A stretch of DNA of 7,648 nucleotides from a virus. Its lineage: Duplodnaviria; Heunggongvirae; Uroviricota; Caudoviricetes. The stretch is from the IMG/VR virus record IMGVR_UViG_2693429623_000007, one strand, 5' to 3'. The notes under the pieces were generated by a model, which saw nothing but the letters and a program-made list of their open reading frames with translations, was not told where the DNA came from and did not search any database. Positions within the stretch are counted from its first letter, which is position 1, and every line of letters starts with the position of its first letter. Positions 1 through 7,648 of this stretch are shown one piece after another. The translations under genes and the position numbers were made by a program.

Positions 1-155
1 ACCTGGACAATATCCTGAAAGCACCACTGGATGCGCTGACGCATGCCGGACTACTCATAGACGACGAGCAGTTTGATGAAATCAATATTGTGCGCGGTCA
101 GCTCGTTCCTGGGGGGCGGCTGGGCGTGAAGATTTACAAAATTGAGAGTGAGTGA
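1..155 (+). CDS. rusA: Holliday junction resolvase RusA, 3' end (5' partial; starts upstream of window)
   Basis: Frame from nt 3 translates to LDNILKAPLDALTHAGLLIDDEQFDEINIVRGQLVPGGRLGVKIYKIESE*, stop TGA 153-155. Matches the C-terminal region of E. coli RusA as I recall it (DLDNL..DAL..AG...DD...GGRL); recall-based, not searched. Confidence 0.8.
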   Translation, partial: LDNILKAPLDALTHAGLLIDDEQFDEINIVRGQLVPGGRLGVKIYKIESE

Positions 156-706
156 TCGTAAATATGATATATCCGGAAATTACAGGCAAAAGCGGCGAGC
201 ATTTACGTCTAAAAACGCTGGAAGCCGTCTGGATCCAGGGGAAATTACGGATGTGGGGGCGTTGGTCGTATATAGGTGGTGGCAAACCAGGAAATATGTT
301 CAATCAGTTGCTGGCATCCAAAAAACTGACAAAAACCGCGGTCAATGAAGCCCTGCGTAGAATCAGGGAGTCAGGGATTGATAAACCAGAGCTGGAAGCA
401 TTCTTGCGAGAGATGATCGCTGGCAGACAGAAGAGCTGGTTGTCTCACTGTACTGATGCAGAGGCGTTACGCATTGATGGGGTGATAAGTAAAGCGCTTG
501 CACGTTATCCTGGATTGATTGATATCCTGCGGCAAAGGTACGAAGGGCGGGGGATGAGTAAACGCAAAATGGCTGAATTGTTGAATGAGGTGCACCCGGA
601 ATGGTGTTTTAGTACATGCGAAAAGCGAATTGCTAATTGGTTGGCTGTTGCTGAATATGCGCTATACATCCCTATGCGAGAATCGTTTGCTCAAAAAATG
701 TCTTGA
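152..706 (+). CDS. Putative late-gene antiterminator Q (non-lambda Q family), assigned mainly by synteny
   Basis: 184-aa ORF directly after rusA (GTG 152 overlaps the rusA stop as GTGA; alternative ATG at 164), followed by a promoter-like element and an intrinsic terminator. Contains a W-G-x-W stretch (LRMWGRWS) reminiscent of DLP12-type Q proteins. Family call is uncertain. Confidence 0.55.
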   Translation: MIVNMIYPEITGKSGEHLRLKTLEAVWIQGKLRMWGRWSYIGGGKPGNMFNQLLASKKLTKTAVNEALRRIRESGIDKPELEAFLREMIAGRQKSWLSHCTDAEALRIDGVISKALARYPGLIDILRQRYEGRGMSKRKMAELLNEVHPEWCFSTCEKRIANWLAVAEYALYIPMRESFAQKMS

Positions 707-731
707 TTTTTTACGCATAAACTGTTTCAAT
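703..731 (+). promoter_or_regulatory. Candidate late promoter (pR'-like) downstream of the Q-like gene
   Basis: TTGATT (703-708), 17-nt spacer, TTCAAT (726-731) preceded by TG at 723-724 (extended -10 like). Lies about 60 nt upstream of an intrinsic terminator, the arrangement expected for pR'/tR'. Confidence 0.4.
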
Positions 732-790
732 CCAGCTACGCTTCGCAAAGCTATACCGCGAGGCGAATAGCAGACATGGACACCTGAAAG

Positions 791-814
791 AACCCGCTTT
801 ATGCGGGTTTTTTT
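791..814 (+). terminator. Rho-independent terminator (tR'-like)
   Basis: Stem cccgc (793-797), loop tttat, stem gcggg (803-807), then seven T's (808-814). Confidence 0.7.
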
Positions 815-937
815 GTGCCCGAAAAGCGGTACAGGACGTTAAATGCGCTGGTGGTTGCGAATGCCGGTCTTTCAGCTTGCTGGCTTTTTCGACAAGAGGT
901 ATTGGTATGTCACGTTAACCGGAAAAGGGAAAAAGGC

Positions 938-1135
938 ATGCTAAAACAGCAGGATATGACCGAAACCGCCAGAGTGGTGTTTAATGAATTAAGCGTCACC
1001 GAACCGGCGACCGTCGGGGAAATTGCGCAGAATACTTACCTTTCACGCGAACGCTGCCAGTTAATCCTGACCCAGCTTGTTATGGCGGGTCTGGCAGATT
1101 ATCAGTTCGGTTGTTACAGACGCCTTCCGCAGTGA
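938..1135 (+). CDS. Small hypothetical protein (65 aa), possible helix-turn-helix DNA-binding protein; allele 1
   Basis: ATG 938 preceded by purine-rich aaaagggaaaaagg. The longer track ORF from 815 would start inside the terminator region, so the internal ATG is preferred. Product MLKQQDMTETARVVFNELSVTEPATVGEIAQNTYLSRERCQLILTQLVMAGLADYQFGCYRRLPQ; the stretch ATVGEIAQNTYLSRERCQLILTQL looks like an HTH. A near-identical allele is at 1826-2023. Confidence 0.6.
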   Translation: MLKQQDMTETARVVFNELSVTEPATVGEIAQNTYLSRERCQLILTQLVMAGLADYQFGCYRRLPQ

Positions 1136-1144
1136 AGGCTTTTT
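1122..1144 (+). terminator. Rho-independent terminator overlapping the stop codon of the 65-aa gene
   Basis: Stem gccttc (1122-1127), loop cgcagt, stem gaaggc (1134-1139), then five T's (1140-1144). The same structure recurs at about 2009-2033 and 2201-2223. Confidence 0.5.
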
Positions 1145-1184
1145 AATTTGTGGTAATGGGCGGCTGGTGGGTGTTAGCGGCNTC

Positions 1185-1601
1185 CAGTATCCGGATGGTA
1201 AGCCGCCGGTATGGGCAAAGTGTACGAAAGGTGTGTATCCGTCTTACTGGGAAGAATGGAAAAAAGTCAGGGAGGTGGTAAAAGTTGCCTGTCCGGAGTG
1301 TGGCGGAAAGGGTGAGGTTTCCACCGCCTGTAAGGATTGCCGTGGGCGTGGTGTCGCCATTCATCGTGAAGAGTCGGTAAAACGTGGTATGCCTGTTATC
1401 AGAGACTGCCAGCGTTGTGGTGGTCGTGGCTATGAAAGACTACCATCAACGGAGGCATTTAATGCTATATGCGAGGTGACAAACCAGATAACACGCGCGT
1501 CATGGGAAAAAACAGTTAAGAAATTTTATGATGCGCTGGTGACCCGGTTTGATATTGAAGAAGCATGGGCTGAGCGGCAGTTAAAAAAGGTAACTAGGTA
1601 A
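1185..1601 (+). CDS. Lambda-type antiterminator Q, C-terminal fragment (5' truncated at the junction n at 1182)
   Basis: Translation contains CPECGGKGEVSTACKDCRGRGVA...CQRCGGRGYERLPS...YDALV...KVTR*, matching the zinc-binding C-terminal region of lambda Q as recalled (CRDCHGTGRA...CGRCKGVGYSRMP...YDALV...AVTR). The first 35 codons of track ORF 1077-1601 lie in a repeat that is intergenic in the other copies, so the true N-terminus is missing. Confidence 0.75.
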   Translation, partial: QYPDGKPPVWAKCTKGVYPSYWEEWKKVREVVKVACPECGGKGEVSTACKDCRGRGVAIHREESVKRGMPVIRDCQRCGGRGYERLPSTEAFNAICEVTNQITRASWEKTVKKFYDALVTRFDIEEAWAERQLKKVTR

Positions 1602-1606
1602 CAAGG

Positions 1607-1634
1607 TTGATTTTTCCGGAATCTGTGGTAAATT
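1607..1634 (+). promoter_or_regulatory. Lambda-like late promoter pR'
   Basis: TTGATT (1607-1612), 16-nt spacer, TAAATT (1629-1634). The downstream text ggtaaattcgtcataacgatggg closely resembles the lambda pR' initial transcribed region (GGTAAATTTGACTCAACGATGGG, from memory). Confidence 0.65.
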
Positions 1635-1681
1635 CGTCATAACGATGGGCGTTTTATGCCTGACGTTAGAAGAGTTTCTAC

Positions 1682-1706
1682 AACCCGCCGCCGAGCGGGT
1701 TTTTTA
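1682..1706 (+). terminator. Rho-independent terminator tR' (lambda-like)
   Basis: Stem cccgc (1684-1688), loop cgccga, stem gcggg (1695-1699), then six T's (1700-1705); about 45 nt after the predicted pR' start. Confidence 0.7.
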
Positions 1707-1735
1707 TGACTGAAATCGCGTCAGTACAGTAAACG

Positions 1736-2112
1736 CGCTGGTGGCGGTGAATACCTGTCTTTCAGCTTGCTGGCTTTTTCGACAAGAGTTATTGGTGTGT
1801 CACGTTAACCGGAAAAGGAAAAGACATGCTAAAACAGCAGGATATGACAGAAACCGCCAGAGTGGTGTTTAATGAATTAAGCGTCACCGAACCGGCGACC
1901 GTCGGGGAAATTGCGCAGAATACTTACCTTTCACGCGAACGCTGCCAGTTAATACTGACCCAGCTGGTTATGGCGGGTCTGGCAGACTATCAGTTCGGTT
2001 GTTACAGACGCCTTCCGCAGTGAAGGCTTTTTTATTTGTGGTAAATGGGCGGCTGGTGGGTGTTAGGGGCACCCACCAGCCATCTGCTCATGCGTTGGGT
2101 TCACAAGCAAAC
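1736..2112 (+). repeat. Copy 2 of the duplicated unit containing the 65-aa gene
   Basis: Diverged allele of 848-1181; runs into the N gap at 2113. Confidence 0.8.
1826..2023 (+). CDS. Small hypothetical protein (65 aa), HTH-like; allele 2
   Basis: The track gives the same 65-aa protein as 938-1135; the DNA differs at scattered positions, implying synonymous changes. Same terminator at its stop. Confidence 0.6.
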   Translation: MLKQQDMTETARVVFNELSVTEPATVGEIAQNTYLSRERCQLILTQLVMAGLADYQFGCYRRLPQ

Positions 2113-2179
2113 NNNNNNNNNNNNNNNNNNNNNNNNNNNNNNNNNNNNNNNNNNNNNNNNNNNNNNNNNNNNNNNNNNN
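2113..2179. other. Assembly gap (67 N)
   Basis: Run of n; flanks are two copies of the same repeat unit. Confidence 1.
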
Positions 2180-2302
2180 ATCAGTTCGGTTGTTACAGAC
2201 GCCTTCCGCAGTGAAGGCTTTTTAATTTGTGGTAATGGGCGGCTGGTGGGTGTTAGCGGCACCTGCCAGCCATCTGCTCATGCGTTGGGGTCACAAGCAA
2301 AC
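2180..2302 (+). repeat. Copy 3 (partial) of the duplicated unit: last 11 codons of the 65-aa gene plus downstream
   Basis: atcagttcggttgttacagacgccttccgcagtgaaggc... matches 1102-1181 and 1989-2112. Confidence 0.8.
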
Positions 2303-2364
2303 CTCAGGCCCATCTGCTTTGCGCAAAAGCGGTATGAGCCTATCAGAGAAGTGCTTATTGATCT

Positions 2365-3070
2365 ATGGCCAATACTGTAAAAATATCCAGTTGTGAGTTA
2401 ATCAACGCTGATTGCCTGGAATTTATCCAGACCTTACCGGAAAATTCTGTCGATCTGATAGTCACAGACCCGCCATACTTTAAAGTGAAGCCCGAGGGCT
2501 GGGATAACCAGTGGGAGGGCGACGATGATTACCTGAAATGGCTGGACCAGTGTCTGGCGCAGTTCTGGCGGGTGCTGAAACCTGCCGGAAGTCTTTACCT
2601 GTTCTGTGGTCATCGCCTGGCATCTGATATCGAAATCATGATGCGTGAACGCTTCAGTGTGCTGAACCATATTATCTGGGCGAAGCCGTCCGGACGCTGG
2701 AACGGATGCAACAAGGAAAGCCTGCGGGCGTATTTCCCCGCCACAGAGCGCATTCTGTTCGCGGAACATTATCAGGGGCCGTATCGTCCGAAAGATGCCG
2801 GGTATGCGGCGAAGGGCAGTGCACTGAAACAGCATGTGATGGCCCCGCTGATTTCTTACTTTCGTGATGCGCGAGCTGCCCTGGGGATAACGGCAAAACA
2901 GATTGCAGATGCCACAGGAAAGAAAAACATGGTGTCGCACTGGTTCAGTGCCGGTCAGTGGCAGTTGCCGAATGAAAGCGATTATCTGAAATTACAGGCG
3001 CTGTTTGCCCGGGTGGCAGAAGAGAAGCATCGGCGTGGTGAACTGGAAAAGCTCCACCACCAGCTGGTGG
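2365..3070 (+). CDS. DNA N6-adenine methyltransferase, beta class, N-terminal 235 codons (3' end interrupted by N gap)
   Basis: MANTVKISSCELINADCLEFIQTLPENSVDLIVTDPPYF...; catalytic motif IV DPPY at 2467-2478. Track ORF 2365-3102 runs through the gap. The gene continues in the segment 3694-4037. Confidence 0.8.
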
Positions 3071-3081
3071 NNNNNNNNNNN
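3071..3081. other. Assembly gap (11 N)
   Basis: Run of n inside the methyltransferase reading frame. Confidence 1.
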
Positions 3082-3150
3082 TGGCACAGGGGCGCGAGCT
3101 AAAACAGCACGTCATGGCCCCGCTGATTTCTTACTTTCGTGATGCGCGTA
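3082..3150 (+). pseudogene. Isolated 69-bp internal fragment of a divergent methyltransferase allele, between two N runs
   Basis: Matches 2811-2878 with several substitutions in the first 30 bp; the segment ...catggccccgctgatttcttactttcgtgatgcgcg is shared. Confidence 0.6.
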
Positions 3151-3179
3151 NNNNNNNNNNNNNNNNNNNNNNNNNNNNN
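3151..3179. other. Assembly gap (29 N)
   Basis: Run of n. Confidence 1.
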
Positions 3180-4037
3180 GCGCAGTTCTGGCGGGTGCTG
3201 AAACCTGCCGGAAGTCTTTACCTGTTCTGTGGTCATCGCCTGGCATCTGATATCGAAATCATGATGCGTGAACGCTTCAGTGTGCTGAACCATATTATCT
3301 GGGCGAAGCCGTCCGGACGCTGGAACGGATGCAACAAGGAAAGCCTGCGGGCGTATTTCCCCGCCACAGAGCGCATTCTGTTCGCGGAACATTATCAGGG
3401 GCCGTATCGTCCGAAAGATGCCGGGTATGCGGCGAAGGGCAGTGCACTGAAACAGCATGTGATGGCCCCGCTGATTTCTTACTTTCGTGATGCGCGAGCT
3501 GCCCTGGGGATAACGGCAAAACAGATTGCAGATGCCACAGGAAAGAAAAACATGGTGTCGCACTGGTTCAGTGCCGGTCAGTGGCAGTTGCCGAATGAAA
3601 GCGATTATCTGAAATTACAGGCGCTGTTTGCCCGGGTGGCAGAAGAGAAGCATCGGCGTGGTGAACTGGAAAAGCTCCACCACCAGCTGGTGGATACGTA
3701 TACCTCACTGAACCGGCAGTATGCGGAGCTGCTGAGTGAATATAAACATCTGCGGCGGTATTTTGGCGTGACGGTGCAGGTGCCGTATACCGATGTGTGG
3801 ACGCATAAACCGGTGCAGTTCTATCCCGGGAAACATCCGTGCGAAAAACCGGCAGAAATGCTGCAGCAGATAATCAACGCGAGCAGTCGTCCGGGAGACC
3901 TGGTTGCAGATTTTTTTATGGGTTCAGGTTCAACGGTAAAAGCGGCGATGGCACTGGGGCGTTGTGCGATTGGTGTTGAGCTGGAGACCGGACGTTTTGA
4001 ACAGACAGTCAGGGAAGTTCAGGATTTAATCGTTTGA
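3180..4037 (+). CDS. DNA N6-adenine methyltransferase, beta class, codon approx. 65 to stop (5' truncated by N gap)
   Basis: 3180-3693 appears identical to 2557-3070 (514 bp). The C-terminal part carries the AdoMet-binding motif I, FFMGSGST. Motif IV before motif I is the beta-class order. Stop TGA 4035-4037. Reconstructed full gene is about 349 aa. Confidence 0.8.
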   Translation, partial: AQFWRVLKPAGSLYLFCGHRLASDIEIMMRERFSVLNHIIWAKPSGRWNGCNKESLRAYFPATERILFAEHYQGPYRPKDAGYAAKGSALKQHVMAPLISYFRDARAALGITAKQIADATGKKNMVSHWFSAGQWQLPNESDYLKLQALFARVAEEKHRRGELEKLHHQLVDTYTSLNRQYAELLSEYKHLRRYFGVTVQVPYTDVWTHKPVQFYPGKHPCEKPAEMLQQIINASSRPGDLVADFFMGSGSTVKAAMALGRCAIGVELETGRFEQTVREVQDLIV

Positions 4038-4098
4038 AACGGATGAGATTGCAGAATTAATTACGCACCATTATTATTCTGCTCCCGGCCCTTTAGCN

Positions 4099-4395
4099 CT
4101 GCGGCGGTATTTTGGCGTGACGGTGCAGGTGCCGTATACCGATGTGTGGACGCATAAACCGGTGCAGTTCTATCCCGGGAAACATCCGTGCGAAAAACCG
4201 GCAGAAATGCTGCAGCAGATAATCAGCGCTAGCAGTCGTCCGGGTGACCTGATTGCAGATTTTTTCATGGGGTTGGGTTCGACAGTGAAAGCGGCACTGG
4301 CGCTCGGGCGTCGTGCAATTGGCGTTGAGCTGGAGACTGAACGTTTTGAGCAGACGGTTCGGGAAGTACAGGATTTAGTCAGCCAGAACGGATGA
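4099..4395 (+). CDS. Methyltransferase C-terminal fragment, second allele (5' truncated at the junction n at 4098)
   Basis: In-frame from 4099. Product ...VTVQVPYTDVWTHKPVQFYPGKHPCEKPAEMLQQIISASSRPGDLIADFFMGLGSTVKAALALGRRAIGVELETERFEQTVREVQDLVSQNG* differs from the 3751-4037 allele by scattered substitutions and a 5-aa longer tail. Confidence 0.7.
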   Translation: MRRYFGVTVQVPYTDVWTHKPVQFYPGKHPCEKPAEMLQQIISASSRPGDLIADFFMGLGSTVKAALALGRRAIGVELETERFEQTVREVQDLVSQNG

Positions 4396-4435
4396 TATTG
4401 AAGAATTAATTACGCGTCGTTATTATGCGGCTCCC

Positions 4436-4511
4436 GGCCCTTTAGCTCAGTGGTGAGAGCGAGCGACTCATAATCGCCAGGTCGCTGGTTCAAATCCAGC
4501 AAGGGCCACCA
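4436..4511 (+). tRNA. tRNA-Ile2/Met, anticodon CAU (ileX/ileZ-like)
   Basis: Hand-folded cloverleaf: acceptor GGCCCTT/AAGGGCC, D arm GCTC-AGTGGTGA-GAGC, anticodon loop CTCATAA, T arm GCTGG-TTCAAAT-CCAGC, discriminator A, encoded CCA. Resembles E. coli ileX as recalled. Confidence 0.85.
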
Positions 4512-4518
4512 TCACATA

Positions 4519-4595
4519 CCGCCATTAACTCATCAGGATAGAGCGCCAGCCTTCGAAGCTGGTTGCGCGGGGTTCGAGTCCTCGATGGCGGTCCA
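4519..4595 (+). tRNA. tRNA-Arg, anticodon UCG
   Basis: Acceptor CCGCCAT/ATGGCGG (7 bp), anticodon stem CCAGC/GCTGG with loop CTTCGAA, T loop TTCGAGT, encoded CCA. The D stem has one A-C mismatch. Confidence 0.75.
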
Positions 4596-4608
4596 TTATC
4601 TGCATCAT

Positions 4609-4685
4609 GCGTTGTTAGCTCAGCCGGACAGAGCAATTGCCTTCTAAGCAATCGGTCACTGGTTCGAATCCAGTACAACGCGCCA
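4609..4685 (+). tRNA. tRNA-Arg, anticodon UCU
   Basis: Acceptor GCGTTGT/ACAACGC, D arm GCTC-AGCCGGACA-GAGC, anticodon stem ATTGC/GCAAT with loop CTTCTAA, T arm ACTGG-TTCGAAT-CCAGT, encoded CCA. Confidence 0.85.
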
Positions 4686-4698
4686 CGCTTATTTTTCC

Positions 4699-4723
4699 AG
4701 GCTCGCTTCGGCGGGCCTTTTTC
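4699..4723 (+). terminator. Rho-independent terminator after the tRNA cluster
   Basis: Stem aggctcgc (4699-4706), loop ttcg, stem gcgggcct (4711-4718, one G-U pair), then T-run to 4722. Confidence 0.55.
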
Positions 4724-4860
4724 ATATCCGCGCCACGCCCGGCGCACATCAAAAAACCACAGAGCCTTTCAGGGGTGAGCTTACGGGATGGTCAGTGTGA
4801 CTTTCTCTGTGGGCTGGTCACCCCCGGGCGCAGGCTCACCCACTAAAAGGAAAAGTCACG

Positions 4861-5286
4861 ATGTTTGGTATTTTCAAAAAGAAAACCCGCAAGGCCATTA
4901 CCGAGGTGAAGAAGATGGAGAACCGTGACGCAGTGGAGGCGACCGTCTGGGGCGCGTACTCCATTGCATACGCTGACGGCACCTGTGACGCGAAAGAAAT
5001 CGCGGTACTGGAAAAAACCATTGCAGCACTTCCTGTCTTTGCGCCGTTCTCCGGTGAGATTGCACAAATGAGTGCAAATATCCGCGCCCGTTATGAAGCG
5101 TCGCCGCGTTCTGCCAATGCCGAAGCTCTTCGTCAGCTGGCTGATGTTGCCGGTACTGATGATGCAGTTAATGTGCTGTGCCTGTGTCTGGATATCGCTG
5201 ACCAGGACGGTATCGCTCAGGAAGAAGAAGCGCAACTGAAGAAAATTGCGCAGGCGCTGCAGTTGCCGCTGGAGCAGTACCTGTGA
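4861..5286 (+). CDS. TerB-like (tellurite-resistance TerB family) domain protein, 141 aa
   Basis: ATG 4861 with aaaaggaaaag upstream. Two internal half-repeats of the form A-x-A-DG...E...L..IA.AL (AYADGTCDAKEIAVLEKTIAAL and DIADQDGIAQEEEAQLKKIAQAL), the arrangement I recall for TerB. Family call is from memory. Confidence 0.55.
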   Translation: MFGIFKKKTRKAITEVKKMENRDAVEATVWGAYSIAYADGTCDAKEIAVLEKTIAALPVFAPFSGEIAQMSANIRARYEASPRSANAEALRQLADVAGTDDAVNVLCLCLDIADQDGIAQEEEAQLKKIAQALQLPLEQYL

Positions 5287-5435
5287 AAAGTGCGCGCCTT
5301 GTGCTGGCTGTCATCCTGTTGTTTCTGGTAGTGGTGGTTGATTTCACCGGACGACTGATGTCGGTGCTGGCAGATGGTGTGCTGGTGGCGATGGCGCTGG
5401 TCGTGCTCCGGCCTTTACTGCGTAAATCTGAATAA
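5283..5435 (+). CDS. Small hydrophobic protein (50 aa), putative membrane peptide
   Basis: GTG 5283 overlaps the upstream stop as GTGA; ggag lies 10 nt upstream. Product VKSARLVLAVILLFLVVVVDFTGRLMSVLADGVLVAMALVVLRPLLRKSE*. Below the 60-aa cutoff of the ORF track. Speculative. Confidence 0.35.
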   Translation: MKSARLVLAVILLFLVVVVDFTGRLMSVLADGVLVAMALVVLRPLLRKSE

Positions 5436-5444
5436 CATCACACA

Positions 5445-5481
5445 AAAGGCATCTGCGGATGCCTTTGACGGGGTGTTTTTT
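5445..5481 (+). terminator. Perfect 9-bp hairpin followed by a T-run; putative terminator or attenuator before the lysis genes
   Basis: aaaggcatc (5445-5453), loop tgcg, gatgccttt (5458-5466), then gacggggtg and six T's (5476-5481). Confidence 0.4.
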
Positions 5482-5520
5482 ACGGGTCGCTGGTGGCCCT
5501 TTTTTATTTTCAGGAGGAAG

Positions 5521-5914
5521 TATGTCTGAACCCTTATCCGGTTCCGGCACGGCTGCGGCGCTGGGGGGCGCGACGGTATTCGGGCTGTTTACCGGGATGG
5601 ATTTCGGGATTGTGTTTGGCGCGTTCGCCGGGGCGTTATTTGTGGCAACGATGCCGCAGTCACTTTCAGTCTGGCGCGTGGTGGCGCATTTTCTGGTGTC
5701 GTTTATTGTCGGCGTGCTGGGAGCGCGTGTGCTGTCAGCCTGGATTGCATCAAAAACAGGGTATGACGGTACATCAGCAGATGCGCTTTGCGCGGTGCTG
5801 GTCTCGGTGGTGTCGGTGAAGATTCTCTCGTTCATCCACCAGCAGGATATTGCATCGCTGGTGTCCGGTGTGTTCTCCCGCCTGCGGGGTGGAGGAGGCG
5901 GCAATGTTAAGTAA
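5521..5914 (+). CDS. Putative holin-like membrane protein (131 aa)
   Basis: ATG 5521 with strong SD caggaggaag. The track start at 5459 falls inside the upstream hairpin and is rejected. Gly/Ala-rich hydrophobic segments suggest about 3 TM helices by eye. It is the first gene of a cluster ending in an M15 endolysin. Atypical for a holin: the C-terminus is GGGGGNVK rather than strongly charged. Confidence 0.5.
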
Positions 5915-6179
5915 CCTTCCCGGATTGCTGAATGTGGCGTTATGCACGGTTATCGTGCTGACGCTCTTTTTTTATCGTCGCCGTGATTCCAGACATAAAC
6001 CGCTGGTGTCATGGCTGGCCTGGCTGCTGATGCTGCTGTATGCCTTTGCGCCCCTCAGCTATCTGTGTGGTCGCCCGTTAGCAACGGGCTGGCTGGAAGT
6101 GTTTTTTAACCTGCTGTTCTGCGTGCTGGTGATACGCGCACGCGGGAACGTCACAAAAATCTTTCCATTGTTGAGGTGA
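5904..6179 (+). CDS. Lysis-associated membrane protein (92 aa; second holin or antiholin candidate)
   Basis: ATG 5904 preceded by ggaggagg; overlaps the upstream stop by 11 nt. Product MLSNLPGLLNVALCTVIVLTLFFYRRRDSRHKPLVSWLAWLLMLLYAFAPLSYLCGRPLATGWLEVFFNLLFCVLVIRARGNVTKIFPLLR*, about 3 hydrophobic segments by eye. Stop TGA 6177-6179. Confidence 0.5.
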   Translation: MLSNLPGLLNVALCTVIVLTLFFYRRRDSRHKPLVSWLAWLLMLLYAFAPLSYLCGRPLATGWLEVFFNLLFCVLVIRARGNVTKIFPLLR

Positions 6180-6181
6180 AT

Positions 6182-6559
6182 ATGCCGGGTAAATTCAGAT
6201 TCAGCCGTCGCAGTGAAAAAAATCTGGAGGGTGTCAAACCACAGCTGGTTGCTGTAGTTCGCCGTGCGCTGGAGCTGACGGAGGTTGATTTCGGTATTAC
6301 GGAAGGCCTGCGCAGTAAGTATCGCCAGAAACAGCTGGTTGCGGAAGGGAAAAGCCAGACCATGAACAGCCGCCACCTGACCGGTGATGCGGTGGATGTT
6401 GTGGCCTACATTGGCAGTCAGGTGTCATGGGAGTGGCCTCTGTACGAGAAAATCGCACAGGCATTTAAGCAGGCTGCCGCAGAGCTGGGGATCGCTATCG
6501 AATGGGGCGGGGACTGGAAAACGCTGAAAGACGGACCTCACTTTCAGCTGAAGCGATAA
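6182..6559 (+). CDS. Endolysin, peptidase M15 family (L-alanyl-D-glutamate peptidase / VanY-like)
   Basis: ATG 6182 after gaggtg (the track uses GTG 6176). Putative zinc ligands in SRHLTGDAVD (H-x6-D) and DGPHFQL, as in T5-type endolysins (recalled). Directly follows two membrane-protein genes. Confidence 0.8.
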   Translation: MPGKFRFSRRSEKNLEGVKPQLVAVVRRALELTEVDFGITEGLRSKYRQKQLVAEGKSQTMNSRHLTGDAVDVVAYIGSQVSWEWPLYEKIAQAFKQAAAELGIAIEWGGDWKTLKDGPHFQLKR

Positions 6560-6566
6560 GTAAAAC

Positions 6567-6599
6567 AAAACCCCGGCTGGGGGAACAGTCCGGGGTTTT
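6567..6599 (+). terminator. Rho-independent terminator after the endolysin (3' side abuts N gap)
   Basis: aaaaccccgg ... ccggggtttt, a GC-rich stem with a 13-nt loop and four T's before the N run. Confidence 0.5.
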
Positions 6600-6823
6600 N
6601 NNNNNNNNNNNNNNNNNNNNNNNNNNNNNNNNNNNNNNNNNNNNNNNNNNNNNNNNNNNNNNNNNNNNNNNNNNNNNNNNNNNNNNNNNNNNNNNNNNNN
6701 NNNNNNNNNNNNNNNNNNNNNNNNNNNNNNNNNNNNNNNNNNNNNNNNNNNNNNNNNNNNNNNNNNNNNNNNNNNNNNNNNNNNNNNNNNNNNNNNNNNN
6801 NNNNNNNNNNNNNNNNNNNNNNN
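6600..6823. other. Assembly gap (224 N)
   Basis: Run of n between the endolysin terminator and the lipoprotein gene. Confidence 1.
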
Positions 6824-6857
6824 GCTGTTCTGATTTGGGCTGTGCGTTGGTGGTGAT

Positions 6858-7040
6858 ATGGCGCGAAAACACTGGACACACAGAATGCCGCGAACGGCGG
6901 TGAAACGGGCACTGGTAGCGATACTGGTGCCTTTTTTATTGGTGGGGTGCGTCAGCCTGGATAAGGCGCGCCAGCTTTTCGATACCGCGTCTCAGGTCTG
7001 TGAAATTGTCGACGGTGTTCGGCAGTGTCTGCAGAACTGA
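6858..7040 (+). CDS. Small lipoprotein (60-aa precursor); possible o-spanin (Rz1-like) or other outer-membrane lipoprotein
   Basis: ATG 6858 after ggtggtga. Basic N-region MARKHWTHRMPRTAVKR, hydrophobic core ALVAILVPFLL, lipobox LVGC. Mature part of about 37 aa with two further Cys. Not proline-rich as lambda Rz1 is, so the spanin assignment is weak. Confidence 0.45.
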   Translation: MARKHWTHRMPRTAVKRALVAILVPFLLVGCVSLDKARQLFDTASQVCEIVDGVRQCLQN

Positions 7041-7214
7041 TCGCCTGTAAGAGCAGAATATTTTGCTGAAAAATGAAGGATGCGCCAGCGTCCGGTAAGC
7101 ATGAAATTCTGTGTTTGTGGCTACTCAATAAAATAAATTCTTTCTGTCGCCGCGAATACTCAAATGTTGATCAGTGCCCGGTGCGGCGACGGGCTTCGAT
7201 ATCAGGAGACGATG

Positions 7215-7608
7215 ATGGAAAAAAACAGAAAACAAACCGATTGTAATTGGTGCTGATGCTGCTCCGTTTAAGTTTGAGTTGTCTCAACTGGTGGAGATGC
7301 GTATCAGTGATGAATGGGGTGAGGTTAAAGCCCGCGCGCAGTATGCGGATGGCGAAAACCAGTACTTGATCCACTACAAAGCAGCTGATGGTCGCGCCAC
7401 GACGGAGTGGTTTGGTGAGTCAATGCTGGAAGCAACAGAAGATGATCGTCATCCGGGTTGTCCGGTATTTGCCGGTATGAAATTACCGGAAGGTGCAGTT
7501 GAACTGCAGCCGGGTGAGGTGTTCGTAATGACAGACATCATTGATGGTAAACCGCAGTATTCGCGTATTGAAATGAATAGTAAGAGTGCTCGCCTGATTC
7601 GTGAGTAA
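7215..7608 (+). CDS. Hypothetical protein, apparently frameshifted at an A7 tract (7219-7225); uninterrupted frame runs 7279/7297-7608
   Basis: ATGATG at 7212-7217 with SD aggag at 7204-7208 opens a frame that stops after 14 codons. The long frame (W K K T E N K P I V I G ... ARLIRE*, stop 7606-7608) has no ATG until 7297 and no SD for the TTG at 7279 or the ATG at 7297. Removing one A from the tract fuses the SD-preceded start to the long frame, giving about 131 aa. Confidence 0.5.
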
Positions 7609-7648
7609 CAGGCATTACAGCAGCCCTTCACTCTAAGGGGTTGCTGTA

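Follow-up and report, generated by a model that had tools for sequence, protein, structure and literature searches.

The 7,648-nt stretch of viral DNA analyzed here (the window, from IMG/VR record IMGVR_UViG_2693429623_000007) holds two alternative late-gene switch cassettes that very probably come from different lambdoid prophages within a single E. coli genome, were scaffolded end to end, and work as Q switches. In each cassette, a Q gene is followed by a predicted constitutive late promoter, a −10-like hexamer just past the start site, and an intrinsic terminator 60 to 80 nt downstream. The promoter −35 element overlaps the Q stop codon in cassette 1 and lies within a few bases of it in cassette 2. 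An earlier reading made from the letters alone (the sequence-only reading) had described these elements, and each was confirmed, to within a few bases, at the position it gave. The features are as follows, all on the + strand except the junction, which has no strand.

3 to 155, +: 3' end of rusA, its last 50 codons, with stop TGA at 153 to 155 (PF05866 RusA, NCBIfam PRK09786, RefSeq annotation in prophage L001).
164 to 706, +: cassette 1 Q gene, encoding a DUF1133 protein of 180 aa (PF06576, PF06530, PDB profile, hhalign, Foldseek).
703 to 731, +: cassette 1 late promoter (pR'-like), with −35 TTGATT at 703 to 708, a 17-nt spacer at 709 to 725, and −10 TTCAAT at 726 to 731 (read from the sequence).
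737 to 742, +: −10-like hexamer TACGCT, a predicted sigma-dependent pause element 5 nt past the −10 (position of phage 21 TAAGCT(G)).
791 to 814, +: cassette 1 intrinsic terminator (tR'), AACCCGC-TTTAT-GCGGGTT plus U-tract (fold, terminator detection).
938 to 1135, +: 65-aa gene, allele 1, the first gene past tR' (WP_000917767.1 in RefSeq; PHROG 331, E = 1.4e-37).
1122 to 1145, +: terminator-like hairpin that overlaps the 65-aa gene at its end, repeated at 2010 to 2033 and 2201 to 2224 (terminator scan).
1182, no strand: single N, a contig junction and the sole link between module 1 and module 2.
1185 to 1601, +: cassette 2 Q gene, present as the last 138 aa of a 273-aa lambda-family Q (PF03589, PDB lambda Q, alignment).
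1607 to 1649, +: cassette 2 pR', with −35 TTGATT at 1607 to 1612, a 16-nt spacer, −10 TAAATT at 1629 to 1634, 6 nt, and pause element AACGAT at 1641 to 1646 followed by GGG, to 1649 (comparison with lambda).
1682 to 1706, +: cassette 2 intrinsic terminator (tR') (terminator scan, fold).
1826 to 2023, +: 65-aa gene, allele 2 (comparison with allele 1).
2180 to 2364, +: true continuation of module 1, which repeats 1101 to 1181 and then enters a methyltransferase gene.

The side-by-side position of the two Q modules is an artefact of draft-assembly scaffolding, because the 81 nt directly before the N at 1182 (1101 to 1181) are repeated exactly at 2180 to 2260. Taken as given, the window has the modules contiguous, as they would be if a single prophage carried them in tandem with a duplicated late-control region, but we regard that arrangement as extremely improbable. 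Besides the exact repeat and the dependence of the link on one N, the sequence from 2180 to 2260 onward continues as it does in complete genomes, and the window, which has six N runs in total, contains duplicated, N-separated methyltransferase pieces in its remaining part. A junction query (1040 to 1330) was confounded, since the search joined its two halves despite their reversed real order, and one match was inspected to resolve this; in complete E. coli genomes the halves occur only in the opposite order, Q and then the 65-aa gene. The sequence-only reading would have been contradicted by physical adjacency of the modules in one prophage, which was seen in 0 of the complete genomes examined. 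The scaffolder would have placed the cassettes end to end because both precede near-identical late-region DNA. A caution follows for poly-lysogenic E. coli: in scaffolded drafts, alternative prophage alleles end up strung one after another in this way.

In complete genomes, each cassette stands alone between RusA and the 65-aa gene, and the slot reads the same with either one: DUF968, RusA, Q, the 65-aa gene, a DNA methyltransferase, tRNA Ile/Arg/Arg, and lysis genes. Module 1 (window 1 to 1181: rusA end, Q, cassette, 65-aa gene) was present at a coverage of at least 80% in 832 of 5,426 complete E. coli genomes. The 3' end of rusA forms the left conserved flank of cassette 1, and homology to the other prophage type stops at about 137. 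When prophages L001 and L002 were aligned, they were 91% identical until window position 137, 18 nt before the end of rusA, showed no similarity over Q, promoter, and terminator, and returned to ∼90% identity at the terminator (window 803) for 1.9 kb. An alignment within the window (A1) likewise had the two modules alignable again just past each terminator. The two alleles of the 65-aa gene, which the sequence-only reading had recognized as the same gene after both modules, differ at 4 of 198 bases, all of them synonymous, so that the protein is identical. Because the flanks are ∼91% identical while the cassettes are unrelated, the exchange is, from these alignments, a clean swap of Q-promoter-terminator cassettes between two E. 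coli lambdoid prophages. This is the mosaic boundary that had been proposed; it is ordinary lambdoid mosaicism, and the result confirms the textbook picture and reveals nothing new there.

The sequence-only reading had called the open reading frame at 152 to 706 a non-lambda Q-like gene and had left open that it might belong to a non-Q family. The reading frame exists, although GTG 152, which overlaps the RusA stop and would give 184 aa, is probably not the true start; ATG 164 (MIYP..., 180 aa) is the start in all homologs and in RefSeq. Searches against Q families placed this protein in the Q21 superfamily and the protein from 1185 to 1601 in the lambda family. The match to PF06576 covered nearly the whole model (E = 5.6e-103, residues 5 to 179 against model positions 1 to 175 of 176), and both Pfam and the RefSeq ortholog, named "DUF1133 family protein," carry the DUF1133 label. 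The protein also matched PF06530, the Q21/Q933W family of Q proteins (28.3 bits; cut-off, 26), and the "Q-like" PHROG 753 (E = 3e-77). A single-sequence search of the PDB with the DUF1133 protein returned nothing, and it was a profile built from eight homologs that matched Q21 (6p18_P, E = 5.3e-8). With hhalign (97%, E = 1.2e-10, 135 columns), residues 17 to 182 of 184 aligned with residues 5 to 152 of phage 21 Q, a region that takes in the N-terminal helix and the C-terminal helices. The N-terminal helix shared with Q21 (structures 6P18, 6P19, 6P1A, 6JNX) carries the motif W..G.L..WG.W; pairwise similarity to Q21 was 22% identity, and BLASTP recovered the N-terminal tryptophan motif alone. 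The fold match is weak evidence because the AlphaFold model is of low quality (mean pLDDT, 53): in a Foldseek search with this model the top nine matches were all Q21 chains (probability, 0.97 to 1.0; TM score, 0.39 to 0.54; E of ∼1e-2), and the next matches were noise. By profile comparison, then, the protein is a remote, nearly full-length homolog of phage 21 Q and a diverged member of the Q21 superfamily.

Two differences from Q21 stand out in the hhalign alignment. In Q21, the minor groove of the DNA is contacted by a 13-residue loop (RVARPRKMLCRGG...) within a helix-turn[loop]-helix (Yin et al., 10.1101/651190); this loop falls in a gap in the alignment, and DUF1133 shows a plain helix-turn-helix-like stretch (SKRKMAELLNEVHPEWCFSTCEKRI). 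Conversely, the first helix of DUF1133 is followed by an insertion of ∼28 residues, close to where Q21 forms its torus.

The DNA downstream of the cassette 1 Q gene bore out the promoter and terminator that the sequence-only reading had proposed at 703 to 814. The Q stop codon TGA falls within the −35 hexamer, and a generic promoter scanner missed the promoter because its −10 lacks the usual A at position 2. From this layout we infer a transcription start at about 735 to 738. The terminator stem pairs 791 to 797 with 803 to 809, the U-tract reaches 814, and the RNA from 735 to 825 folds at −39 kcal/mol (z = −6.15); termination there would yield a short transcript of ∼77 nt.

This anatomy fits the layout of phage 21 pR', whose curated record annotates a −35, QBEu (ATTGAGCA), QBEd (AATGAGCA), a −10, the start site, pause element TAAGCT(G), and a terminator. 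In both phage 21 and cassette 1, the Q gene has the nin/RusA region on one side and the late lysis genes on the other, the promoter begins at or overlaps the stop codon, the hexamer (TAAGCT in phage 21, TACGCT here) follows directly on the start site, and an intrinsic terminator is found a short way downstream. The two differ in that the annotated phage 21 terminator starts at the pause element, whereas that of cassette 1 is separate. In phage 21, moreover, a pair of 8-bp direct repeats separates the −35 from the −10; the cassette 1 spacer (TTTTACGCATAAACTGT), the expected place of a Q-binding element, has no clear direct repeat.

To see how widely this layout is kept, we compared 41 cassettes, those of the window and of 40 related loci across Enterobacterales, the range over which the DUF1133 family is spread. 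A −35, 16 to 17 nt, a −10, 5 nt, and a TAnGCT-like hexamer (TAnGCT itself or TATAAG, CATAAG, or TATCCT) were found in 33 of the 41, from Escherichia to Yersinia, Rouxiella, and Edaphovirga. The layout persisted despite otherwise diverged sequences, and it did so in a 192-aa subgroup in which the −35 lies inside the coding sequence. The spacer was conserved inside subgroups, and in two loci (L023 and L029) it begins with the exact phage 21 octamers ATTGAGCA/AATGAGCA at the phage 21 position. A terminator occurred +60 to +111 nt from the stop codon in 31 of 40 loci, with holin genes downstream in many. A consensus fold of 11 relatives supported the terminator helix alone; the 5' hairpin that the window alone predicts for the cassette 1 RNA found no support there and was set aside.

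Cassette 2 proved to be of the lambda family, as the sequence-only reading had it. Its Q fragment matched PF03589 (E = 9.5e-32; 109.4 bits; cut-off, 26.7) and lambda Q structures (7ubj/4mo1/7ubm, E of ∼1e-16), and its identity to the C-terminal half of the 273-aa "antitermination protein" of strain TOE17 is 99%. The gene is incomplete (138 of 273 residues) because the N at 1182 marks the end of a contig; complete genes of this type are present in L002 and in a second locus, L048. Aligned with lambda Q (4MO1, 7UBJ to 7UBN), the protein extends to the last residue (...VTR), and the four zinc-finger cysteines, two CxxC pairs, are invariant (C184, C187, C210, C213). The full-length relative is 38% identical to lambda Q but longer (273 versus 207 aa), and it contains an insertion of 66 residues with extra CxxC pairs; a DnaJ-like match to this cysteine-rich insertion fell just under the Pfam cut-off.

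The lambda-like pR'/tR' that had been proposed at 1607 to 1706 was equally recognizable. Lambda (taken from the L047 sequence) reads TTGACT-17-TAAATT-TGACTC-AACGATGGG, and cassette 2 reads TAAATT-CGTCAT-AACGATGGG, so that the −10, the 6-nt gap, and the element that follows it are common to both. Over the stretch from GGTAAATT to GGG, 19 of 23 bases are identical, as counted by eye. The promoter spacer (TTTCCGGAATCTGTGG) is unrelated to that of lambda, in which the spacer is bound by lambda Q. The cassette 2 terminator would give a transcript of ∼66 nt, compared with the longer 6S RNA of lambda.

Taken as switches, the two cassettes would act alike. In the absence of Q, polymerase would start at the late promoter, sigma-70 would re-engage TACGCT in cassette 1 or AACGAT in cassette 2, and RNA polymerase would pause and later terminate, releasing a short RNA. 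Q, supplied from the early-right transcript, would bind its cognate site in the spacer of the late promoter and load onto the paused polymerase, making it resistant to the terminator and allowing expression of the genes that follow (the 65-aa gene, the methyltransferase, and the tRNA and lysis genes). Since neither the Q proteins nor the promoter spacers of the two cassettes are related, each Q is predicted to be active on its own prophage only.

We consider it likely that DUF1133 is a functional Q antiterminator lineage within the Q21 superfamily. [quoted passage not shown] The protein might instead be another DNA-binding regulator at the nin/late boundary, such as an activator or a repressor that resembles sigma region 4 and acts on the adjacent promoter, with the promoter-terminator pair merely making a small RNA or attenuating expression. 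Q21 itself resembles sigma region 4 (bioRxiv 10.1101/651190), the DUF1133 alignment lacks the DNA-contacting loop and has its insertion in the torus-forming region, and the structure model is of low confidence. Moreover, no paper in the literature searched mentions DUF1133 or reports an antitermination test of any member. Three relatives (L007 to L009), whose DUF1133 gene is 78% identical to that of the window, also lie upstream of a different RNA module, with isrK and C4 RNA and without the TAnGCT hexamer. Against a nonantiterminator role stand the homology to Q21 along nearly the whole protein, helices at both ends included, the constant position of the gene in the Q slot, the full phage 21 grammar of promoter, pause hexamer, and terminator retained in the downstream DNA, and the holins downstream in many loci. 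On balance, we judge that alternative improbable.

The isrK-bearing relatives recall the AntQ/isrK locus of Salmonella Gifsy-1 (PMC4825925), in which AntQ is a Q-like protein whose overexpression is toxic and is rescued by Rho. In L007 and L009, where the isrK matches exceed the threshold (75.6 and 67.1 bits), the DUF1133 gene directly precedes isrK, which is the position given for AntQ in PMC4825925, and the published isrK primer matches L009; in the window, no isrK match exceeds the threshold. We considered AntQ as a tested member of DUF1133, given that the isrK synteny fits. On these data the two cannot be equated, because the antQ forward primer encodes a different N terminus (MNTQYLQ) that occurs in none of the examined loci. 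Gifsy-1 itself was absent among the phage-collection matches, and cluster look-ups gave no link between AntQ and DUF1133.

On this reading, a common prophage protein of E. coli and other Enterobacterales becomes annotatable as a late-gene antiterminator of the Q21 superfamily, with its promoter, pause hexamer, and terminator mapped alongside. Its membership in that superfamily is the one modest addition of this analysis. The comparison with Q21 also offers a natural variant for asking whether the Q21 mechanism depends on its DNA-contacting loop and on how long its torus segment is.

Both terminated transcripts (about 737 to 814 and 1641 to 1706) could, beyond being by-products of the switch, act in trans as small RNAs. 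StxS of Stx phages, a pR'-tR' product that binds Hfq (PMC7547250), provides a precedent, the predicted fold of the cassette 1 RNA, which has a hairpin and U-tract at its end, is unusually stable, and Rfam isrK matches were seen at both transcripts, although at 21.6 and 16.2 bits they were below the cut-off of 50. These and the other sub-threshold Rfam matches (Trp leader, MCS4) were driven by the terminator. Neither transcript reached the threshold of any Rfam family, and the only matches above threshold in the window were three tRNAs. The sequence from pause hexamer to terminator varies freely among loci, and the consensus fold did not extend beyond the terminator helix, so we view a trans-acting role as rather unlikely. 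The Pas small RNAs (PasA/C and PasD; Zhu et al. 2026, Pearl Mizrahi et al. 2021) were tried as an identity and rejected. In E2348/69, PasD2 follows a DUF3927 gene and PasA lies between esterase and holin genes, neither of them after Q, and none of the four published probes (0/4) matched the window with up to five substitutions allowed.

Beyond the switch, the 65-aa protein bears a weak winged-helix resemblance, with a TrmB match of 18 bits that is under the cut-off. The sequence-only reading had noted that Q type controls late and toxin gene expression in Stx phages. That is correct as background: exchange of the Q-promoter-terminator unit alters late and toxin expression (PMC3320398, PMC6266700). 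The Q regions of Stx and other lambdoid prophages, with Q933 or Q21 alleles upstream of stx, show a like exchange ahead of conserved late DNA that includes methyltransferase and tRNA genes. Stx prophages carry stx, whereas the region in the window has no stx gene; TerB and DUF3927 genes hold the position after the tRNAs. Among the nearest complete genomes are those of the ETEC strains H10407 and ETEC-2264 and of isolates from human stool in Mali.

The sequence-only reading held that two Q-promoter-terminator cassettes had been swapped in front of alleles of the same downstream gene, and every element that it listed was present in the window. The features of the two cassettes are:

152-706, cassette 1 open reading frame for a Q-like DUF1133 protein
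703-708, cassette 1 −35 TTGATT, with the Q stop codon inside
17 nt, cassette 1 spacer between TTGATT and TTCAAT
726-731, cassette 1 −10 TTCAAT
737-742, cassette 1 pause-like hexamer TACGCT, 5 nt past TTCAAT
791-814, cassette 1 terminator, strong
938-1135, 65-aa gene, first copy
1185-1601, cassette 2 C-terminal fragment of a lambda-type Q gene
1682-1706, cassette 2 terminator
1826-2023, 65-aa gene, second copy

In complete genomes, both cassettes occupy a common slot, in the order DUF968, RusA, Q, 65-aa gene, DNA methyltransferase, and tRNA Ile, Arg, Arg, and the 65-aa protein is identical in both prophage types (WP_000917767.1). We mapped the swap boundaries by BLASTN between one prophage of each type. 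The left flank (91% identity) ended at window position 137, 18 nt before the rusA stop; nothing could be aligned across Q, promoter, and terminator; and the right flank began at window position 803, within the terminator, continuing at ∼90% identity over 1.9 kb until the lysis regions diverged again. Because such similar flanks enclose a stretch with no alignable sequence, the exchanged unit is exactly Q, promoter, and terminator, bearing out the proposed swap before conserved late DNA. Within the window, the modules are 85% identical just past the terminators and 97% identical in the 65-aa gene, whose copies differ at four synonymous positions and are indeed alleles of one gene. Because of a 2-nt indel 5′ of its ATG, the longer reading seen in module 1 (106 aa) is frameshifted in module 2, which supports the 65-aa call; RefSeq calls it likewise. 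The two-cassette finding is correct and ordinary; what we add is small: DUF1133 can be assigned to the Q21 superfamily (Q21 being the Q of phage 21), with a recognizable phage-21-type promoter, pause hexamer, and terminator.

The window, 7,648 bases long, is a scaffolded draft across which the chromosome is not continuous. It contains six runs of N (1182, 2113-2179, 3071-3081, 3151-3179, 4098, and 6600-6823) and overlapping contig ends, with 1101-1181 repeated exactly at 2180-2260 and 2557-3069 at 3180-3692. The closest complete genomes to 1-1181 are from E. coli (99.2 to 99.8% identity), including ETEC strains H10407 and ETEC-2264 and Mali stool isolates. The sequence-only reading had suspected that the side-by-side placement of the modules was not genuine, and the evidence agrees: the adjacency is an assembly artifact, because the N at 1182 is the sole link joining module 1 to module 2, the 81 nt preceding it recur at 2180-2260 with a continuation that matches complete genomes, the junction halves occur in complete genomes only in the order Q, then 65-aa gene, and later parts of the window match either prophage type piece by piece (BLASTN, one prophage per type). 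An N6/N4 DNA methyltransferase gene is likewise present as three partial copies with runs of N between them (2365-3069, 3114-4037, and 4117-4395). The first two share the exact 2557-3069 repeat, 3750-4049 and 4099-4398 are 89% identical, and the copies appear to be prophage alleles, collapsed or alternative, placed end to end.

The cassette 2 fragment stays in frame up to its stop, and its product is a lambda-type Q C terminus of 138 residues, as had been proposed; it aligns with lambda Q through the last residue and keeps the four zinc cysteines. The complete 273-aa gene was found in strains TOE17 and 203740. In a full-length relative (locus L002, 6598-7419), 66 residues that lambda Q lacks are inserted; the insertion is rich in cysteine and has additional CxxC pairs. 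The fragment also scored 32.2 bits against the DnaJ central domain, just under the Pfam cutoff of 32.7. Lambda pR′ reads TTGACT-17-TAAATT-TGACTC-AACGATGGG, and the window has TTGATT-16-TAAATT-CGTCAT-AACGATGGG.

The cassette 1 gene follows the last 50 codons of rusA and starts at ATG 164 in homologues and RefSeq, giving 180 aa. Pfam assigns its product to DUF1133 (E value, 5.6e-103); PF06530 is also matched, marginally (28.3 bits; cutoff, 26). The Q21/Q933W family corresponds to PF06530, and that of lambda Q to PF03589 (Yin et al., bioRxiv 10.1101/651190). PHROGs labels the family "Q-like," and homologues carry a Q annotation in some phage records, Rac-SA53 among them; the RefSeq name is "DUF1133 family protein" only, and we found no mention of DUF1133 in the literature searched. 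The family is narrow (68 representatives at 50% identity among 1.84 billion proteins), and its named sources are all Enterobacterales. Two loci are assigned elsewhere, one to a "Candidatus Nanosynbacter" MAG (a 5-kb contig; protein 83% identical to the E. coli one) and one to a Vagococcus assembly; both are most likely contamination or misbinning of enterobacterial prophage DNA. A single-sequence search of the PDB found nothing, and an eight-homologue profile matched phage 21 Q chains 6p18_P and 6jnx_P (E value, 5e-8). Aligning 22 sequences against phage 21 Q with hhalign gave 97% probability and an E value of 1.2e-10 over 135 columns (residues 17-182 against Q21 residues 5-152). The AlphaFold model is poor (mean pLDDT, 53); its best nine Foldseek PDB matches were all Q21 chains and the rest noise. 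In the hhalign alignment, DUF1133 differs visibly from Q21 in two ways: ∼28 residues are inserted behind the first helix, and the helix-turn[loop]-helix of Q21 is missing its 13-residue loop. We conclude that the DUF1133 family forms a diverged branch of the Q21 superfamily, in keeping with the Q-like assignment made from the sequence.

Features annotated in the curated record of phage 21 are a −35 (TTGACA), two Q-binding octamers (ATTGAGCA and AATGAGCA), a −10, a start site, a pause element of TAAGCT(G), and a terminator. Of 42 related loci retrieved from single-species genomes, we examined 40, anchoring on the DUF1133 stop. A common layout of TTGnnn, 16 to 17 nt, a −10-like hexamer, exactly 5 nt, and TAnGCT (TATAAG, CATAAG, and TATCCT also accepted) was present in 33 of 41 cassettes, the window included, from Escherichia to Yersinia, Rouxiella, and Edaphovirga; a 192-aa subgroup also keeps it, with the −35 within the coding sequence. 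A terminator finder placed terminators 60 to 111 nt past the stop in 31 of the 40 loci, several missed loci had one by eye, and many of the loci have holin genes 0.2 to 1.9 kb downstream. Downstream of the DUF1133 gene, one spacer (L023) starts with ATTGAGCA, the exact upstream phage 21 octamer, and another (L029) with AATGAGCA, the exact downstream one. Given this layout, the terminators, the holins, and the octamers, the protein and its predicted target site resemble a phage-21-type unit whose parts are inherited together; pausing, binding, and antitermination are predicted. Just after the pause-like hexamer, a block at 743-765, TCGCAAAGCT(A/G)TA(C/T)CGCGAGGCG, is kept in several subgroups that have otherwise diverged (L004-L006, L015, L018, L024, and L036). 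It holds another −10-like hexamer (TATACC, 752-757); a consensus RNA hairpin for the block had no support.

Just past the 65-aa gene terminator, every copy carries a strong GC-rich inverted repeat, GGCTGGTGGGTG...CACCCACCAGCC (2051-2081; also 1163-1181 with 2242-2272), with a weak, subthreshold match to Pseudomonas P26. Three tRNA genes within 4436-5435 match the tRNA Ile, Arg, Arg annotated in related complete genomes. In Stx phages, stx occupies the position after them; 4436-5435 contains no toxin gene, and downstream of the tRNAs lie genes for a TerB-family protein (4861-5286) and for DUF3927 (5283-5435).

We rejected the terminated cassette transcripts as Pas small RNAs; they reached no Rfam threshold. 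In loci L007-L009, the DUF1133 gene is directly followed by isrK RNA and an antisense RNA of the C4 type, in place of the TAnGCT cassette. In L007 (3075-3276) and L009 (3088-3268), the DUF1133 gene is 78% identical to the window's, isrK scores 75.6 and 67.1 bits, and the promoter −35 overlaps the stop codon, as in the window; L007 also has a C4 a1/b1 target match, with isrK, C4, and target matches all above Rfam thresholds. This arrangement appears to be a further mosaic joint, here at the Q 3′ end. AntQ in Gifsy-1 occupies the matching position before isrK (PMC4825925). We do not equate it with DUF1133, because the published antQ primer encodes another N terminus and matches none of the loci examined. 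STnc100 matches above the Rfam threshold (L004, 3789-3975; L012, 3239-3430; L011, 4620-4749) follow DUF1133 cassettes at a distance of a few hundred bases, which fits the reported association of STnc100 and PasD with this prophage region.

What the first reader, a model, noticed from the sequence alone, without database searches (positions are those of the whole stretch)
1105..4446. N characters mark junctions between paralogous prophage alleles; the window is a chimeric scaffold
At each single n or N run the flanking sequence switches between near-duplicate segments. The 65-aa gene unit occurs three times (848-1181, 1736-2112, 2180-2302) and similarity ends exactly at n 1182. Methyltransferase segment 2557-3070 is repeated at 3180-3693, with a third divergent piece at 3082-3150. 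Segment 4038-4097 is a variant of 4388-4446 and reaches the first bases of the tRNA-Ile (ggccctttagc) before n 4098 jumps back into a methyltransferase allele. The tandem duplications are therefore more likely assembly concatenation of 2-3 related prophages than real tandem repeats, and copy number and adjacency here should not be trusted.
Basis: seen in the sequence. Interest (0 to 1): 0.6.

Follow-up and report, generated by a model that had tools for sequence, protein, structure and literature searches.

The report
Assembly-made false duplications in prophage scaffold
The apparent tandem repeats of a small gene and a DNA methyltransferase are not biology: this short draft-genome scaffold strings together overlapping pieces of at least two similar E. 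coli prophages, joined at N characters, so it is an ordinary assembly artefact.

Summary
The window is the whole of a 7,648-bp draft scaffold (NCBI GCA_001259815.1, CXCR01000189.1). It covers the late region of a lambdoid, Stx-phage-like E. coli prophage: RusA, Q antiterminator, a 65-aa gene, a DNA methyltransferase, tRNA Ile/Arg/Arg, TerB, holins and an endolysin.

Six N runs cut it into seven pieces. Seven of the 18 repeat endpoints abut an N, against 0.03 expected by chance. At five junctions the next piece starts 123-888 nt upstream of where the previous piece ended in reference coordinates. Only the 224-N run is a true gap, 173 nt long in references.

Removing the redundant pieces leaves a 4,548-nt path. 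It aligns as one block to a complete ETEC genome over a span of exactly 4,548 nt, with every gene intact. None of 5,426 complete E. coli genomes spans the N1182 junction, and at N4098 the listed hits carry the two halves in the normal permuted order.

At most two alleles are present at any position, so two prophages suffice. Pieces C, E and F also switch allele type internally, so phase inside N-free stretches is uncertain too. The finding has no biological novelty. Its value is data hygiene.

The parts
1..1181 (+). Piece A, L001-like allele. It holds the RusA 3' end (3-155), the DUF1133/Q-like antiterminator gene (164-706), a terminator-like hairpin near 792-815, the 65-aa gene (938-1135) and 46 nt of downstream spacer.
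   Evidence: 99.83% identical to AST85 L001 3001-4181, 2 mismatches. Pfam assignments.
1182..1182 (.). Single N: a false join with an implied gap of -888 nt.
   Evidence: Alignments of the junction query stop at the N. 0 of 5,426 complete genomes span it. No match in genome contigs. Implied gap.
1183..2112 (+). Piece B, second prophage allele. It starts about codon 135 of an Antiterm (PF03589, zinc-finger) Q gene, which ends at 1601, and continues through a terminator (1682-1701), a full 65-aa gene (1826-2023) and spacer.
   Evidence: 99.0% identical and contiguous to the TOE17 ompW-site prophage, L003 6001-6930. Pfam.
2113..2179 (.). 67 N: a false positive-length gap. The flanks overlap by 123 nt in reference coordinates.
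2180..3070 (+). Piece C. It holds the last 35 nt of the 65-aa gene, the spacer, and methyltransferase codons 1-235. Its first 81 nt are identical to the end of A. Positions 2180-2573 are L001-like (0 mismatches) and 2574-3070 are L005/L003-like.
3071..3081 (.). 11 N: a false gap, implied -264 nt.
3082..3150 (+). Piece D, a 69-nt internal methyltransferase fragment of the L001-type allele. It encodes AQGRELKQHVMAPLISYFRDAR.
   Evidence: 100% identical to L001 4728-4796. It has 3 mismatches to C/E over the 50 alignable nt.
3151..3179 (.). 29 N: a false gap, implied -319 nt.
3180..4097 (+). Piece E. It runs from methyltransferase codon ~65 to the stop (4037), then the spacer and the first 11 nt of tRNA-Ile. 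Positions 3180-3693 duplicate C 2557-3070 exactly. Positions 3180-3827 are L005-like and 3828-4097 are L001-like (0 mismatches).
4098..4098 (.). Single N: a false join, implied gap -348 nt.
   Evidence: In the complete genomes listed, the two halves lie 348 nt apart in permuted order inside one gene, as 2 pieces. Implied gap.
4099..6599 (+). Piece F. It starts at methyltransferase codon ~255. Positions 4099-4225 are identical to E 3750-3876, and 4230-4429 are a third sequence type. From 4430 it is L001-like: tRNA-Ile (4436-4511), tRNA-Arg (4519-4595), tRNA-Arg (4609-4685), TerB (4861-5286), DUF3927 (5283-5435), two holins (5522-5914 and 5904-6179) and the M15 endolysin (6182-6559).
6600..6823 (.). 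224 N: a genuine sized gap. References have 173 nt here.
   Evidence: F ends at L001 7548 and G starts at 7722.
6824..7648 (+). Piece G, L001-like. It holds small lysis-region ORFs (6858-7040, with a lipobox-like LVGC, and 7240-7608).
   Evidence: 100% identical to L001 7722-8546.

Best explanation
The window is one small short-read scaffold in which contigs, or contig extensions, from at least two co-resident and closely related lambdoid prophages were chained by read-pair links through shared sequence. The two prophages are 89-95% identical in this region.

Because the pieces cover overlapping parts of the same prophage interval, writing them out one after another creates false tandem copies of the 65-aa gene and the methyltransferase. 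Each copy boundary is marked by a single N or a short N run. These marks are where the scaffolder expected a small or negative gap, or where the gap-filler extended both edges past each other without merging them.

Shown here: the joins are not real adjacencies, and the duplicates collapse to one normal gene set.

Inferred: the mechanism is greedy scaffolding plus bidirectional gap extension of the SSPACE/GapFiller kind, and the alleles come from prophages of one genome.
For: Source and boundaries:
- The window equals the whole record CXCR01000189.1 of GCA_001259815.1.
- Seven of 18 repeat endpoints abut Ns, against 0.028 expected and a maximum of 2 in 200,000 trials.
- Every junction cuts a gene or tRNA mid-way: Q at about codon 135, the 65-aa gene 35 nt before its stop, the methyltransferase at codons ~235, ~65 and ~255, and tRNA-Ile after 11 nt.

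Mapping to references:
- A, D, F and G are colinear with the AST85 prophage at 98-100%. B matches a different prophage (TOE17) at 99%.
- Five junctions give negative implied gaps, and the sixth gives +173 nt against 224 N.
- C and E share 514 nt at 100%, and A and C share 81 nt at 100%. These are unmerged overlaps.

Collapse to a normal locus:
- Merged C+E is a full-length N6_N4_Mtase, profile positions 1-219 of 221. It aligns in one piece to single loci in 1,916 complete genomes.
- The collapsed path of 4,548 nt aligns as one HSP to a reference span of 4,548 nt with all ORFs intact.

Adjacency tests:
- The N1182 adjacency is in 0 of 5,426 complete genomes.
- The N4098 halves appear only in the normal permuted order in the rows shown.

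Background:
- Several copies of this module per genome are normal: median 2 and up to 15 places, and up to 6 methyltransferase-tRNA places.
- GapFiller extends both edges base by base with majority voting. It refuses to close unless the insert length fits the estimated gap within 50 nt (PMC3446322).
- The Sanger pipeline paper states that SSPACE and GapFiller are greedy and can make false joins (PMC5320598).
- A gap between duplicated copies on one scaffold is a listed hallmark of false duplication (PMC9516828; PMC2864568).
Against: - No reads, depth or pair information could be examined, so the joins are refuted by comparison rather than directly.
- The assembler actually used for this record was not verified. 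The accession is not in the paper library.
- That SSPACE writes a single n for a negative gap is my recollection of its documentation. It was not found in the papers read.
- No complete genome carries either phasing of the second allele at more than 97.1%, so the exact sequences of the two prophages cannot be reconstructed.
Confidence: 0.93

Rival explanations
1. The same scaffolding artefact, but the two alleles come from two different E. coli strains in a mixed or contaminated culture rather than from two prophages of one genome.
For: Nothing in the window says how many genomes contributed. The best references for the two alleles are different strains: AST85 for A/D/F/G and TOE17 for B.
Against: Complete single-isolate E. 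coli genomes routinely carry several copies of this module: median 2 and up to 15 places per genome, and up to 6 methyltransferase-tRNA places. A mixture is therefore not needed. The record is deposited as a genome assembly of an isolate.
Confidence: 0.05
2. The tandem duplications are real, for example a rearranged or partially duplicated prophage late region, and the Ns are only uncalled bases or short unsequenced stretches.
For: Lambdoid prophages do recombine and are mosaic. The two Q-gene types upstream of the same module show this.
Against: - It would need all five rearrangement breakpoints to coincide with Ns, which never happened in 200,000 random placements.
- The A|B junction is absent from 5,426 complete genomes and from species-representative genomes.
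- The E|F halves occur only in normal order in the rows shown.
- Every copy is truncated mid-gene.
- The 100% identical 514-nt copies flank a 109-nt stretch made only of Ns and a 69-nt fragment of the same gene.
Confidence: 0.015
3. The Ns are masking laid over an otherwise continuous sequence.
For: Some collections mask stretches with N, as the description of the genome-contig collection says.
Against: The flanks of five runs overlap each other in reference coordinates, giving negative gaps. The sixth run is 224 N where references have 173 nt. The public record itself carries the Ns and has gene products containing X.
Confidence: 0.005

Closest known systems
False duplications flanking assembly gaps (Kelley & Salzberg 2010, PMC2864568; Ko et al. 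2022, PMC9516828: 'heterotype' and 'homotype' false duplications)
   Same: Two variants of one locus are assembled separately and linked by read pairs to the same neighbours. They are placed next to each other on one scaffold with a gap between the copies, which creates false extra genes. Both kinds are present here. Divergent copies (A/B, B/C, E/F, and D against C/E at 89-95%) resemble heterotype duplications. Identical copies (C/E at 100% over 514 nt, A/C at 100% over 81 nt) resemble homotype or gap-filling duplications.
   Different: The variants here are most likely paralogous prophages of a haploid bacterium, not the two haplotypes of a diploid. So two real copies probably exist, but elsewhere in the genome and not in tandem. 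Read-depth and read-pair criteria could not be applied.
Greedy scaffolding plus gap extension, the SSPACE + GapFiller style used in the Sanger prokaryote pipeline (PMC5320598, PMC3446322)
   Same: The window has variable-length N runs and single Ns. Sequence extended from both gap edges overlaps without being merged. Allele switches occur inside extended contigs at short shared stretches, which fits majority-vote single-base extension.
   Different: The software used for GCA_001259815.1 was not verified. Other assemblers and scaffolders could leave similar traces.
Late-regulatory and lysis region of lambdoid, Stx-phage-like prophages (phiP27 and Stx2 phages)
   Same: The gene order is the same: Q antiterminator, 65-aa gene, N6-adenine-type DNA methyltransferase, ileZ/argN/argO tRNAs, a cargo slot, two holins and an M15 endolysin. 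The window is 90% identical to phiP27 over 68% of its length.
   Different: The cargo slot holds TerB and DUF3927 genes instead of stx2e. The closest relatives are prophages of ETEC-type strains.

Membership tests
False (assembly) duplication on a scaffold | An assembly gap lies between the duplicated copies on the same scaffold. | tested here: met
   All five main repeat pairs have at least one endpoint abutting an N run. Seven of 18 endpoints do so, against 0.028 expected.
False (assembly) duplication on a scaffold | The copies collapse to a single copy in gap-free assemblies of related genomes. | tested here: met
   The collapsed path of 4,548 nt is one HSP over 4,548 nt of AST85. Merged C+E aligns in one piece in 1,916 complete genomes.
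False (assembly) duplication on a scaffold | The adjacency written in the scaffold is absent from real genomes. | tested here: met
   For N1182, 0 of 5,426 genomes span the junction and there is no match in genome contigs. For N4098 the halves are 348 nt apart in permuted order as 2 pieces. Only the top rows were inspected.
False (assembly) duplication on a scaffold | Reduced or abnormal read depth on the copies, and discordant read pairs across the gap. | not testable with these tools
   No reads are available.
Genuine tandem duplication | A continuous, sequenced junction between the copies. | tested here: not met
   Every junction is an N.
Genuine tandem duplication | The copies are consistent units, with the same boundaries and a head-to-tail period. 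| tested here: not met
   The steps back differ (888, 123, 264, 319 and 348 nt), and each piece starts or ends mid-gene.
Lambdoid / Stx-phage-like prophage late region | A Q-type antiterminator gene upstream of the late genes. | tested here: met
   DUF1133 scores E=5e-103, with Phage_antitermQ at E=1.7e-6. Piece B matches Antiterm PF03589 at E=9.5e-32.
Lambdoid / Stx-phage-like prophage late region | The methyltransferase, ileZ-argN-argO tRNA and lysis cassette order. | tested here: met
SSPACE/GapFiller-type pipeline product | Assembly metadata that name these tools. | not testable with these tools
   The accession was not found in the paper library.
SSPACE/GapFiller-type pipeline product | Both gap edges extended past each other and left unmerged, with residual Ns. 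| tested here: inconclusive
   The C/E 514-nt identical overlap and the A/C 81-nt overlap fit the closure rule in PMC3446322, but they are not specific to that software.

The most novel reading that the evidence does not exclude
The allele switches inside N-free pieces are real. These are C at 2539-2573, E at 3828-3876 and F near 4430. On this reading one prophage of the isolate carries a methyltransferase whose central ~1.25 kb was replaced by gene conversion from a co-resident prophage. That would be a caught-in-the-act exchange between resident prophages rather than a chimeric contig.
Probability: 0.4. Interest if true: 0.15.

Novelty: not a real feature. Interest (0 to 1): 0.06.

Why it matters
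It matters only for data quality. The scaffold is public, and its gene calls already feed protein collections. They include a 245-aa 'methyltransferase' containing XXXX, 285-aa and 92-aa methyltransferase fragments, and a 144-aa Q fragment containing X.

Anyone counting gene copies, methyltransferase families, prophages or tandem duplications from such drafts would score false gene gains and false truncations. The simple signature seen here can flag these cases without reads: repeat endpoints that abut N runs, and negative implied gaps against a complete relative.

Tried and rejected
1. I searched genome contigs for the A-N-B junction. There were no matches. This is a weak test, because that collection has one genome per species and the source region may be absent or masked.

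2. I looked for the accession in the literature to learn which assembler was used, and found nothing. The scaffolder-evaluation paper does not document how negative gaps are written, so the link from a 'single n' to SSPACE remains a recollection.

3. I tested whether pieces C, E and F are allele hybrids. I re-phased E 3180-3876 with F 4226-4520 into a hypothetical second-prophage methyltransferase. Its best full-length match in complete genomes was 97.0%, no better than the 97.1% for C+E as assembled. This is inconclusive, and I do not claim either phasing.

4. I considered three prophages. This is not required, because no reference position is covered by more than two distinct sequences: A equals C where they overlap, and C equals E.

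5. I considered N masking and rejected it, because of the negative implied gaps and the 224 N against 173 nt mismatch.

6. An Rfam scan found only the three tRNAs. The promoter scan found nothing above the shuffled expectation.
Full report
**What is in the window.**
The window has six N runs: 1182 (1 N), 2113-2179 (67), 3071-3081 (11), 3151-3179 (29), 4098 (1) and 6600-6823 (224). They split it into seven pieces:

| Piece | Coordinates |
|---|---|
| A | 1-1181 |
| B | 1183-2112 |
| C | 2180-3070 |
| D | 3082-3150 |
| E | 3180-4097 |
| F | 4099-6599 |
| G | 6824-7648 |

An exact-protein look-up of the X-containing ORF 2365-3102 shows that the window is the complete public record CXCR01000189.1 of NCBI assembly GCA_001259815.1, 7,648 bp long. 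It is therefore a whole small scaffold, not an excerpt.

**Gene content.**
Gene content comes from Pfam and from the annotation of near-identical complete genomes. In order it is: the RusA 3' end, a DUF1133/Q-like antiterminator, a 65-aa gene, an N6_N4 DNA methyltransferase, tRNA-Ile/Arg/Arg, TerB, DUF3927, two holins and an M15 endolysin. This is the late region of a lambdoid, Stx-phage-like prophage. It is 90% identical to phiP27 over 68% of the window. The best complete-genome matches are mostly human isolates and include named ETEC strains such as H10407.

**Checking the observation.**
- 2557-3070 equals 3180-3693, 514 nt at 100%.
- 803-1181 matches 1695-2070 at 92.4%.
- 1989-2112 matches 2180-2302 at 95.2%.
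- 1101-1181 equals 2180-2260, 81 nt at 100%.
- 3750-4097 matches 4099-4446 at 89.1%.
- 3099-3148 matches the methyltransferase at 94%.

E ends with GGCCCTTTAGC, the first 11 nt of the tRNA that begins at 4436.

The only corrections are small. The repeat starts a little earlier than stated (803/1695). The 65-aa gene is complete twice, at 938-1135 and 1826-2023. The third 'copy' is just its last 35 nt plus spacer.

Seven of the 18 distinct repeat endpoints lie directly against an N run. When the same six runs were placed at random 200,000 times, the mean was 0.028 and the maximum 2.

**Testing the interpretation against gap-free genomes.**
I mapped each piece to three references: the AST85 prophage (L001), the TOE17 ompW-site prophage (L003) and a third prophage (L005).

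| Piece | Maps to | Identity |
|---|---|---|
| A | L001 3001-4181 | 99.8% |
| D | L001 4728-4796 | 100% |
| F | L001 5049-7548 | 98.0% |
| G | L001 7722-8546 | 100% |
| B | L003 6001-6930, contiguous | 99.0% |
| C | L001 4101-4989 | 92% |
| E | L001 4478-5395 | 90% |

A, D, F and G are colinear on L001. B begins about 134 codons into a different, zinc-finger Q antiterminator gene. C and E overlap each other and the pieces around them in reference coordinates.

The implied gaps at the six junctions are -888, -123, -264, -319, -348 and +173 nt. Only the 224-N run is a true gap. References have 173 nt there, so the N count is a size estimate and not a mask.

**Collapsing the redundancy restores a normal locus.**
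Joining C and E through their identical overlap gives 1,295 nt. This aligns in a single piece over 100% of its length to single methyltransferase loci in 1,916 complete genomes. It encodes a 349-aa protein that matches the Pfam methylase profile end to end.

The path A + C(2261-3070) + E(3694-4097) + F(4447-6599) is 4,548 nt long. It aligns as one HSP to L001 3001-7548, a span of exactly 4,548 nt. All ORFs are intact: 180, 65, 349, 141, 91 and 125 aa plus the first holin.

**Testing the adjacencies directly.**
A 160-nt query centred on N1182 finds 2,274 genomes, but none covers more than half of it, and the alignments stop at the N. The same junction as a pattern is absent from species-representative genomes.

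A 160-nt query centred on N4098 is 'covered' in 229 genomes. In the rows shown, it appears as two pieces spanning 348 nt of the record. That is the two halves in their normal, permuted positions inside one methyltransferase gene.

**How many alleles, and is the phase reliable?**
At every reference position the window holds at most two distinct sequences: A=C≠B, C=E≠D, and E≠F. Two prophages are therefore sufficient.

Mismatch positions show that the N-free pieces themselves change type.

| Stretch | Mismatches to L001 | Mismatches to L005 |
|---|---|---|
| C 2180-2573 | 0 | 19 |
| C 2574-3070 | 71 | 6 |
| E 3180-3827 | 93 | 6 |
| E 3828-4097 | 0 | 13 |
| F 4230-4429 | 38 | 36 (also 33 to L003) |
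| F 4430-6599 | 4 | not aligned beyond 4722 |

- E's left end corresponds to C position 2557. That lies inside C's 35-nt switch zone (2539-2573).
- E 3750-3876 is identical to F 4099-4225, and the two diverge at 3877/4226.
- All L001-like stretches together (A, C 5' part, D, E 3' part, F 3' part, G) differ from AST85 at only 6 of about 4,900 positions.

The simplest reading is one AST85-like prophage plus a second prophage (B + C 3'/E 5' + F 5'), with C, E and F being hybrids made by extension through short shared stretches.

I tested this by re-phasing the second allele. Its best full-length match was 97.0%, no better than the 97.1% for the allele as assembled. The test is inconclusive, and a natural mosaic formed by gene conversion between resident prophages remains possible.

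**Mechanism: what is shown and what is inferred.**
Shown: the joins are not real adjacencies, and the duplicates are redundant representations of one interval.

Inferred: read pairs anchored in sequence shared by two prophages linked allele-specific contigs into one chain, and gap extension from both edges then produced identical overlaps that were never merged.

This fits published descriptions.
- GapFiller extends each edge one base at a time with a 0.7 majority vote at allelic differences. It closes a gap only if the extensions overlap by at least 10 nt and the insert length is within 50 nt of the estimated gap. Otherwise it goes on extending (PMC3446322).
- The Sanger prokaryote pipeline runs SSPACE and then 120 GapFiller iterations, and notes that both are greedy and can make false joins (PMC5320598).

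Whether this assembly came from that pipeline is not verified. That SSPACE writes a single n for an unresolved negative gap is my recollection only (one search found no statement).

**Comparison with the known.**
This is the bacterial, paralogue-driven counterpart of the false segmental duplications described for diploid assemblies. There, two variants of a locus are placed side by side with a gap between them (PMC2864568). [quoted passage not shown]

Both divergent ('heterotype'-like) and identical ('homotype' or gap-filling) duplicates occur here. The depth and read-pair criteria could not be tested.

**Rivals.**
- A strain mixture instead of two prophages in one genome cannot be excluded. 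It is unnecessary, because complete genomes carry a median of 2 and up to 15 places matching this window.
- Real tandem duplication would need five breakpoints to coincide with Ns, and it is contradicted.
- Masking is contradicted by the negative gaps.

**Verdict.**
The duplications are not a real feature, and the underlying prophage region is of a well-known kind. The practical consequence is that copy number, adjacency and possibly allele phase in this scaffold should not be used. The truncated and X-containing proteins called on it are artefacts.

Noticed in passing
Complete relatives have 173 nt here. The gap hides the start of a 37-aa ORF (L001 7641-7754), whose end is at window ~6824-6856.
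   Followed up: yes
window 4861-5435: A TerB-family gene and a DUF3927 gene lie between the tRNA cluster and the holins. This is the cargo slot where phage phiP27 carries stx2eA/B (L006 3438-4673).
   Followed up: partly
window 4436-4511: ARAGORN calls this tRNA Met (anticodon CAT). RefSeq and phiP27 annotate the same gene as tRNA-Ile (ileZ), the usual ambiguity for CAT-anticodon Ile tRNAs.
   Followed up: partly
window 938-1135 and 1826-2023; hairpins at 1122-1139, 2010-2027 and 2201-2218: The 65-aa protein is identical (WP_000917767.1) in prophages that have unrelated Q antiterminators. It has only a sub-threshold TrmB-like winged-helix hit (E=0.0026), and each copy ends in the same terminator-like hairpin. 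Its function is unknown.
   Followed up: partly
window 164-706 versus 1185-1601: Two unrelated antiterminator types sit upstream of the same 65-aa/methyltransferase module: DUF1133/Phage_antitermQ, and Antiterm PF03589 with a DnaJ-type CXXCXGXG zinc finger. Similarity between the two alleles begins at 803/1695, just downstream of a terminator-like hairpin (1682-1701 in B). This looks like a classic lambdoid mosaic boundary.
   Followed up: partly
window 2539-2573, 3828-3876 and 4226-4430: N-free pieces C, E and F switch between reference-allele types at short shared stretches, and E's left end falls inside C's switch zone. They are either chimeric contigs or a natural gene-conversion mosaic. 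The re-phasing test was inconclusive.
   Followed up: yes
L004 (= the window) gene calls 1167-1601, 2365-3102, 3180-4037 and 4117-4395: Public gene calls on this scaffold include X-containing and truncated antiterminator and methyltransferase products. These artefacts sit in protein collections.
   Followed up: partly
L002 (NZ_JBRERL010000002.1, labelled plasmid pE300082_261): A near-identical prophage late region lies on a 262-kb record annotated as a plasmid. It has two extra hypothetical genes inserted between the DUF1133 gene and the 65-aa gene, and only two of the three tRNAs.
   Followed up: no

Follow-up and report, generated by a model that had tools for sequence, protein, structure and literature searches.

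The window (the whole stretch of DNA that was analysed, 7,648 nucleotides) was found to be a late-control region of a lambdoid prophage in which alternative alleles were concatenated and non-contiguous, with allele junctions at N-runs or single n's (1182, 2103-2179, 3071-3081, 3151-3179 and 6600-6823). The end of rusA was followed by a Q antiterminator gene of type A, a terminator and a 65-codon ORF (938-1135). The middle part contained a 5'-truncated Q gene of type B, a terminator and the 65-codon ORF again (1826-2023). The 3' end of a third copy of this ORF (2180-2214) preceded a DNA methylase gene starting at 2365, after which three tRNAs (anticodons CAT, TCG and TCT), a TerB-like gene, two holins and an M15 endolysin were located. 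Since the alleles were concatenated, the two complete ORF copies were alternative versions of one locus and formed no tandem pair. The genes and control elements were as follows:

152..706, + strand: Q antiterminator type A, 184 aa (DUF1133 / Phage_antitermQ; PF06576, E 5.6e-103; PF06530, E 1.8e-06)
703..731, + strand: candidate pR' of allele A (-35 TTGATT at 703-708, 17-nt spacer, -10 TTCAAT at 726-731)
about 787..814, + strand: tR' of allele A, hairpin AACCCGC-TTTAT-GCGGGTT followed by T7
925..930, + strand: Shine-Dalgarno-like AAGGGA, 7 nt 5' of the allele A ATG, read from the sequence
938..1135, + strand: predicted winged-helix gene of allele A, 65 aa (equal to phiP27 L23 and SfV orf47; PHROG 331)
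1122..1150, + strand: stop-codon hairpin of allele A, GCCTTC/GAAGGC followed by T5AAT3; 5' stem (P0) of the methylase leader
1155..1181, + strand: start of the leader, opening with AATGGGCGGCTGGTGGGTG and cut off by the junction at 1182
about 1183..1601, + strand: Q antiterminator type B (PF03589, E 8.7e-32; DnaJ-like zinc finger), 5'-truncated by the junction
1607..1634, + strand: candidate pR' of allele B (-35 TTGATT at 1607-1612, extended -10 TGnTAAATT at 1626-1634)
1682..1707, + strand: tR' of allele B, 7-bp stem (1682-1701) followed by T6, found by terminator scan
1826..2023, + strand: predicted winged-helix gene of allele B, protein identical to that of allele A
2010..2101, + strand: hairpin and 5' half of the leader of allele B, with a perfect 12-bp P2 at 2052-2082; the rest is cut by an N-run
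2201..2364, + strand: complete hairpin and structured leader, ending at the methylase ATG
2365..4037, + strand: beta-class N6-adenine DNA methyltransferase, probably M.EcoGII-type (PF01555; DPPY ... FxGxG)

The first-pass annotation had described two 65-codon ORFs encoding one protein from differing DNA. Both parts were borne out, as the two ORFs translated identically and the alleles differed at 4 positions, all of them third-codon and synonymous. When the gene was compared with its orthologues from Escherichia albertii, Kluyvera, Salmonella, Klebsiella, Buttiauxella and Enterobacter, dN ranged from 0.007 to 0.2, dS was saturated or nearly so, and dN/dS, where computable, was 0.03-0.13. The ORF is a genuine protein-coding gene under strong purifying selection. 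An AAGG/AGG motif 7-12 nt 5' of the ATG recurred in most orthologous loci and the start codon was conserved; apart from the Shine-Dalgarno region, the 25 nt inspected 5' of each ATG varied between genera. The segment RCQLILTQL, corresponding to helix 3 of the predicted protein, was invariant even in a 41%-identical Plesiomonas homologue, which points to one conserved binding partner.

A chance ORF inside a conserved non-coding late leader would be consistent with the shortness of the gene and with the inconsistent lengths (63-106 aa) given to it by database entries. However, this explanation was excluded with near certainty by the substitution pattern, by a frame, start and Shine-Dalgarno sequence conserved across genera, and by a confident fold prediction. 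The 106-aa ORF (815-1135) called in many databases was rejected as well because a 2-bp indel in allele B breaks the extension, and this break also counted against a chance ORF.

The family was narrow, with only 85 clusters at 50% identity in a set of 1.84 billion representative proteins. At 90% identity 334 clusters were obtained, and the named ones among the matches listed belonged to Enterobacteriaceae. Named matches and genome loci taken together were almost entirely from Enterobacterales, ranging from E. coli to Proteus, Providencia, Mixta and Plesiomonas. The DNA of the gene was present in 39% of the complete E. coli genomes (2141 of 5426), frequently in more than one copy and in up to seven per genome. 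The protein of the window was 100% identical to phiP27 L23 (P27p23), 94% to SfV orf47 and 53% to mEp460 gp52. In SfV the order was Q, terminator, orf47, the orf48 methyltransferase, terminator and S R Rz; the same order was found in mEp460, in Morganella IME1369_02 and in phiP27, where tRNAs and stx2e lay 3' of the methylase. Hence, the genes of phiP27, SfV and mEp460 and their order did not differ from those of the window. The arrangement is mentioned in passing in a comparative paper of 2022, in which the Q 5' of the same two genes has 184 aa, the length of type A in the window (PMC9729726). A literature search using phage gene names and leader sequence strings returned annotation-level mentions only and no functional study of the 65-aa gene. 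The gene and its placement are thus already annotated in known phages; the gene is uncharacterised and the arrangement is mostly an ordinary one.

The 65-aa protein was modeled by AlphaFold2 from a 25-sequence alignment with a pLDDT of 90.5. The model consisted of helix 4-16, a short strand, helices 26-33 and 37-49 and a beta-hairpin wing at 53-62, giving the winged helix-turn-helix topology alpha1-beta1-alpha2-alpha3-beta2-wing-beta3. The HTH-like fold suggested earlier was accordingly recovered by structure prediction, and the protein was confidently predicted to be a minimal, single-domain, stand-alone winged helix. The further suggestion of a DNA-binding protein fared less well. The fold agreed with it, whereas the protein was acidic (pI 5.1, net charge -1.5) and its Pfam HTH matches were below threshold, so that nucleic-acid binding by the predicted domain is not assured. 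The arginines clustered in two places, the beginning of helix 3 and the wing, and only two Cys residues were present.

The TrmB, MarR_2, DprA_WH and HTH_24 matches in Pfam all fell below their gathering scores, the best one being TrmB (PF01978; 18 bits, E 0.0026, cut-off 25.6), and no NCBIfam model was matched. PHROG 331, whose entry reads 'unknown function', was matched with E 1e-37. PGAP names the gene 'TrmB family transcriptional regulator'. Characterised TrmB regulators carry a C-terminal effector (sugar-binding) domain; membership in this family was rejected on the Pfam score and on the lack of such a domain. In the MarR family, which has about 140 aa, dimerisation helices flank the winged helix-turn-helix. 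The MarR_2 match, at 14.7 bits, stayed below its cut-off of 27 and the model showed no flanking dimerisation helices, hence MarR membership was also rejected. Zalpha domains, binding Z-DNA or Z-RNA, are recognised by a conserved Asn and Tyr on helix 3 and by Pro-Pro-x-Trp in the wing; these signature residues were absent and this assignment was discarded. The protein therefore differed from the winged-helix domains of TrmB, MarR and IclR in having 65 aa only, without a dimerisation or effector domain. Searches of the PDB with the sequence and with a profile gave nothing significant (best E 0.24-0.63). The structural neighbours of the fold were mostly transcription factors, and the top Foldseek and profile matches were the non-DNA-binding winged-helix dimerisation domains of O-methyltransferases.

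Both copies of the gene began about 120 nt 3' of a strong terminator, each behind a different Q. The fold of tR' in allele A was evaluated at -23.5 kcal/mol (z -4.35), and none of 200 shuffles was as good; the consensus scan missed this terminator because A/T pairs extend its stem into the T-run. Across the independent loci, a strong terminator ended 85-130 nt 5' of the ATG in about 31 of 36. The ORF 5' of the terminator was a Q in 8 of the 10 loci sampled (PF03589, PF06323 or PF06530/DUF1133). Full-length relatives of the type B Q measured 259-340 aa, and another Q variant was carried upstream in phiP27. The observation that the same protein follows both Q types was therefore extended to three unrelated Pfam Q families. 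It was also confirmed that the gene directly follows tR', being the first ORF downstream of the terminator and on the same strand as Q.

The candidate pR' of allele A was below the threshold of the consensus scan and was read directly from the sequence; that of allele B, with a 16-nt spacer, was not called by the scan either. No sigma-70-like promoter was detected between 600 and 2400, the leader of the gene included, by the same scan that also missed pR'. A promoter and/or terminator was annotated at matching positions in HK620, SfV and N15. From its position, we inferred that the 65-aa gene would depend on Q. As it seems to have no promoter of its own, it would be transcribed from pR'. That it is a Q-driven late winged-helix gene was considered probable, with good confidence.

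In Gifsy-1, the regulatory genes isrK-orf45-anrP lie directly after Q and tR' (PMC4825925). In Gifsy-1 and StxS, pR' is constitutive and its transcripts stop at tR', giving a short RNA, and read-through reaches the next genes (PMC4825925, PMC7547250). The pR'-tR' interval of allele A resembled this system in giving a weak isrK-like Rfam match at 740-813 (21.6 bits, gathering score 50); the genes downstream in Gifsy-1 (orf45 and the antirepressor) were, however, unrelated to those of the window. A transcript start near 740 would fit the extent of this weak match. The first-pass annotation had presented a non-lysis gene in first position after tR' as a departure from lambda. Such a gene was indeed seen here, but its position was not unusual, as SfV, phiP27, mEp460 and Gifsy-1 showed the same, and lambdoid phages are known to carry accessory genes between Q and the lysis genes.

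A hairpin, GCCTTC-CGCAGT-GAAGGC followed by T5-6, overlapped the 3' end of the gene in all three copies in the window (1122-1139, 2010-2027 and 2201-2218), with the TGA stop in its loop. All three had the form of an intrinsic terminator, namely a G+C-rich hairpin with a U-tract. The hairpin was weak, with a 6-bp stem of 4 GC pairs, about -8.9 kcal/mol and z -1.07. A canonical U-tract (at least 5 of 8) was present in 113 of 211 loci, all of the E. coli type, and was absent from most non-E. coli orthologues. The stem covaried across genera (GCCTTC/GAAGGC, GCCTCC/GGAGGC, CTGCC/GGCAG and CTCCGC/GCGGAG). Thus, of the second terminator proposed earlier, the hairpin and T-run over the stop codon stood, but the element was no simple insulator of the gene: it belonged, as the 5' stem, to the structured leader that precedes the methylase. 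In relatives devoid of the winged-helix gene, tR' took the position of this hairpin.

The leader was a covarying RNA of ~130 nt, with the stop-codon hairpin forming its 5' stem. Across the range from E. coli to Plesiomonas, the coding sequence was less well conserved than the DNA between the stop codon and the methylase ATG (2201-2364). In the complete copy, the following elements were assigned:

2201-2218, + strand: P0, the stop-codon hairpin
2234-2241, + strand: leader-opening element AATGGGCG
2241-2252 with 2260-2271, + strand: P2
2273-2282 with 2292-2301, + strand: P3
2307-2313 with 2334-2340, + strand: P4ext
2314-2320 with 2326-2332, + strand: P4

The element AATGGGCG opening the leader was always preceded by a hairpin, a pyrimidine-rich run and TGTGRA. 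Compensatory changes in P2 were found in E. albertii (GGCTGGTGGGTG/CACCCACCAGCC), in Proteus (GACTGTAAAAGTG/CACCTTTACAGTC, and GACAGTGAGGATG/CATCCCCGCTGTC in another Proteus) and in Plesiomonas (GGCTGGTAAGTG/CATTTACCAGCC). A naive all-against-all scan of column covariation was dominated by the split between the Proteus/Providencia clade and the rest, so two explicit structure models were tested instead on a 48-sequence MAFFT alignment. The paired cells amounted to 86.5% and 89.4% in the two models, against 29-50% with slid partners, and the pairs changed on both sides numbered 12 and 9, against 3-5 in the slid controls. On nearly every measure, the observed values were reached by 0 of 500 shuffles. 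P1alt, P2 and P4ext were independently recovered by RNAalifold. The G.U pairs occurred on the + strand only, hence the structure belongs to the late transcript. The leader offered two alternative long-range pairings and a hairpin with an always palindromic apex. A local hairpin, ATCAG/CTGAT, before the methylase ATG was rejected: two of its positions were paired in 67-69% only, and T132C broke it in 12 of 48 sequences. Rfam 15, searched with the whole window and with the leader alone (E up to 10), returned tRNAs and chance matches only and none to the leader. The leader RNA appears to be undescribed, and appears to be a more novel object than the winged-helix gene.

The methylase of the window was a composite of allele fragments, with further fragments at 3082-3150 and 4099-4395, and its motifs VTDPPYF and FFMGSGS were present. 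The phiP27 orthologue was 87% identical to the methylase of phage 1720a-02, which is described as 'very similar' to M.EcoGII (PMC5778455). The M.EcoGII-type assignment was made through the 1720a-02 enzyme, whose likeness to M.EcoGII was taken from the description in that paper, and is therefore given as probable. M.EcoGII is a non-specific adenine methylase that is toxic if constitutively expressed and is silent in the lysogen (PMC5778455).

In more than 90% of loci, over a range of 41-100% protein identity, the winged-helix gene was accompanied by the methylase. The leader had the winged-helix gene on its 5' side and the methylase on its 3' side in 138 of 155 instances. Among the closest 80 methylase loci in viral contigs, 77 contained the winged-helix gene and the leader, and the other three were truncated. 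The linkage was kept although the Q and lysis modules on either side are exchanged in mosaic fashion. It could simply reflect physical proximity (150 bp). Functional coupling of the 65-aa gene to the methylase was put forward as a tentative claim, falling somewhat short of probable.

Such tight linkage to an m6A writer, together with the acidic pI and with the dimerisation winged helices of methyltransferases found as best Foldseek and profile matches, would suit a winged helix that binds a protein or modified DNA, acting as a methylase partner, a reader of m6A-DNA or an inhibitor of host defence. DpnI, for example, reads Gm6ATC through a winged helix. Nevertheless, this explanation was judged highly improbable: it is purely speculative, the protein showed no specific resemblance to readers or inhibitors of this kind, and M.EcoGII is active alone in vitro (PMC5778455).

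The loci in which one of the components was missing were informative on the unit to which the leader belongs. The leader was present without the winged-helix gene in loci L073, L116 and L085, in N15, in Klebsiella phage 48ST307 and in Serratia OS31. Its preceding hairpin was supplied by tR' itself in L073, L116, N15 and 48ST307; tR' abutted the leader in L073 and L116, and in Serratia OS31 it lay about 110 nt upstream. The leader of L073 was examined and was intact. The neighbour genes in 48ST307 were annotated as phiKO2 homologues. Additionally, a diverged leader was found 5' of a holin, with neither methylase nor winged-helix gene, in HK620 and in viral contigs L049, L058 and L068. Since the leader RNA occurs with the methylase alone and with holins, its assignment to the winged-helix gene was rejected, and it was attributed to the late operon and the methylase instead. 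The winged-helix gene appears to have been inserted between tR' and the leader. The 65-aa protein is not essential for methylase expression, because N15, 48ST307, Serratia OS31 and some E. coli-like phages have both leader and methylase but lack the gene.

These loci also bear on a translational switch of the kind known from phage Mu, in which the protein would bind the leader RNA and gate the start region of the toxic methylase. The locus resembled com-mom in having a small gene of regulatory size directly 5' of a toxic late DNA-modification gene, with RNA structure at its start. In contrast, Com is a zinc finger and com overlaps mom, whereas a predicted winged helix and a gap of 229 nt, with no translational coupling, were found here. 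Moreover, relatives of the present locus carried the methylase module without the small protein (N15, 48ST307, Serratia OS31, L073 and L116), a related leader stood 5' of holins without either gene, and the protein was acidic. Hence, a Com/Mom-like switch was regarded as improbable.

The slot between tR' and the leader was empty, or held an unrelated membrane protein of 220-231 aa, in about 7% of loci; it was empty in L073 and L116 and contained the membrane protein in L055, L127 and L142. In O157:H7 prophages, the winged-helix gene, which carried a frameshift in the copy that was inspected, adjoined an AraC-type regulator that replaces the methylase. The 237-aa 'HTH protein' after the gene in these prophages had been considered as a truncated methylase, but it was AraC-type and showed no methylase similarity. 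The exchangeable slot and the O157:H7 prophages that keep the gene next to another regulator argue for a transcription factor of the accessory ('moron') kind that acts on a host or phage promoter independently of the methylase and whose gene would occupy the slot simply because insertions are tolerated between Q and the lysis genes. The prevalence of transcription factors among the fold neighbours and the regulatory genes found in the same position in Gifsy-1 (PMC4825925) point the same way. We considered this explanation rather unlikely, since the methylase co-occurred in more than 90% of loci despite the mosaic flanks, the protein was acidic and without a dimerisation element, and no candidate operator for it was identified.

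It was proposed instead that the late-region winged-helix gene between tR' and the leader is Q-driven and serves as an accessory of the methylation cassette; taken as a whole, this statement was favored by a small measure only. In the lysogen, most transcripts from pR' would stop at tR', with low-level read-through into the winged-helix gene. In the E. coli-type alleles with a U-tract, the stop-codon hairpin would act as a second, weaker terminator before the toxic methylase and would catch part of the leaked transcripts. Q would make RNA polymerase terminator-resistant, giving strong transcription in which both tR' and the stop-codon hairpin are read through. The hairpin would also supply the 5' stem preceding the leader, a stem that tR' would supply where the gene is absent. 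The 65-aa protein would most likely be a small nucleic-acid-binding accessory that cooperates with the late DNA-methylation cassette or acts upon it; it might modulate the expression of the methylase, for instance, or bind the DNA being modified.

The C proteins of restriction-modification systems offered another comparison, as in those systems a small HTH gene adjoins a DNA methyltransferase gene. The C proteins have an Xre-type HTH and recognise C-boxes 5' of the genes that encode them, and their systems include an endonuclease. Unlike them, the window contained a predicted winged helix, no endonuclease and a candidate late promoter.

A stronger version of the proposal, that protein and leader RNA jointly serve as a safety switch acting on the toxic methylase at the post-transcriptional level, through binding of the leader or of hyper-methylated DNA, was considered a long shot. 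If true, the switch would time or limit methylation in lytic growth, following a Com/Mom-like logic in which a winged helix is paired with a new RNA family, and it would sit directly 5' of stx in many Shiga-toxin phages.

The leader RNA is a candidate for a new family of cis-regulatory RNA with no Rfam match, occurring in lambdoid and N15-like phages. The cassette of tR', winged-helix gene, hairpin, leader and methylase may offer an explanation for the silence of the methylase in lysogens. In many Stx2 phages, the winged-helix gene would be the first one transcribed after Q acts, just 5' of the methylase, the tRNAs and stx, and it may thus serve as a tractable handle on late-gene timing in Shiga-toxin phages.

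Between the stop codon of the winged-helix gene and the methylase ATG, a conserved and covarying RNA structure of about 130 nt was found. This leader RNA consisted of the stop-codon hairpin (P0), AATGGGCG, P2, P3 and P4/P4ext, and only the + strand offered G·U pairs in the structure. A comparison with Rfam gave no match. The following copies and hairpin were located in the window:

2201-2364, + strand, complete leader RNA with the conserved, covarying structure
1122-1181 and 2010-2101, partial leader copies
2314-2332, P4 hairpin

The window was composed of alternative alleles concatenated and joined by N-runs (junctions at 1182, 2103-2179, 3071-3081, 3151-3179, 4098 and 6600-6823). It held two Q modules, three winged-helix 3' ends and several methylase fragments (3082-3150 and 4099-4395); owing to the N-run joins, these apparent duplications were not genomic tandem repeats. 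The pR'-tR' segment of allele A (740-813) matched isrK, the Salmonella Gifsy-1 sRNA, weakly and below threshold (21.6 bits, E 0.25, against a gathering score of 50), consistent with a short RNA transcribed constitutively from the late promoter, as IsrK and StxS are. Two further features were recorded:

4436-4685, three tRNAs with anticodons CAT, TCG and TCT, the ileZ-argN-argO-type set of Stx phages
4861-5286, TerB-domain protein gene (PF05099, E 8e-08), 3' of the tRNAs, in the place taken by stx in related phages

Members of the leader family also occurred where the winged-helix gene was missing. A promoter and/or terminator was followed by the leader and then by the methylase in N15, 48ST307 and Serratia OS31. 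In HK620 and three viral contigs (L049, L058 and L068), a diverged form followed the late terminator and preceded the holin. In some viral contigs the slot after tR' and ahead of the leader held, in place of the winged-helix gene, a predicted membrane protein of 220-231 aa that showed no match in Pfam. In O157:H7-type prophages (L239, L002), the leader was truncated after P2 and the methylase was replaced by an AraC-family regulator (HTH_18, 237 aa) and the three tRNAs; the winged-helix gene was frameshifted in L239. The loci were as follows:

N15 41229-41386 (L241), Klebsiella 48ST307 (L244) and Serratia OS31 (L243), leader without winged-helix gene, then methylase
HK620 16346-16449 (L240), diverged leader, late terminator to holin
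L142 7797-8489, L055 1490-2179 and L127 3631-4290, predicted membrane protein in the slot
L239 4501-5548 (E. coli O157:H7 strain 2-6-2), and likewise L002, AraC-family regulator for methylase

The motif CTGTGRA, conserved just 5' of AATGGGCG, is complementary enough to pair with the Cys59-Tyr60 codons of the winged-helix gene, TGTTAYA (window 2189-2233 and orthologues). Such pairing would lengthen the stop-codon hairpin, so that the last codons of the gene may be under constraint as RNA as well as for the protein that they encode.

The P4 apex of the window was compared with its equivalents in L012, L018, L021, L154, L049, L241 and L244. At least six independent variants of it were perfectly palindromic as DNA (AGCGCT, AACGTT, TGCGCA, TGTGCACA, ACGCGT and TGATCA); the N15 apex was GCGATGCGCATCGC. 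An RNA loop does not need palindromy. The apex hints at a site for a dimeric protein, a kissing-loop dimer or structure on both strands.

Two long-range pairings within the leader excluded each other, namely ATGGG:CTCAT, or TGGGC:GCCCA together with GGCCCAC:GTGAGCC. Since each alternative was compatible with all 48 aligned leader sequences, the covered sequences suggest that the leader RNA is a possible switch.

Follow-up and report, generated by a model that had tools for sequence, protein, structure and literature searches.

The closest characterised enzyme to the methyltransferases discussed here is M.EcoGII (GenBank EGT69837.1), a beta-class protein of 349 aa from a prophage of E. coli O104:H4 C227-11; its family is very large in E. 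coli (Murray et al. 2018, PMC5778455). It methylates adenine in any context, and RNA in vitro (PMC5778455). It is silent in the lysogen and deleterious when expressed (PMC5778455, PMC12707154). The same strain carries the paralogue M.EcoGI, identical at 333 of 349 residues, and a close homologue is found in phage 1720a-02 (PMC5778455). Homologues at 92-94% similarity are labelled 'nonspecific' in REBASE-based annotation (PMC6602927, Table 3). Reconstructed ancestors about 70-83% identical to M.EcoGII are still non-site-specific, and AlphaFold models of M.EcoGII have already been reported (both PMC11551740). Enzymes of this family have long been cloned, characterised and sold commercially, and about 37% of complete E. 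coli genomes contain relatives; a further occurrence carries little weight as a discovery.

The window, by which we mean the whole analysed stretch of 7,648 nucleotides, very probably holds parts of two paralogous M.EcoGI/M.EcoGII-family methyltransferases, one from each of two lambdoid prophages of one ETEC-like E. coli genome or sample, interleaved by assembly; for both we infer context-free m6A formation, Q-dependent late expression and an anti-restriction role. A mixed sample may be the source of the two genes instead of one genome with two prophages. The earlier note had taken positions 2365-4395 as one feature, and this reading has to be given up. The region is neither a single gene nor a tandem pair and consists of four contig pieces, A to D, separated by runs of N at 3071-3081, 3151-3179 and 4098. 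Pieces A and C share 514 of 514 nucleotides, 3180-3693 being an exact repeat of 2557-3070. Mapped piece by piece, the region can be divided without a single mismatch between two real genes, X and Y (Table 1). What had been described as alleles are thus indeed two, although as paralogues from two prophages and not as two versions of one locus.

Table 1. Features of the window and the matches that assign them to prophage X or prophage Y.
Feature	Position	Strand	Basis or remark
Q-like antiterminator of prophage X (DUF1133 / weak Phage_antitermQ)	152..706	+	Pfam DUF1133 E=5.6e-103
Conserved 65-aa ORF, prophage X	938..1135	+	hypothetical protein WP_000917767.1 at matching place in L005 (AST85 prophage)
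Prophage Y contig piece	1183..2112	+	99.5-99.6% identical to region upstream of Y-type gene in L010 and L012
Piece A	2180-3070
Intrinsic-terminator-like hairpin GCCTTCCGCAGTGAAGGC + T5	2201..2223	+	about 145 nt upstream of methyltransferase start
Head of allele X	2365..2573	+	start codon 2365; DPPY 2467-2478; zero mismatches to AST85-type L005 before 2574
Centre of allele Y (end of core, linker, target-recognition domain)	2539..3070	+	zero mismatches to intact L006 gene; ends in 11-N gap
Piece B	3082-3150
Fragment B, 69 nt of allele X centre (AQGRELKQHVMAPLISYFRDAR)	3082..3150	+	100% identical to L005 5344-5412
Piece C	3180-4097
Centre of allele Y again	3180..3876	+	zero mismatches to L006 up to 3876
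Tail of allele X	3828..4097	+	FFMGSGST, FxGxG 3915-3929; ...DLIV; stop 4035-4037; spacer to first bases of tRNA-Ile
Piece D	4099 onward
Tail of allele Y	4099..4395	+	from LRRYFGV...; FFMGLGST, Leu codon TTG 4273-4275; ...VSQNG; stop 4393-4395; 100% identical to L006 gene
tRNA cluster, ileZ-argN-argO type	4436..4685	+	three tRNAs
tRNA(CAT)	4436-4511	+	Met per ARAGORN; tRNA-Ile in RefSeq relatives
tRNA-Arg(TCG)	4519-4595	+
tRNA-Arg(TCT)	4609-4685	+
Late/lysis genes of prophage X: TerB-family protein, two holins, M15 endolysin	4861..6559	+	Pfam; 99.8% identical to AST85

Pieces A and C are each chimeric, with paths that run through both alleles. The path switches at common stretches of 35 nt (2539-2573) and 49 nt (3828-3876) and again within the common tRNA-Ile region, where it returns from Y to X within 4436-4527. 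Upstream of the first switch, 2368-2538 shows 16 mismatches to the Y-type gene of L006; around the second, the last mismatch to the AST85 prophage lies at 3827, and 32 mismatches to L006 follow from 3877 on. Fragment B is also matched at 100% in methyltransferase genes of other complete genomes. A scaffolded short-read assembly would have crossed between the two copies wherever about 35-90 identical bases are common to them. Single E. coli genomes do hold several copies at distant loci, with up to 6 places per genome; in NZ_CP066032.1, for example, two copies (H8 and H44) occupy separate loci.

The order seen in the window could be genuine if a real partial tandem duplication had occurred, or if decayed gene fragments had accumulated at one prophage locus. 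Recombination does occur in prophage late regions, and one viral contig, L014, likewise has two Leu-allele copies within 2.4 kb; N positions, however, adjoin these copies too. In the window an N run stands at every junction, the pieces overlap by the 514 identical nucleotides, and each piece follows, without any mismatch, one or the other of two natural genes known intact, with switches only at common stretches. At the C/D junction the sequence jumps from the opening bases of a tRNA into the interior of a methyltransferase gene. The tandem layout is found in none of the listed matches among 1,848 matching E. coli records, and a 501-nt query across the C/D junction maps onto only 348 nt in every listed complete-genome match. 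We consider a genuine tandem order extremely improbable and retain the interleaving of two paralogues. A single 349-aa gene assembled from A and C (2365-3070 plus 3694-4037) was rejected as well; it consists of head X, centre Y and tail X. Phasing by complete E. coli genomes, in which the centre with the C tail reaches at best 98.2% and the centre with the D tail 96.3%, is misleading because the exact Y allele is absent from that collection; the phase was settled by IMG/VR contigs. Scaffolded draft assemblies can therefore show paralogues of different prophages as "alleles" or tandem genes, and a contiguous stretch free of N may still combine two copies in a chimera.

Allele X encodes 349 aa ending in ...DLIV and is identical to the allele of the E. 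coli AST85 prophage. Allele Y encodes 352 aa with FFMGLGST and the end VSQNG, and is intact in ten IMG/VR contigs. Both C-terminal forms are natural, as intact genes in the sampled viral loci include 65 of the 349-aa ...DLIV form and 34 of the 352-aa ...VSQNG form. The change from S to L in motif I and the different C-terminal length had been pointed out before, and both are real, but the differences are not confined to these places: X and Y differ at 38 of 349 aligned residues throughout the gene, 13 of them in the target-recognition domain. The tail of Y differs from WP_000024311.1-type genes by one mismatch in 282 nt, which is the TCG>TTG codon. A read error is rejected as its cause, since the same 32-mer is present in 10 independent viral contigs. 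The Ser-to-Leu exchange is a real circulating variant and only a minor curiosity here. Ser is found in 113 of 124 sampled relatives and Leu in 11 of 124, these 11 having been chosen by a search for the Leu codon.

A Leu in the AdoMet-binding FxGxG of allele Y could weaken or abolish activity. On a rival reading, one or both copies are non-functional relics of cryptic prophages, with Y in particular inactivated by Ser313Leu. The distribution of Leu is consistent with such decay: none of the 80 relatives closest to X has it, and within its own nucleotide background it is still the rarer residue (11 versus 33). In addition, M.EcoGII is toxic, so that lysogens could put up with, or even gain from, a loss of function (PMC5778455). 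Against this stands a complete 352-aa ORF for the Leu allele, with the same protein in all six translated copies (five of ten N-free contigs); such uniformity points to a gene that is maintained more than to one in decay. The exchange falls on an 'x' of FxGxG, where either 'x' position is variable, and the motifs of allele X are canonical. We regard inactivation as unlikely.

The assignment as an orphan beta-class N6-adenine DNA methyltransferase, which the earlier note had made from the motif order, holds up. DPPY at aa 35-38 precedes FMGSG/FMGLG at aa 310-314, and the Pfam family PF01555 (N6_N4_Mtase) matches with 147.6 bits (E=6.7e-43, cut-off 26.7) over residues 29-340 and profile positions 1-219 of 221. 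A Dam-type enzyme (alpha-class, GATC) has the reversed motif order, and no Dam-family model appears among the Pfam and NCBIfam matches. The NCBIfam scan gives no match above any curated cut-off and hence no equivalog name; the CcrM model NF050803 reaches 72.3 bits where its cut-off is 830. PADLOC returns the generic 'MTase_II' model, which is uninformative on a partner. Pfam finds no endonuclease among the ORFs of the window, the late and lysis genes at 4861..6559 included, and none adjoins the gene in the window or in seven related contexts, where the 65-aa ORF and Q lie upstream and tRNAs downstream. The NgoMIV-type endonuclease 3 kb upstream in contig L002 is already partnered with its own cytosine methyltransferase. 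Thus the gene has no type II restriction-modification partner in these contexts, and the earlier note had already stated that no endonuclease gene is adjacent.

X is identical to M.EcoGII at 318 of 348 aligned residues (91%) and Y at 324 of 348 (92%), and the chimeric A+C reconstruction at 324 of 350; all three values are lower bounds, as the M.EcoGII sequence was machine-read from the PDF of Table S1 of PMC11551740 and contains evident reading errors ('NHHIW', 'GRRRAIG', 'TKVPQYY'). Relative to M.EcoGII, each allele has roughly 25-30 substitutions, several of which fall in the target-recognition domain. The high identity is full-length and includes the central domain, and the location in E. 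coli lambdoid prophages without a cognate endonuclease is that of the family. As identity is at least 91-92% and non-specificity is kept in ancestors about 70% identical, X and Y probably share the non-specific adenine methylation of M.EcoGII.

Alternatively, X and Y could be site-specific orphan methyltransferases, each with its own target motif, that serve epigenetic regulation or protection against one restriction system; the earlier note, which proposed to look up a target motif, pointed this way. Site specificity is usual among PF01555 enzymes, RefSeq names some relatives 'site-specific DNA-methyltransferase', and 13 of the differences between X and Y fall in the target-recognition domain. 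The RefSeq label, however, is an automatic family name, and both proteins are full-length relatives of an experimentally non-specific enzyme (PMC5778455) whose relatives at about 70% identity remain non-site-specific (PMC11551740). Native strains with M.EcoGI/M.EcoGII homologues show no extra motif (PMC6602927). Site specificity is highly unlikely on this evidence, and context-free methylation remains the preferred reading. This bears on the checks that had been proposed. The search for the closest characterised enzyme succeeds with M.EcoGII, at least 91-92% identical, but yields no target motif, since M.EcoGII methylates adenine whatever the surrounding sequence. With the gene presumably off in the lysogen, no methylation is to be expected there; once expressed, the enzyme would produce context-free m6A. 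To count the absence of a new methylation motif as refutation would wrongly refute a correct assignment, and for the M.EcoGII family a hunt for a target motif, or for motifs in the lysogen methylome, is the wrong test.

The placement in a late region, with tRNAs directly after the gene, is borne out, the gene lying between Q and the lysis genes of a lambdoid prophage. The order Q, 65-aa ORF, methyltransferase and tRNA-Ile/Arg/Arg is conserved in 6 of 6 inspected contexts and recurs in L010 (ORFs, tRNA scan, Pfam). In Stx2 phages relatives lie directly upstream of ileZ-argN-argO-stx2, and in Stx2a_1447 the module is directly upstream of stx2AB. Window positions 1-1181 are 99.8% identical to positions 3617-4797 of the AST85 prophage L005. 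The piece from prophage Y comprises the 3' portion of another Q (to 1601; Antiterm PF03589 and a DnaJ-type zinc finger in Pfam), a 65-aa ORF (1826-2023) and an intergenic region. Prophage X would be AST85-like, with a DUF1133-type Q, a 349-aa methyltransferase and a TerB/holin/M15 lysis module, and prophage Y would combine an Antiterm-type Q with a 352-aa methyltransferase that has Leu in FxGxG. In this model the tRNAs of prophage Y would be followed by a SASA esterase and a P21-type holin.

Terminator-like hairpins lie between Q and the methyltransferase gene. The stop codon of the ORF at 938..1135 sits in the loop of one of them (1122-1139 plus T-run), and beyond the hairpin at 2201..2223 comes a long, nearly perfect one at about 2235-2281; the fold of 2180-2370 has -73.3 kcal/mol (z = -2.6). 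In a consensus scan of 600-4900, the stretch from Q to the gene contains no sigma-70 late promoter. The scan returns only a weak site at 4398-4426, upstream of the tRNAs, and fewer sites than in shuffled sequence. The Rfam gathering scan of the window finds the three tRNAs only. The gene shares its strand with Q upstream and the tRNA/lysis genes downstream and is preceded by terminator-like hairpins. Its transcription is therefore probably limited to read-through that Q permits after induction; it is position and terminators that suggest Q-dependent expression.

By homology to M.EcoGII, the enzyme would use AdoMet to methylate adenine at N6 in any context, on dsDNA and ssDNA and more weakly on RNA, with no cognate endonuclease. 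On induction, replicating phage DNA would be hypermethylated before packaging, and many adenine-sensitive restriction systems could then fail against the progeny. The gene would stay off in the lysogen, in which its expression would do harm. Both alleles would thus have an anti-restriction role. Broad anti-restriction through context-free adenine methylation in lytic growth, including that of Stx2 phages, is a role only assumed in the literature consulted, in which we found neither expression of the family on induction nor methylation of packaged phage DNA documented. There is also a very slim chance that the physiological substrates include RNA besides phage DNA, for example the three downstream tRNAs or late transcripts. 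This reading draws on the in vitro RNA methylation by M.EcoGII and on the methyltransferase-tRNA linkage, which is invariant in every context examined. If it were true, the circulating Ser313Leu lineage might carry a retuned and not a broken enzyme.

Among known systems, Hia5-type enzymes (alpha class; Drozdz et al., as cited in PMC5778455) are likewise described there as phage-associated, near-context-free adenine methylases and are thought to be broad anti-restriction devices. They have FxGxG before DPPY, and this opposite motif order makes them an unrelated lineage. The solved beta-class enzymes CcrM, M.RsrI, M.MboIIA and the 9c3u/8urk methyltransferase have the Rossmann core and both motifs in common with the window protein. 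In the PDB sequence search only these core segments align (about residues 8-114 and 281-340; E = 4e-25 to 3e-15), the central domain is without counterpart, and no solved structure of the M.EcoGII-type family was found; the solved enzymes are site-specific. The 'DNA methylase' genes of Stx2 phages, phiP27 and 1720a-02 (e.g. BAT32403.1, Stx2a_1447) are 87-95% identical to the A+C reconstruction, with 93.4% for the gene of phage 1720a-02. Stx2 phages carry the same module of Q, 65-aa ORF, methylase and ileZ-argN-argO, but stx2AB follows the tRNAs where prophage X has TerB, holin and M15 lysis genes instead. M.EcoGII itself has DPPY at residue 35, the central four-helix target-recognition domain and the C-terminal FFMGSGST in common with the window alleles, and is prophage-borne without a cognate endonuclease, with two paralogues per strain in both cases. 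It shares its N-terminus (MLNTVK...IRSLPEN) with allele Y, which in contrast is 3 residues longer (...VSQNG) and has Leu in place of Ser in FxGxG.

The interval 2365-4395, described in the earlier note as an orphan beta-class N6-adenine methyltransferase with at least two alleles, is cut into four pieces, A to D (see table). Six N runs interrupt the 7,648-base window (1182, 2113-2179, 3071-3081, 3151-3179, 4098 and 6600-6823), and several long direct repeats are present as well. A and C share a 514-base overlap without mismatches (2557-3070 = 3180-3693), and the last 349 bases of C recur in D at 89% identity. Positions 1-1181 and 4436-6599 match one prophage of E. coli AST85 (closest relatives include known ETEC strains, e.g. 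B7A and TW10590) at 99.8% and 6824-7648 at 100%. Fragment B matches the central part of the methyltransferase gene of this prophage at 100%. An exact 32-mer across the Leu codon of D is present in ten IMG/VR contigs, where the gene bearing it is intact, N-free and 352 aa long. Base-by-base comparison assigns 2365-2538 to the AST85 type (0 mismatches, against 16 for the 352-aa type), 2539-3070 and 3180-3876 to the 352-aa type (0 mismatches), 3828-4097 to the AST85 type once more and D, 4099-4395, to the 352-aa type (100%). Upstream, 1183-2112 carries a different Q antiterminator gene (Pfam Antiterm and DnaJ-type zinc finger) and is 99.5% identical to sequence preceding the 352-aa gene in two related loci, L010 and L012. 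The path back to the AST85 type after D lies within or just past the shared tRNA-Ile. All switches fall in stretches common to both types (2539-2573, 3828-3876, 4436-4527), which together with the piecewise matches indicates that the window arose when a scaffolded short-read assembly interleaved late regions from two lambdoid prophages.

Both alleles are present, but as paralogues belonging to two prophages that the assembly has tangled. They were said to differ in motif I and C-terminal length; instead, 38 of 349 aligned residues differ throughout the gene, 13 of them in the target-recognition domain. The 349-aa gene stitched together out of A and C is rejected as a real gene, being a chimera whose head and tail come from X and whose centre comes from Y. 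A tandem layout is absent from complete E. coli genomes among the matches listed for a 501-nt query across the C/D junction, which collapses there onto a 348-nt span. Several methyltransferase copies per genome occur at distant loci, at up to six places in single E. coli genomes, and in NZ_CP066032.1 more than 1 Mb separates the two types (H8 vs H44). N-free stretches of the window also switch prophage where the two share 35-90 nt, and any ORF taken from it may therefore be chimeric. In another viral contig, IMGVR_UViG_2681813267_000008, two identical Leu-variant 352-aa genes lie 2.4 kb apart (3758-4819 and 6129-7190), and single Ns occur at 2769 and 6012; this double copy is probably the same type of scaffold tangle.

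A lone C>T substitution (TCG>TTG) accounts for the Ser-to-Leu exchange and sets this tail apart from the otherwise identical WP_000024311.1-type tail. A private error is rejected as the source of the exchange, because ten independent contigs carry Leu in intact genes. Leu is the minority, with 11 genes vs 33 contigs with Ser on the same nucleotide background, and occurs in none of the 80 closest relatives of X.

Features of the window around the methyltransferase interval
Feature	Position	Description
Q of X	152-706	DUF1133 type
Terminator-like hairpin 1	788-815	AACCCGC-TTTAT-GCGGGTT then T7; ~85 nt past DUF1133 Q stop
Conserved 65-aa ORF	938-1135, 1826-2023; truncated copy 2180-2214	always between Q and methyltransferase
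Q of Y	1183-1601	Antiterm (PF03589) + DnaJ zinc-finger type
Terminator-like hairpin 2		GCCTTCCGCAGTGAAGGC + T-run; 65-aa ORF stop codon within its loop
Near-perfect long hairpin	2235-2281	GGGCGGCUGGUGGGUGUUAGCGGCACCUGCCAGCC...; leader, between terminator-like site and methyltransferase start
Piece A	2180-3070	cut by N runs
Piece B	3082-3150	cut by N runs
Piece C	3180-4097	cut by N runs
Piece D	4099 onward	cut by N runs
Allele X		AST85-like prophage; 349 aa, C-terminus DLIV
Allele Y		second prophage; 352 aa, FFMGLGST, C-terminus VSQNG
Three tRNAs	4436-4685	directly after methyltransferase interval

The reported motifs are real: DPPY lies at 2467-2478, the FxGxG of FFMGSGST at 3915-3929 and the Leu codon of FFMGLGST at 4273-4275. 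In the stitched 349-aa gene, DPPY at residue 35 precedes FMGSG at residue 310 and Pfam N6_N4_Mtase matches over the full length (147.6 bits, E=6.7e-43), which confirms the beta-class order. With the gene context, this bears out that the late region encodes an orphan beta-class adenine methyltransferase. The order Q, 65-aa ORF, methyltransferase, tRNA-Ile/Arg/Arg and late/lysis genes is found on one strand in 6/6 annotated contexts inspected, and ORFs, tRNA scan and Pfam give the same order for L010. In phage Stx2a_1447, the module is immediately upstream of stx2AB. No endonuclease adjoins the methyltransferase in the contexts of X, of Y or of the Stx2 phage, as the earlier note held for the interval. 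The sole restriction enzyme seen among the contexts is of NgoMIV type and has its own cytosine methyltransferase partner. This complete pair, accompanied by a QueH gene (1181-3191 of locus L002, from NZ_CP045827.1), sits in one related prophage ~3 kb upstream of a gene of the M.EcoGII type, and the phage thus unites a true restriction-modification system with a non-specific methylase.

Two unrelated Q types precede near-identical methyltransferase modules; the 65-aa ORF/methyltransferase/tRNA module evidently moves between late-control systems. The 65-aa ORF is 'hypothetical' in every annotation and has a weak, below-threshold match to a TrmB-like winged helix (E=0.0026). For the tRNA at 4436-4511 (anticodon CAT), ARAGORN returns 'Met', RefSeq relatives give tRNA-Ile and the Stx2 phage record ileZ, a lysidine-modified type tRNA; the label should read Ile. 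The genes of prophage X downstream of the tRNAs (4861-6559) comprise one for a TerB-family protein, a small ORF that the AST85 annotation labels DUF3927, two of different holin families (Phage_holin_8, 3TM holin) and one for an endolysin of the M15 metallopeptidase type. Most relatives have instead a nanS-p esterase together with a class II holin and a lysozyme.

Two terminator-like hairpins lie between Q and the methyltransferase, followed by a long hairpin. The first was identified by eye and is missing from the automatic scan list; its position recalls a short late leader transcript. For the 191-nt methyltransferase leader the folding energy is -73.3 kcal/mol (z = -2.6), a value reached by 0/200 shuffles. 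The region 600-4900 holds fewer sigma-70-like sites than its shuffles; the sole one (4398-4426; TTGAAG, 17 nt spacer, TATTAT), after the stop codon of the Y-type methyltransferase and ahead of tRNA-Ile, could be a tRNA promoter.

The best-supported reading is that already proposed for M.EcoGII, a characterised non-specific adenine methyltransferase (PMC5778455; PMC12707154). In the lysogen the gene would be silent, its expression there being harmful, as for M.EcoGII (PMC5778455, PMC12707154). After induction it would be transcribed by read-through from the late promoter, and the enzyme would methylate adenines in any sequence context, allowing packaged DNA to evade many restriction systems. 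We infer both the Q dependence and the anti-restriction benefit; the literature yielded no demonstration of either for the M.EcoGI/GII family.

M.EcoGII, a 349-aa beta-class enzyme, is encoded by an E. coli O104:H4 C227-11 prophage and belongs to a family that is very large among E. coli prophages; M.EcoGI is its paralogue in the same strain (333/349 identical) (PMC5778455). Against a machine-read M.EcoGII sequence with a few obvious errors (PMC11551740 Table S1), identity is 91% for X, 92% for Y and 324/350 for the chimeric reconstruction. In a methylome study of O111 STEC, homologues with 92-94% similarity were entered under 'nonspecific' (PMC6602927), and reconstructed ancestors ~70-83% identical to M.EcoGII are still non-site-specific (PMC11551740). 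All features testable by sequence thus place the gene in the M.EcoGI/GII family, and X and Y would likewise methylate non-specifically. The closest characterised enzyme was expected to supply a target motif; M.EcoGII has none, and the checks and refutation by methylation motif proposed earlier are therefore unsuitable. Overall, the earlier observation is partly confirmed and its interpretation partly supported. The family is not new, and in E. coli it is very common, with a gene of this type in 2,003 of 5,426 complete genomes. M.EcoGII shares its N-terminus with Y. The phage 1720a-02 gene, a close relative of M.EcoGII (PMC5778455), is 93.4% identical to the chimeric reconstruction, and the 'DNA methylase' of Stx2 phages and phiP27 87-95%.

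Follow-up and report, generated by a model that had tools for sequence, protein, structure and literature searches.

A probable ileZ-argN-argO tRNA operon in a toxin-free lambdoid prophage of Escherichia coli

Three tRNA genes between a putative promoter and a predicted terminator

We analyzed a 7,648-nucleotide stretch of DNA (referred to below as the window) from the viral record IMGVR_UViG_2693429623_000007. ARAGORN returned exactly three tRNA genes in the whole window, all on the plus strand and each with an encoded CCA end: a gene with anticodon CAU and of the Ile2 type (ileZ, 4436–4511), followed by two tRNA-Arg genes with anticodons UCG (argN, 4519–4595) and UCU (argO, 4609–4685). The spacers between them measure 7 nt (ileZ to argN) and 13 nt (argN to argO), and their scores against Rfam family RF00005 (72.5, 48.0 and 70.1 bits, respectively) all exceed its gathering score of 29 bits. 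An initial annotation, made from the sequence, had described three closely spaced tRNAs with these anticodons and encoded CCA ends, and had named a tRNA caller as the way to check them; the caller recovered each gene, with no missed call and no differing anticodon. The identical sequences in E. coli AST85 are labelled tRNA-Ile, tRNA-Arg and tRNA-Arg in RefSeq.

The cloverleaf stems of all three tRNAs are paired except at two single positions, both of which are A-C oppositions (10:25 in argN and 27:43 in ileZ). The first of these had already been noticed as a mismatch in the D stem of the Arg-UCG tRNA, and the Rfam alignment indeed places A10 opposite C25 as a non-standard pair. Additional Rfam matches at the block (Plastid-ycf2, YrlA, STnc100 and SNORD103) fall far under the gathering scores of their families; all overlap the tRNA genes with low scores and were taken as chance.

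A promoter scan identified a putative sigma-70-type promoter on the plus strand (TTGAAG-17-TATTAT, 4398–4426), followed by a G+C-rich stretch and ending ten bases 5′ of ileZ. Downstream of argO, a terminator scan predicted an intrinsic terminator on the same strand (4699–4723), consisting of an 8-bp stem with a UUCG loop (4699–4718) and then TTTTT; the boundary of 4723 originally given to the block therefore includes this element. Both features have annotated counterparts in the Stx2 phage 933W (AF125520). The 933W ‘pT putative tRNA promoter’ (5019–5047 of the compared 933W segment) maps to 4398–4426 by its offset from ileZ, and the 933W terminator described as ‘upstream of the stx genes’ (5322–5345 of that segment) coincides with 4699–4723. 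The −35 hexamer of pT is TTGAAG in the window and TTGCAG in AST85.

The window interleaves two related prophages

The window is a gapped scaffold, with runs of N at 1182, 2113–2179, 3071–3081, 3151–3179, 4098 and 6600–6823. Four of its pieces (1–1181, 3082–3150, 4099–6599 and 6824–7648) match a single prophage of E. coli AST85 at 98–100% identity, whereas the remaining three (1183–2112, 2180–3070 and 3180–4097) reach about 90–92% identity to that same AST85 region and 92–97% to whichever of the sampled loci they match best. The latter three derive from a second, related prophage; two of them overlap by 514 bp at 100% identity. The last of them ends at the contig edge with the truncated start of another cassette (4049–4097, plus strand), in which a variant of pT (TTGCAG-17-TATTAT) precedes the initial 11 nt of ileZ (4087–4097), and alignment of 3740–4110 with 4089–4460 gives 88.8% identity over 348 nt. 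The presence of this second ileZ start, ending at 4097, indicates that the source genome contains at least two copies of the cassette. Tandem duplication and insertion of an element into the methylase gene were each considered for the internal repeats upstream of the tRNAs, and both were rejected on account of the N gaps and the mapping of the pieces to two prophage lineages. Because the window interleaves two prophages, only positions 4099–6599 provide a reliable context for the tRNAs, and observations upstream of 4098 or across 6600–6823 are to be read with caution as parts of a mis-scaffolded draft.

Within the reliable segment the order is a methylase 3′ end, pT, the three tRNA genes, the terminator, a TerB-family gene, a DUF3927 gene, a second terminator, two holin genes and an M15 peptidase gene. 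The methylase remnant (4099–4395, plus strand) comprises 92 codons of an N6/N4 DNA methyltransferase and aligns to Pfam PF01555 at profile positions 138–220 of 221 (E 8e-23). It is cut on its 5′ side by the scaffold gap (N at 4098); the gene is full-length at the same place in AST85, where the gap-free order is DUF1133 (Q-like), a 65-amino-acid gene, the full-length methylase, the tRNAs, TerB, DUF3927, the holins and the M15 peptidase. A layout of rusA-Q-methylase-tRNAs-stx-yjhS-lysis is given for Stx phages in PMC3491183. The placement of the tRNAs between a methyltransferase gene and a cargo slot, as initially described, thus agrees with both the contiguous AST85 sequence and that published order, although the ‘methyltransferase’ of the window itself is a 3′ fragment at a contig edge.

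The first gene past the terminator encodes a 141-residue TerB-family (TciA-like, ‘tellurite resistance’) protein (4861–5286, plus strand; Pfam TerB, E 8e-8; phrog_632 over its full length, E 1e-63). The second encodes a DUF3927/TciB-like small protein of 50 residues (5283–5435, plus strand; Pfam PF13064, E 1e-14; phrog_1470, E 3e-23). PHROGs classes both as morons (phrog_632 as ‘tellurite resistance’ and phrog_1470 as ‘TciB-like’), and neither protein produced a PADLOC or an NCBIfam hit. A second predicted intrinsic terminator (5484–5504, plus strand), which is also found in AST85 (9433–9448 of the compared AST85 segment), closes this moron ahead of the holin genes. The TerB-like gene occupies the slot in which Stx phages carry stxA, and no open reading frame scanned in the window matched a Shiga-toxin family. 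With a TerB/TciA-like and TciB-like moron rather than stx as its cargo, the element is not an Stx phage. The organization initially ascribed to Stx phages is therefore shared as regards the cassette and the layout of the cargo slot, but not as regards the cargo, since stxA and stxB are absent and TerB-like and DUF3927 genes are present instead.

The block corresponds to a known cassette of Stx2-type phages

The three tRNA genes of 933W are annotated as ileZ, argN and argO and have the same anticodons, order and strand as those of the window. The block is 92.4% identical between the two, with identities of 100%, 94.8% and 98.7% for the respective tRNAs and with pT and the terminator at the same positions, which bears out the earlier assignment of the triplet to the ileZ-argN-argO set of Stx phages. 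In Stx2 phages, as here, the cassette follows Q (and in many cases also a DNA methylase) and precedes the cargo and lysis genes (PMC3491183). In contrast, 933W carries stx2AB where the window carries its TerB/TciA-like and TciB-like moron, and the lysis genes of 933W are of the S/R/Rz type whereas those of the window are phiP27-like (two holins and an M15 peptidase).

Phage phiP27, which is an Stx2e phage, was the best phage match to the window as a whole (90% identity over 68% of its length). It shares with the window the same methylase, the holin-holin-endolysin genes and the placement of ileZ and argO; it differs in carrying stx2e and in having only ileZ and argO annotated, with a 101-nt stretch at the place of argN. 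Escherichia phage PhiR49_2 is 97.6% identical to the window over 4099–4722 and contains the same 92-codon methylase remnant. In the non-Stx prophage of AST85 (NZ_AP043644), the three tRNAs are 100% identical to those of the window (including the A10 form of argN) and the identity across 4100–6599 is 98%. Non-Stx E. coli prophages for which the cassette is annotated in RefSeq include AST85 and ETEC-type strains.

Of 5426 complete E. coli genomes, 2290 contain the block over at least 80% of its length, in up to 13 places per genome, and it is 92–97% identical to sequences in about 290 phage records, most of them from Stx2-converting phages. The 329-nt block (4396–4724) had no match at 100% identity in the same 5426 genomes. 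A tRNA-Ile-Arg-Arg structure beside stx2 is described in PMC13641118, PMC7946995 and PMC3491183. The cassette is thus already known: its annotation goes back to the genome record of 933W, and RefSeq annotates it routinely in thousands of E. coli genomes. Since it is known and extremely common in E. coli prophages, its identification here is correct but ordinary, and it matters little as a discovery; the first reading of the sequence was correct, including the anticodons and the mismatch in the D stem.

The argN gene contains a rare mismatch in its D stem

Both arginine tRNAs contain A20 (each reading G18-G19-A20) and C35, which are major identity elements for ArgRS. By these elements and their NCG and NCU anticodons, argN and argO are both predicted to be tRNA-Arg species that would be charged with arginine. 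The anticodon and entire anticodon loop of argO are the same as those of K-12 argU (72.7% identity overall), and its predicted codons are AGA and AGG. Position 37 of argO is A in the window and G in 933W, and the copy in the window is the major allele among the IMG/VR loci (61 copies). Its neighbor argN is predicted to decode CGA and probably CGG; of the three tRNAs it departs furthest from the canonical form, having U15, a C1-G72 pair and U73 as its discriminator base. It is at most 66% identical to any of the K-12 arginine tRNAs with which it was compared (ACG, CCG and UCU), and E. coli is not known to have an arginine tRNA with a UCG anticodon.

The argN of the window differs from the commonest allele by a single change (G10 to A), and from that of 933W by the same change plus three loop differences. 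The A10 allele was found in 0 of 122 sampled loci. Among the 5426 complete E. coli genomes it occurs in exact form in four (AST85, E200139, E400634 and E600003), out of 1114 that carry argN. Fixation of this allele in each of four separate complete genomes rules out a sequencing error. The A10-C25 opposition is thus a real mutation, which is derived, rare, lineage-specific and atypical of the family.

The calculated energy of the argN cloverleaf is −24.6 kcal/mol with A10 versus −28.3 kcal/mol with G10, corresponding to a cost of 3.7 kcal/mol for the mismatch. The Rfam score of the window copy (48.0 bits) is 6.8 bits lower than that of 933W argN (54.8 bits), which also differs from it at the three loop positions. 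The predicted minimum-energy fold is a cloverleaf for G10 argN and departs from it for A10 argN; however, such folding also fails to return a cloverleaf for ileZ and argO, both of which are canonical. It is therefore non-diagnostic, and the cloverleaf energies and Rfam scores were compared instead.

These properties could indicate that argN in the window is a decaying or non-functional allele, and that the working unit is a doublet of ileZ and argO as in phiP27. In addition to the broken D stem, the less favorable cloverleaf energy, the lower Rfam score and the altered minimum-energy fold, the scarcity of the A10 allele is in keeping with such decay, and loss of a single tRNA is frequent elsewhere (in phiP27, as judged by its annotation, and in 25 of the approximately 120 sampled loci, which lack one call). 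Against it, the score of argN far exceeds the Rfam threshold of 29 bits, ARAGORN recovers the gene and RefSeq labels it tRNA-Arg; it retains three D-stem pairs, its anticodon, A20, C35 and all of its other stems; the folding comparison does not discriminate; and an allele fixed in four genomes is no sequencing error. We regard this reading as unlikely, while giving it some weight. The A10-C25 mismatch may weaken argN, and the window copy possibly works poorly.

Codons assigned to the three tRNAs are enriched in related prophages

We counted the codons ATA, AGA, AGG, CGA and CGG, expressed per 1000 codons. In a K-12 chromosomal sample of 19 genes the frequencies were 3.1, 0.9, 0.5, 3.3 and 5.4, respectively (sum 13.3). 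The corresponding values were 8.7, 5.2, 5.7, 7.4 and 10.1 for the AST85 prophage segment (sum 37.0), 8.2, 7.3, 5.4, 5.4 and 8.3 for all genes of phiP27 (sum 34.5), and 15.7, 11.1, 6.1, 11.1 and 8.1 for the 933W segment (sum 52.1). Across the prophage gene sets that were counted, the five-codon sum ranged from 29 to 52 per 1000, versus 13.3 in the host sample. Compared with host genes, related prophage genes use the codons served by the cassette 2–9 times as often, with AGA and AGG together about 8–9 times commoner than in the host sample.

The distribution of these codons within the phages bears on which genes the tRNAs might serve. The stxA2 gene contains 15 ATA and 6 AGA codons in 319. Not one of the five codons occurs in the TerB-like gene beside the tRNAs in the window, and few occur in the lysis genes. 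In AST85, the five-codon frequency is 43.9 per 1000 upstream of the tRNAs versus 28.6 downstream. Given a TerB gene without any of the five codons and an AST85 excess that is larger upstream, a version of the supply hypothesis that is confined to late genes and cargo fails to explain retention of the cassette here. The supply of rare-codon tRNAs across the whole phage, on the other hand, is supported. The initial proposal of rare-codon supplementation therefore stands as a phage-wide effect but not as one directed to the cargo, which uses none of these codons, or to the late genes, in which the excess is no stronger than in early ones. A non-Stx prophage whose cargo lacks the supplied codons weakens the idea that the tRNAs serve toxin genes, and favors a phage-wide or host-wide role.

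The tRNA bodies are conserved between variable flanks

Conservation was assessed in a sample of 120 IMG/VR loci that hold the 3′ 25-mer of argN. Ninety of the complete loci contain the full CAU-UCG-UCU triplet; as about a fifth of the sampled loci (the 25 noted above) have lost one tRNA, the full set is dispensable. Nucleotide diversity was calculated from 87 full triplets representing 59 haplotypes, leaving out loci in which one tRNA had been replaced (which inflate diversity) and, for argN, restricting the calculation to the 5′ 52 nt, as the last 25 nt served as the search key. The resulting values were 0.009 for ileZ, 0.010 for argO and 0.034 for the 5′ part of argN, as compared to 0.231 for the methylase 3′ end, 0.151 for the leader, 0.208 for the 13-nt spacer, 0.152 for the trailer and 0.505 for the region just downstream. 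Polymorphisms in argN lie in loops or at a C/U site where pairing with G is retained. Two loci have G-C instead of A-U as the 31:39 pair of ileZ (one of these loci also has an unpaired change at 67), and a single, much-altered locus has G-C instead of C-G as the argO pair listed as 51:65 (Sprinzl 50:64); pairing is kept in both cases.

When species-representative genomes were searched with the argN 25-mer, only a decayed copy in Salmonella diarizonae and one complete triplet, in a metagenome-assembled genome, were recovered, which is too sparse to describe taxonomic spread.

This pattern allowed us to weigh the idea that the cassette confers no translational benefit here, and is either a hitchhiker or a patch of homology by which lambdoid recombination exchanges the contents of the cargo slot. 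Just past the terminator (at 4734 and 4722, respectively), homology with 933W and PhiR49_2 is lost, and the first gene past argO differs among the sampled loci: a TerB-like gene in 26 (the commonest class, which includes the window), Stx2A in 20, a 142-residue lipoprotein-like protein in 14, a holin in 8, a YjhS-like protein in 7, and others. The cassette is thus an unchanging left border to a slot whose content varies, and the TerB cargo uses none of the codons of the three tRNAs. However, a pure homology patch would not be expected to have tRNA bodies 15–25 times less variable than the 13-nt spacer, leader and trailer, nor polymorphism in argN that is limited to loops and a G-pairing C/U site. 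The conservation of the tRNA bodies and the pair-keeping changes point instead to purifying selection on tRNA function, and we consider a passive role improbable. A role as a recombination anchor is compatible with tRNA function, and the two can coexist.

A more specialized benefit might come from counter-defence, with the tRNAs acting as spares that replace host tRNAs cut by anticodon nucleases such as colicin D or those of abortive-infection systems. Some phage tRNAs do escape tRNA-cleaving defences, and colicin D targets arginine tRNAs; nothing at this locus itself favors the idea, the description ‘resistance to colicin’ carried by the family of the TciB-like neighbor being a label only. 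Such a role is very improbable because the anticodon loops of ileZ and argO match those of host ileX and argU exactly, without loop changes of the kind that evade nucleases; in addition, all three specificities read rare codons, which the supply hypothesis explains directly, and the cargo has no PADLOC defence hit.

The CAU tRNA resembles lysidine-dependent Ile2

The tRNA with a CAU anticodon had initially been read as either Ile2 or Met. It is 89.5% identical to K-12 ileX, with which its anticodon loop is identical, versus 67.5% to metT/metU. Its acceptor stem consists of G1-C72, G2-C71, C3-G70, C4-G69, C5-G68, U6-A67 and U7-A66. The C4-G69 and C5-G68 pairs are positive determinants for E. 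coli TilS (PMC1635315, PMC11947777), and metT/metU have U4-A69 and A5-U68 at these positions. The C6-G67 pair of ileX is replaced by U6-A67 in ileZ, which is a compensated change. The A-C opposition at 27:43 is found in the major allele and in 933W, whereas ileX has G27-U43; the ileZ of the window is itself the major allele (97 of 114 copies among the IMG/VR loci).

The similarity to ileX and the two TilS determinants, unlike metT/metU, make the Ile2 half of the initial reading well supported, and the tRNA would accordingly belong to the lysidine-dependent, AUA-reading type, with lysidine formation and isoleucine charging predicted from these features. That it is instead an elongator tRNA-Met, as ARAGORN labels it from the anticodon alone and as several phage and GenBank records have it (PMC7946995 among the sources), is scarcely credible in view of these same identities and acceptor-stem pairs and of its annotation as tRNA-Ile in RefSeq and in the 933W record.

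A model for the cassette in lysogeny and after induction

The best explanation of the block, to which we assign a probability of roughly 0.8, is that it represents the ileZ-argN-argO cassette of lambdoid (Stx2-type) phages, carried as a self-contained small operon by a toxin-free E. coli prophage of the phiP27/AST85 kind. As part of that explanation, the late-operon leader houses the cassette, with the Q antiterminator and methylase genes on one side and the variable cargo slot and lysis genes on the other. Speaking against it are the broken D stem of argN, the loss of one tRNA from about a fifth of the sampled loci, and the pattern of codon use in the TerB-like gene, the lysis genes and the AST85 segment. 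AST85 contains several plus-strand terminators between its Q-like gene and its holins, an arrangement that fits a design of Q-dependent read-through.

Given the observed gene identities, homology, promoter and terminator motifs, tRNA-body conservation and codon excess, a scheme can be proposed for the expression, modification, charging and translational benefit of the cassette. In a lysogen, pT would be transcribed constitutively at a low level, with transcription stopping at the terminator. Once the prophage is induced, RNA polymerase modified by Q would pass through the cassette and the terminators, and the tRNAs would be cut from the abundant late transcript. Host TilS would convert C34 of ileZ to lysidine and thereby allow AUA to be read; argN would provide an additional decoder of CGA and CGG, of a type absent from the host; and argO would supplement argU in the reading of AGA and AGG. 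Together they would raise decoding capacity for codons that are several-fold commoner in horizontally acquired phage genes than in host genes. The literature searched yielded no experiment that tests the cassette.

As a more speculative suggestion, which we hold to be doubtful, toxin-free prophages might keep the cassette for a reason unrelated to the neighboring cargo. One option is a lysogenic-conversion trait, in which constitutive, pT-driven tRNAs would raise the capacity of the host to express horizontally acquired genes rich in AUA, AGA and CGA. A second is that the A10 form of argN is a snapshot of decay, and might be the first step of the repeated reduction from triplet to doublet that is seen in phiP27 and in about a fifth of the loci.

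The position of the cassette has parallels in other lambdoid phages. SfI, Sf6, ST64T and P21 carry Asn-GUU and/or Thr-UGU tRNA genes downstream of Q, for which a rare-codon rationale has been put forward (PMC3636060). These tRNAs occupy the same niche between Q and the lysis genes as the cassette described here, but have other specificities and unrelated sequences.

The window is a scaffold of two prophages

The window is a gapped scaffold in which pieces of two related lambdoid prophages are interleaved. Runs of N, ranging from 1 to 224 bases in length, interrupt it at 1182, 2113–2179, 3071–3081, 3151–3179, 4098 and 6600–6823. The pieces at 1–1181, 3082–3150, 4099–6599 and 6824–7648 are 98–100% identical to a toxin-free prophage of E. 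coli strain AST85, while a second prophage lineage is the source of those at 1183–2112, 2180–3070 and 3180–4097. The seeming tandem copies of a methylase gene and of a 65-aa gene within the window are assembly artefacts.

The window contains a 514-bp direct repeat (2557–3070 versus 3180–3693, 100% identity), the two pieces of which are overlapping contigs of a single methylase gene that the scaffolder left unmerged. The homology of Escherichia phage PhiR49_2 (locus L002, position 5720) to the methylase gene stops exactly at the contig edge at 4099, so that the phage retains the same 92-codon remnant, annotated there as ‘DNA adenine methylase’. The coincidence of these two endpoints hints that recombination has repeatedly broken the methylase gene at this point.

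A 174-aa open reading frame (1077–1601) matches ‘Antitermination protein Q’ (PF03589), but spans the N at 1182 and is therefore chimeric, joining sequence from two contigs. Two different Q-type genes are thus visible in the window, a DUF1133 gene (152–706) and the PF03589-type gene, which derive from the two prophages. The 65-aa gene (1826–2023 and 938–1135; phrog_331, with a weak match to a TrmB-like helix-turn-helix) is conserved: in both prophage lineages it separates the Q-type gene from the methylase gene, and the Stx2e phage phiP27 has it there too (L23).

Variation within the tRNA triplet

The anticodon stem of ileZ, the first of the three tRNA genes (ileZ, argN and argO), is topped by an A27–C43 mismatch (window positions 4462 and 4478), at the position where the host Ile2 tRNA gene ileX has a G27–U43 wobble pair. 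The mismatch belongs to the major allele, which the Stx2 phage 933W, the AST85 prophage and PhiR49_2 also carry, and neither position varies among 87 full triplets. Position 37 of argO, which adjoins the anticodon, is an A in the window (4646) and in the major allele, whereas 933W has a G (locus L003, position 5269), as do 12 of the loci sampled. A37 is the base that the host modifies in tRNAs decoding codons that start with A.

The ileZ-argN-argO triplet often decays. Only ileZ and argO are annotated as tRNAs in phiP27, separated by 101 nt (locus L131, 17234–17334), and the copy in Salmonella diarizonae (locus L009, 2762–2835) has a broken anticodon arm and is called as ‘tRNA-???’. Among the 120 IMG/VR loci sampled by means of a 25-mer from the 3' end of argN, about 25 are short of one of the three tRNA calls or show a different call, for example Arg-GCG or Thr-CGT.

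The slot downstream of argO

A moron carrying TerB/TciA-like and DUF3927/TciB-like genes (4861–5435) lies between terminators at 4699–4718 and 5484–5499. We recognized no sigma-70 promoter belonging to this moron, and a codon count of its TerB gene found none of the five rare codons (ATA, AGA, AGG, CGA and CGG) read by the three tRNAs. Across the same 120 loci the slot 3' of argO has at least five recurrent alternative contents: a TerB-like gene, Stx2A, a 142-aa lipoprotein-like protein, a YjhS/NanS-like protein of 653 aa, or a holin directly.

Follow-up and report, generated by a model that had tools for sequence, protein, structure and literature searches.

The DNA analysed here, called the window throughout, is a stretch of 7,648 nt from a tailed-phage genome record (IMGVR_UViG_2693429623_000007), whose plus strand codes for Q-type antiterminator genes, a DNA methyltransferase, three tRNA genes, tciA, tciB and the lysis genes (Table 1). 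The block 4100-6599 is clean and colinear with the finished phiP27-like prophage of ETEC E. coli B7A at 97.6% identity; the region 5' of about 4100 is a series of overlapping versions of a single ~1.7-kb region, with N runs at the joints, and is therefore a scaffolding artefact that is not interpretable. Within the clean block, the tRNA cluster (4436-4685), annotated as ileZ/argN/argO in 933W and phiP27, forms the left flank of a variable slot, followed by a terminator-like element that the window has in common with Stx phages. The stretch 4726-5435, bracketed by this element and a further terminator-like hairpin just before the first holin gene, comprises a structured 5' leader, tciA and tciB and is probably an accessory cassette, complete in itself, in a lambdoid prophage of the phiP27 type. 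The first-pass annotation of the sequence had placed the gene 3' of the tRNA cluster and its terminator and 5' of the lysis genes, in a stretch that carries no stx; the coordinates confirm this, as does a tblastn search of the window for Stx-like sequence, whose best hit had E = 0.14 and lay on the wrong strand.

Table 1 Features of the tciAB slot, its flanks and the tciA leader in the window.
Feature	Position	Strand	Basis or remark
tRNA(CAU), ileZ-type tRNA-Ile2	4436-4511	+	ARAGORN, Rfam tRNA; tRNA-Ile/ileZ in annotation of relatives
tRNA-Arg(UCG)	4519-4595	+	ARAGORN, Rfam tRNA matches
tRNA-Arg(UCU)	4609-4685	+	ARAGORN, Rfam tRNA matches
Intrinsic-terminator-like hairpin AGGCTCGC-TTCG-GCGGGCCT with T-run	4699-4725	+	Hairpin plus T-run at 4699-4718; homologous site annotated 'terminator' in 933W
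Structured 5' leader of tciA	about 4726-4860	+	Comparative alignments, RNAalifold, covariance model
Leader P1 hairpin	4730-4734/4741-4745, loop 4735-4740	+	Comparative analysis
Leader P4, P1 loop-to-distal pseudoknot	4736-4740/4826-4830	+	Comparative analysis
Leader P2	4757-4764/4805-4812	+	Comparative analysis
Leader P3	4765-4782/4832-4850	+	Comparative analysis
Leader local hairpin	4788-4794/4798-4804	+	Comparative analysis
Shine-Dalgarno (SD) AAGGA	4847-4851	+	Within 3' end of leader
tciA, 141 aa, ATG start	4861-5286	+	ORF, Pfam, PHROG
tciB, 50 aa, GTG start	5283-5435	+	DUF3927 / PHROG 'TciB-like'
Slot right flank, hairpin GGCATC-TGCG-GATGCC	5448-5463	+	Sequence
Slot right flank, terminator-like hairpin with T-run	5484-5499	+	Just 5' of first holin (5522)
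Holin (Phage_holin_8)	5522-5914	+	Lysis cassette
Holin (Phage_holin_3_7)	ends 6179	+	Lysis cassette
M15 endolysin	6176-6559	+	Lysis cassette

The 141-aa ORF had been read from its letters as a TerB-type protein, and Pfam, PHROG and a profile match to a TerB structure agree that it is one. TciA matches PF05099 in two stretches (E = 8.3e-8), scoring 33 bits where the gathering cut-off is 24.4, its O157-type homologue reaches 60.9 bits against Pfam TerB, PHROG_632 'tellurite resistance' covers the whole protein (E = 1e-63), and a profile built from eight TciA sequences aligns with the TerB structure 2JXU_A at E = 1.7e-9 (residues 15-135 against 21-144 of 153). Resting on a Pfam match above the cut-off, a full-length PHROG match and the structure profile, the assignment of TciA to the TerB family is sound. 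Of the two half-repeats that had been noticed in the protein, a duplicated motif (IAYADG.../IADQDG...) is visible, but the self-alignment alone is not significant, being equalled by 394 of 2,000 shuffles. D39/G40 and G117 are invariant across the TciA family alignment. The protein is acidic and soluble, with a basic N-terminus of net charge +6, and by its sequence it is the orthologue of phage P1 TciA (85.1% identity, 100% coverage), a gene already known and annotated.

Its partner TciB is a basic protein of 50 aa with two hydrophobic segments in the hydropathy profile, and matches PF13064 (DUF3927, E = 1.4e-14) and phrog_1470 (E = 3e-23). The GTG start of tciB overlaps the tciA stop codon (GTGA), an arrangement that suggests translational coupling of the two genes. 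The pair is a constant one, tciB lying 3' of tciA in 187 of 191 loci, including those of a virulent N4-like Salmonella phage and of Erwinia jumbo phages, and PGAP names it 'tellurite resistance TerB family protein | DUF3927 family protein'. Several phage genera, temperate and virulent, have TciA homologues, including the N4-like and jumbo groups, which are strictly lytic. Such 'tellurite resistance' names in the databases rest on homology only, and terC, terD, terE and terZ are absent from the window and from every annotated related locus examined; for TciAB the label is probably misleading. NCBIfam holds no family for TciA or TciB (a sub-threshold DjlA match at E = 0.017 was the only one), and PADLOC-DB v2, a library that predates Dionysus, returned no defence model for either protein at E<=0.1, the TerB proteins of Bunzi and Shango included. 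Searches of the accessible literature for TciA/TciB and DUF3927 found no functional study of the two proteins.

The tciAB(C) genes of P1 are among the closest systems with which the cassette can be compared. In both phages TciA (identity extending over all 141 residues) is followed by a small membrane protein of the DUF3927/TciB type, tRNA genes lie nearby and the module is accessory; a CRISPRi screen reportedly showed that P1 forms plaques without its tci genes, which have also been reported as variable among P1-like elements. The window differs in that it lacks tciC (best tblastn match of P1 TciC at E = 5.7), that its TciB is just 46% identical to that of P1, that its tciA has a structured leader which P1 lacks, and that its genes lie in the late region, where they would depend on Q, whereas those of P1 belong to the C1-controlled ban operon. 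TerB of the plasmid or chromosomal tellurite-resistance operon terZABCDE(F) (PF05099; NMR structure 2JXU) is likewise a single-domain homologue of the same size with a seemingly duplicated acidic ADG-type motif, although the similarity is remote, and TciA has a 50-aa peptide as its partner and a phage late region as its setting. TerB domains are also contained in BnzA of Bunzi, SngA of Shango and DinB of Dionysus, where they have been proposed to act at the membrane or to monitor it; unlike these proteins, TciA is encoded by phages, virulent ones included, and is not accompanied by an effector, be it a helicase, a pore-forming protein or another.

The suggestion that the gene occupies the place in which Stx phages carry stx is borne out by a nucleotide-level exchange on two backbones, those of phiP27 and 933W. 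The Stx2e phage phiP27 has the same backbone as the window, with the order methyltransferase, tRNAs, stxA2e-stxB2e, holin, holin, endolysin; homology between the two breaks at 4734/4735 and resumes at 5340/5341 inside tciB, with stxA2e and stxB2e in between. Downstream of stxB2e, phiP27 keeps a truncated and frameshifted 3' half of tciB, and because this remnant persists, stx2e has displaced an earlier leader-tciA-tciB there; judged from this comparison, the tciAB cassette is the ancestral occupant of the phiP27-type backbone and stx2e the derived one. On the 933W-type backbone, an O157:H7 prophage has the order Q, tRNAs, tciA, tciB, STnc100/AgvB, nanS-p esterase and lysis genes, a layout shared by phage JLK-2012. 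The left breakpoint of its homology to 933W is the same, and homology is regained 16 nt past the tciB stop, which makes leader-tciAB (~730 bp) and stx2 (stx2AB, ~1,370 bp) alternative cassettes between identical flanks. In both cases, stx2AB of 933W and stx2e of phiP27, the site with its tRNA cluster and terminator on the left is the one used by tciAB, and the right flank (STnc100/nanS-p or the holin region) is shared too, whereas the genes are unrelated and the leader is replaced by an upstream region that comes with stx.

The seemingly empty slot of ETEC6333 is a deletion scar, in which the terminator and the first bases of the leader are followed directly by the last codons of tciB; the right-flank region 5448-5509 is kept in this prophage as well as in phiP27. 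Phages with a phiP27-like backbone thus carry tciAB, stx2e or a deletion scar at this site, and with 933W the states found across related prophages are tciAB, stx2e, stx2a and the scar. Among 5,426 complete E. coli genomes, 819 (about 15%, in up to six places per genome) match at least part of a tciAB query and 165 have the complete cassette; 3,185 genomes match a tRNA-to-endolysin query. With this variable occupancy and these unequal counts, tciAB is an accessory cassette and not a universally conserved core late gene. We regard the identity of TciA and TciB and their placement in the stx slot as virtually certain. The stx genes of phiP27 and 933W sit where other phages of the same lineages carry leader-tciA-tciB, which gives a concrete model for the entry of stx into late operons, at least Stx2e having arrived by displacing the tciAB cassette.

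Upstream of tciA, an inverted repeat gtgac...gtcac had been noticed in the first reading of the sequence. Both arms are present (4797-4801 and 4817-4821), but at just 5 nt each they fall under the reporting limit of the repeat finder; GTGAC instead forms the 3' side of a hairpin (4788-4804) that is local to one part of a conserved leader of ~135 nt. In the fold derived by comparative analysis, P3 includes an anti-SD CCUUU (4765-4769) paired with AAAGG (4846-4850), P2 crosses P3, and P4, which joins the P1 loop to a distal segment, crosses both. The leader is better conserved than the gene it precedes: in E. coli prophages with TciA proteins of only 41-43% identity, its DNA is ~90% identical, and Erwinia jumbo phages still show 71% identity in front of their terB; conservation across clades also takes in the first ~30 nt of tciA. 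A profile HMM found the leader at 169 of 189 tciA loci, about half of which have a tRNA within 400 nt, and since it is present with or without adjacent tRNAs, the leader belongs to tciA and not to the tRNA cluster. A covariance model matches it at 4720-4866 with 163 bits, and the matches of this model lie on the coding strand only and always end at the start codon; the same model does not detect the leader in phiP27, the stx region of 933W, the deletion scar, P1 and the N4-like phage.

Evidence on the leader is comparative and computational throughout. In a MAFFT alignment fitted to no structure, 94% of the cells are paired, against 38-50% when the partners are slid, and P4 alone is paired in 95.5%, with C-G 17 times and U-A 12 times at one position. 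Changes on both sides affect 19 of 35 pairs, compared with 5.6+-1.7 in shuffles, of which 0 of 500 reach the observed value, although many of these compensatory changes are inherited among related sequences, and a count of cells overstates the number of independent events. All five pairs between SD and anti-SD are invariant, so that occlusion of the SD is supported by the continuity of the helix and not by covariation at those positions. P2 and P3 may form together or in alternation, and the nested sub-folds with the SD occluded or free are nearly iso-energetic (-24.2 vs -23.0 kcal/mol). The raw minimum free energy of the window leader is -54 kcal/mol (z-score -1.96), in a fold that differs from the conserved one; this minimum-energy fold (GGGGUGA/UCACCCC) was rejected as the leader structure because its pairing breaks in other copies.

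None of the 4,227 families of Rfam 15 gave a relevant match to the leader, searched at E<=1 with the window, at E<=10 with 4686-4880 and at E<=1 with two paralogue loci. AgvB, AsxR, STnc100, C4 and IsrK were discarded as identities for the element, since Rfam places them elsewhere in related loci, and a put-like antiterminator RNA was rejected on account of its position, the element being 3' and not 5' of the terminator. A CRP or LexA site or a promoter, looked for in the leader by eye, was dropped as spacing and hexamers do not fit. Nor did the searchable literature, queried for TerB with riboswitch and antirepressor with pseudoknot, contain a description of the leader; the tciAB genes themselves were already known, and it is the leader that is newly described here. 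We consider it very likely that the leader is a real structured RNA, and reasonably probable that it controls translation through the SD.

The leader is also one of a family. Paralogous leaders, detected by a model trained on the tciA leaders alone, occur elsewhere in the same phages, in annotated loci 3' of the lysis genes and directly 5' of other accessory genes, and some phages hold two copies that do not precede tciA. BLAST located paralogous leaders in 308 and 235 phage records, including 933W/EDL933-Stx, BP-4795, VT1-Sakai, phi24B, the Salmonella phages epsilon34 and SE1, Shigella Sf101, and Klebsiella, Enterobacter and Pantoea phages. As MAFFT and covariance-model alignments of the paralogues are uneven in their variable central part, each sequence was examined by itself for P2 and P4, with the help of anchors and shuffles. 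In the set of 27 distinct leaders, P4 reaches 5 bp or more in 14 versions of its sequence (such as CGCCC/GGGCG, CGCTC/GAGCG, TGCCC/GGGCA, CGCAC/GTGCG, TCTCAC/GTGAGA, TCACAC/GTGTGA and TCGCA/TGCGA), P2 reaches 6 bp or more in 13, and 15 versions of the P1 stem occur, the median per-sequence shuffle probability being 0.02 for P4 and 0.06 for P2. Moreover, 20 of 25 leaders lie directly 3' of a terminator-like hairpin, and the sequences of these hairpins differ.

How the cassette is expressed can be proposed from its position. The tciAB genes lie on the same strand as Q and downstream of it, behind a terminator and with no promoter-like site of their own (a scan of 4720-4860 against the sigma-70 consensus only found none), which makes dependence on Q antitermination, as had been suggested for the gene from the outset, plausible. 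Apparently without a promoter of its own and placed behind an intrinsic terminator, the cassette would be transcribed mainly by read-through of Q-modified RNA polymerase during lytic growth. In this transcript the pseudoknotted leader, the fold of which is shown computationally, is predicted to pair the SD with the upstream CCUUU via P3, and translation of tciA and of the coupled tciB may be held off or tuned until a signal opens P3; a protein, a ligand, temperature or interplay with ribosomes or RNA are candidate signals. By extrapolation from known TerB proteins, TciA would then dock at the inner membrane, probably via TciB and its own basic N-terminus, and could protect or monitor the membrane of the infected cell, in the sense of damage tolerance or exclusion of competitors rather than of tellurite resistance as such.

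The link of TciA to the membrane draws on the hydrophobic character of TciB, the coupling of the two genes, the basic N-terminus of TciA and the description of TerB as membrane-associated in the literature. Because no ter operon genes accompany tciA, a TerB-like membrane role can be assigned to it by analogy only, and we consider a membrane-protecting function of TciA/TciB a tentative proposal, possible rather than probable. That strictly lytic phages encode homologues, and that P1 has its copy in the ban operon repressed by C1, points to a role in lytic growth rather than in classic lysogenic conversion. Taken as a whole, a leader-tciA-tciB cassette that is reached by Q read-through, gated at the SD and active at the membrane is the best explanation of the locus, and one that we hold to be somewhat probable.

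Other explanations give the cassette a different purpose. The first-pass annotation had seen it as cargo for lysogenic conversion or exclusion, by which TciAB expressed from the prophage would, in the manner of the plasmid ter operon, confer resistance to tellurite or colicins or would block superinfecting phages. This draws strength from the TerB-family membership of TciA, from the ties of the ter operon to tellurite, colicin and phage resistance and the occurrence of TerB domains in Bunzi, Shango and Dionysus, and from the moron-like character of a cassette that is accessory, variable and set between terminator-like elements. We nevertheless consider it unlikely, given that no promoter-like site separates the terminator from tciA, that the protein matches no PADLOC defence model and the remaining ter genes are missing, that N4-like and jumbo phages with homologues are strictly lytic and have no lysogens to convert, and that in P1 the gene lies in an operon repressed by C1. 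Alternatively, TciA might serve as an anti-defence decoy, a free-standing phage TerB domain that disturbs the membrane surveillance by TerB-domain systems of the host (the Ter operon, Shango, Bunzi, Dionysus) and so shields the lytic cycle of the phage itself. TciA is indeed a minimal TerB domain without an effector, tciA is spread over temperate and virulent phages of several genera, and one defence system that contains TerB targets jumbo phages, a group in which tciA homologues are found; yet this support is purely circumstantial, a simple decoy would have no need of the constant partner TciB, and no known anti-defence family matches, so that this reading appears distinctly unlikely to us.

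Two further alternatives start from the neighbours of the genes and from the DNA of the leader. As a lysis-timing accessory, TciAB would tune the triggering of the adjacent holins through membrane energisation or ion balance. In keeping with such a role, TciB is a small membrane protein, and tciAB is followed at once by a co-directional pair of holin genes in the window, B7A, pPE4, Evi and Klebsiella phages. This reading is hard to reconcile with the 1.85-kb esterase gene that separates tciAB from the holin in O157/JLK-2012, with P1, N4-like and jumbo phages, in which tciA is not beside lysis genes, and with a slot that can be deleted or taken over by stx without loss of the phage, and we judge it very improbable. 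Finally, the leader might be no RNA regulator at all, being instead a cassette boundary at the DNA level, a site of recombination or exchange that is conserved since mosaic joints recur there. The stx/tciAB junction does fall inside the leader, after GCGCC at 4734, the leader precedes many different accessory genes, homing-type nucleases included, and conservation runs on into the start of tciA. A DNA site recognised by a protein would, however, keep its sequence, whereas the four helices of the leader keep their pairing and not their sequence, with the long-range pairing of loop and distal segment present in at least 14 versions; the leader is, in addition, strictly strand-specific and ends at the start codon. 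This last alternative is the least credible of the four and most improbable.

Structured leaders that occlude the ribosome-binding site are known from the preQ1-II and SAM-II pseudoknot riboswitches, from com-mom activation in Mu, and from lambda cIII and other RNA thermosensors. The tciA leader resembles these in acting, as predicted, in cis by pairing of the SD within a conserved pseudoknotted fold; it differs from them in having no match in Rfam 15 and in serving several unrelated gene families within one phage. That it represents a new class of signal-responsive RNA with a double-pseudoknot fold, be it a riboswitch or a translational switch controlled by a protein or by temperature, we consider doubtful. 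Were it the case, the leader would gate Ant, Rha, KilA-N, homing-type nucleases and TciAB across lambdoid phages, those carrying Stx1 and Stx2 included, and would constitute a shared and previously unseen checkpoint on late accessory genes able to influence induction and the release of toxin. Antirepressors can drive prophage induction, and a translational gate shared by them would therefore bear on the biology of Stx phages.

Irrespective of its mode of action, the leader is a widespread, unannotated element, very probably an RNA, which hundreds of phage genomes, that of 933W included, carry in front of ant, rha, kilA-N, nuclease or tciA. Among the 118 leaders on viral contigs in the matches listed, the gene directly downstream codes for a Rha-family regulator in 70, TciA/TerB in 24, a KilA-N protein in 12, a protein of the T5orf172/MUG113 nuclease type in 10, and an HNH endonuclease and a truncated 50-aa ORF in one each. 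Another leader subtype sits 5' of P22_AR_N antirepressors.

In phiP27 (L001, NC_003356), a frameshifted, 5'-truncated remnant of tciB was found 3' of stxB2e at about 5849-5960 of the locus, showing that stx2e took the place of the tciAB cassette in the phiP27 lineage. The apparently empty slot of E. coli ETEC6333 (L007) is a deletion scar, in which the terminator and the first bases of the leader are fused to the 3'-terminal codons of tciB (AAATCTGAATA; locus 3100-3180). In O157:H7 RIMD 0509939 (L006), the previously described STnc100 sRNA (145.8 bits) directly follows tciB, with the anti-sRNA AgvB (96.5 bits) on the opposite strand (both within 6056-6310). An sRNA locus thus borders the slot on its right side, and it is common to the region 3' of stx2B in the Stx2 phage 933W.

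Comparative and computational analysis indicates that the conserved leader 5' of tciA (4726-4860 in the window) is a doubly pseudoknotted RNA of approximately 135 nt which pairs with the Shine-Dalgarno sequence, and this family is absent from Rfam 15. Paralogues of the leader occur in hundreds of lambdoid phages, of which 933W is one, where they precede ant, rha, kilA-N, T5orf172 and HNH genes (examples in the table); in related phages a second leader copy together with an accessory gene is situated after the endolysin gene. The same place in the window (6560-6860) is masked by a 224-nt N run, which would hide any second copy in this prophage; in the E. coli B7A copy of the post-endolysin region, no second leader was found with R1, the covariance model of the leader.

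tciA recurrently lies beside phage tRNA genes of varied identity (P1, L005, L008 and the window), with sets comprising Ile/Arg/Arg, Asn/Thr/Gly or Cys, and in P1 (L004) the Asn and Thr tRNA genes are located 5' and the Ile tRNA gene 3' of tciA. The leader, unlike tciA, has no tie to tRNA genes. Furthermore, the first ~10 codons of tciA (MFGIFKKK.RK; 4861-4891) are kept, together with their DNA, across TciA clades with 41-43% identity elsewhere. The encoded N-terminal peptide is basic, with a net charge of +6 over 18 residues, and so could be a membrane-binding segment; alternatively, these first codons could be part of the regulatory RNA.

L002 (PP818812, 'Actinobacillus phage vB_Apl-pPE4') shares 91.5% identity with the window over leader-tciAB and the lysis genes, and 98% over the leader alone, and its C4 and IsrK RNAs are enterobacterial. 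The stated Actinobacillus host looks doubtful, and the entry may instead derive from an E. coli prophage or from contamination. For two short contigs assigned to Gram-positives, a 2.7-kb Bacillota MAG contig (L093) and a 700-bp Kocuria sabuli scaffold (L112), tciA is 92-93% identical to the E. coli gene, most likely reflecting assembly contamination.

The upstream half of the window (1-4100) appears to be an artefact of scaffolding or of collapsed repeats. N runs at 1182, 2113-2179, 3071-3081, 3151-3179 and 4098, in addition to that at 6600-6823, interrupt the window, and those within 1-4100 join overlapping variants of a single ~1.7-kb region (TrmB-like ORF plus methyltransferase); for example, 3180-3693 is 100% identical to 2557-3070, while 1695-2075 resembles 803-1186 and 4099-4446 resembles 3750-4097. 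Neither the repeated methyltransferase fragments nor the presence of two differing Q-type genes should be taken as genuine gene order. Just 3' of the DUF1133 Q-like gene lies a weak, sub-threshold Rfam match to IsrK (740-813; 21.6 bits, gathering score 50); pPE4 carries a strong IsrK match and a C4 match roughly 2 kb 5' of tciA.

Coordinates of additional features in the window and in related loci
Feature	Sequence	Coordinates	Remark
DUF1133 Q-type gene	window	152-706	
Antiterm Q-type gene	window	1077-1601	
60-aa ORF, phrog_7528	window	6858-7040	after lysis genes; unknown function
Leader paralogue	L006	10029-10175	
Leader paralogue	L002	5938-6083	
Leader paralogues	L194	1501-1651 and 2865-3012	

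The 60-aa ORF contains a hydrophobic stretch followed by a lipobox-like LVGC motif, features suggesting that it may encode a small lipoprotein.

Follow-up and report, generated by a model that had tools for sequence, protein, structure and literature searches.

The DUF3927 gene tciB and its TerB-family neighbour tciA in a mobile phage cassette

The question raised by this locus is whether a short hydrophobic frame, which overlaps the stop codon of a TerB-family gene, is a gene, and what its product may do beside the TerB-family protein. The window, by which we mean the whole stretch of 7,648 nucleotides that was analysed, comes from a tailed virus (Caudoviricetes; IMG/VR record IMGVR_UViG_2693429623_000007), and the features around the frame are listed in Table 1. 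An earlier note, made from the letters of the window, had described a frame of 50 amino acids with a GTG start on the plus strand, and the frame was found as described; its translation is MKSARLVLAVILLFLVVVVDFTGRLMSVLADGVLVAMALVVLRPLLRKSE. The GTGA overlap with the upstream stop was likewise present, as the upstream gene ends in TAC CTG TGA, with the GTG at 5283-5285 and the TGA at 5284-5286. The peptide was found to contain the basic tail that had been pointed out (RPLLRKSE). The description of a single long hydrophobic stretch was half right: the stretch LVLAVILLFLVVVV (residues 6-19) was found, but a second hydrophobic segment is present at residues 25-42. Between the two segments lies DFTGR, a polar motif that is invariant, and the most conserved residues of the family fall in the second segment. 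The GRAVY value of the peptide was 1.5, and none of the 86 frames tabulated for the window (40 codons or longer) came higher than 1.24.

Table 1. Positions in the window of tciA, tciB and the features that surround them.
Feature	Position	Strand	Description and basis
Terminator-like hairpin with T run, after the tRNA cluster	4699..4718	+	Left edge of the cassette
tciA 5' leader	4728..4860	+	Conserved, about 135 nt; alignment of lambdoid loci; structure tentative
tciA	4861..5286	+	TerB family, 141 aa, without hydrophobic segment; Pfam TerB, PHROG 632, AF2
GGAG, Shine-Dalgarno-like, for tciB	5271..5274	+	Inside tciA near its 3' end; 8 nt separate it from the GTG; read from the sequence
tciB (DUF3927)	5283..5435	+	GTG start; Pfam, PHROG, RefSeq WP_000833653.1, AF2
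Conserved hairpin AAAGGCATC-TGCG-GATGCCTTT, directly after tciB	5445..5466	+	Right edge of the cassette; six lambdoid contexts aligned
Second terminator-like hairpin with T run	5484..5509	+	Between tciB and the first holin gene; not conserved between contexts
First holin gene	5522..5914

The peptide was found to belong to a curated protein family. It matched Pfam DUF3927 (PF13064) with 54.2 bits at a gathering cut-off of 25, with residues 4-48 on positions 4-48 of the 53-position model, and PHROG 1470 with an E value of 3.3e-23 over residues 2-50. The label of PHROG 1470 reads 'TciB-like inhibition of cell division or resistance to colicin'. Members of DUF3927 are about 45-65 amino acids long and share the core (V/I)DF(T/S)..(M/L)S...D(G)... 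followed by P44 close to the C-terminus. The 50-amino-acid protein of the window has this length and contains D20, F21, T22, M26, S27, D31, G32 and P44, all of which are invariant in an alignment of 33 proteins (alignment A4). Position 43, just before P44, is R in the window and W in most members, while D20, S27 and D31 are retained even by distant members. The identical 50-amino-acid protein was found on at least 1000 public contigs under the name 'MULTISPECIES: DUF3927 family protein [Enterobacteriaceae]', and 33 complete E. coli genomes were found to carry the same 901-bp stretch with an identity of at least 99%. Among the best-matching records listed, the gene order in RefSeq was 'tellurite resistance TerB family protein | DUF3927 family protein | putative holin'. 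The frame had been called unlisted, which holds for the ORF track of the earlier reader but not for RefSeq, which carries the gene. The gene is thus already known as tciB, being covered by a Pfam DUF family, a PHROG family, the RefSeq annotation and a gene name of phage P1. NCBIfam was found to be without a model for TciB, and a search of the literature for DUF3927 brought up no more than a passing mention. The names tciA, tciB and tciC come from phage P1, where they were given 'by homology' twenty years ago; no experimental report on tciAB was found in the literature searched, and the name 'tci' rests on that homology.

The reading frame of tciB was found to be kept under selection. Of the 177 sequences compared (176 related loci and the window, some contigs having been fetched twice), 172 had a frame that stays open for 46-54 codons, and the exceptions were a rearrangement breakpoint (L018), one truncated copy and similar cases. 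The earlier note had held that frame-disrupting indels in close homologues would speak against the gene, and these were not observed. It had also proposed synonymous-rich substitution as a sign of coding, and this was found: over 65 unique coding sequences, with the substitutions on a minimum spanning tree added up, pN/pS was 0.39 in the tciB frame compared with 1.07 and 1.60 in the other plus-strand frames, and the median pairwise dN/dS was 0.33. The antisense frame that shares wobble positions with tciB also had a low pN/pS (0.43), which is expected because of the shared wobble positions and is no evidence for an antisense gene. In alignment A4, whose proteins range down to 48% identity, 17 residues were invariant, namely R5, L12, L13, L15, V16, D20, F21, T22, M26, S27, D31, G32, V33, L34, V35, P44 and L45. 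A profile search against 1.84 billion representatives returned 133 clusters at 50% identity, nearly all of 45-65 amino acids. A word-indexed search returned 775 TciB clusters at 90% identity, and the named ones among the 120 matches listed were all enterobacterial. When a back-translated alignment of TciB was scanned against genome contigs, 4 loci were found, a low number because the back-translated pattern is narrow.

These results bear on the simplest alternative, namely that the frame is open by chance or is an untranslated remnant lying in the 3' region of tciA or in the terminator region. A frame of only 50 codons with a GTG start would suit such a reading, and so would the low value of the antisense frame, but the match lies well over the curated Pfam cut-off, the 17 residues do not vary, the clusters are nearly uniform in length, and both the frame and the overlap of start and stop are kept in unrelated phage types. 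The chance-frame reading is effectively refuted, and we regard it as exceedingly improbable. Membership in a curated family, a retained frame and a pN/pS specific to that frame uphold the earlier view of a real gene, and tciB is a genuine protein-coding gene under selection. We are nearly certain that the frame is tciB and that it forms a two-gene module with the TerB-family gene.

The upstream gene tciA encodes the TerB-family partner. TciA matched Pfam TerB with 33 bits (cut-off 24.4) as a partial match to model positions 60-106 of 118, matched PHROG 632 with an E value of 1e-63, and was 85% identical to TciA of phage P1. Two acidic motifs of the TerB type were conserved in TciA, D39-G40..E46 and D114..G117..E122-E123. 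In an alignment of 25 sequences (A5), D39, E46, D114 and G117 were invariant and G40 and E122 nearly so, while E123 was invariant only in a 5-sequence alignment (A2). TciA and TciB were modelled separately by AF2. The model of TciA (pLDDT 88.5) was all-helical, with six helices, was of the soluble type and had a disordered, very basic N-terminus. Its best fold match in the PDB was 2h5n, which we take to be an entry under the TerB family in Pfam, with a probability of 1.00, a TM score of 0.51-0.59 and an E value of about 0.01. A sequence search of the PDB gave no meaningful match for TciA or TciB, and the PADLOC defence-system protein models gave no match for either protein at E values up to 1. 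The pN/pS of tciA was 0.068 against 0.39 for tciB; tciB thus evolves much faster and tciA is far more constrained.

The two genes were found to lie in a compact cassette. When lambdoid loci were compared, conservation began abruptly at about position 4728 and ended after the hairpin at the right edge, and these limits therefore mark a mobile unit of about 750 bp that consists of the leader, tciA, tciB and the 3' hairpin. The tciAB cassette is a compact, horizontally mobile phage unit. To the left of the first terminator-like hairpin the sequence varied across loci, while the leader to its right was conserved. In the hairpin at the right edge the sequence of the stem differed between loci and the pairing was preserved across the six lambdoid contexts. 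Upstream of the cassette, the window contains a gene that the reference annotation assigns to the DUF1133 family, a DNA methylase gene and three tRNA genes; on its other side the cassette is directly followed by two genes of holin families (Phage_holin_8 and Phage_holin_3_7) and an M15 endolysin gene. We infer that the DUF1133-family gene is a Q-type antiterminator. In other prophages tciAB was found directly behind Q and its terminators, as the first pair of genes, and expression of tciAB with the late lytic transcript would be the natural reading of this arrangement.

The leader of tciA was found to contain several possible helices. A short hairpin is formed by GCGCC (4730-4734) and GGCGC (4741-4745), a long stem by CCUUU..GGUGAGC (4765-4780) with GCUCACC..AAAGG (4834-4850), and an extra helix by CCACAGAG (4757-4764) with CUCUGUGG (4805-4812). 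Over 14 distinct sequences 99% of the alignment cells were paired, with compensatory change at 2 pairs only, and the MFE z-score of the leader was -2.1. Tentatively, the long stem would occlude the Shine-Dalgarno sequence of tciA. No Rfam family was found for the leader or for the 3' hairpin, and no antisense sRNA family was detected by Rfam in the region. A promoter scan found no sigma-70-like promoter between the upstream terminator and tciA, and the idea of a 'moron with its own promoter' was therefore set aside.

The suggestion that the TerB-like protein and the peptide form a two-gene module was borne out by other phages, among which the pair of a TerB gene and a DUF3927 gene is kept with unrelated surrounding genes. 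In lambdoid prophages of three Q families and with differing lysis cassettes, a TerB gene of 141-142 amino acids was followed by a DUF3927 gene of 50-54 amino acids. The pair was also found in phage P1 (as tciA-tciB-tciC) and in the P1-like or phage-plasmid elements Cyrano, pJN2-26 and D6, in the virulent N4-like Schitoviridae FSL SP-076 and Pollock, in the jumbo phages ChrisDB and pSal-SNUABM-04 (Erwinia and Salmonella), and in Pseudomonas phage nickie and Pantoea phage LIET2. The coupled architecture proposed in the earlier note recurred too. The GTGA overlap of 4 nt was repeated in about 160 lambdoid loci, and the junction was tight in the other phages examined: in P1-like phages and some others stop and start overlap as TGATG or TAATG, and elsewhere the two genes overlap by 8 nt or lie 0-3 nt apart. 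In the Pseudomonas phages AF (where the ORF is unannotated) and Zuri, the TerB gene was followed by an unrelated small single-pass membrane protein, an arrangement that fits a general design of 'TerB plus small membrane partner'. The phage TerB genes of PMBT3, Cygsa01 and Vibrio BUCT194 had no small membrane ORF downstream, and the pairing is therefore very frequent and not obligatory for the wider TerB family.

Some loci departed from the intact pair. In about 22 of the fetched loci an intact tciB was found behind a tciA that was truncated at its 5' end, frameshifted or interrupted by a nonsense codon, or that had no assignable start codon; in these loci either TciB is able to act alone or the prophages are decaying. 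The only natural fusion of TerB with DUF3927 that was seen (P0273) was rejected, as it results from the insertion of one T in the assembly of a single read set and is for this reason no evidence for contact between the two proteins. The longer 'fusions' P0310, P0317, P0338 and P0352 were frameshifted or chimeric gene calls.

The closest named relative is the tci operon of phage P1 (P1_gp074-076), in which a TerB-family tciA is followed by a hydrophobic tciB of about 50 amino acids with overlapping stop and start. The TciB proteins of P1 and of the window share the motif VDFT..S..DG..(W)P, and in both phages the pair adjoins phage tRNA genes. The two loci differ in several respects. P1 has a third gene, tciC (35 amino acids), found only in P1-type loci, whereas in the window tciB is followed by a hairpin and holin genes; tciB starts with GTG and a 4-nt overlap in the window and with ATG and a 1-nt overlap (TGATG) in P1; and the leader of 135 nt is conserved in the lambdoid version but absent from the P1-like, phage-plasmid and N4-like contexts. 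In a CRISPRi screen tciA, tciB and tciC of P1 were reported as non-essential (PMC10695390), and the tci operon has been lost from nearly half of one P1-like subgroup (PMC9603915). The pair is therefore accessory. Its retention as a pair across lambdoid, P1-like, N4-like, jumbo and Pseudomonas phages implies a selected function.

The membrane topology of TciB can be read in two ways. The charges from K and R are +2 at the N-terminus, the loop DFTGR has a net charge of 0, and the C-terminus has +3/-1; by the positive-inside rule, a helical hairpin with the N-terminus and the C-terminus both inside would be the most probable topology. TciB would then be a helical hairpin of the inner membrane that turns tightly at DFTG(R/K) and has its two termini in the cytoplasm, and the D, G and R of DFTGR are turn-promoting residues that favour the hairpin. 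The AF2 model, made on an alignment of 33 sequences, consists of one continuous helix of residues 2-47 with a mean pLDDT of 89.5, and a hydrophobic helix of 46 residues exceeds the length of a single membrane pass. If the helix is continuous, D20, R/K24, S27 and D31, of which all but position 24 are invariant, lie on one face (i, i+4, i+7, i+11). As a prediction, the continuous helix speaks against the hairpin, and we retain both the single-helix and the hairpin readings.

As an overall explanation we favour, as the probable one, that tciB is a gene of a mobile cassette and encodes a membrane partner of TciA that serves in lytic growth. Weighing against it are the single helix of the AF2 model, the loci with an intact tciB behind a defective tciA, the phage TerB genes that lack a small membrane ORF, and the much faster evolution of tciB. 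Judging from the overlap, tciB is most likely translationally coupled to tciA. Ribosomes that end the translation of tciA would re-initiate at the GTG of tciB, helped by the GTGA overlap and the GGAG upstream of it, and this re-initiation would link the production of TciB to that of TciA. TciB would then anchor the soluble TciA and hold its TerB-type domain, which is predicted to bind metal or other ions, at the cytoplasmic face of the membrane. By analogy with known systems, we consider the chances about even that TciB is such a membrane partner of TciA. A pair of TciA and TciB would parallel TerB with TerC as well as the membrane-anchored TerB-like domain of DjlA. DjlA is a membrane-anchored co-chaperone in which the anchor is fused in the same polypeptide as the TerB-like central domain, and a J domain follows. 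It resembles the proposed arrangement of TciA in placing a TerB-type domain on the cytoplasmic side of the inner membrane; TciA in contrast has no J domain, and any anchor of it would be a separate protein. In sequence, TciA gave no more than a weak echo of the NCBIfam model of DjlA (E value of 0.017, far below the cut-off). In the ter cluster, TerB is reported to interact with TerC, an integral membrane protein (PMC11003894). The likeness lies in the pairing of a TerB-domain protein with an integral membrane protein, whereas TerC itself is a large multi-pass protein unrelated to the 50-amino-acid TciB.

In the main rival of this explanation, TciB is a small membrane effector that works on its own and is merely co-transcribed with the TerB gene, and TciA regulates or neutralises it rather than being anchored by it. 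We consider this rather unlikely, and hold the same of its particular forms, a holin-like or antiholin-like factor in the timing of lysis or a peptide that causes depolarisation in the manner of type I toxins. In size, in having one or two hydrophobic helices and in its charged tail, TciB is like the small holins, the pinholins and type I toxin peptides such as Hok and TisB. Its two hydrophobic segments with a charged C-terminal tail agree with a small holin, and lambdoid tciB lies beside the lysis cassette, directly upstream of the holin genes. However, TciB had no match to a holin family in Pfam or PHROG, DUF3927 being its sole Pfam match. The pairs of the P1-like, N4-like, jumbo and Pseudomonas phages were found far from lysis genes, with tciB still directly after the TerB gene, and the absence of a detected antisense RNA also sets tciB apart from the type I toxins; unlike holins and these toxins, tciB is tied to TerB genes and not to endolysin genes. 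The loci with an intact tciB behind a broken tciA can be argued both ways. They suit an effector that acts by itself, but if TciB were toxic without TciA such loci should be rare, although the loss of coupling may silence tciB in them.

A further alternative is that tciAB is a 'moron' of lysogenic conversion that confers resistance to tellurite or colicin or inhibits cell division. TciA does belong to the TerB family, the ter cluster has been associated with resistance to tellurite and colicins and with inhibition of phages, and terminator-like hairpins flank the cassette as they do many morons. Against this, the ter-cluster partners terZ, terA, terC, terD and terE were not among the neighbours in the window, where methylase, tRNA, holin and endolysin genes were found instead, and the leader had no promoter-like site. 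The place behind terminators in a Q-dependent late operon implies little expression in the lysogen, and the same pair was found in virulent phages, which never form lysogens. The authors of the PMBT3 study likewise doubt that a lone phage terB gives resistance (PMC8421299). We consider conversion of the lysogen by tciAB improbable, and distinctly more so than an autonomous effector. From the occurrence in virulent phages, the place behind terminators in the late operon and the lack of other ter genes we judge that tellurite or colicin resistance is unlikely and that a role in the membrane of the infected cell during lytic growth is more likely.

Within the favoured explanation, the pair of TciA and TciB would act in lytic growth by conditioning or guarding the inner membrane, and premature depolarisation, the timing of lysis, or incoming phages or colicins are possible targets. 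We offer such a protective role of tciAB at the membrane in the lytic phase as a tentative suggestion.

The gene call itself adds nothing, as public annotation already has tciB. The value of the finding is that it points to the breadth of the pairing of TerB with a small membrane protein, and a second, residual value lies in the conserved leader that is predicted to pair with the ribosome-binding site of tciA. More speculatively, and with a good deal of doubt, TciA and TciB could represent a widespread phage device, a 'membrane-tethered TerB', that serves lytic growth in temperate and virulent phages alike and whose translation in the lambdoid version would be gated by the leader. A device of this kind might sense or buffer stress of the inner membrane or of ions, and it could prevent premature triggering of holins or exclude superinfecting phages or colicins. 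A role for the pair would concern hundreds of E. coli genomes, and it might inform the understanding of TerB domains generally.

The window was found to be a patchwork when compared with the finished reference genome L001 (window 1-4100 and 6600-6823). It contained six runs of N, and both the small gene following Q and the DNA methylase gene occurred again as partial copies with 90-92% identity; the assembly looks like several similar lambdoid prophages scaffolded together. The finding on tciAB is unaffected because window 4100-6599, the region carrying the pair, was a single contiguous block 98% identical to L001. Two further open frames were found in the window. The zinc-finger ORF of 174 residues was present mostly within segment 1183-1694, which had no counterpart in the prophage L001, and was similar to the Antiterm/DnaJ_CXXCXGXG Q-like proteins of locus L175. 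The frame antisense to tciB probably represents a shadow ORF of the coding strand, which is G+C-rich.

Features located in the window and in Pseudomonas phage AF (window coordinates unless stated)
Feature	Position	Strand	Remarks
Runs of N (six)	1182; 2113-2179; 3071-3081; 3151-3179; 4098; 6600-6823		
174-aa ORF	1077-1601		three CxxCxGxG-type zinc-finger motifs: CPECGGKG, CKDCRGRG, CQRCGGRG
tRNA genes	4436-4685		anticodons CAT, TCG (Arg), TCT (Arg)
Conserved leader, about 135 nt	4728-4860		directly upstream of tciA
Additional leader helix, predicted	4757-4764 / 4805-4812		CCACAGAG / CUCUGUGG
Long leader stem, predicted	4765-4780 / 4834-4850		CCUUU..GGUGAGC / GCUCACC..AAAGG; spans the tciA Shine-Dalgarno
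186-aa open frame	5344-5904	minus	antisense to tciB 3' end and first holin gene
73-aa ORF, unannotated	L181 (phage AF) 1132-1353		GTG overlaps the TerB stop

The leader of the TerB-family gene tciA was kept in lambdoid contexts despite unrelated DNA upstream of it, and among the compared loci it was absent from the P1-like, phage-plasmid and N4-like contexts. In the predicted leader structure the paired cells amounted to 99% and covariation was weak; the helix formed by CCACAGAG and CUCUGUGG contained one compensatory change, from A-U to G-C. No family was matched in an Rfam search with the leader. The leader may be a translational control element.

In a number of IMG/VR prophage contigs (L087-L100, L125, L150, L153, L157-L161, and L074), tciB was intact at 50 codons although tciA was damaged. 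The damaged tciA was of three kinds: 5'-deleted (residues 73-141), with a frameshift near residue 50, or with a nonsense mutation. The truncated form of TciA has its counterpart in PHROG 9865 (74 aa). The tciA-tciB-holin stretch was also present in Actinobacillus phage vB_Apl-pPE4 (PP818812.1, 17433-18336), whose deposited host is Actinobacillus pleuropneumoniae. Its nucleotide identity to E. coli prophages was 94%, which is unexpected in a Pasteurellaceae phage; the record may represent an E. coli-derived prophage or a mislabelled host.

Phage tRNA genes were found to adjoin tciAB in very different phages, namely the window, P1, ChrisDB, nickie, D6, and pSal-SNUABM-04. The CAT-anticodon tRNA of the window was assigned to Met by ARAGORN whereas RefSeq assigned it to Ile. 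P1 contained tRNAAsn and tRNAThr upstream and tRNAIle downstream of the pair, and the jumbo phage tRNAs, tRNATrp and tRNACys, were both upstream. This proximity may reflect merely common "accessory" regions.

The unannotated ORF of Pseudomonas phage AF was homologous to gp47 of phage Zuri, annotated as "membrane protein" (L184 1143-1346). This type of protein has a single N-terminal transmembrane segment, followed by the motif YGxQTERETxYAxFVGCMV. The AF/Zuri ORF is a second kind of small membrane protein immediately behind phage TerB, unrelated to TciB.

Follow-up and report, generated by a model that had tools for sequence, protein, structure and literature searches.

A predicted lysis cassette of a phiP27-type Escherichia coli prophage: a common pair of membrane-protein genes combined with an M15 endolysin

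The closest described relative of the cassette considered here is the L28 (holin)-L29 (holin)-L30 (endolysin) gene set of the Stx2e phage phiP27 (NC_003356; Recktenwald and Schmidt, 2002, as cited in PMC12571312). A second described system is that of the Burkholderia P2-like myovirus KS5, which carries gp35 ('putative antiholin'), gp34 ('holin (DUF754)') and gp33 (endolysin); the DUF754 protein was named a holin, and the protein upstream of it a putative antiholin, by analogy with LysA of phage P2 (Lynch et al., 2010; PMC3091744). P2 itself has been described as pairing the class I holin Y with LysA, an antiholin with four transmembrane domains (TMDs) (Lynch et al., 2010). In the record of Klebsiella phage Seifer, both membrane proteins are labelled 'hypothetical Holin-antiholin'. 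No functional study or lysis assay of the pair emerged when the literature was searched for the Pfam and InterPro names and for mEp390, HK639 and Seifer. In porcine Shiga toxin-producing E. coli, replacement of a 130-aa 'holin' gene located 3′ of stx2e by a kanamycin cassette abolished enrofloxacin-induced release of Stx2e, supplying the deleted gene in trans restored SOS-induced release, and the clone conferred Stx2e release on two non-responsive strains; the authors proposed holin-assisted Stx2e release (PMC12571312, 2025). As for the endolysin, the phiP27 enzyme has been listed among the M15_C orthologues of EndoT5, and the related ChiX of Serratia marcescens is a zinc enzyme of the LAS family that acts as an L-Ala-D-Glu endopeptidase in vitro and is muralytic on Gram-negative sacculi.

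The window, by which we mean the whole stretch of 7,648 nucleotides that was analysed, carries three tightly packed genes on the + strand, here called g1, g2 and g3. The initial annotation had read them as a lysis cassette of two membrane proteins and an M15 endolysin, and this reading is backed by the Pfam and PHROGs matches given below. Its span was right at the 3′ end (6559) and one base early at the other, the true start being 5522 and not 5521; its lengths of 131 and 92 aa had counted the stop codon and become 130 and 91 aa, and its 11-nt overlap of g1 and g2 is exact (5904-5914). The features of the region are as follows.

5484-5508, + strand: terminator-like hairpin with T-run, sequence GGGTCGCTGGTGGCCC TTTTTTATTT, just 5′ of g1 and within a spurious 5′ extension of g1
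5512-5517, + strand: Shine-Dalgarno (SD) sequence AGGAGG of g1, 4 nt ahead of the ATG at 5522 (read from the sequence)
5522-5914, + strand: g1, 130 aa, PF16931 Phage_holin_8 (Pfam, PHROGs, hydropathy, AF2; RefSeq WP_001297664.1)
5891-5898, + strand: SD of g2, GGAGGAGG, within the Gly codons of the g1 tail
5904-6179, + strand: g2, 91 aa, three TMDs, PF05449/phrog_217 (Pfam, PHROGs, hydropathy; RefSeq WP_000950576.1)
6173-6179, + strand: SD of g3, GAGGTGA, sharing bases with the g2 stop codon (read from the sequence)
6182-6559, + strand: g3, 125 aa, soluble M15/LAS zinc peptidase (PF13539, phrog_465, homology to ChiX and EndoT5)
6571-6599, + strand: terminator-like GC-rich hairpin CCCCGG...CCGGGG with T-run, 3′ of g3, the T-run being cut by a run of N
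6600-6823, no strand: run of 224 N, masking most of a 37-57 aa ORF seen in an identical genome locus
6824-6856, + strand: visible 3′ end (...AVLIWAVRWW*) of a small membrane-protein ORF, upstream of the lipoprotein gene
6858-7040, + strand: lipoprotein, 60 aa, lipobox LLVG|C (phrog_7528; orthologue of the phiP27 'o-spanin' of Kongari et al., 2018)

Each of the three ORFs is confirmed by a Pfam family. The g1 product matches PF16931 (Phage_holin_8) over the entire model (positions 1-121 of 121; 82.6 bits against a cut-off of 26.4; E=3e-23) and phrog_198 'holin' (E=3e-42), the g2 product matches PF05449 (Phage_holin_3_7, the former DUF754; positions 2-79 of 80; 76.9 bits against 25.4; E=1e-21) and phrog_217 'holin' (E=1.5e-38), and the g3 product matches PF13539 (Peptidase_M15_4; 49.3 bits against 25; E=7.5e-13) and phrog_465 (endolysin; E=4e-75). 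With Pfam scores far above cut-off and PHROGs labels of holin, holin and endolysin, chance is ruled out for the three ORFs; an NCBIfam search gave no match for g1 or g2. A longer version of g1, starting at an ATG at 5459 and encoding 151 aa, was rejected: no SD precedes it, the hairpin and T-run at 5484-5508 fall inside it, and the methionine encoded at 5522 is where the Pfam model and the homologue alignment both start. The hairpin itself would be consistent with a Q-antiterminated late operon.

Both membrane proteins were placed in the membrane by hydropathy and the positive-inside rule, because the AF2 models are of low confidence (mean pLDDT 57 for g1 and 64 for g2) and were used for secondary structure alone. 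In g1 there are four helical hydrophobic segments, with AF2 helices at 7-24, 28-43, 50-79 and 84-122, and the charges are compatible with a four-pass protein that may have both termini inside. An uninterrupted Gly zipper, G21-G25-G29-G33-G37, lies inside the most conserved part of the homologue alignment, and this N-terminal half is far better conserved across phages than g2. For g2, hydropathy (segments 5-24, 33-54 and 62-77) and the three helices of the AF2 model bear out the three TMDs that had been assigned to the second protein at the outset. Its first loop (RRRDSRHK) carries a charge of +4, its short second loop +1 and its C-terminal tail +4; given this distribution, g2 is predicted to lie N-out/C-in in the layout of a class I holin, with three TMDs, a cationic C-tail and a position adjoining the endolysin gene.

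The third gene, whose ATG lies 2 nt past the g2 stop codon, is predicted from its homologues and active-site residues to encode an L-Ala-D-Glu endopeptidase endolysin of the M15/LAS family. ChiX (PDB 5opz) matches it at E=7e-44 with 60% identity across 120 gapless residues, EndoT5 (PDB 2mxz) at E=8e-24 and Ply500 at E=3e-7. The zinc ligands H65, D72 and H120 and the catalytic D117 occur in the motifs H65-x6-D72 and D117-G-P-H120, and all four residues align with ChiX (H68, D75, D120 and H123, in the order H65/D72/D117/H120). Like these solved homologues, g3 is a single-domain enzyme that has no signal sequence, and it keeps the zinc ligands and catalytic Asp; unlike g3, ChiX is partnered by a lambda-S-type holin in a secretion system, and T5 is a virulent phage whose holin is unrelated. 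In the first 50 aa of g3 a hydrophobic N-terminus is absent (maximum 17-residue hydropathy 0.86).

As a locus, the cassette is already known. Between 5283 and 6600 the window and phiP27 share about 90% DNA identity, with the same three genes in the same order and the same 11-nt overlap, and at the protein level the identity is 85% for g1 and 98% for g2. A prophage of E. coli AST85 carries a 100% identical cassette, in which RefSeq names the products 'putative holin', 'phage holin family protein' and 'M15 family metallopeptidase'. The cassette occurs in 378 of 5426 complete E. coli genomes (about 7%), and many of the closest cassette-bearing genomes are enterotoxigenic strains such as B7A and TW10590. 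Its sequence and annotation have been available since phiP27, Pfam families exist for both membrane proteins and close homologues of g3 have been solved, and the description 'non-canonical' that it had been given is true relative to lambda only. The surrounding genes follow a lambdoid late-region order: a Q-like DUF1133 gene, a DNA methylase, three tRNAs, a moron slot, the lysis genes and then terminase, with portal also on the 3′ side. phiP27 has its cassette in the same place, after methylase, tRNAs and moron slot; it differs in carrying stx2e where the window has TerB-like and DUF3927 genes, in the longer 5′ start annotated for L28, and in the region between endolysin and lipoprotein. In another related locus (L064), LT-II-like genes adjoin the cassette.

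The pair formed by g1 and g2 extends well past this group of prophages. By tblastn, a g2-like gene lies directly 3′ of the g1-like gene in all 28 phage records that have a g1-like gene, and of 172 sequences fetched, the 170 in which both genes are visible all carry both. A PF16931 member lies upstream of a PF05449 member in 11 diverse phages. Among phages that tblastn had matched by g2 only, an upstream PF16931 gene was found in Salmonella F1055 and 118970_sal3, Klebsiella Seifer and KPN U2874, Pectobacterium MA11, Cronobacter ENT39118 and Edwardsiella EPP-1, and the same gene order is present in mEp390, HK639 and Yersinia vB_YpM_39. In KS5, gp35 belongs to PF16931 (E=3e-30) and gp34 to PF05449 (E=2e-19), followed by the endolysin as here; KS5 differs from this cassette in its endolysin (PG_binding_1 plus N-acetylmuramidase), in an overlap of 1 nt, in the clear Rz/Rz1 genes that come after, and in being a betaproteobacterial myovirus. 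With KS5 gp35 as query, tblastn matched 271 phage records, compared with 59 for KS5 g2; among the 271 are Pseudomonas D3 and PMG1, Ralstonia RSA1 and N4-like phages. The module spans lambdoid, Casjensviridae and P2-like phages of Gamma- and Betaproteobacteria, a diversity derived from tblastn against annotated phages. Scans of viral contigs returned near-identical E. coli prophages only, and a profile scan of genome contigs with the g1 alignment gave four loci, two of them in implausible hosts, and is uninformative on taxonomic breadth.

Downstream of the pair there is always a gene for a soluble endolysin, and the type of enzyme varies: M15 in phiP27-type loci, GH19 in mEp390, HK639, F1055, ENT39118 and sal3, GH108 with PG_binding_3 in Seifer, YpM_39 and EPP-1, and an N4-type muramidase in MA11, U2874 and KS5. 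The g2-g3 gap of 2 nt is found in 130 of 137 loci carrying M15, and in about 20 loci whose holin pairs are at least 95% identical to this one a GH108-like enzyme takes the place of M15. Since the endolysin is swapped even among such closely similar pairs, two membrane proteins with an M15 enzyme are, judged from these loci, one mosaic combination of a common module, with no special design. None of the 13 endolysins that partner the module has an N-terminal hydrophobic stretch (hydropathy at most 1.10 in the 12 other than g3), so that no SAR or secreted type occurs among them. As all 13 are without signal or SAR sequences, the module would have to release folded soluble cytoplasmic enzymes, and for this reason we infer that g1 and g2 would behave as a large-hole holin system and not as a pinholin/SAR system.

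The initial annotation had laid weight on the C-terminus of g1, which it described as a GGGGG end in place of the usual charged holin tail. The glycines are present, the protein ending in ...SRLRGGGGGNVK with the tail RLRGGGGGNVK, and the tail is charged all the same, R120, R122 and K130 being basic. The weight is misplaced: in the DNA, the tail codons CGG GGT GGA GGA GGC GGC AAT GTT AAG TAA include GGAGGAGG at 5891-5898, 5 nt ahead of the g2 ATG at 5904, and the Gly codons GGT GGA GGA GGC GGC double as the SD of g2. The same dual coding was found in all 11 diverse loci inspected, in each of which the terminal Gly codons of g1 spell a GGAGG-type SD for g2. The overlap in these loci is 14, 11, 4 or 1 nt and the dual-coding pattern is constant, also where the tail itself has changed (RGGGASNGNK in mEp390, DIGGPK in Seifer, KGGGK in EPP-1, and KGRDK, from the DNA aaggggaggga, in KS5, where Gly codons of the first gene supply the SD of the second as they do here). 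Closer to the present cassette, an RGGGG tail is retained in g1 homologues down to 64% identity, a GGAGG-type motif is present in nearly all of the approximately 170 fetched loci, and of these loci 161 have an overlap of 11 nt and 5 one of 14 nt. The poly-Gly tail is thus best explained as the trace left in the protein by an embedded ribosome-binding site, one that would couple translation of g2 to that of g1, and not as a functional substitute for a charged holin tail. Fusions of g1 to g2 also occur and were considered as programmed frameshifting; they are rare and resemble 1-nt indels in the G run, and a fusion would place the N-terminus of g2 on the wrong side of the membrane, for which this reading was rejected.

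Compared with the named holin systems, the likeness to P2 lies in architecture alone, both having a protein of about 90 aa with three TMDs and, from a separate gene, a four-helix membrane protein of about 130-140 aa, which in P2 tunes lysis timing. Membership in the Y/LysA pair was rejected for want of any sequence relationship: hhalign gave probabilities of 0.3% (g1 against LysA) and 0.1% (g2 against Y), both below 1%, and Y matches PF04550 and not PF05449; moreover, the P2 endolysin gene sits between Y and LysA. The cassette follows the logic of the lambda S105/S107-R-Rz/Rz1 genes, with a late operon under Q control, a predicted holin of three TMDs that would lie N-out/C-in and end in a cationic tail, an endolysin that is soluble, and a gene for an outer-membrane lipoprotein further downstream. 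It differs from lambda in the endolysin, a peptidase where lambda has a transglycosylase, in having a second membrane-protein gene in place of the dual-start motif, in that no Rz-like i-spanin was found, and in that neither g1 nor g2 matches a lambda-S-family Pfam model. The dual-start motif, two in-frame starts split by a basic residue, is absent from g1, g2 and all aligned homologues, each of which has a single Met start, and a lambda-type dual-start holin/antiholin was rejected accordingly.

The region 3′ of g3 bears on how the outer membrane is opened. A terminator-like hairpin with T-run lies between g3 and the lipoprotein gene and is complete in an identical genome locus (L001), at 7293-7320 there. 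In that locus the sole ORF between g3 and the lipoprotein gene encodes 37-57 aa with its only TMD at the C-terminus, a region masked by N in the window; the lipoprotein gene begins 1 nt past the stop of this ORF, and both persist downstream of either endolysin type. By position and lipobox (LLVG|C), the lipoprotein at 6858-7040 has what defines an o-spanin, a lipobox lipoprotein near the endolysin gene; it has no Asp at +2, and its mature part is 30 aa with three Cys. A canonical i-spanin, with an N-terminal TMD and a periplasmic domain of tens of residues, was not found after g3 as judged in L001, which, like the hairpin ahead of the lipoprotein gene, counts against the cassette reading as regards the outer-membrane step. 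The phiP27 pair has been reported to span the periplasm with 62 residues, fewer than any other two-component spanin (Kongari et al., 2018). For the i-spanin assigned there, a 64-aa ORF that starts with TTG and overlaps an antisense ORF of 90 aa, there is no counterpart here.

Taken as a whole, the locus is very probably the lysis cassette in the late operon of a lambdoid E. coli prophage of the phiP27 type. A Q-dependent polycistronic late transcript would bear g1, g2 and g3, and their translation would be coupled, with the start of g2 placed 11 nt inside g1 behind an SD made of g1 Gly codons and g3 following 2 nt past g2. The products of g1 and g2 would then build up in the inner membrane and act jointly as a holin, forming holes that would pass the folded cytoplasmic enzyme.

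On the division of labour between the two membrane proteins, we lean tentatively, and somewhat short of an even balance, to g2 as a class-I-like hole former and g1 as its conserved timing or co-assembly partner, in other words an antiholin or co-holin. The initial annotation had guessed at holin plus antiholin, or at the second protein as the true holin, which is the same prediction that annotators made for KS5 and Seifer. The published knock-out speaks to this point once its primers are mapped. The gene cloned in that study is the exact g1 orthologue, and the deletion spans all of g1 (equivalent to 5522-5914), removing the SD and ATG of g2, with the downstream homology arm starting 1 nt past the g1 stop (PMC12571312). 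Read from the primer sequences, the kanamycin ORF would enter g2 out of frame, and since the SD and ATG of g2 are gone, the mutant would effectively be g1- and g2-, a double mutant complemented by g1 alone. This complementation argues that g1 is not merely an inhibitor or pure antiholin; it favours g1 as an active pore former and weakens the assignment of g2 as holin and g1 as antiholin, in a read-out that was toxin ELISA on overnight supernatants under high-copy overexpression and not hole formation or lysis timing. The alternative that follows, with g1 as the actual holin that permeabilises the inner membrane alone and g2 as an antiholin or accessory timing factor, thus draws on the restored Stx2e release in an effective double mutant and on the better conservation of the Gly-zipper half of g1 (the 271 against 59 phage records for KS5). 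We nevertheless consider it unlikely, as the complementation was an overexpression experiment with a toxin read-out and not a lysis assay, as g2 has the textbook class I layout directly upstream of the endolysin, and as annotators of the relatives assigned the opposite roles. To a similar degree improbable is an obligate two-component holin in which g1 and g2 assemble as a heteromer and neither is enough at native levels, for which gp24.1/gp26 of Bacillus phage SPP1 offers a comparison. Strict co-occurrence in fixed order in Gamma- and Betaproteobacterial phages of at least three morphotype lineages would suit such a holin, and the conserved translational coupling through the embedded SD would set its stoichiometry; yet strict co-occurrence is equally expected of a holin/antiholin pair, and g1 alone had a phenotype in trans (PMC12571312). 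The three readings of the roles together take up nearly all of the probability that the pair is the holin system.

A further reading leads away from lysis, to a domesticated non-lytic release system of the T10SS type (compare ChiWXYZ of Serratia) that would export the products of neighbouring morons. It gains some appeal from ChiX, the best solved homologue of g3, being the endopeptidase of a holin/endopeptidase secretion system, from the toxin genes that relatives carry beside the cassette, phiP27 having stx2e and L064 having LT-II-like genes, and from the holin-assisted Stx2e release proposed by the authors of PMC12571312. We regard it as very improbable, and membership in a ChiWXYZ-like T10SS was rejected, since the endopeptidase alone is homologous, and ChiW, a lambda S family member, is related to neither g1 nor g2. 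Moreover, the cassette sits in a prophage late operon with terminase and portal genes after it, the same module occurs in the plaque-forming phages mEp390, HK639, Seifer and KS5, and the morons in this window are TerB-like and DUF3927 genes and not secreted toxins. A joint reading, in which g1, with its deeply conserved Gly zipper, and not the class-I-like g2 would be the pore core of an obligate two-component holin of coupled stoichiometry, in which g1 alone could also open a sub-lytic conduit for toxin, and in which the outer membrane would be broken by a 30-residue lipoprotein only, without a canonical spanin, seems to us distinctly doubtful.

The pair of PF16931 and PF05449 genes is among the commonest lysis modules of proteobacterial temperate phages, and it adjoins the genes for the toxins Stx2e and LT-II. 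That its endolysin partner is soluble throughout points to large holes. With the ribosome-binding site of g2 inside the coding tail of g1, any deletion of g1 would be polar on g2, and it is for this reason that the published 'holin' knock-out would effectively be a double mutant. Were the joint reading of a two-component holin with g1 as conduit true, g1 alone could release the products of the adjacent toxin morons, Stx2e and LT-II.

Upstream of the lysis genes, the window carries a moron slot that is positioned between tRNAs on one side and the putative holin gene (encoding the PF16931 membrane protein) on the other, together with the following features.

4436-4511, first tRNA, called as Met (CAT) by ARAGORN
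4699-4718, terminator-like hairpin with a T-run, directly 3' of the tRNA cluster
4861-5435, moron slot, with genes encoding a TerB-like protein of 141 aa and a 50-aa DUF3927/TciB-like membrane peptide
5484-5508, terminator-like hairpin with a T-run, directly 5' of the ribosome-binding site of the holin gene

In the Stx2e phage phiP27 this slot is occupied by stx2eAB instead of the TerB-like and DUF3927/TciB-like genes, whereas a further relative (locus L064) has LT-II-like enterotoxin genes placed after the endolysin. The tRNA called as Met by ARAGORN is annotated as tRNA-Ile (ileZ) in RefSeq and in phiP27, and this discrepancy is the usual case of a lysidine-modified CAT anticodon.

The two overlapping membrane-protein genes are fused in rare database proteins (P0025, P0094, P0119, and P0120), in which the junction ...SRLR-VEEAAM-LSNL... 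agrees with a 1-nt indel within the overlap's G run. Programmed frameshifting was considered as the source of these fusions, but they are probably due to mutations or sequencing errors.

No canonical i-spanin was found 3' of the endolysin, either in the window (6600-7040, partly masked by an N run) or in the identical genome locus L001 (7318-7707). Between the endolysin and a lipoprotein gene there is only an ORF of 37-57 aa with a C-terminal TMD, most of which the N run hides in the window. The lipoprotein, located within these same intervals, is 60 aa long with a mature part of 30 aa containing three Cys, and its phiP27 orthologue has been given as the shortest o-spanin known (Kongari 2018).

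Against complete E. coli genomes, the left 4.5 kb of the window (1-4500) maps to only ~2.45 kb, split into six segments. Direct repeats of 81-300 nt (85-100% identical) occur there with N runs between them, and the Q-like region, the 65-aa ORF, and the DNA methyltransferase are each present in two or three copies; this repeated structure appears to reflect faulty scaffolding or collapsed prophage paralogues rather than biology.

PP818812.1 (hit H1), named "Actinobacillus phage vB_Apl-pPE4," carries the cassette and the TerB gene with ~90% nucleotide identity to E. coli prophages, and Actinobacillus seems doubtful as its host. Genes resembling the first membrane-protein gene (80% and 46% identity) occur on contigs named "Bacillota bacterium MAG" (L172) and "Vagococcus sp." (L175), respectively, and are most likely contaminating enterobacterial phage DNA.

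As for expression of the cassette, the hairpins flanking the moron slot would fit control of the lysis genes by Q-dependent read-through.

Follow-up and report, generated by a model that had tools for sequence, protein, structure and literature searches.

The last gene of the 7,648 nt stretch of prophage DNA analysed here (the window) is very probably a real one-base frameshift allele of a prophage accessory gene, a case of ordinary decay at a mild mutational hotspot. The lesion is a seventh A in a run which has six A's in intact copies. The preliminary description of the window had proposed that a frameshift in a homopolymer disconnects the gene from its start codon and had left three causes to choose from, a sequencing error, a pseudogenising mutation or a slippage site. 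The frameshift reading is right, and among the three causes the real mutation is supported.

The run of seven A's is read directly at positions 7219-7225 of the plus strand, on which the parts of this gene are located. It is preceded by a Shine-Dalgarno sequence, AGGAG (7204-7208), likewise read directly, and by two tandem start codons, ATG ATG (7212-7217). The second ATG at 7215, 6 nt behind the Shine-Dalgarno sequence, is the RefSeq start in alleles with six A's. Compared with these alleles the run is longer by one A, a frameshifting insertion. It is part of an A-rich 5' coding stretch, GAAAAAAACAGAAAACAAACCG (7218-7239), with the direct repeats AAAACAG/AAAACAA at 7222-7235. Translation from the tandem ATGs yields 14 codons, MMEKNRKQTDCNWC, and ends at TGA 7254-7256, i.e., an aborted frame from 7212 to 7256. 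The gene body is in the +1 frame, which extends uninterrupted from 7216 to TAA 7606-7608 and offers TTG 7279, GTG 7291 and ATG 7297 (region 7279-7299) as its earliest conventional starts. A properly spaced ribosome-binding site is absent at all three; ATG 7297 is preceded only by GGTGGAG, which directly abuts it with zero spacer. Farther upstream, the ATT codon at 7240-7242 is the RefSeq/PGAP start of a 122-aa CDS in genomes with seven A's (WP_032303084.1); inspection of the sequence found no ribosome-binding site ahead of it either. The preliminary description was accurate in its statements on the sequence: the Shine-Dalgarno-preceded frame stops after 14 codons, and the long frame to 7608 has its first ATG at 7297 and lacks a ribosome-binding site. 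It was equally correct that removal of one A joins the two frames. In silico, the joined frame codes for 131 aa when read from 7212 and for 130 aa when read from 7215.

The stop codon of the aborted frame overlaps an ATG (TGATG, 7254-7258). Re-initiation at this overlap was considered and rejected, since its ATG sits in the third frame; the 37-codon ORF which it opens (within 7254-7369) is probably due to chance. By itself, the A7 run is unremarkable. The window contains five A7/T7 runs where 2.4 are expected, and 32 of 200 shuffled sequences reach five; the remaining four runs leave their ORFs intact. The run acquires its meaning from the comparison with homologues.

The 130-aa frame-corrected product is identical to WP_000415817.1 of E. 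coli ETEC H10407. The H10407 locus has six A's, and over 549 nt this single gap is the sole difference from the window. The RefSeq CDS of H10407 (3116-3508 of locus L001) has 130 aa and begins at the second ATG, which corresponds to window position 7215. The intact allele reads ATG GAA AAA ACA GAA AAC (MEKTENKP...), and from ACA 7225-7227 onward all codons of the window (residues 4-130) specify the H10407 protein. Thus, the window has the H10407 frame from residue 4 to the end, cut off from its start codon. Close homologues of the E. coli type begin with MEKTENKP or MEKKEDKP; distant ones have different and shorter N-termini.

This small accessory gene resides in a lambdoid E. coli prophage and belongs to family phrog_1935, which is annotated as of unknown function. 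The family HMM matched the frame-corrected product with an E-value of 2.5e-69 and aligned over its full length from residue 1 onward (residues 1-115 on profile positions 1-116 of 116). Pfam and NCBIfam returned zero matches for the protein or for 50 family members, and sequence searches of the PDB returned only non-significant matches, BH3703 (E 0.3) and the PEX13 SH3 domain (E 0.6). The window represents the late region of the prophage. When complete E. coli genomes were searched with the entire window, it was not recovered as such; the best match reached 89% coverage at 96% identity. A Q-like antiterminator is followed by a DNA methyltransferase, three tRNAs, a TerB-like gene and DUF3927, two holins, an M15 endolysin, spanins and then the phrog_1935 gene; in related loci the gene for the small terminase is located about 0.6 kb farther downstream. 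L33 of phage phiP27 has the same position as the window gene, between lysis genes and terminase, and differs from it by an interrupted tract (GAAACAACA) and a shorter C-terminus. A 60-aa homologue in Yersinia prophages is likewise positioned between lysis genes and terminase, and a Stenotrophomonas homologue is found amid other phage genes. The C-terminal ends are interchangeable within the family (window 7501-7608 and homologues), with forms of 98, 115 and 130/131 aa; similarity to phiP27 L33 and to E. coli SE11 ends near window position 7500.

Some features of the surroundings should be recorded. The three tRNAs (4436-4685, anticodons CAT, TCG and TCT) were the only hits of an Rfam scan, and RefSeq labels a tRNA at the corresponding position of related prophages as tRNA-Ile. 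The TCT tRNA reads AGA, which is the codon at 7227-7229 of the aborted frame. Positions 6858-7040 hold an ORF for an o-spanin-like lipoprotein, whose signal sequence reads ...LLVGC. The single terminator-like hairpin (6907-6932) lies inside the region coding for the signal peptide of this lipoprotein and is probably a chance match. A promoter scan of 6800-7648 found none.

What do homologues look like at the tract? In IMG/VR we tallied 87 loci which share a 26-nt tag downstream of the tract, and 84 of them have the start motif GGAG-N-N-GAT-R-ATG. The frame is kept in 79 of these 84 copies: 58 have the plain A6 sequence, three have A6 and a G-to-A change further downstream, 13 have an interrupted run (GAAACAACA), four have an A7 that was generated by a G-to-A substitution, and one reads GAAAGAACA. 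Five copies are out of frame: three with A7 by insertion, one with A5, and one (L021, IMGVR_UViG_2778261227_000017) with a deletion of seven bases between the adjacent repeats AAAACAG/AAAACAA, equivalent to window 7222-7235. Translation from the ATG could be evaluated for 80 copies, of which 74 gave a complete protein (98, 115, 130 or 131 aa) and six were disrupted. In five of these six the break lies inside the 22-nt A-rich stretch; the sixth has a premature stop further downstream. Because the breaks concentrate in this manner, we consider the stretch a mild indel hotspot, in all likelihood one of replication slippage. A further protein, P0036, apparently is without the G at 7239, judged from the protein sequence. 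Where the flanks are exactly conserved in complete E. coli genomes, the run is A6 in 65 cases, A7 in six and A5 in four. Intact homologues thus have six A's and use the ATG that follows the Shine-Dalgarno sequence, as expected when a frameshift has split the gene from its start. Homologues which start at the internal ATG or TTG, which the preliminary description had named, together with reads confirming seven A's, as adverse to a frameshift, were not encountered.

From these comparisons the following course of events can be proposed. In the intact allele translation would begin at ATG 7215 behind AGGAG and proceed to 130 aa. An extra A then joined the run of six, most likely via strand slippage in DNA replication. 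Ribosomes which initiate at the sole well-placed start would halt after 14 codons and leave the gene body stranded in the +1 frame. The protein would be lost; at most a trickle of N-terminally truncated product may be formed by re-initiation at TTG 7279, GTG 7291 or ATG 7297. Most likely, the A7 allele retains little or no function (null or strong hypomorph). No second lesion was seen in the gene body, which is why the mutation probably is recent in each lineage. An intact gene body would fit a continued use of the gene equally well.

The consequences of a late start depend on the architecture of the protein. A profile search yielded 682 representatives at E-values up to 0.001, many of which are stand-alone proteins of about 60 aa that start just before the FKFEL motif. 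Therefore, residues 18-75 are viewed as the core and the first 17 residues as a variable leader. The core, from F18 to about E75, is encoded by 7267-7440. F18 and F20 are invariant in the close family; in the wider alignment F18 is invariant and F20 is present in at least 90%. A structure prediction based on 108 diverse sequences (an earlier input of 38 close homologues was unusable, pLDDT 49) suggests that the core is a five-stranded SH3-like beta-barrel with strand 1 at residues 24-28. Foldseek hits in the PDB and among viral models were limited to generic barrels (SH3, Tudor and KOW) and to uncharacterised phage proteins. The predicted core resembles HspQ/YccV-type and other SH3-like small beta-barrels in fold (PDB 5ycq), yet the sequence does not match the Pfam model for HspQ/YccV-like domains.

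Given this architecture, one may ask whether the A7 allele still yields a working, shorter protein, either from ATT 7240 or by re-initiation at TTG 7279, GTG 7291 or ATG 7297. Several points speak for it. The first 17 residues are variable, distant homologues begin just before F18, and the gene body is intact. The sequence further suggests that re-initiation is conceivable, as the short ORF ends 23-41 nt ahead of the candidate starts. Nevertheless, we regard a working product of this kind as unlikely. No Shine-Dalgarno sequence precedes ATT 7240 or TTG 7279, and the GGAG ahead of ATG 7297 abuts it and leaves no spacer. With a start at TTG 7279 or beyond, the invariant F18 is lost together with F20, and ATG 7297 removes barrel strand 1 as well; according to the model, truncation from 7279 onward would damage the fold. 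ATT 7240 is the only candidate which keeps the whole core, and ATT is a very poor initiation codon.

The lesion has been found on more than one background. The A7 allele occurs in about four prophage backgrounds, characterized by a DUF1441-type or Nu1-type terminase and a DUF1133 or Antiterm-type Q, and its carriers comprise both complete and degraded head regions. In L092, L096, L097 and L099 the packaging and head modules are complete. In L093, L101 and L002 the large terminase is truncated, fused or adjacent to tail genes, i.e., head genes are deleted. Relative to the window, 21 of 491 positions are changed in the A7 copy of E. coli SE11, whose C-terminal end also diverges; in the A5 copy of L094, 19 positions are changed. 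This distribution fits recurrent slippage at the hotspot. The allele may also have spread by recombination of short segments, since all these copies share an identical stretch of 81 nt around the tract. In several respects the allele resembles homopolymer frameshift pseudogenes of decaying prophages. One base was gained in a mononucleotide run, a premature stop follows immediately, the gene is an accessory one, and some carriers are degraded (truncated terminase, terminase-tail fusion). Unlike in typical cases, the lesion recurs on several backgrounds (A5, A7, 7-bp deletion) and is also present in prophages whose packaging and head genes are apparently intact.

Recurrence raises the possibility that the run is a phase-variable (contingency) switch which toggles the prophage gene at a useful rate. 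Alleles with A5, A6 and A7 all exist, A7 and A5 are each found on more than one sequence background, about 13% of the copies with identical flanks are out of frame, and SE11 has one copy shifted in each direction. Still, we consider such a switch highly improbable. Contingency tracts usually are longer than A7, and the tract is short by this standard. It is interrupted with the frame kept in 13 of 84 copies, so the run is dispensable. Further, the complete-genome carriers of A7 mostly share one prophage layout, which fits inheritance better than switching, and the overall pattern is that expected for ordinary decay at a mild mutational hotspot. A related proposal, that the recurrence of A5, A6 and A7 on different backgrounds at about 13% 'off' results not from plain decay but from selection for an SH3-like accessory protein which can be silenced reversibly, perhaps with some low-level rescue by slippage, deserves hardly more credence.

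The third cause which the preliminary description had named, a slippage site, would imply that A7 is a recoding site and that the gene is still expressed, perhaps in a regulated manner. Restoration of the protein requires a +1 shift or the loss of one A from the mRNA, i.e., a +1 ribosomal shift on A AAA AAA C or slippage of RNA polymerase. In fact, a +1 shift of the Lys-tRNA from AAA to the overlapping AAA would reproduce the A6 protein exactly, the body of the gene is undamaged, and A-runs are established slippage sites (PMC1088944, PMC5009743). A -1 shift on A_AAA_AAC was rejected because it enters the wrong frame and meets a stop at 7244-7246. Programmed ribosomal frameshifting should be reflected in a conserved layout. 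However, 79 of 84 copies are in frame, 13 of them with the interrupted run (GAAACAACA) and four with an A7 that stems from a G-to-A change, and the out-of-frame layout is not conserved. A stimulator of a +1 shift is not evident either. During the shift the A site would hold AAC, which is not a stop codon and is not rare, and the search for an internal Shine-Dalgarno sequence found only that of initiation, 11 nt upstream of the run.

Transcriptional slippage fares no better. In reporter assays with E. coli RNA polymerase slippage was undetectable on fewer than eight A's, and none of the poly(A) runs tested allowed a rescue by deletion (PMC6260861); the seven A's of the window fall short of this length. 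Selection against such runs becomes visible from about nine bases in many bacterial genomes (PMC1088944). The closest parallel are the 9A/9T cases in which slippage at A/T runs rescues an out-of-frame gene (Baranov et al., 2005, PMC1088944). Common to both is an A-run which joins the two frames of an out-of-frame gene. In contrast to those cases, the run of the window is only 7 A's long, homologues do not share the layout, and rescue would depend on a deletion, precisely what was absent for E. coli RNA polymerase in reporters (PMC6260861). With an unconserved layout, a run too short for detectable slippage and an A-site codon, AAC, that offers no pause, programmed recoding at A7 is not supported, and a slippage site as the cause is a remote prospect.

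Lastly, the seventh A might be a sequencing or assembly error of this record, the true genome having A6 and an intact gene. Homopolymers are a classic source of base-calling errors, and four of the six complete genomes with A7 derive from one CM1286xx assembly series. The state of the record also gives reason for caution, because N runs and repeated methyltransferase segments suggest that it is gapped or scaffolded. The window contains 333 N's in total (at 1182, 2113-2179, 3071-3081, 3151-3179, 4098 and 6600-6823), and segments of the DNA methyltransferase are repeated and flank several N runs (ORFs 2365-3102, 3114-4037 and 4117-4395), an arrangement suggestive of scaffolding or masking of the record, or of a prophage repeat that was collapsed. 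The run of 224 N's covers most of an i-spanin-like ORF (6502-6903).

Yet the allele is reproduced in independent sequence data, namely six complete genomes, three IMG/VR loci and nine contigs. The finished genome of E. coli SE11 is one of the six. SE11 (NC_011415.1) has two prophage copies of the gene, at 2146928-2147008 (L004) and 1765931-1766009. One contains A7 and the other A5, so that their frames are shifted in opposite directions, and no CDS is annotated across the tract in either copy. In a public collection of contigs, the exact intact 130-aa protein was present on at least 993 contigs, the 103-aa protein from ATG 7297 on 123 and the 122-aa protein of RefSeq on 36. The latter two are products expected only from a broken 5' end. 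Ten contigs with the 103-aa call, originating from different sequencing runs, one metagenome assembly and NCBI drafts, were checked; nine had A7 and one A5. Five of the checked loci match the window at 100% identity over 825 nt and a sixth over 646 nt, across independent runs and projects. Against these assemblies zero gaps were found over a further 2164 nt, so that the window has no other indel over about 3 kb in total. The CM1285xx/CM1286xx accession series also gives A6 copies, and the four other A7/T7 runs of the window, as stated, do not disturb their ORFs. The difference of A7 versus A6 alone explains the broken frame. A sequencing error is thus very unlikely, since A7 is present in SE11 and in independent assemblies and other indels are absent; as a general explanation it is effectively excluded. 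The identical A7 in SE11, in five other complete genomes, in IMG/VR prophages and in many short-read assemblies argues for a real mutation.

The significance of a real frameshift allele primarily concerns annotation. RefSeq/PGAP presents the A7 allele as a normal 122-aa protein from ATT (L002 3141-3509, corresponding to window 7240-7608) and sets no frameshift flag; other gene callers report a 103-aa protein from ATG 7297. Both calls conceal a frameshifted copy of a 130-aa gene. The value of the present analysis is to correct this; we claim no novel biology, nor does it open a new biological question. Beyond the correction, a small indel hotspot, the 22-nt A-rich stretch, has now been located in a prophage gene of wide distribution. 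Further, the family obtains its first structural description, a core predicted to be an SH3-like barrel which is combined with a variable N-terminal leader and varying C-terminal modules.
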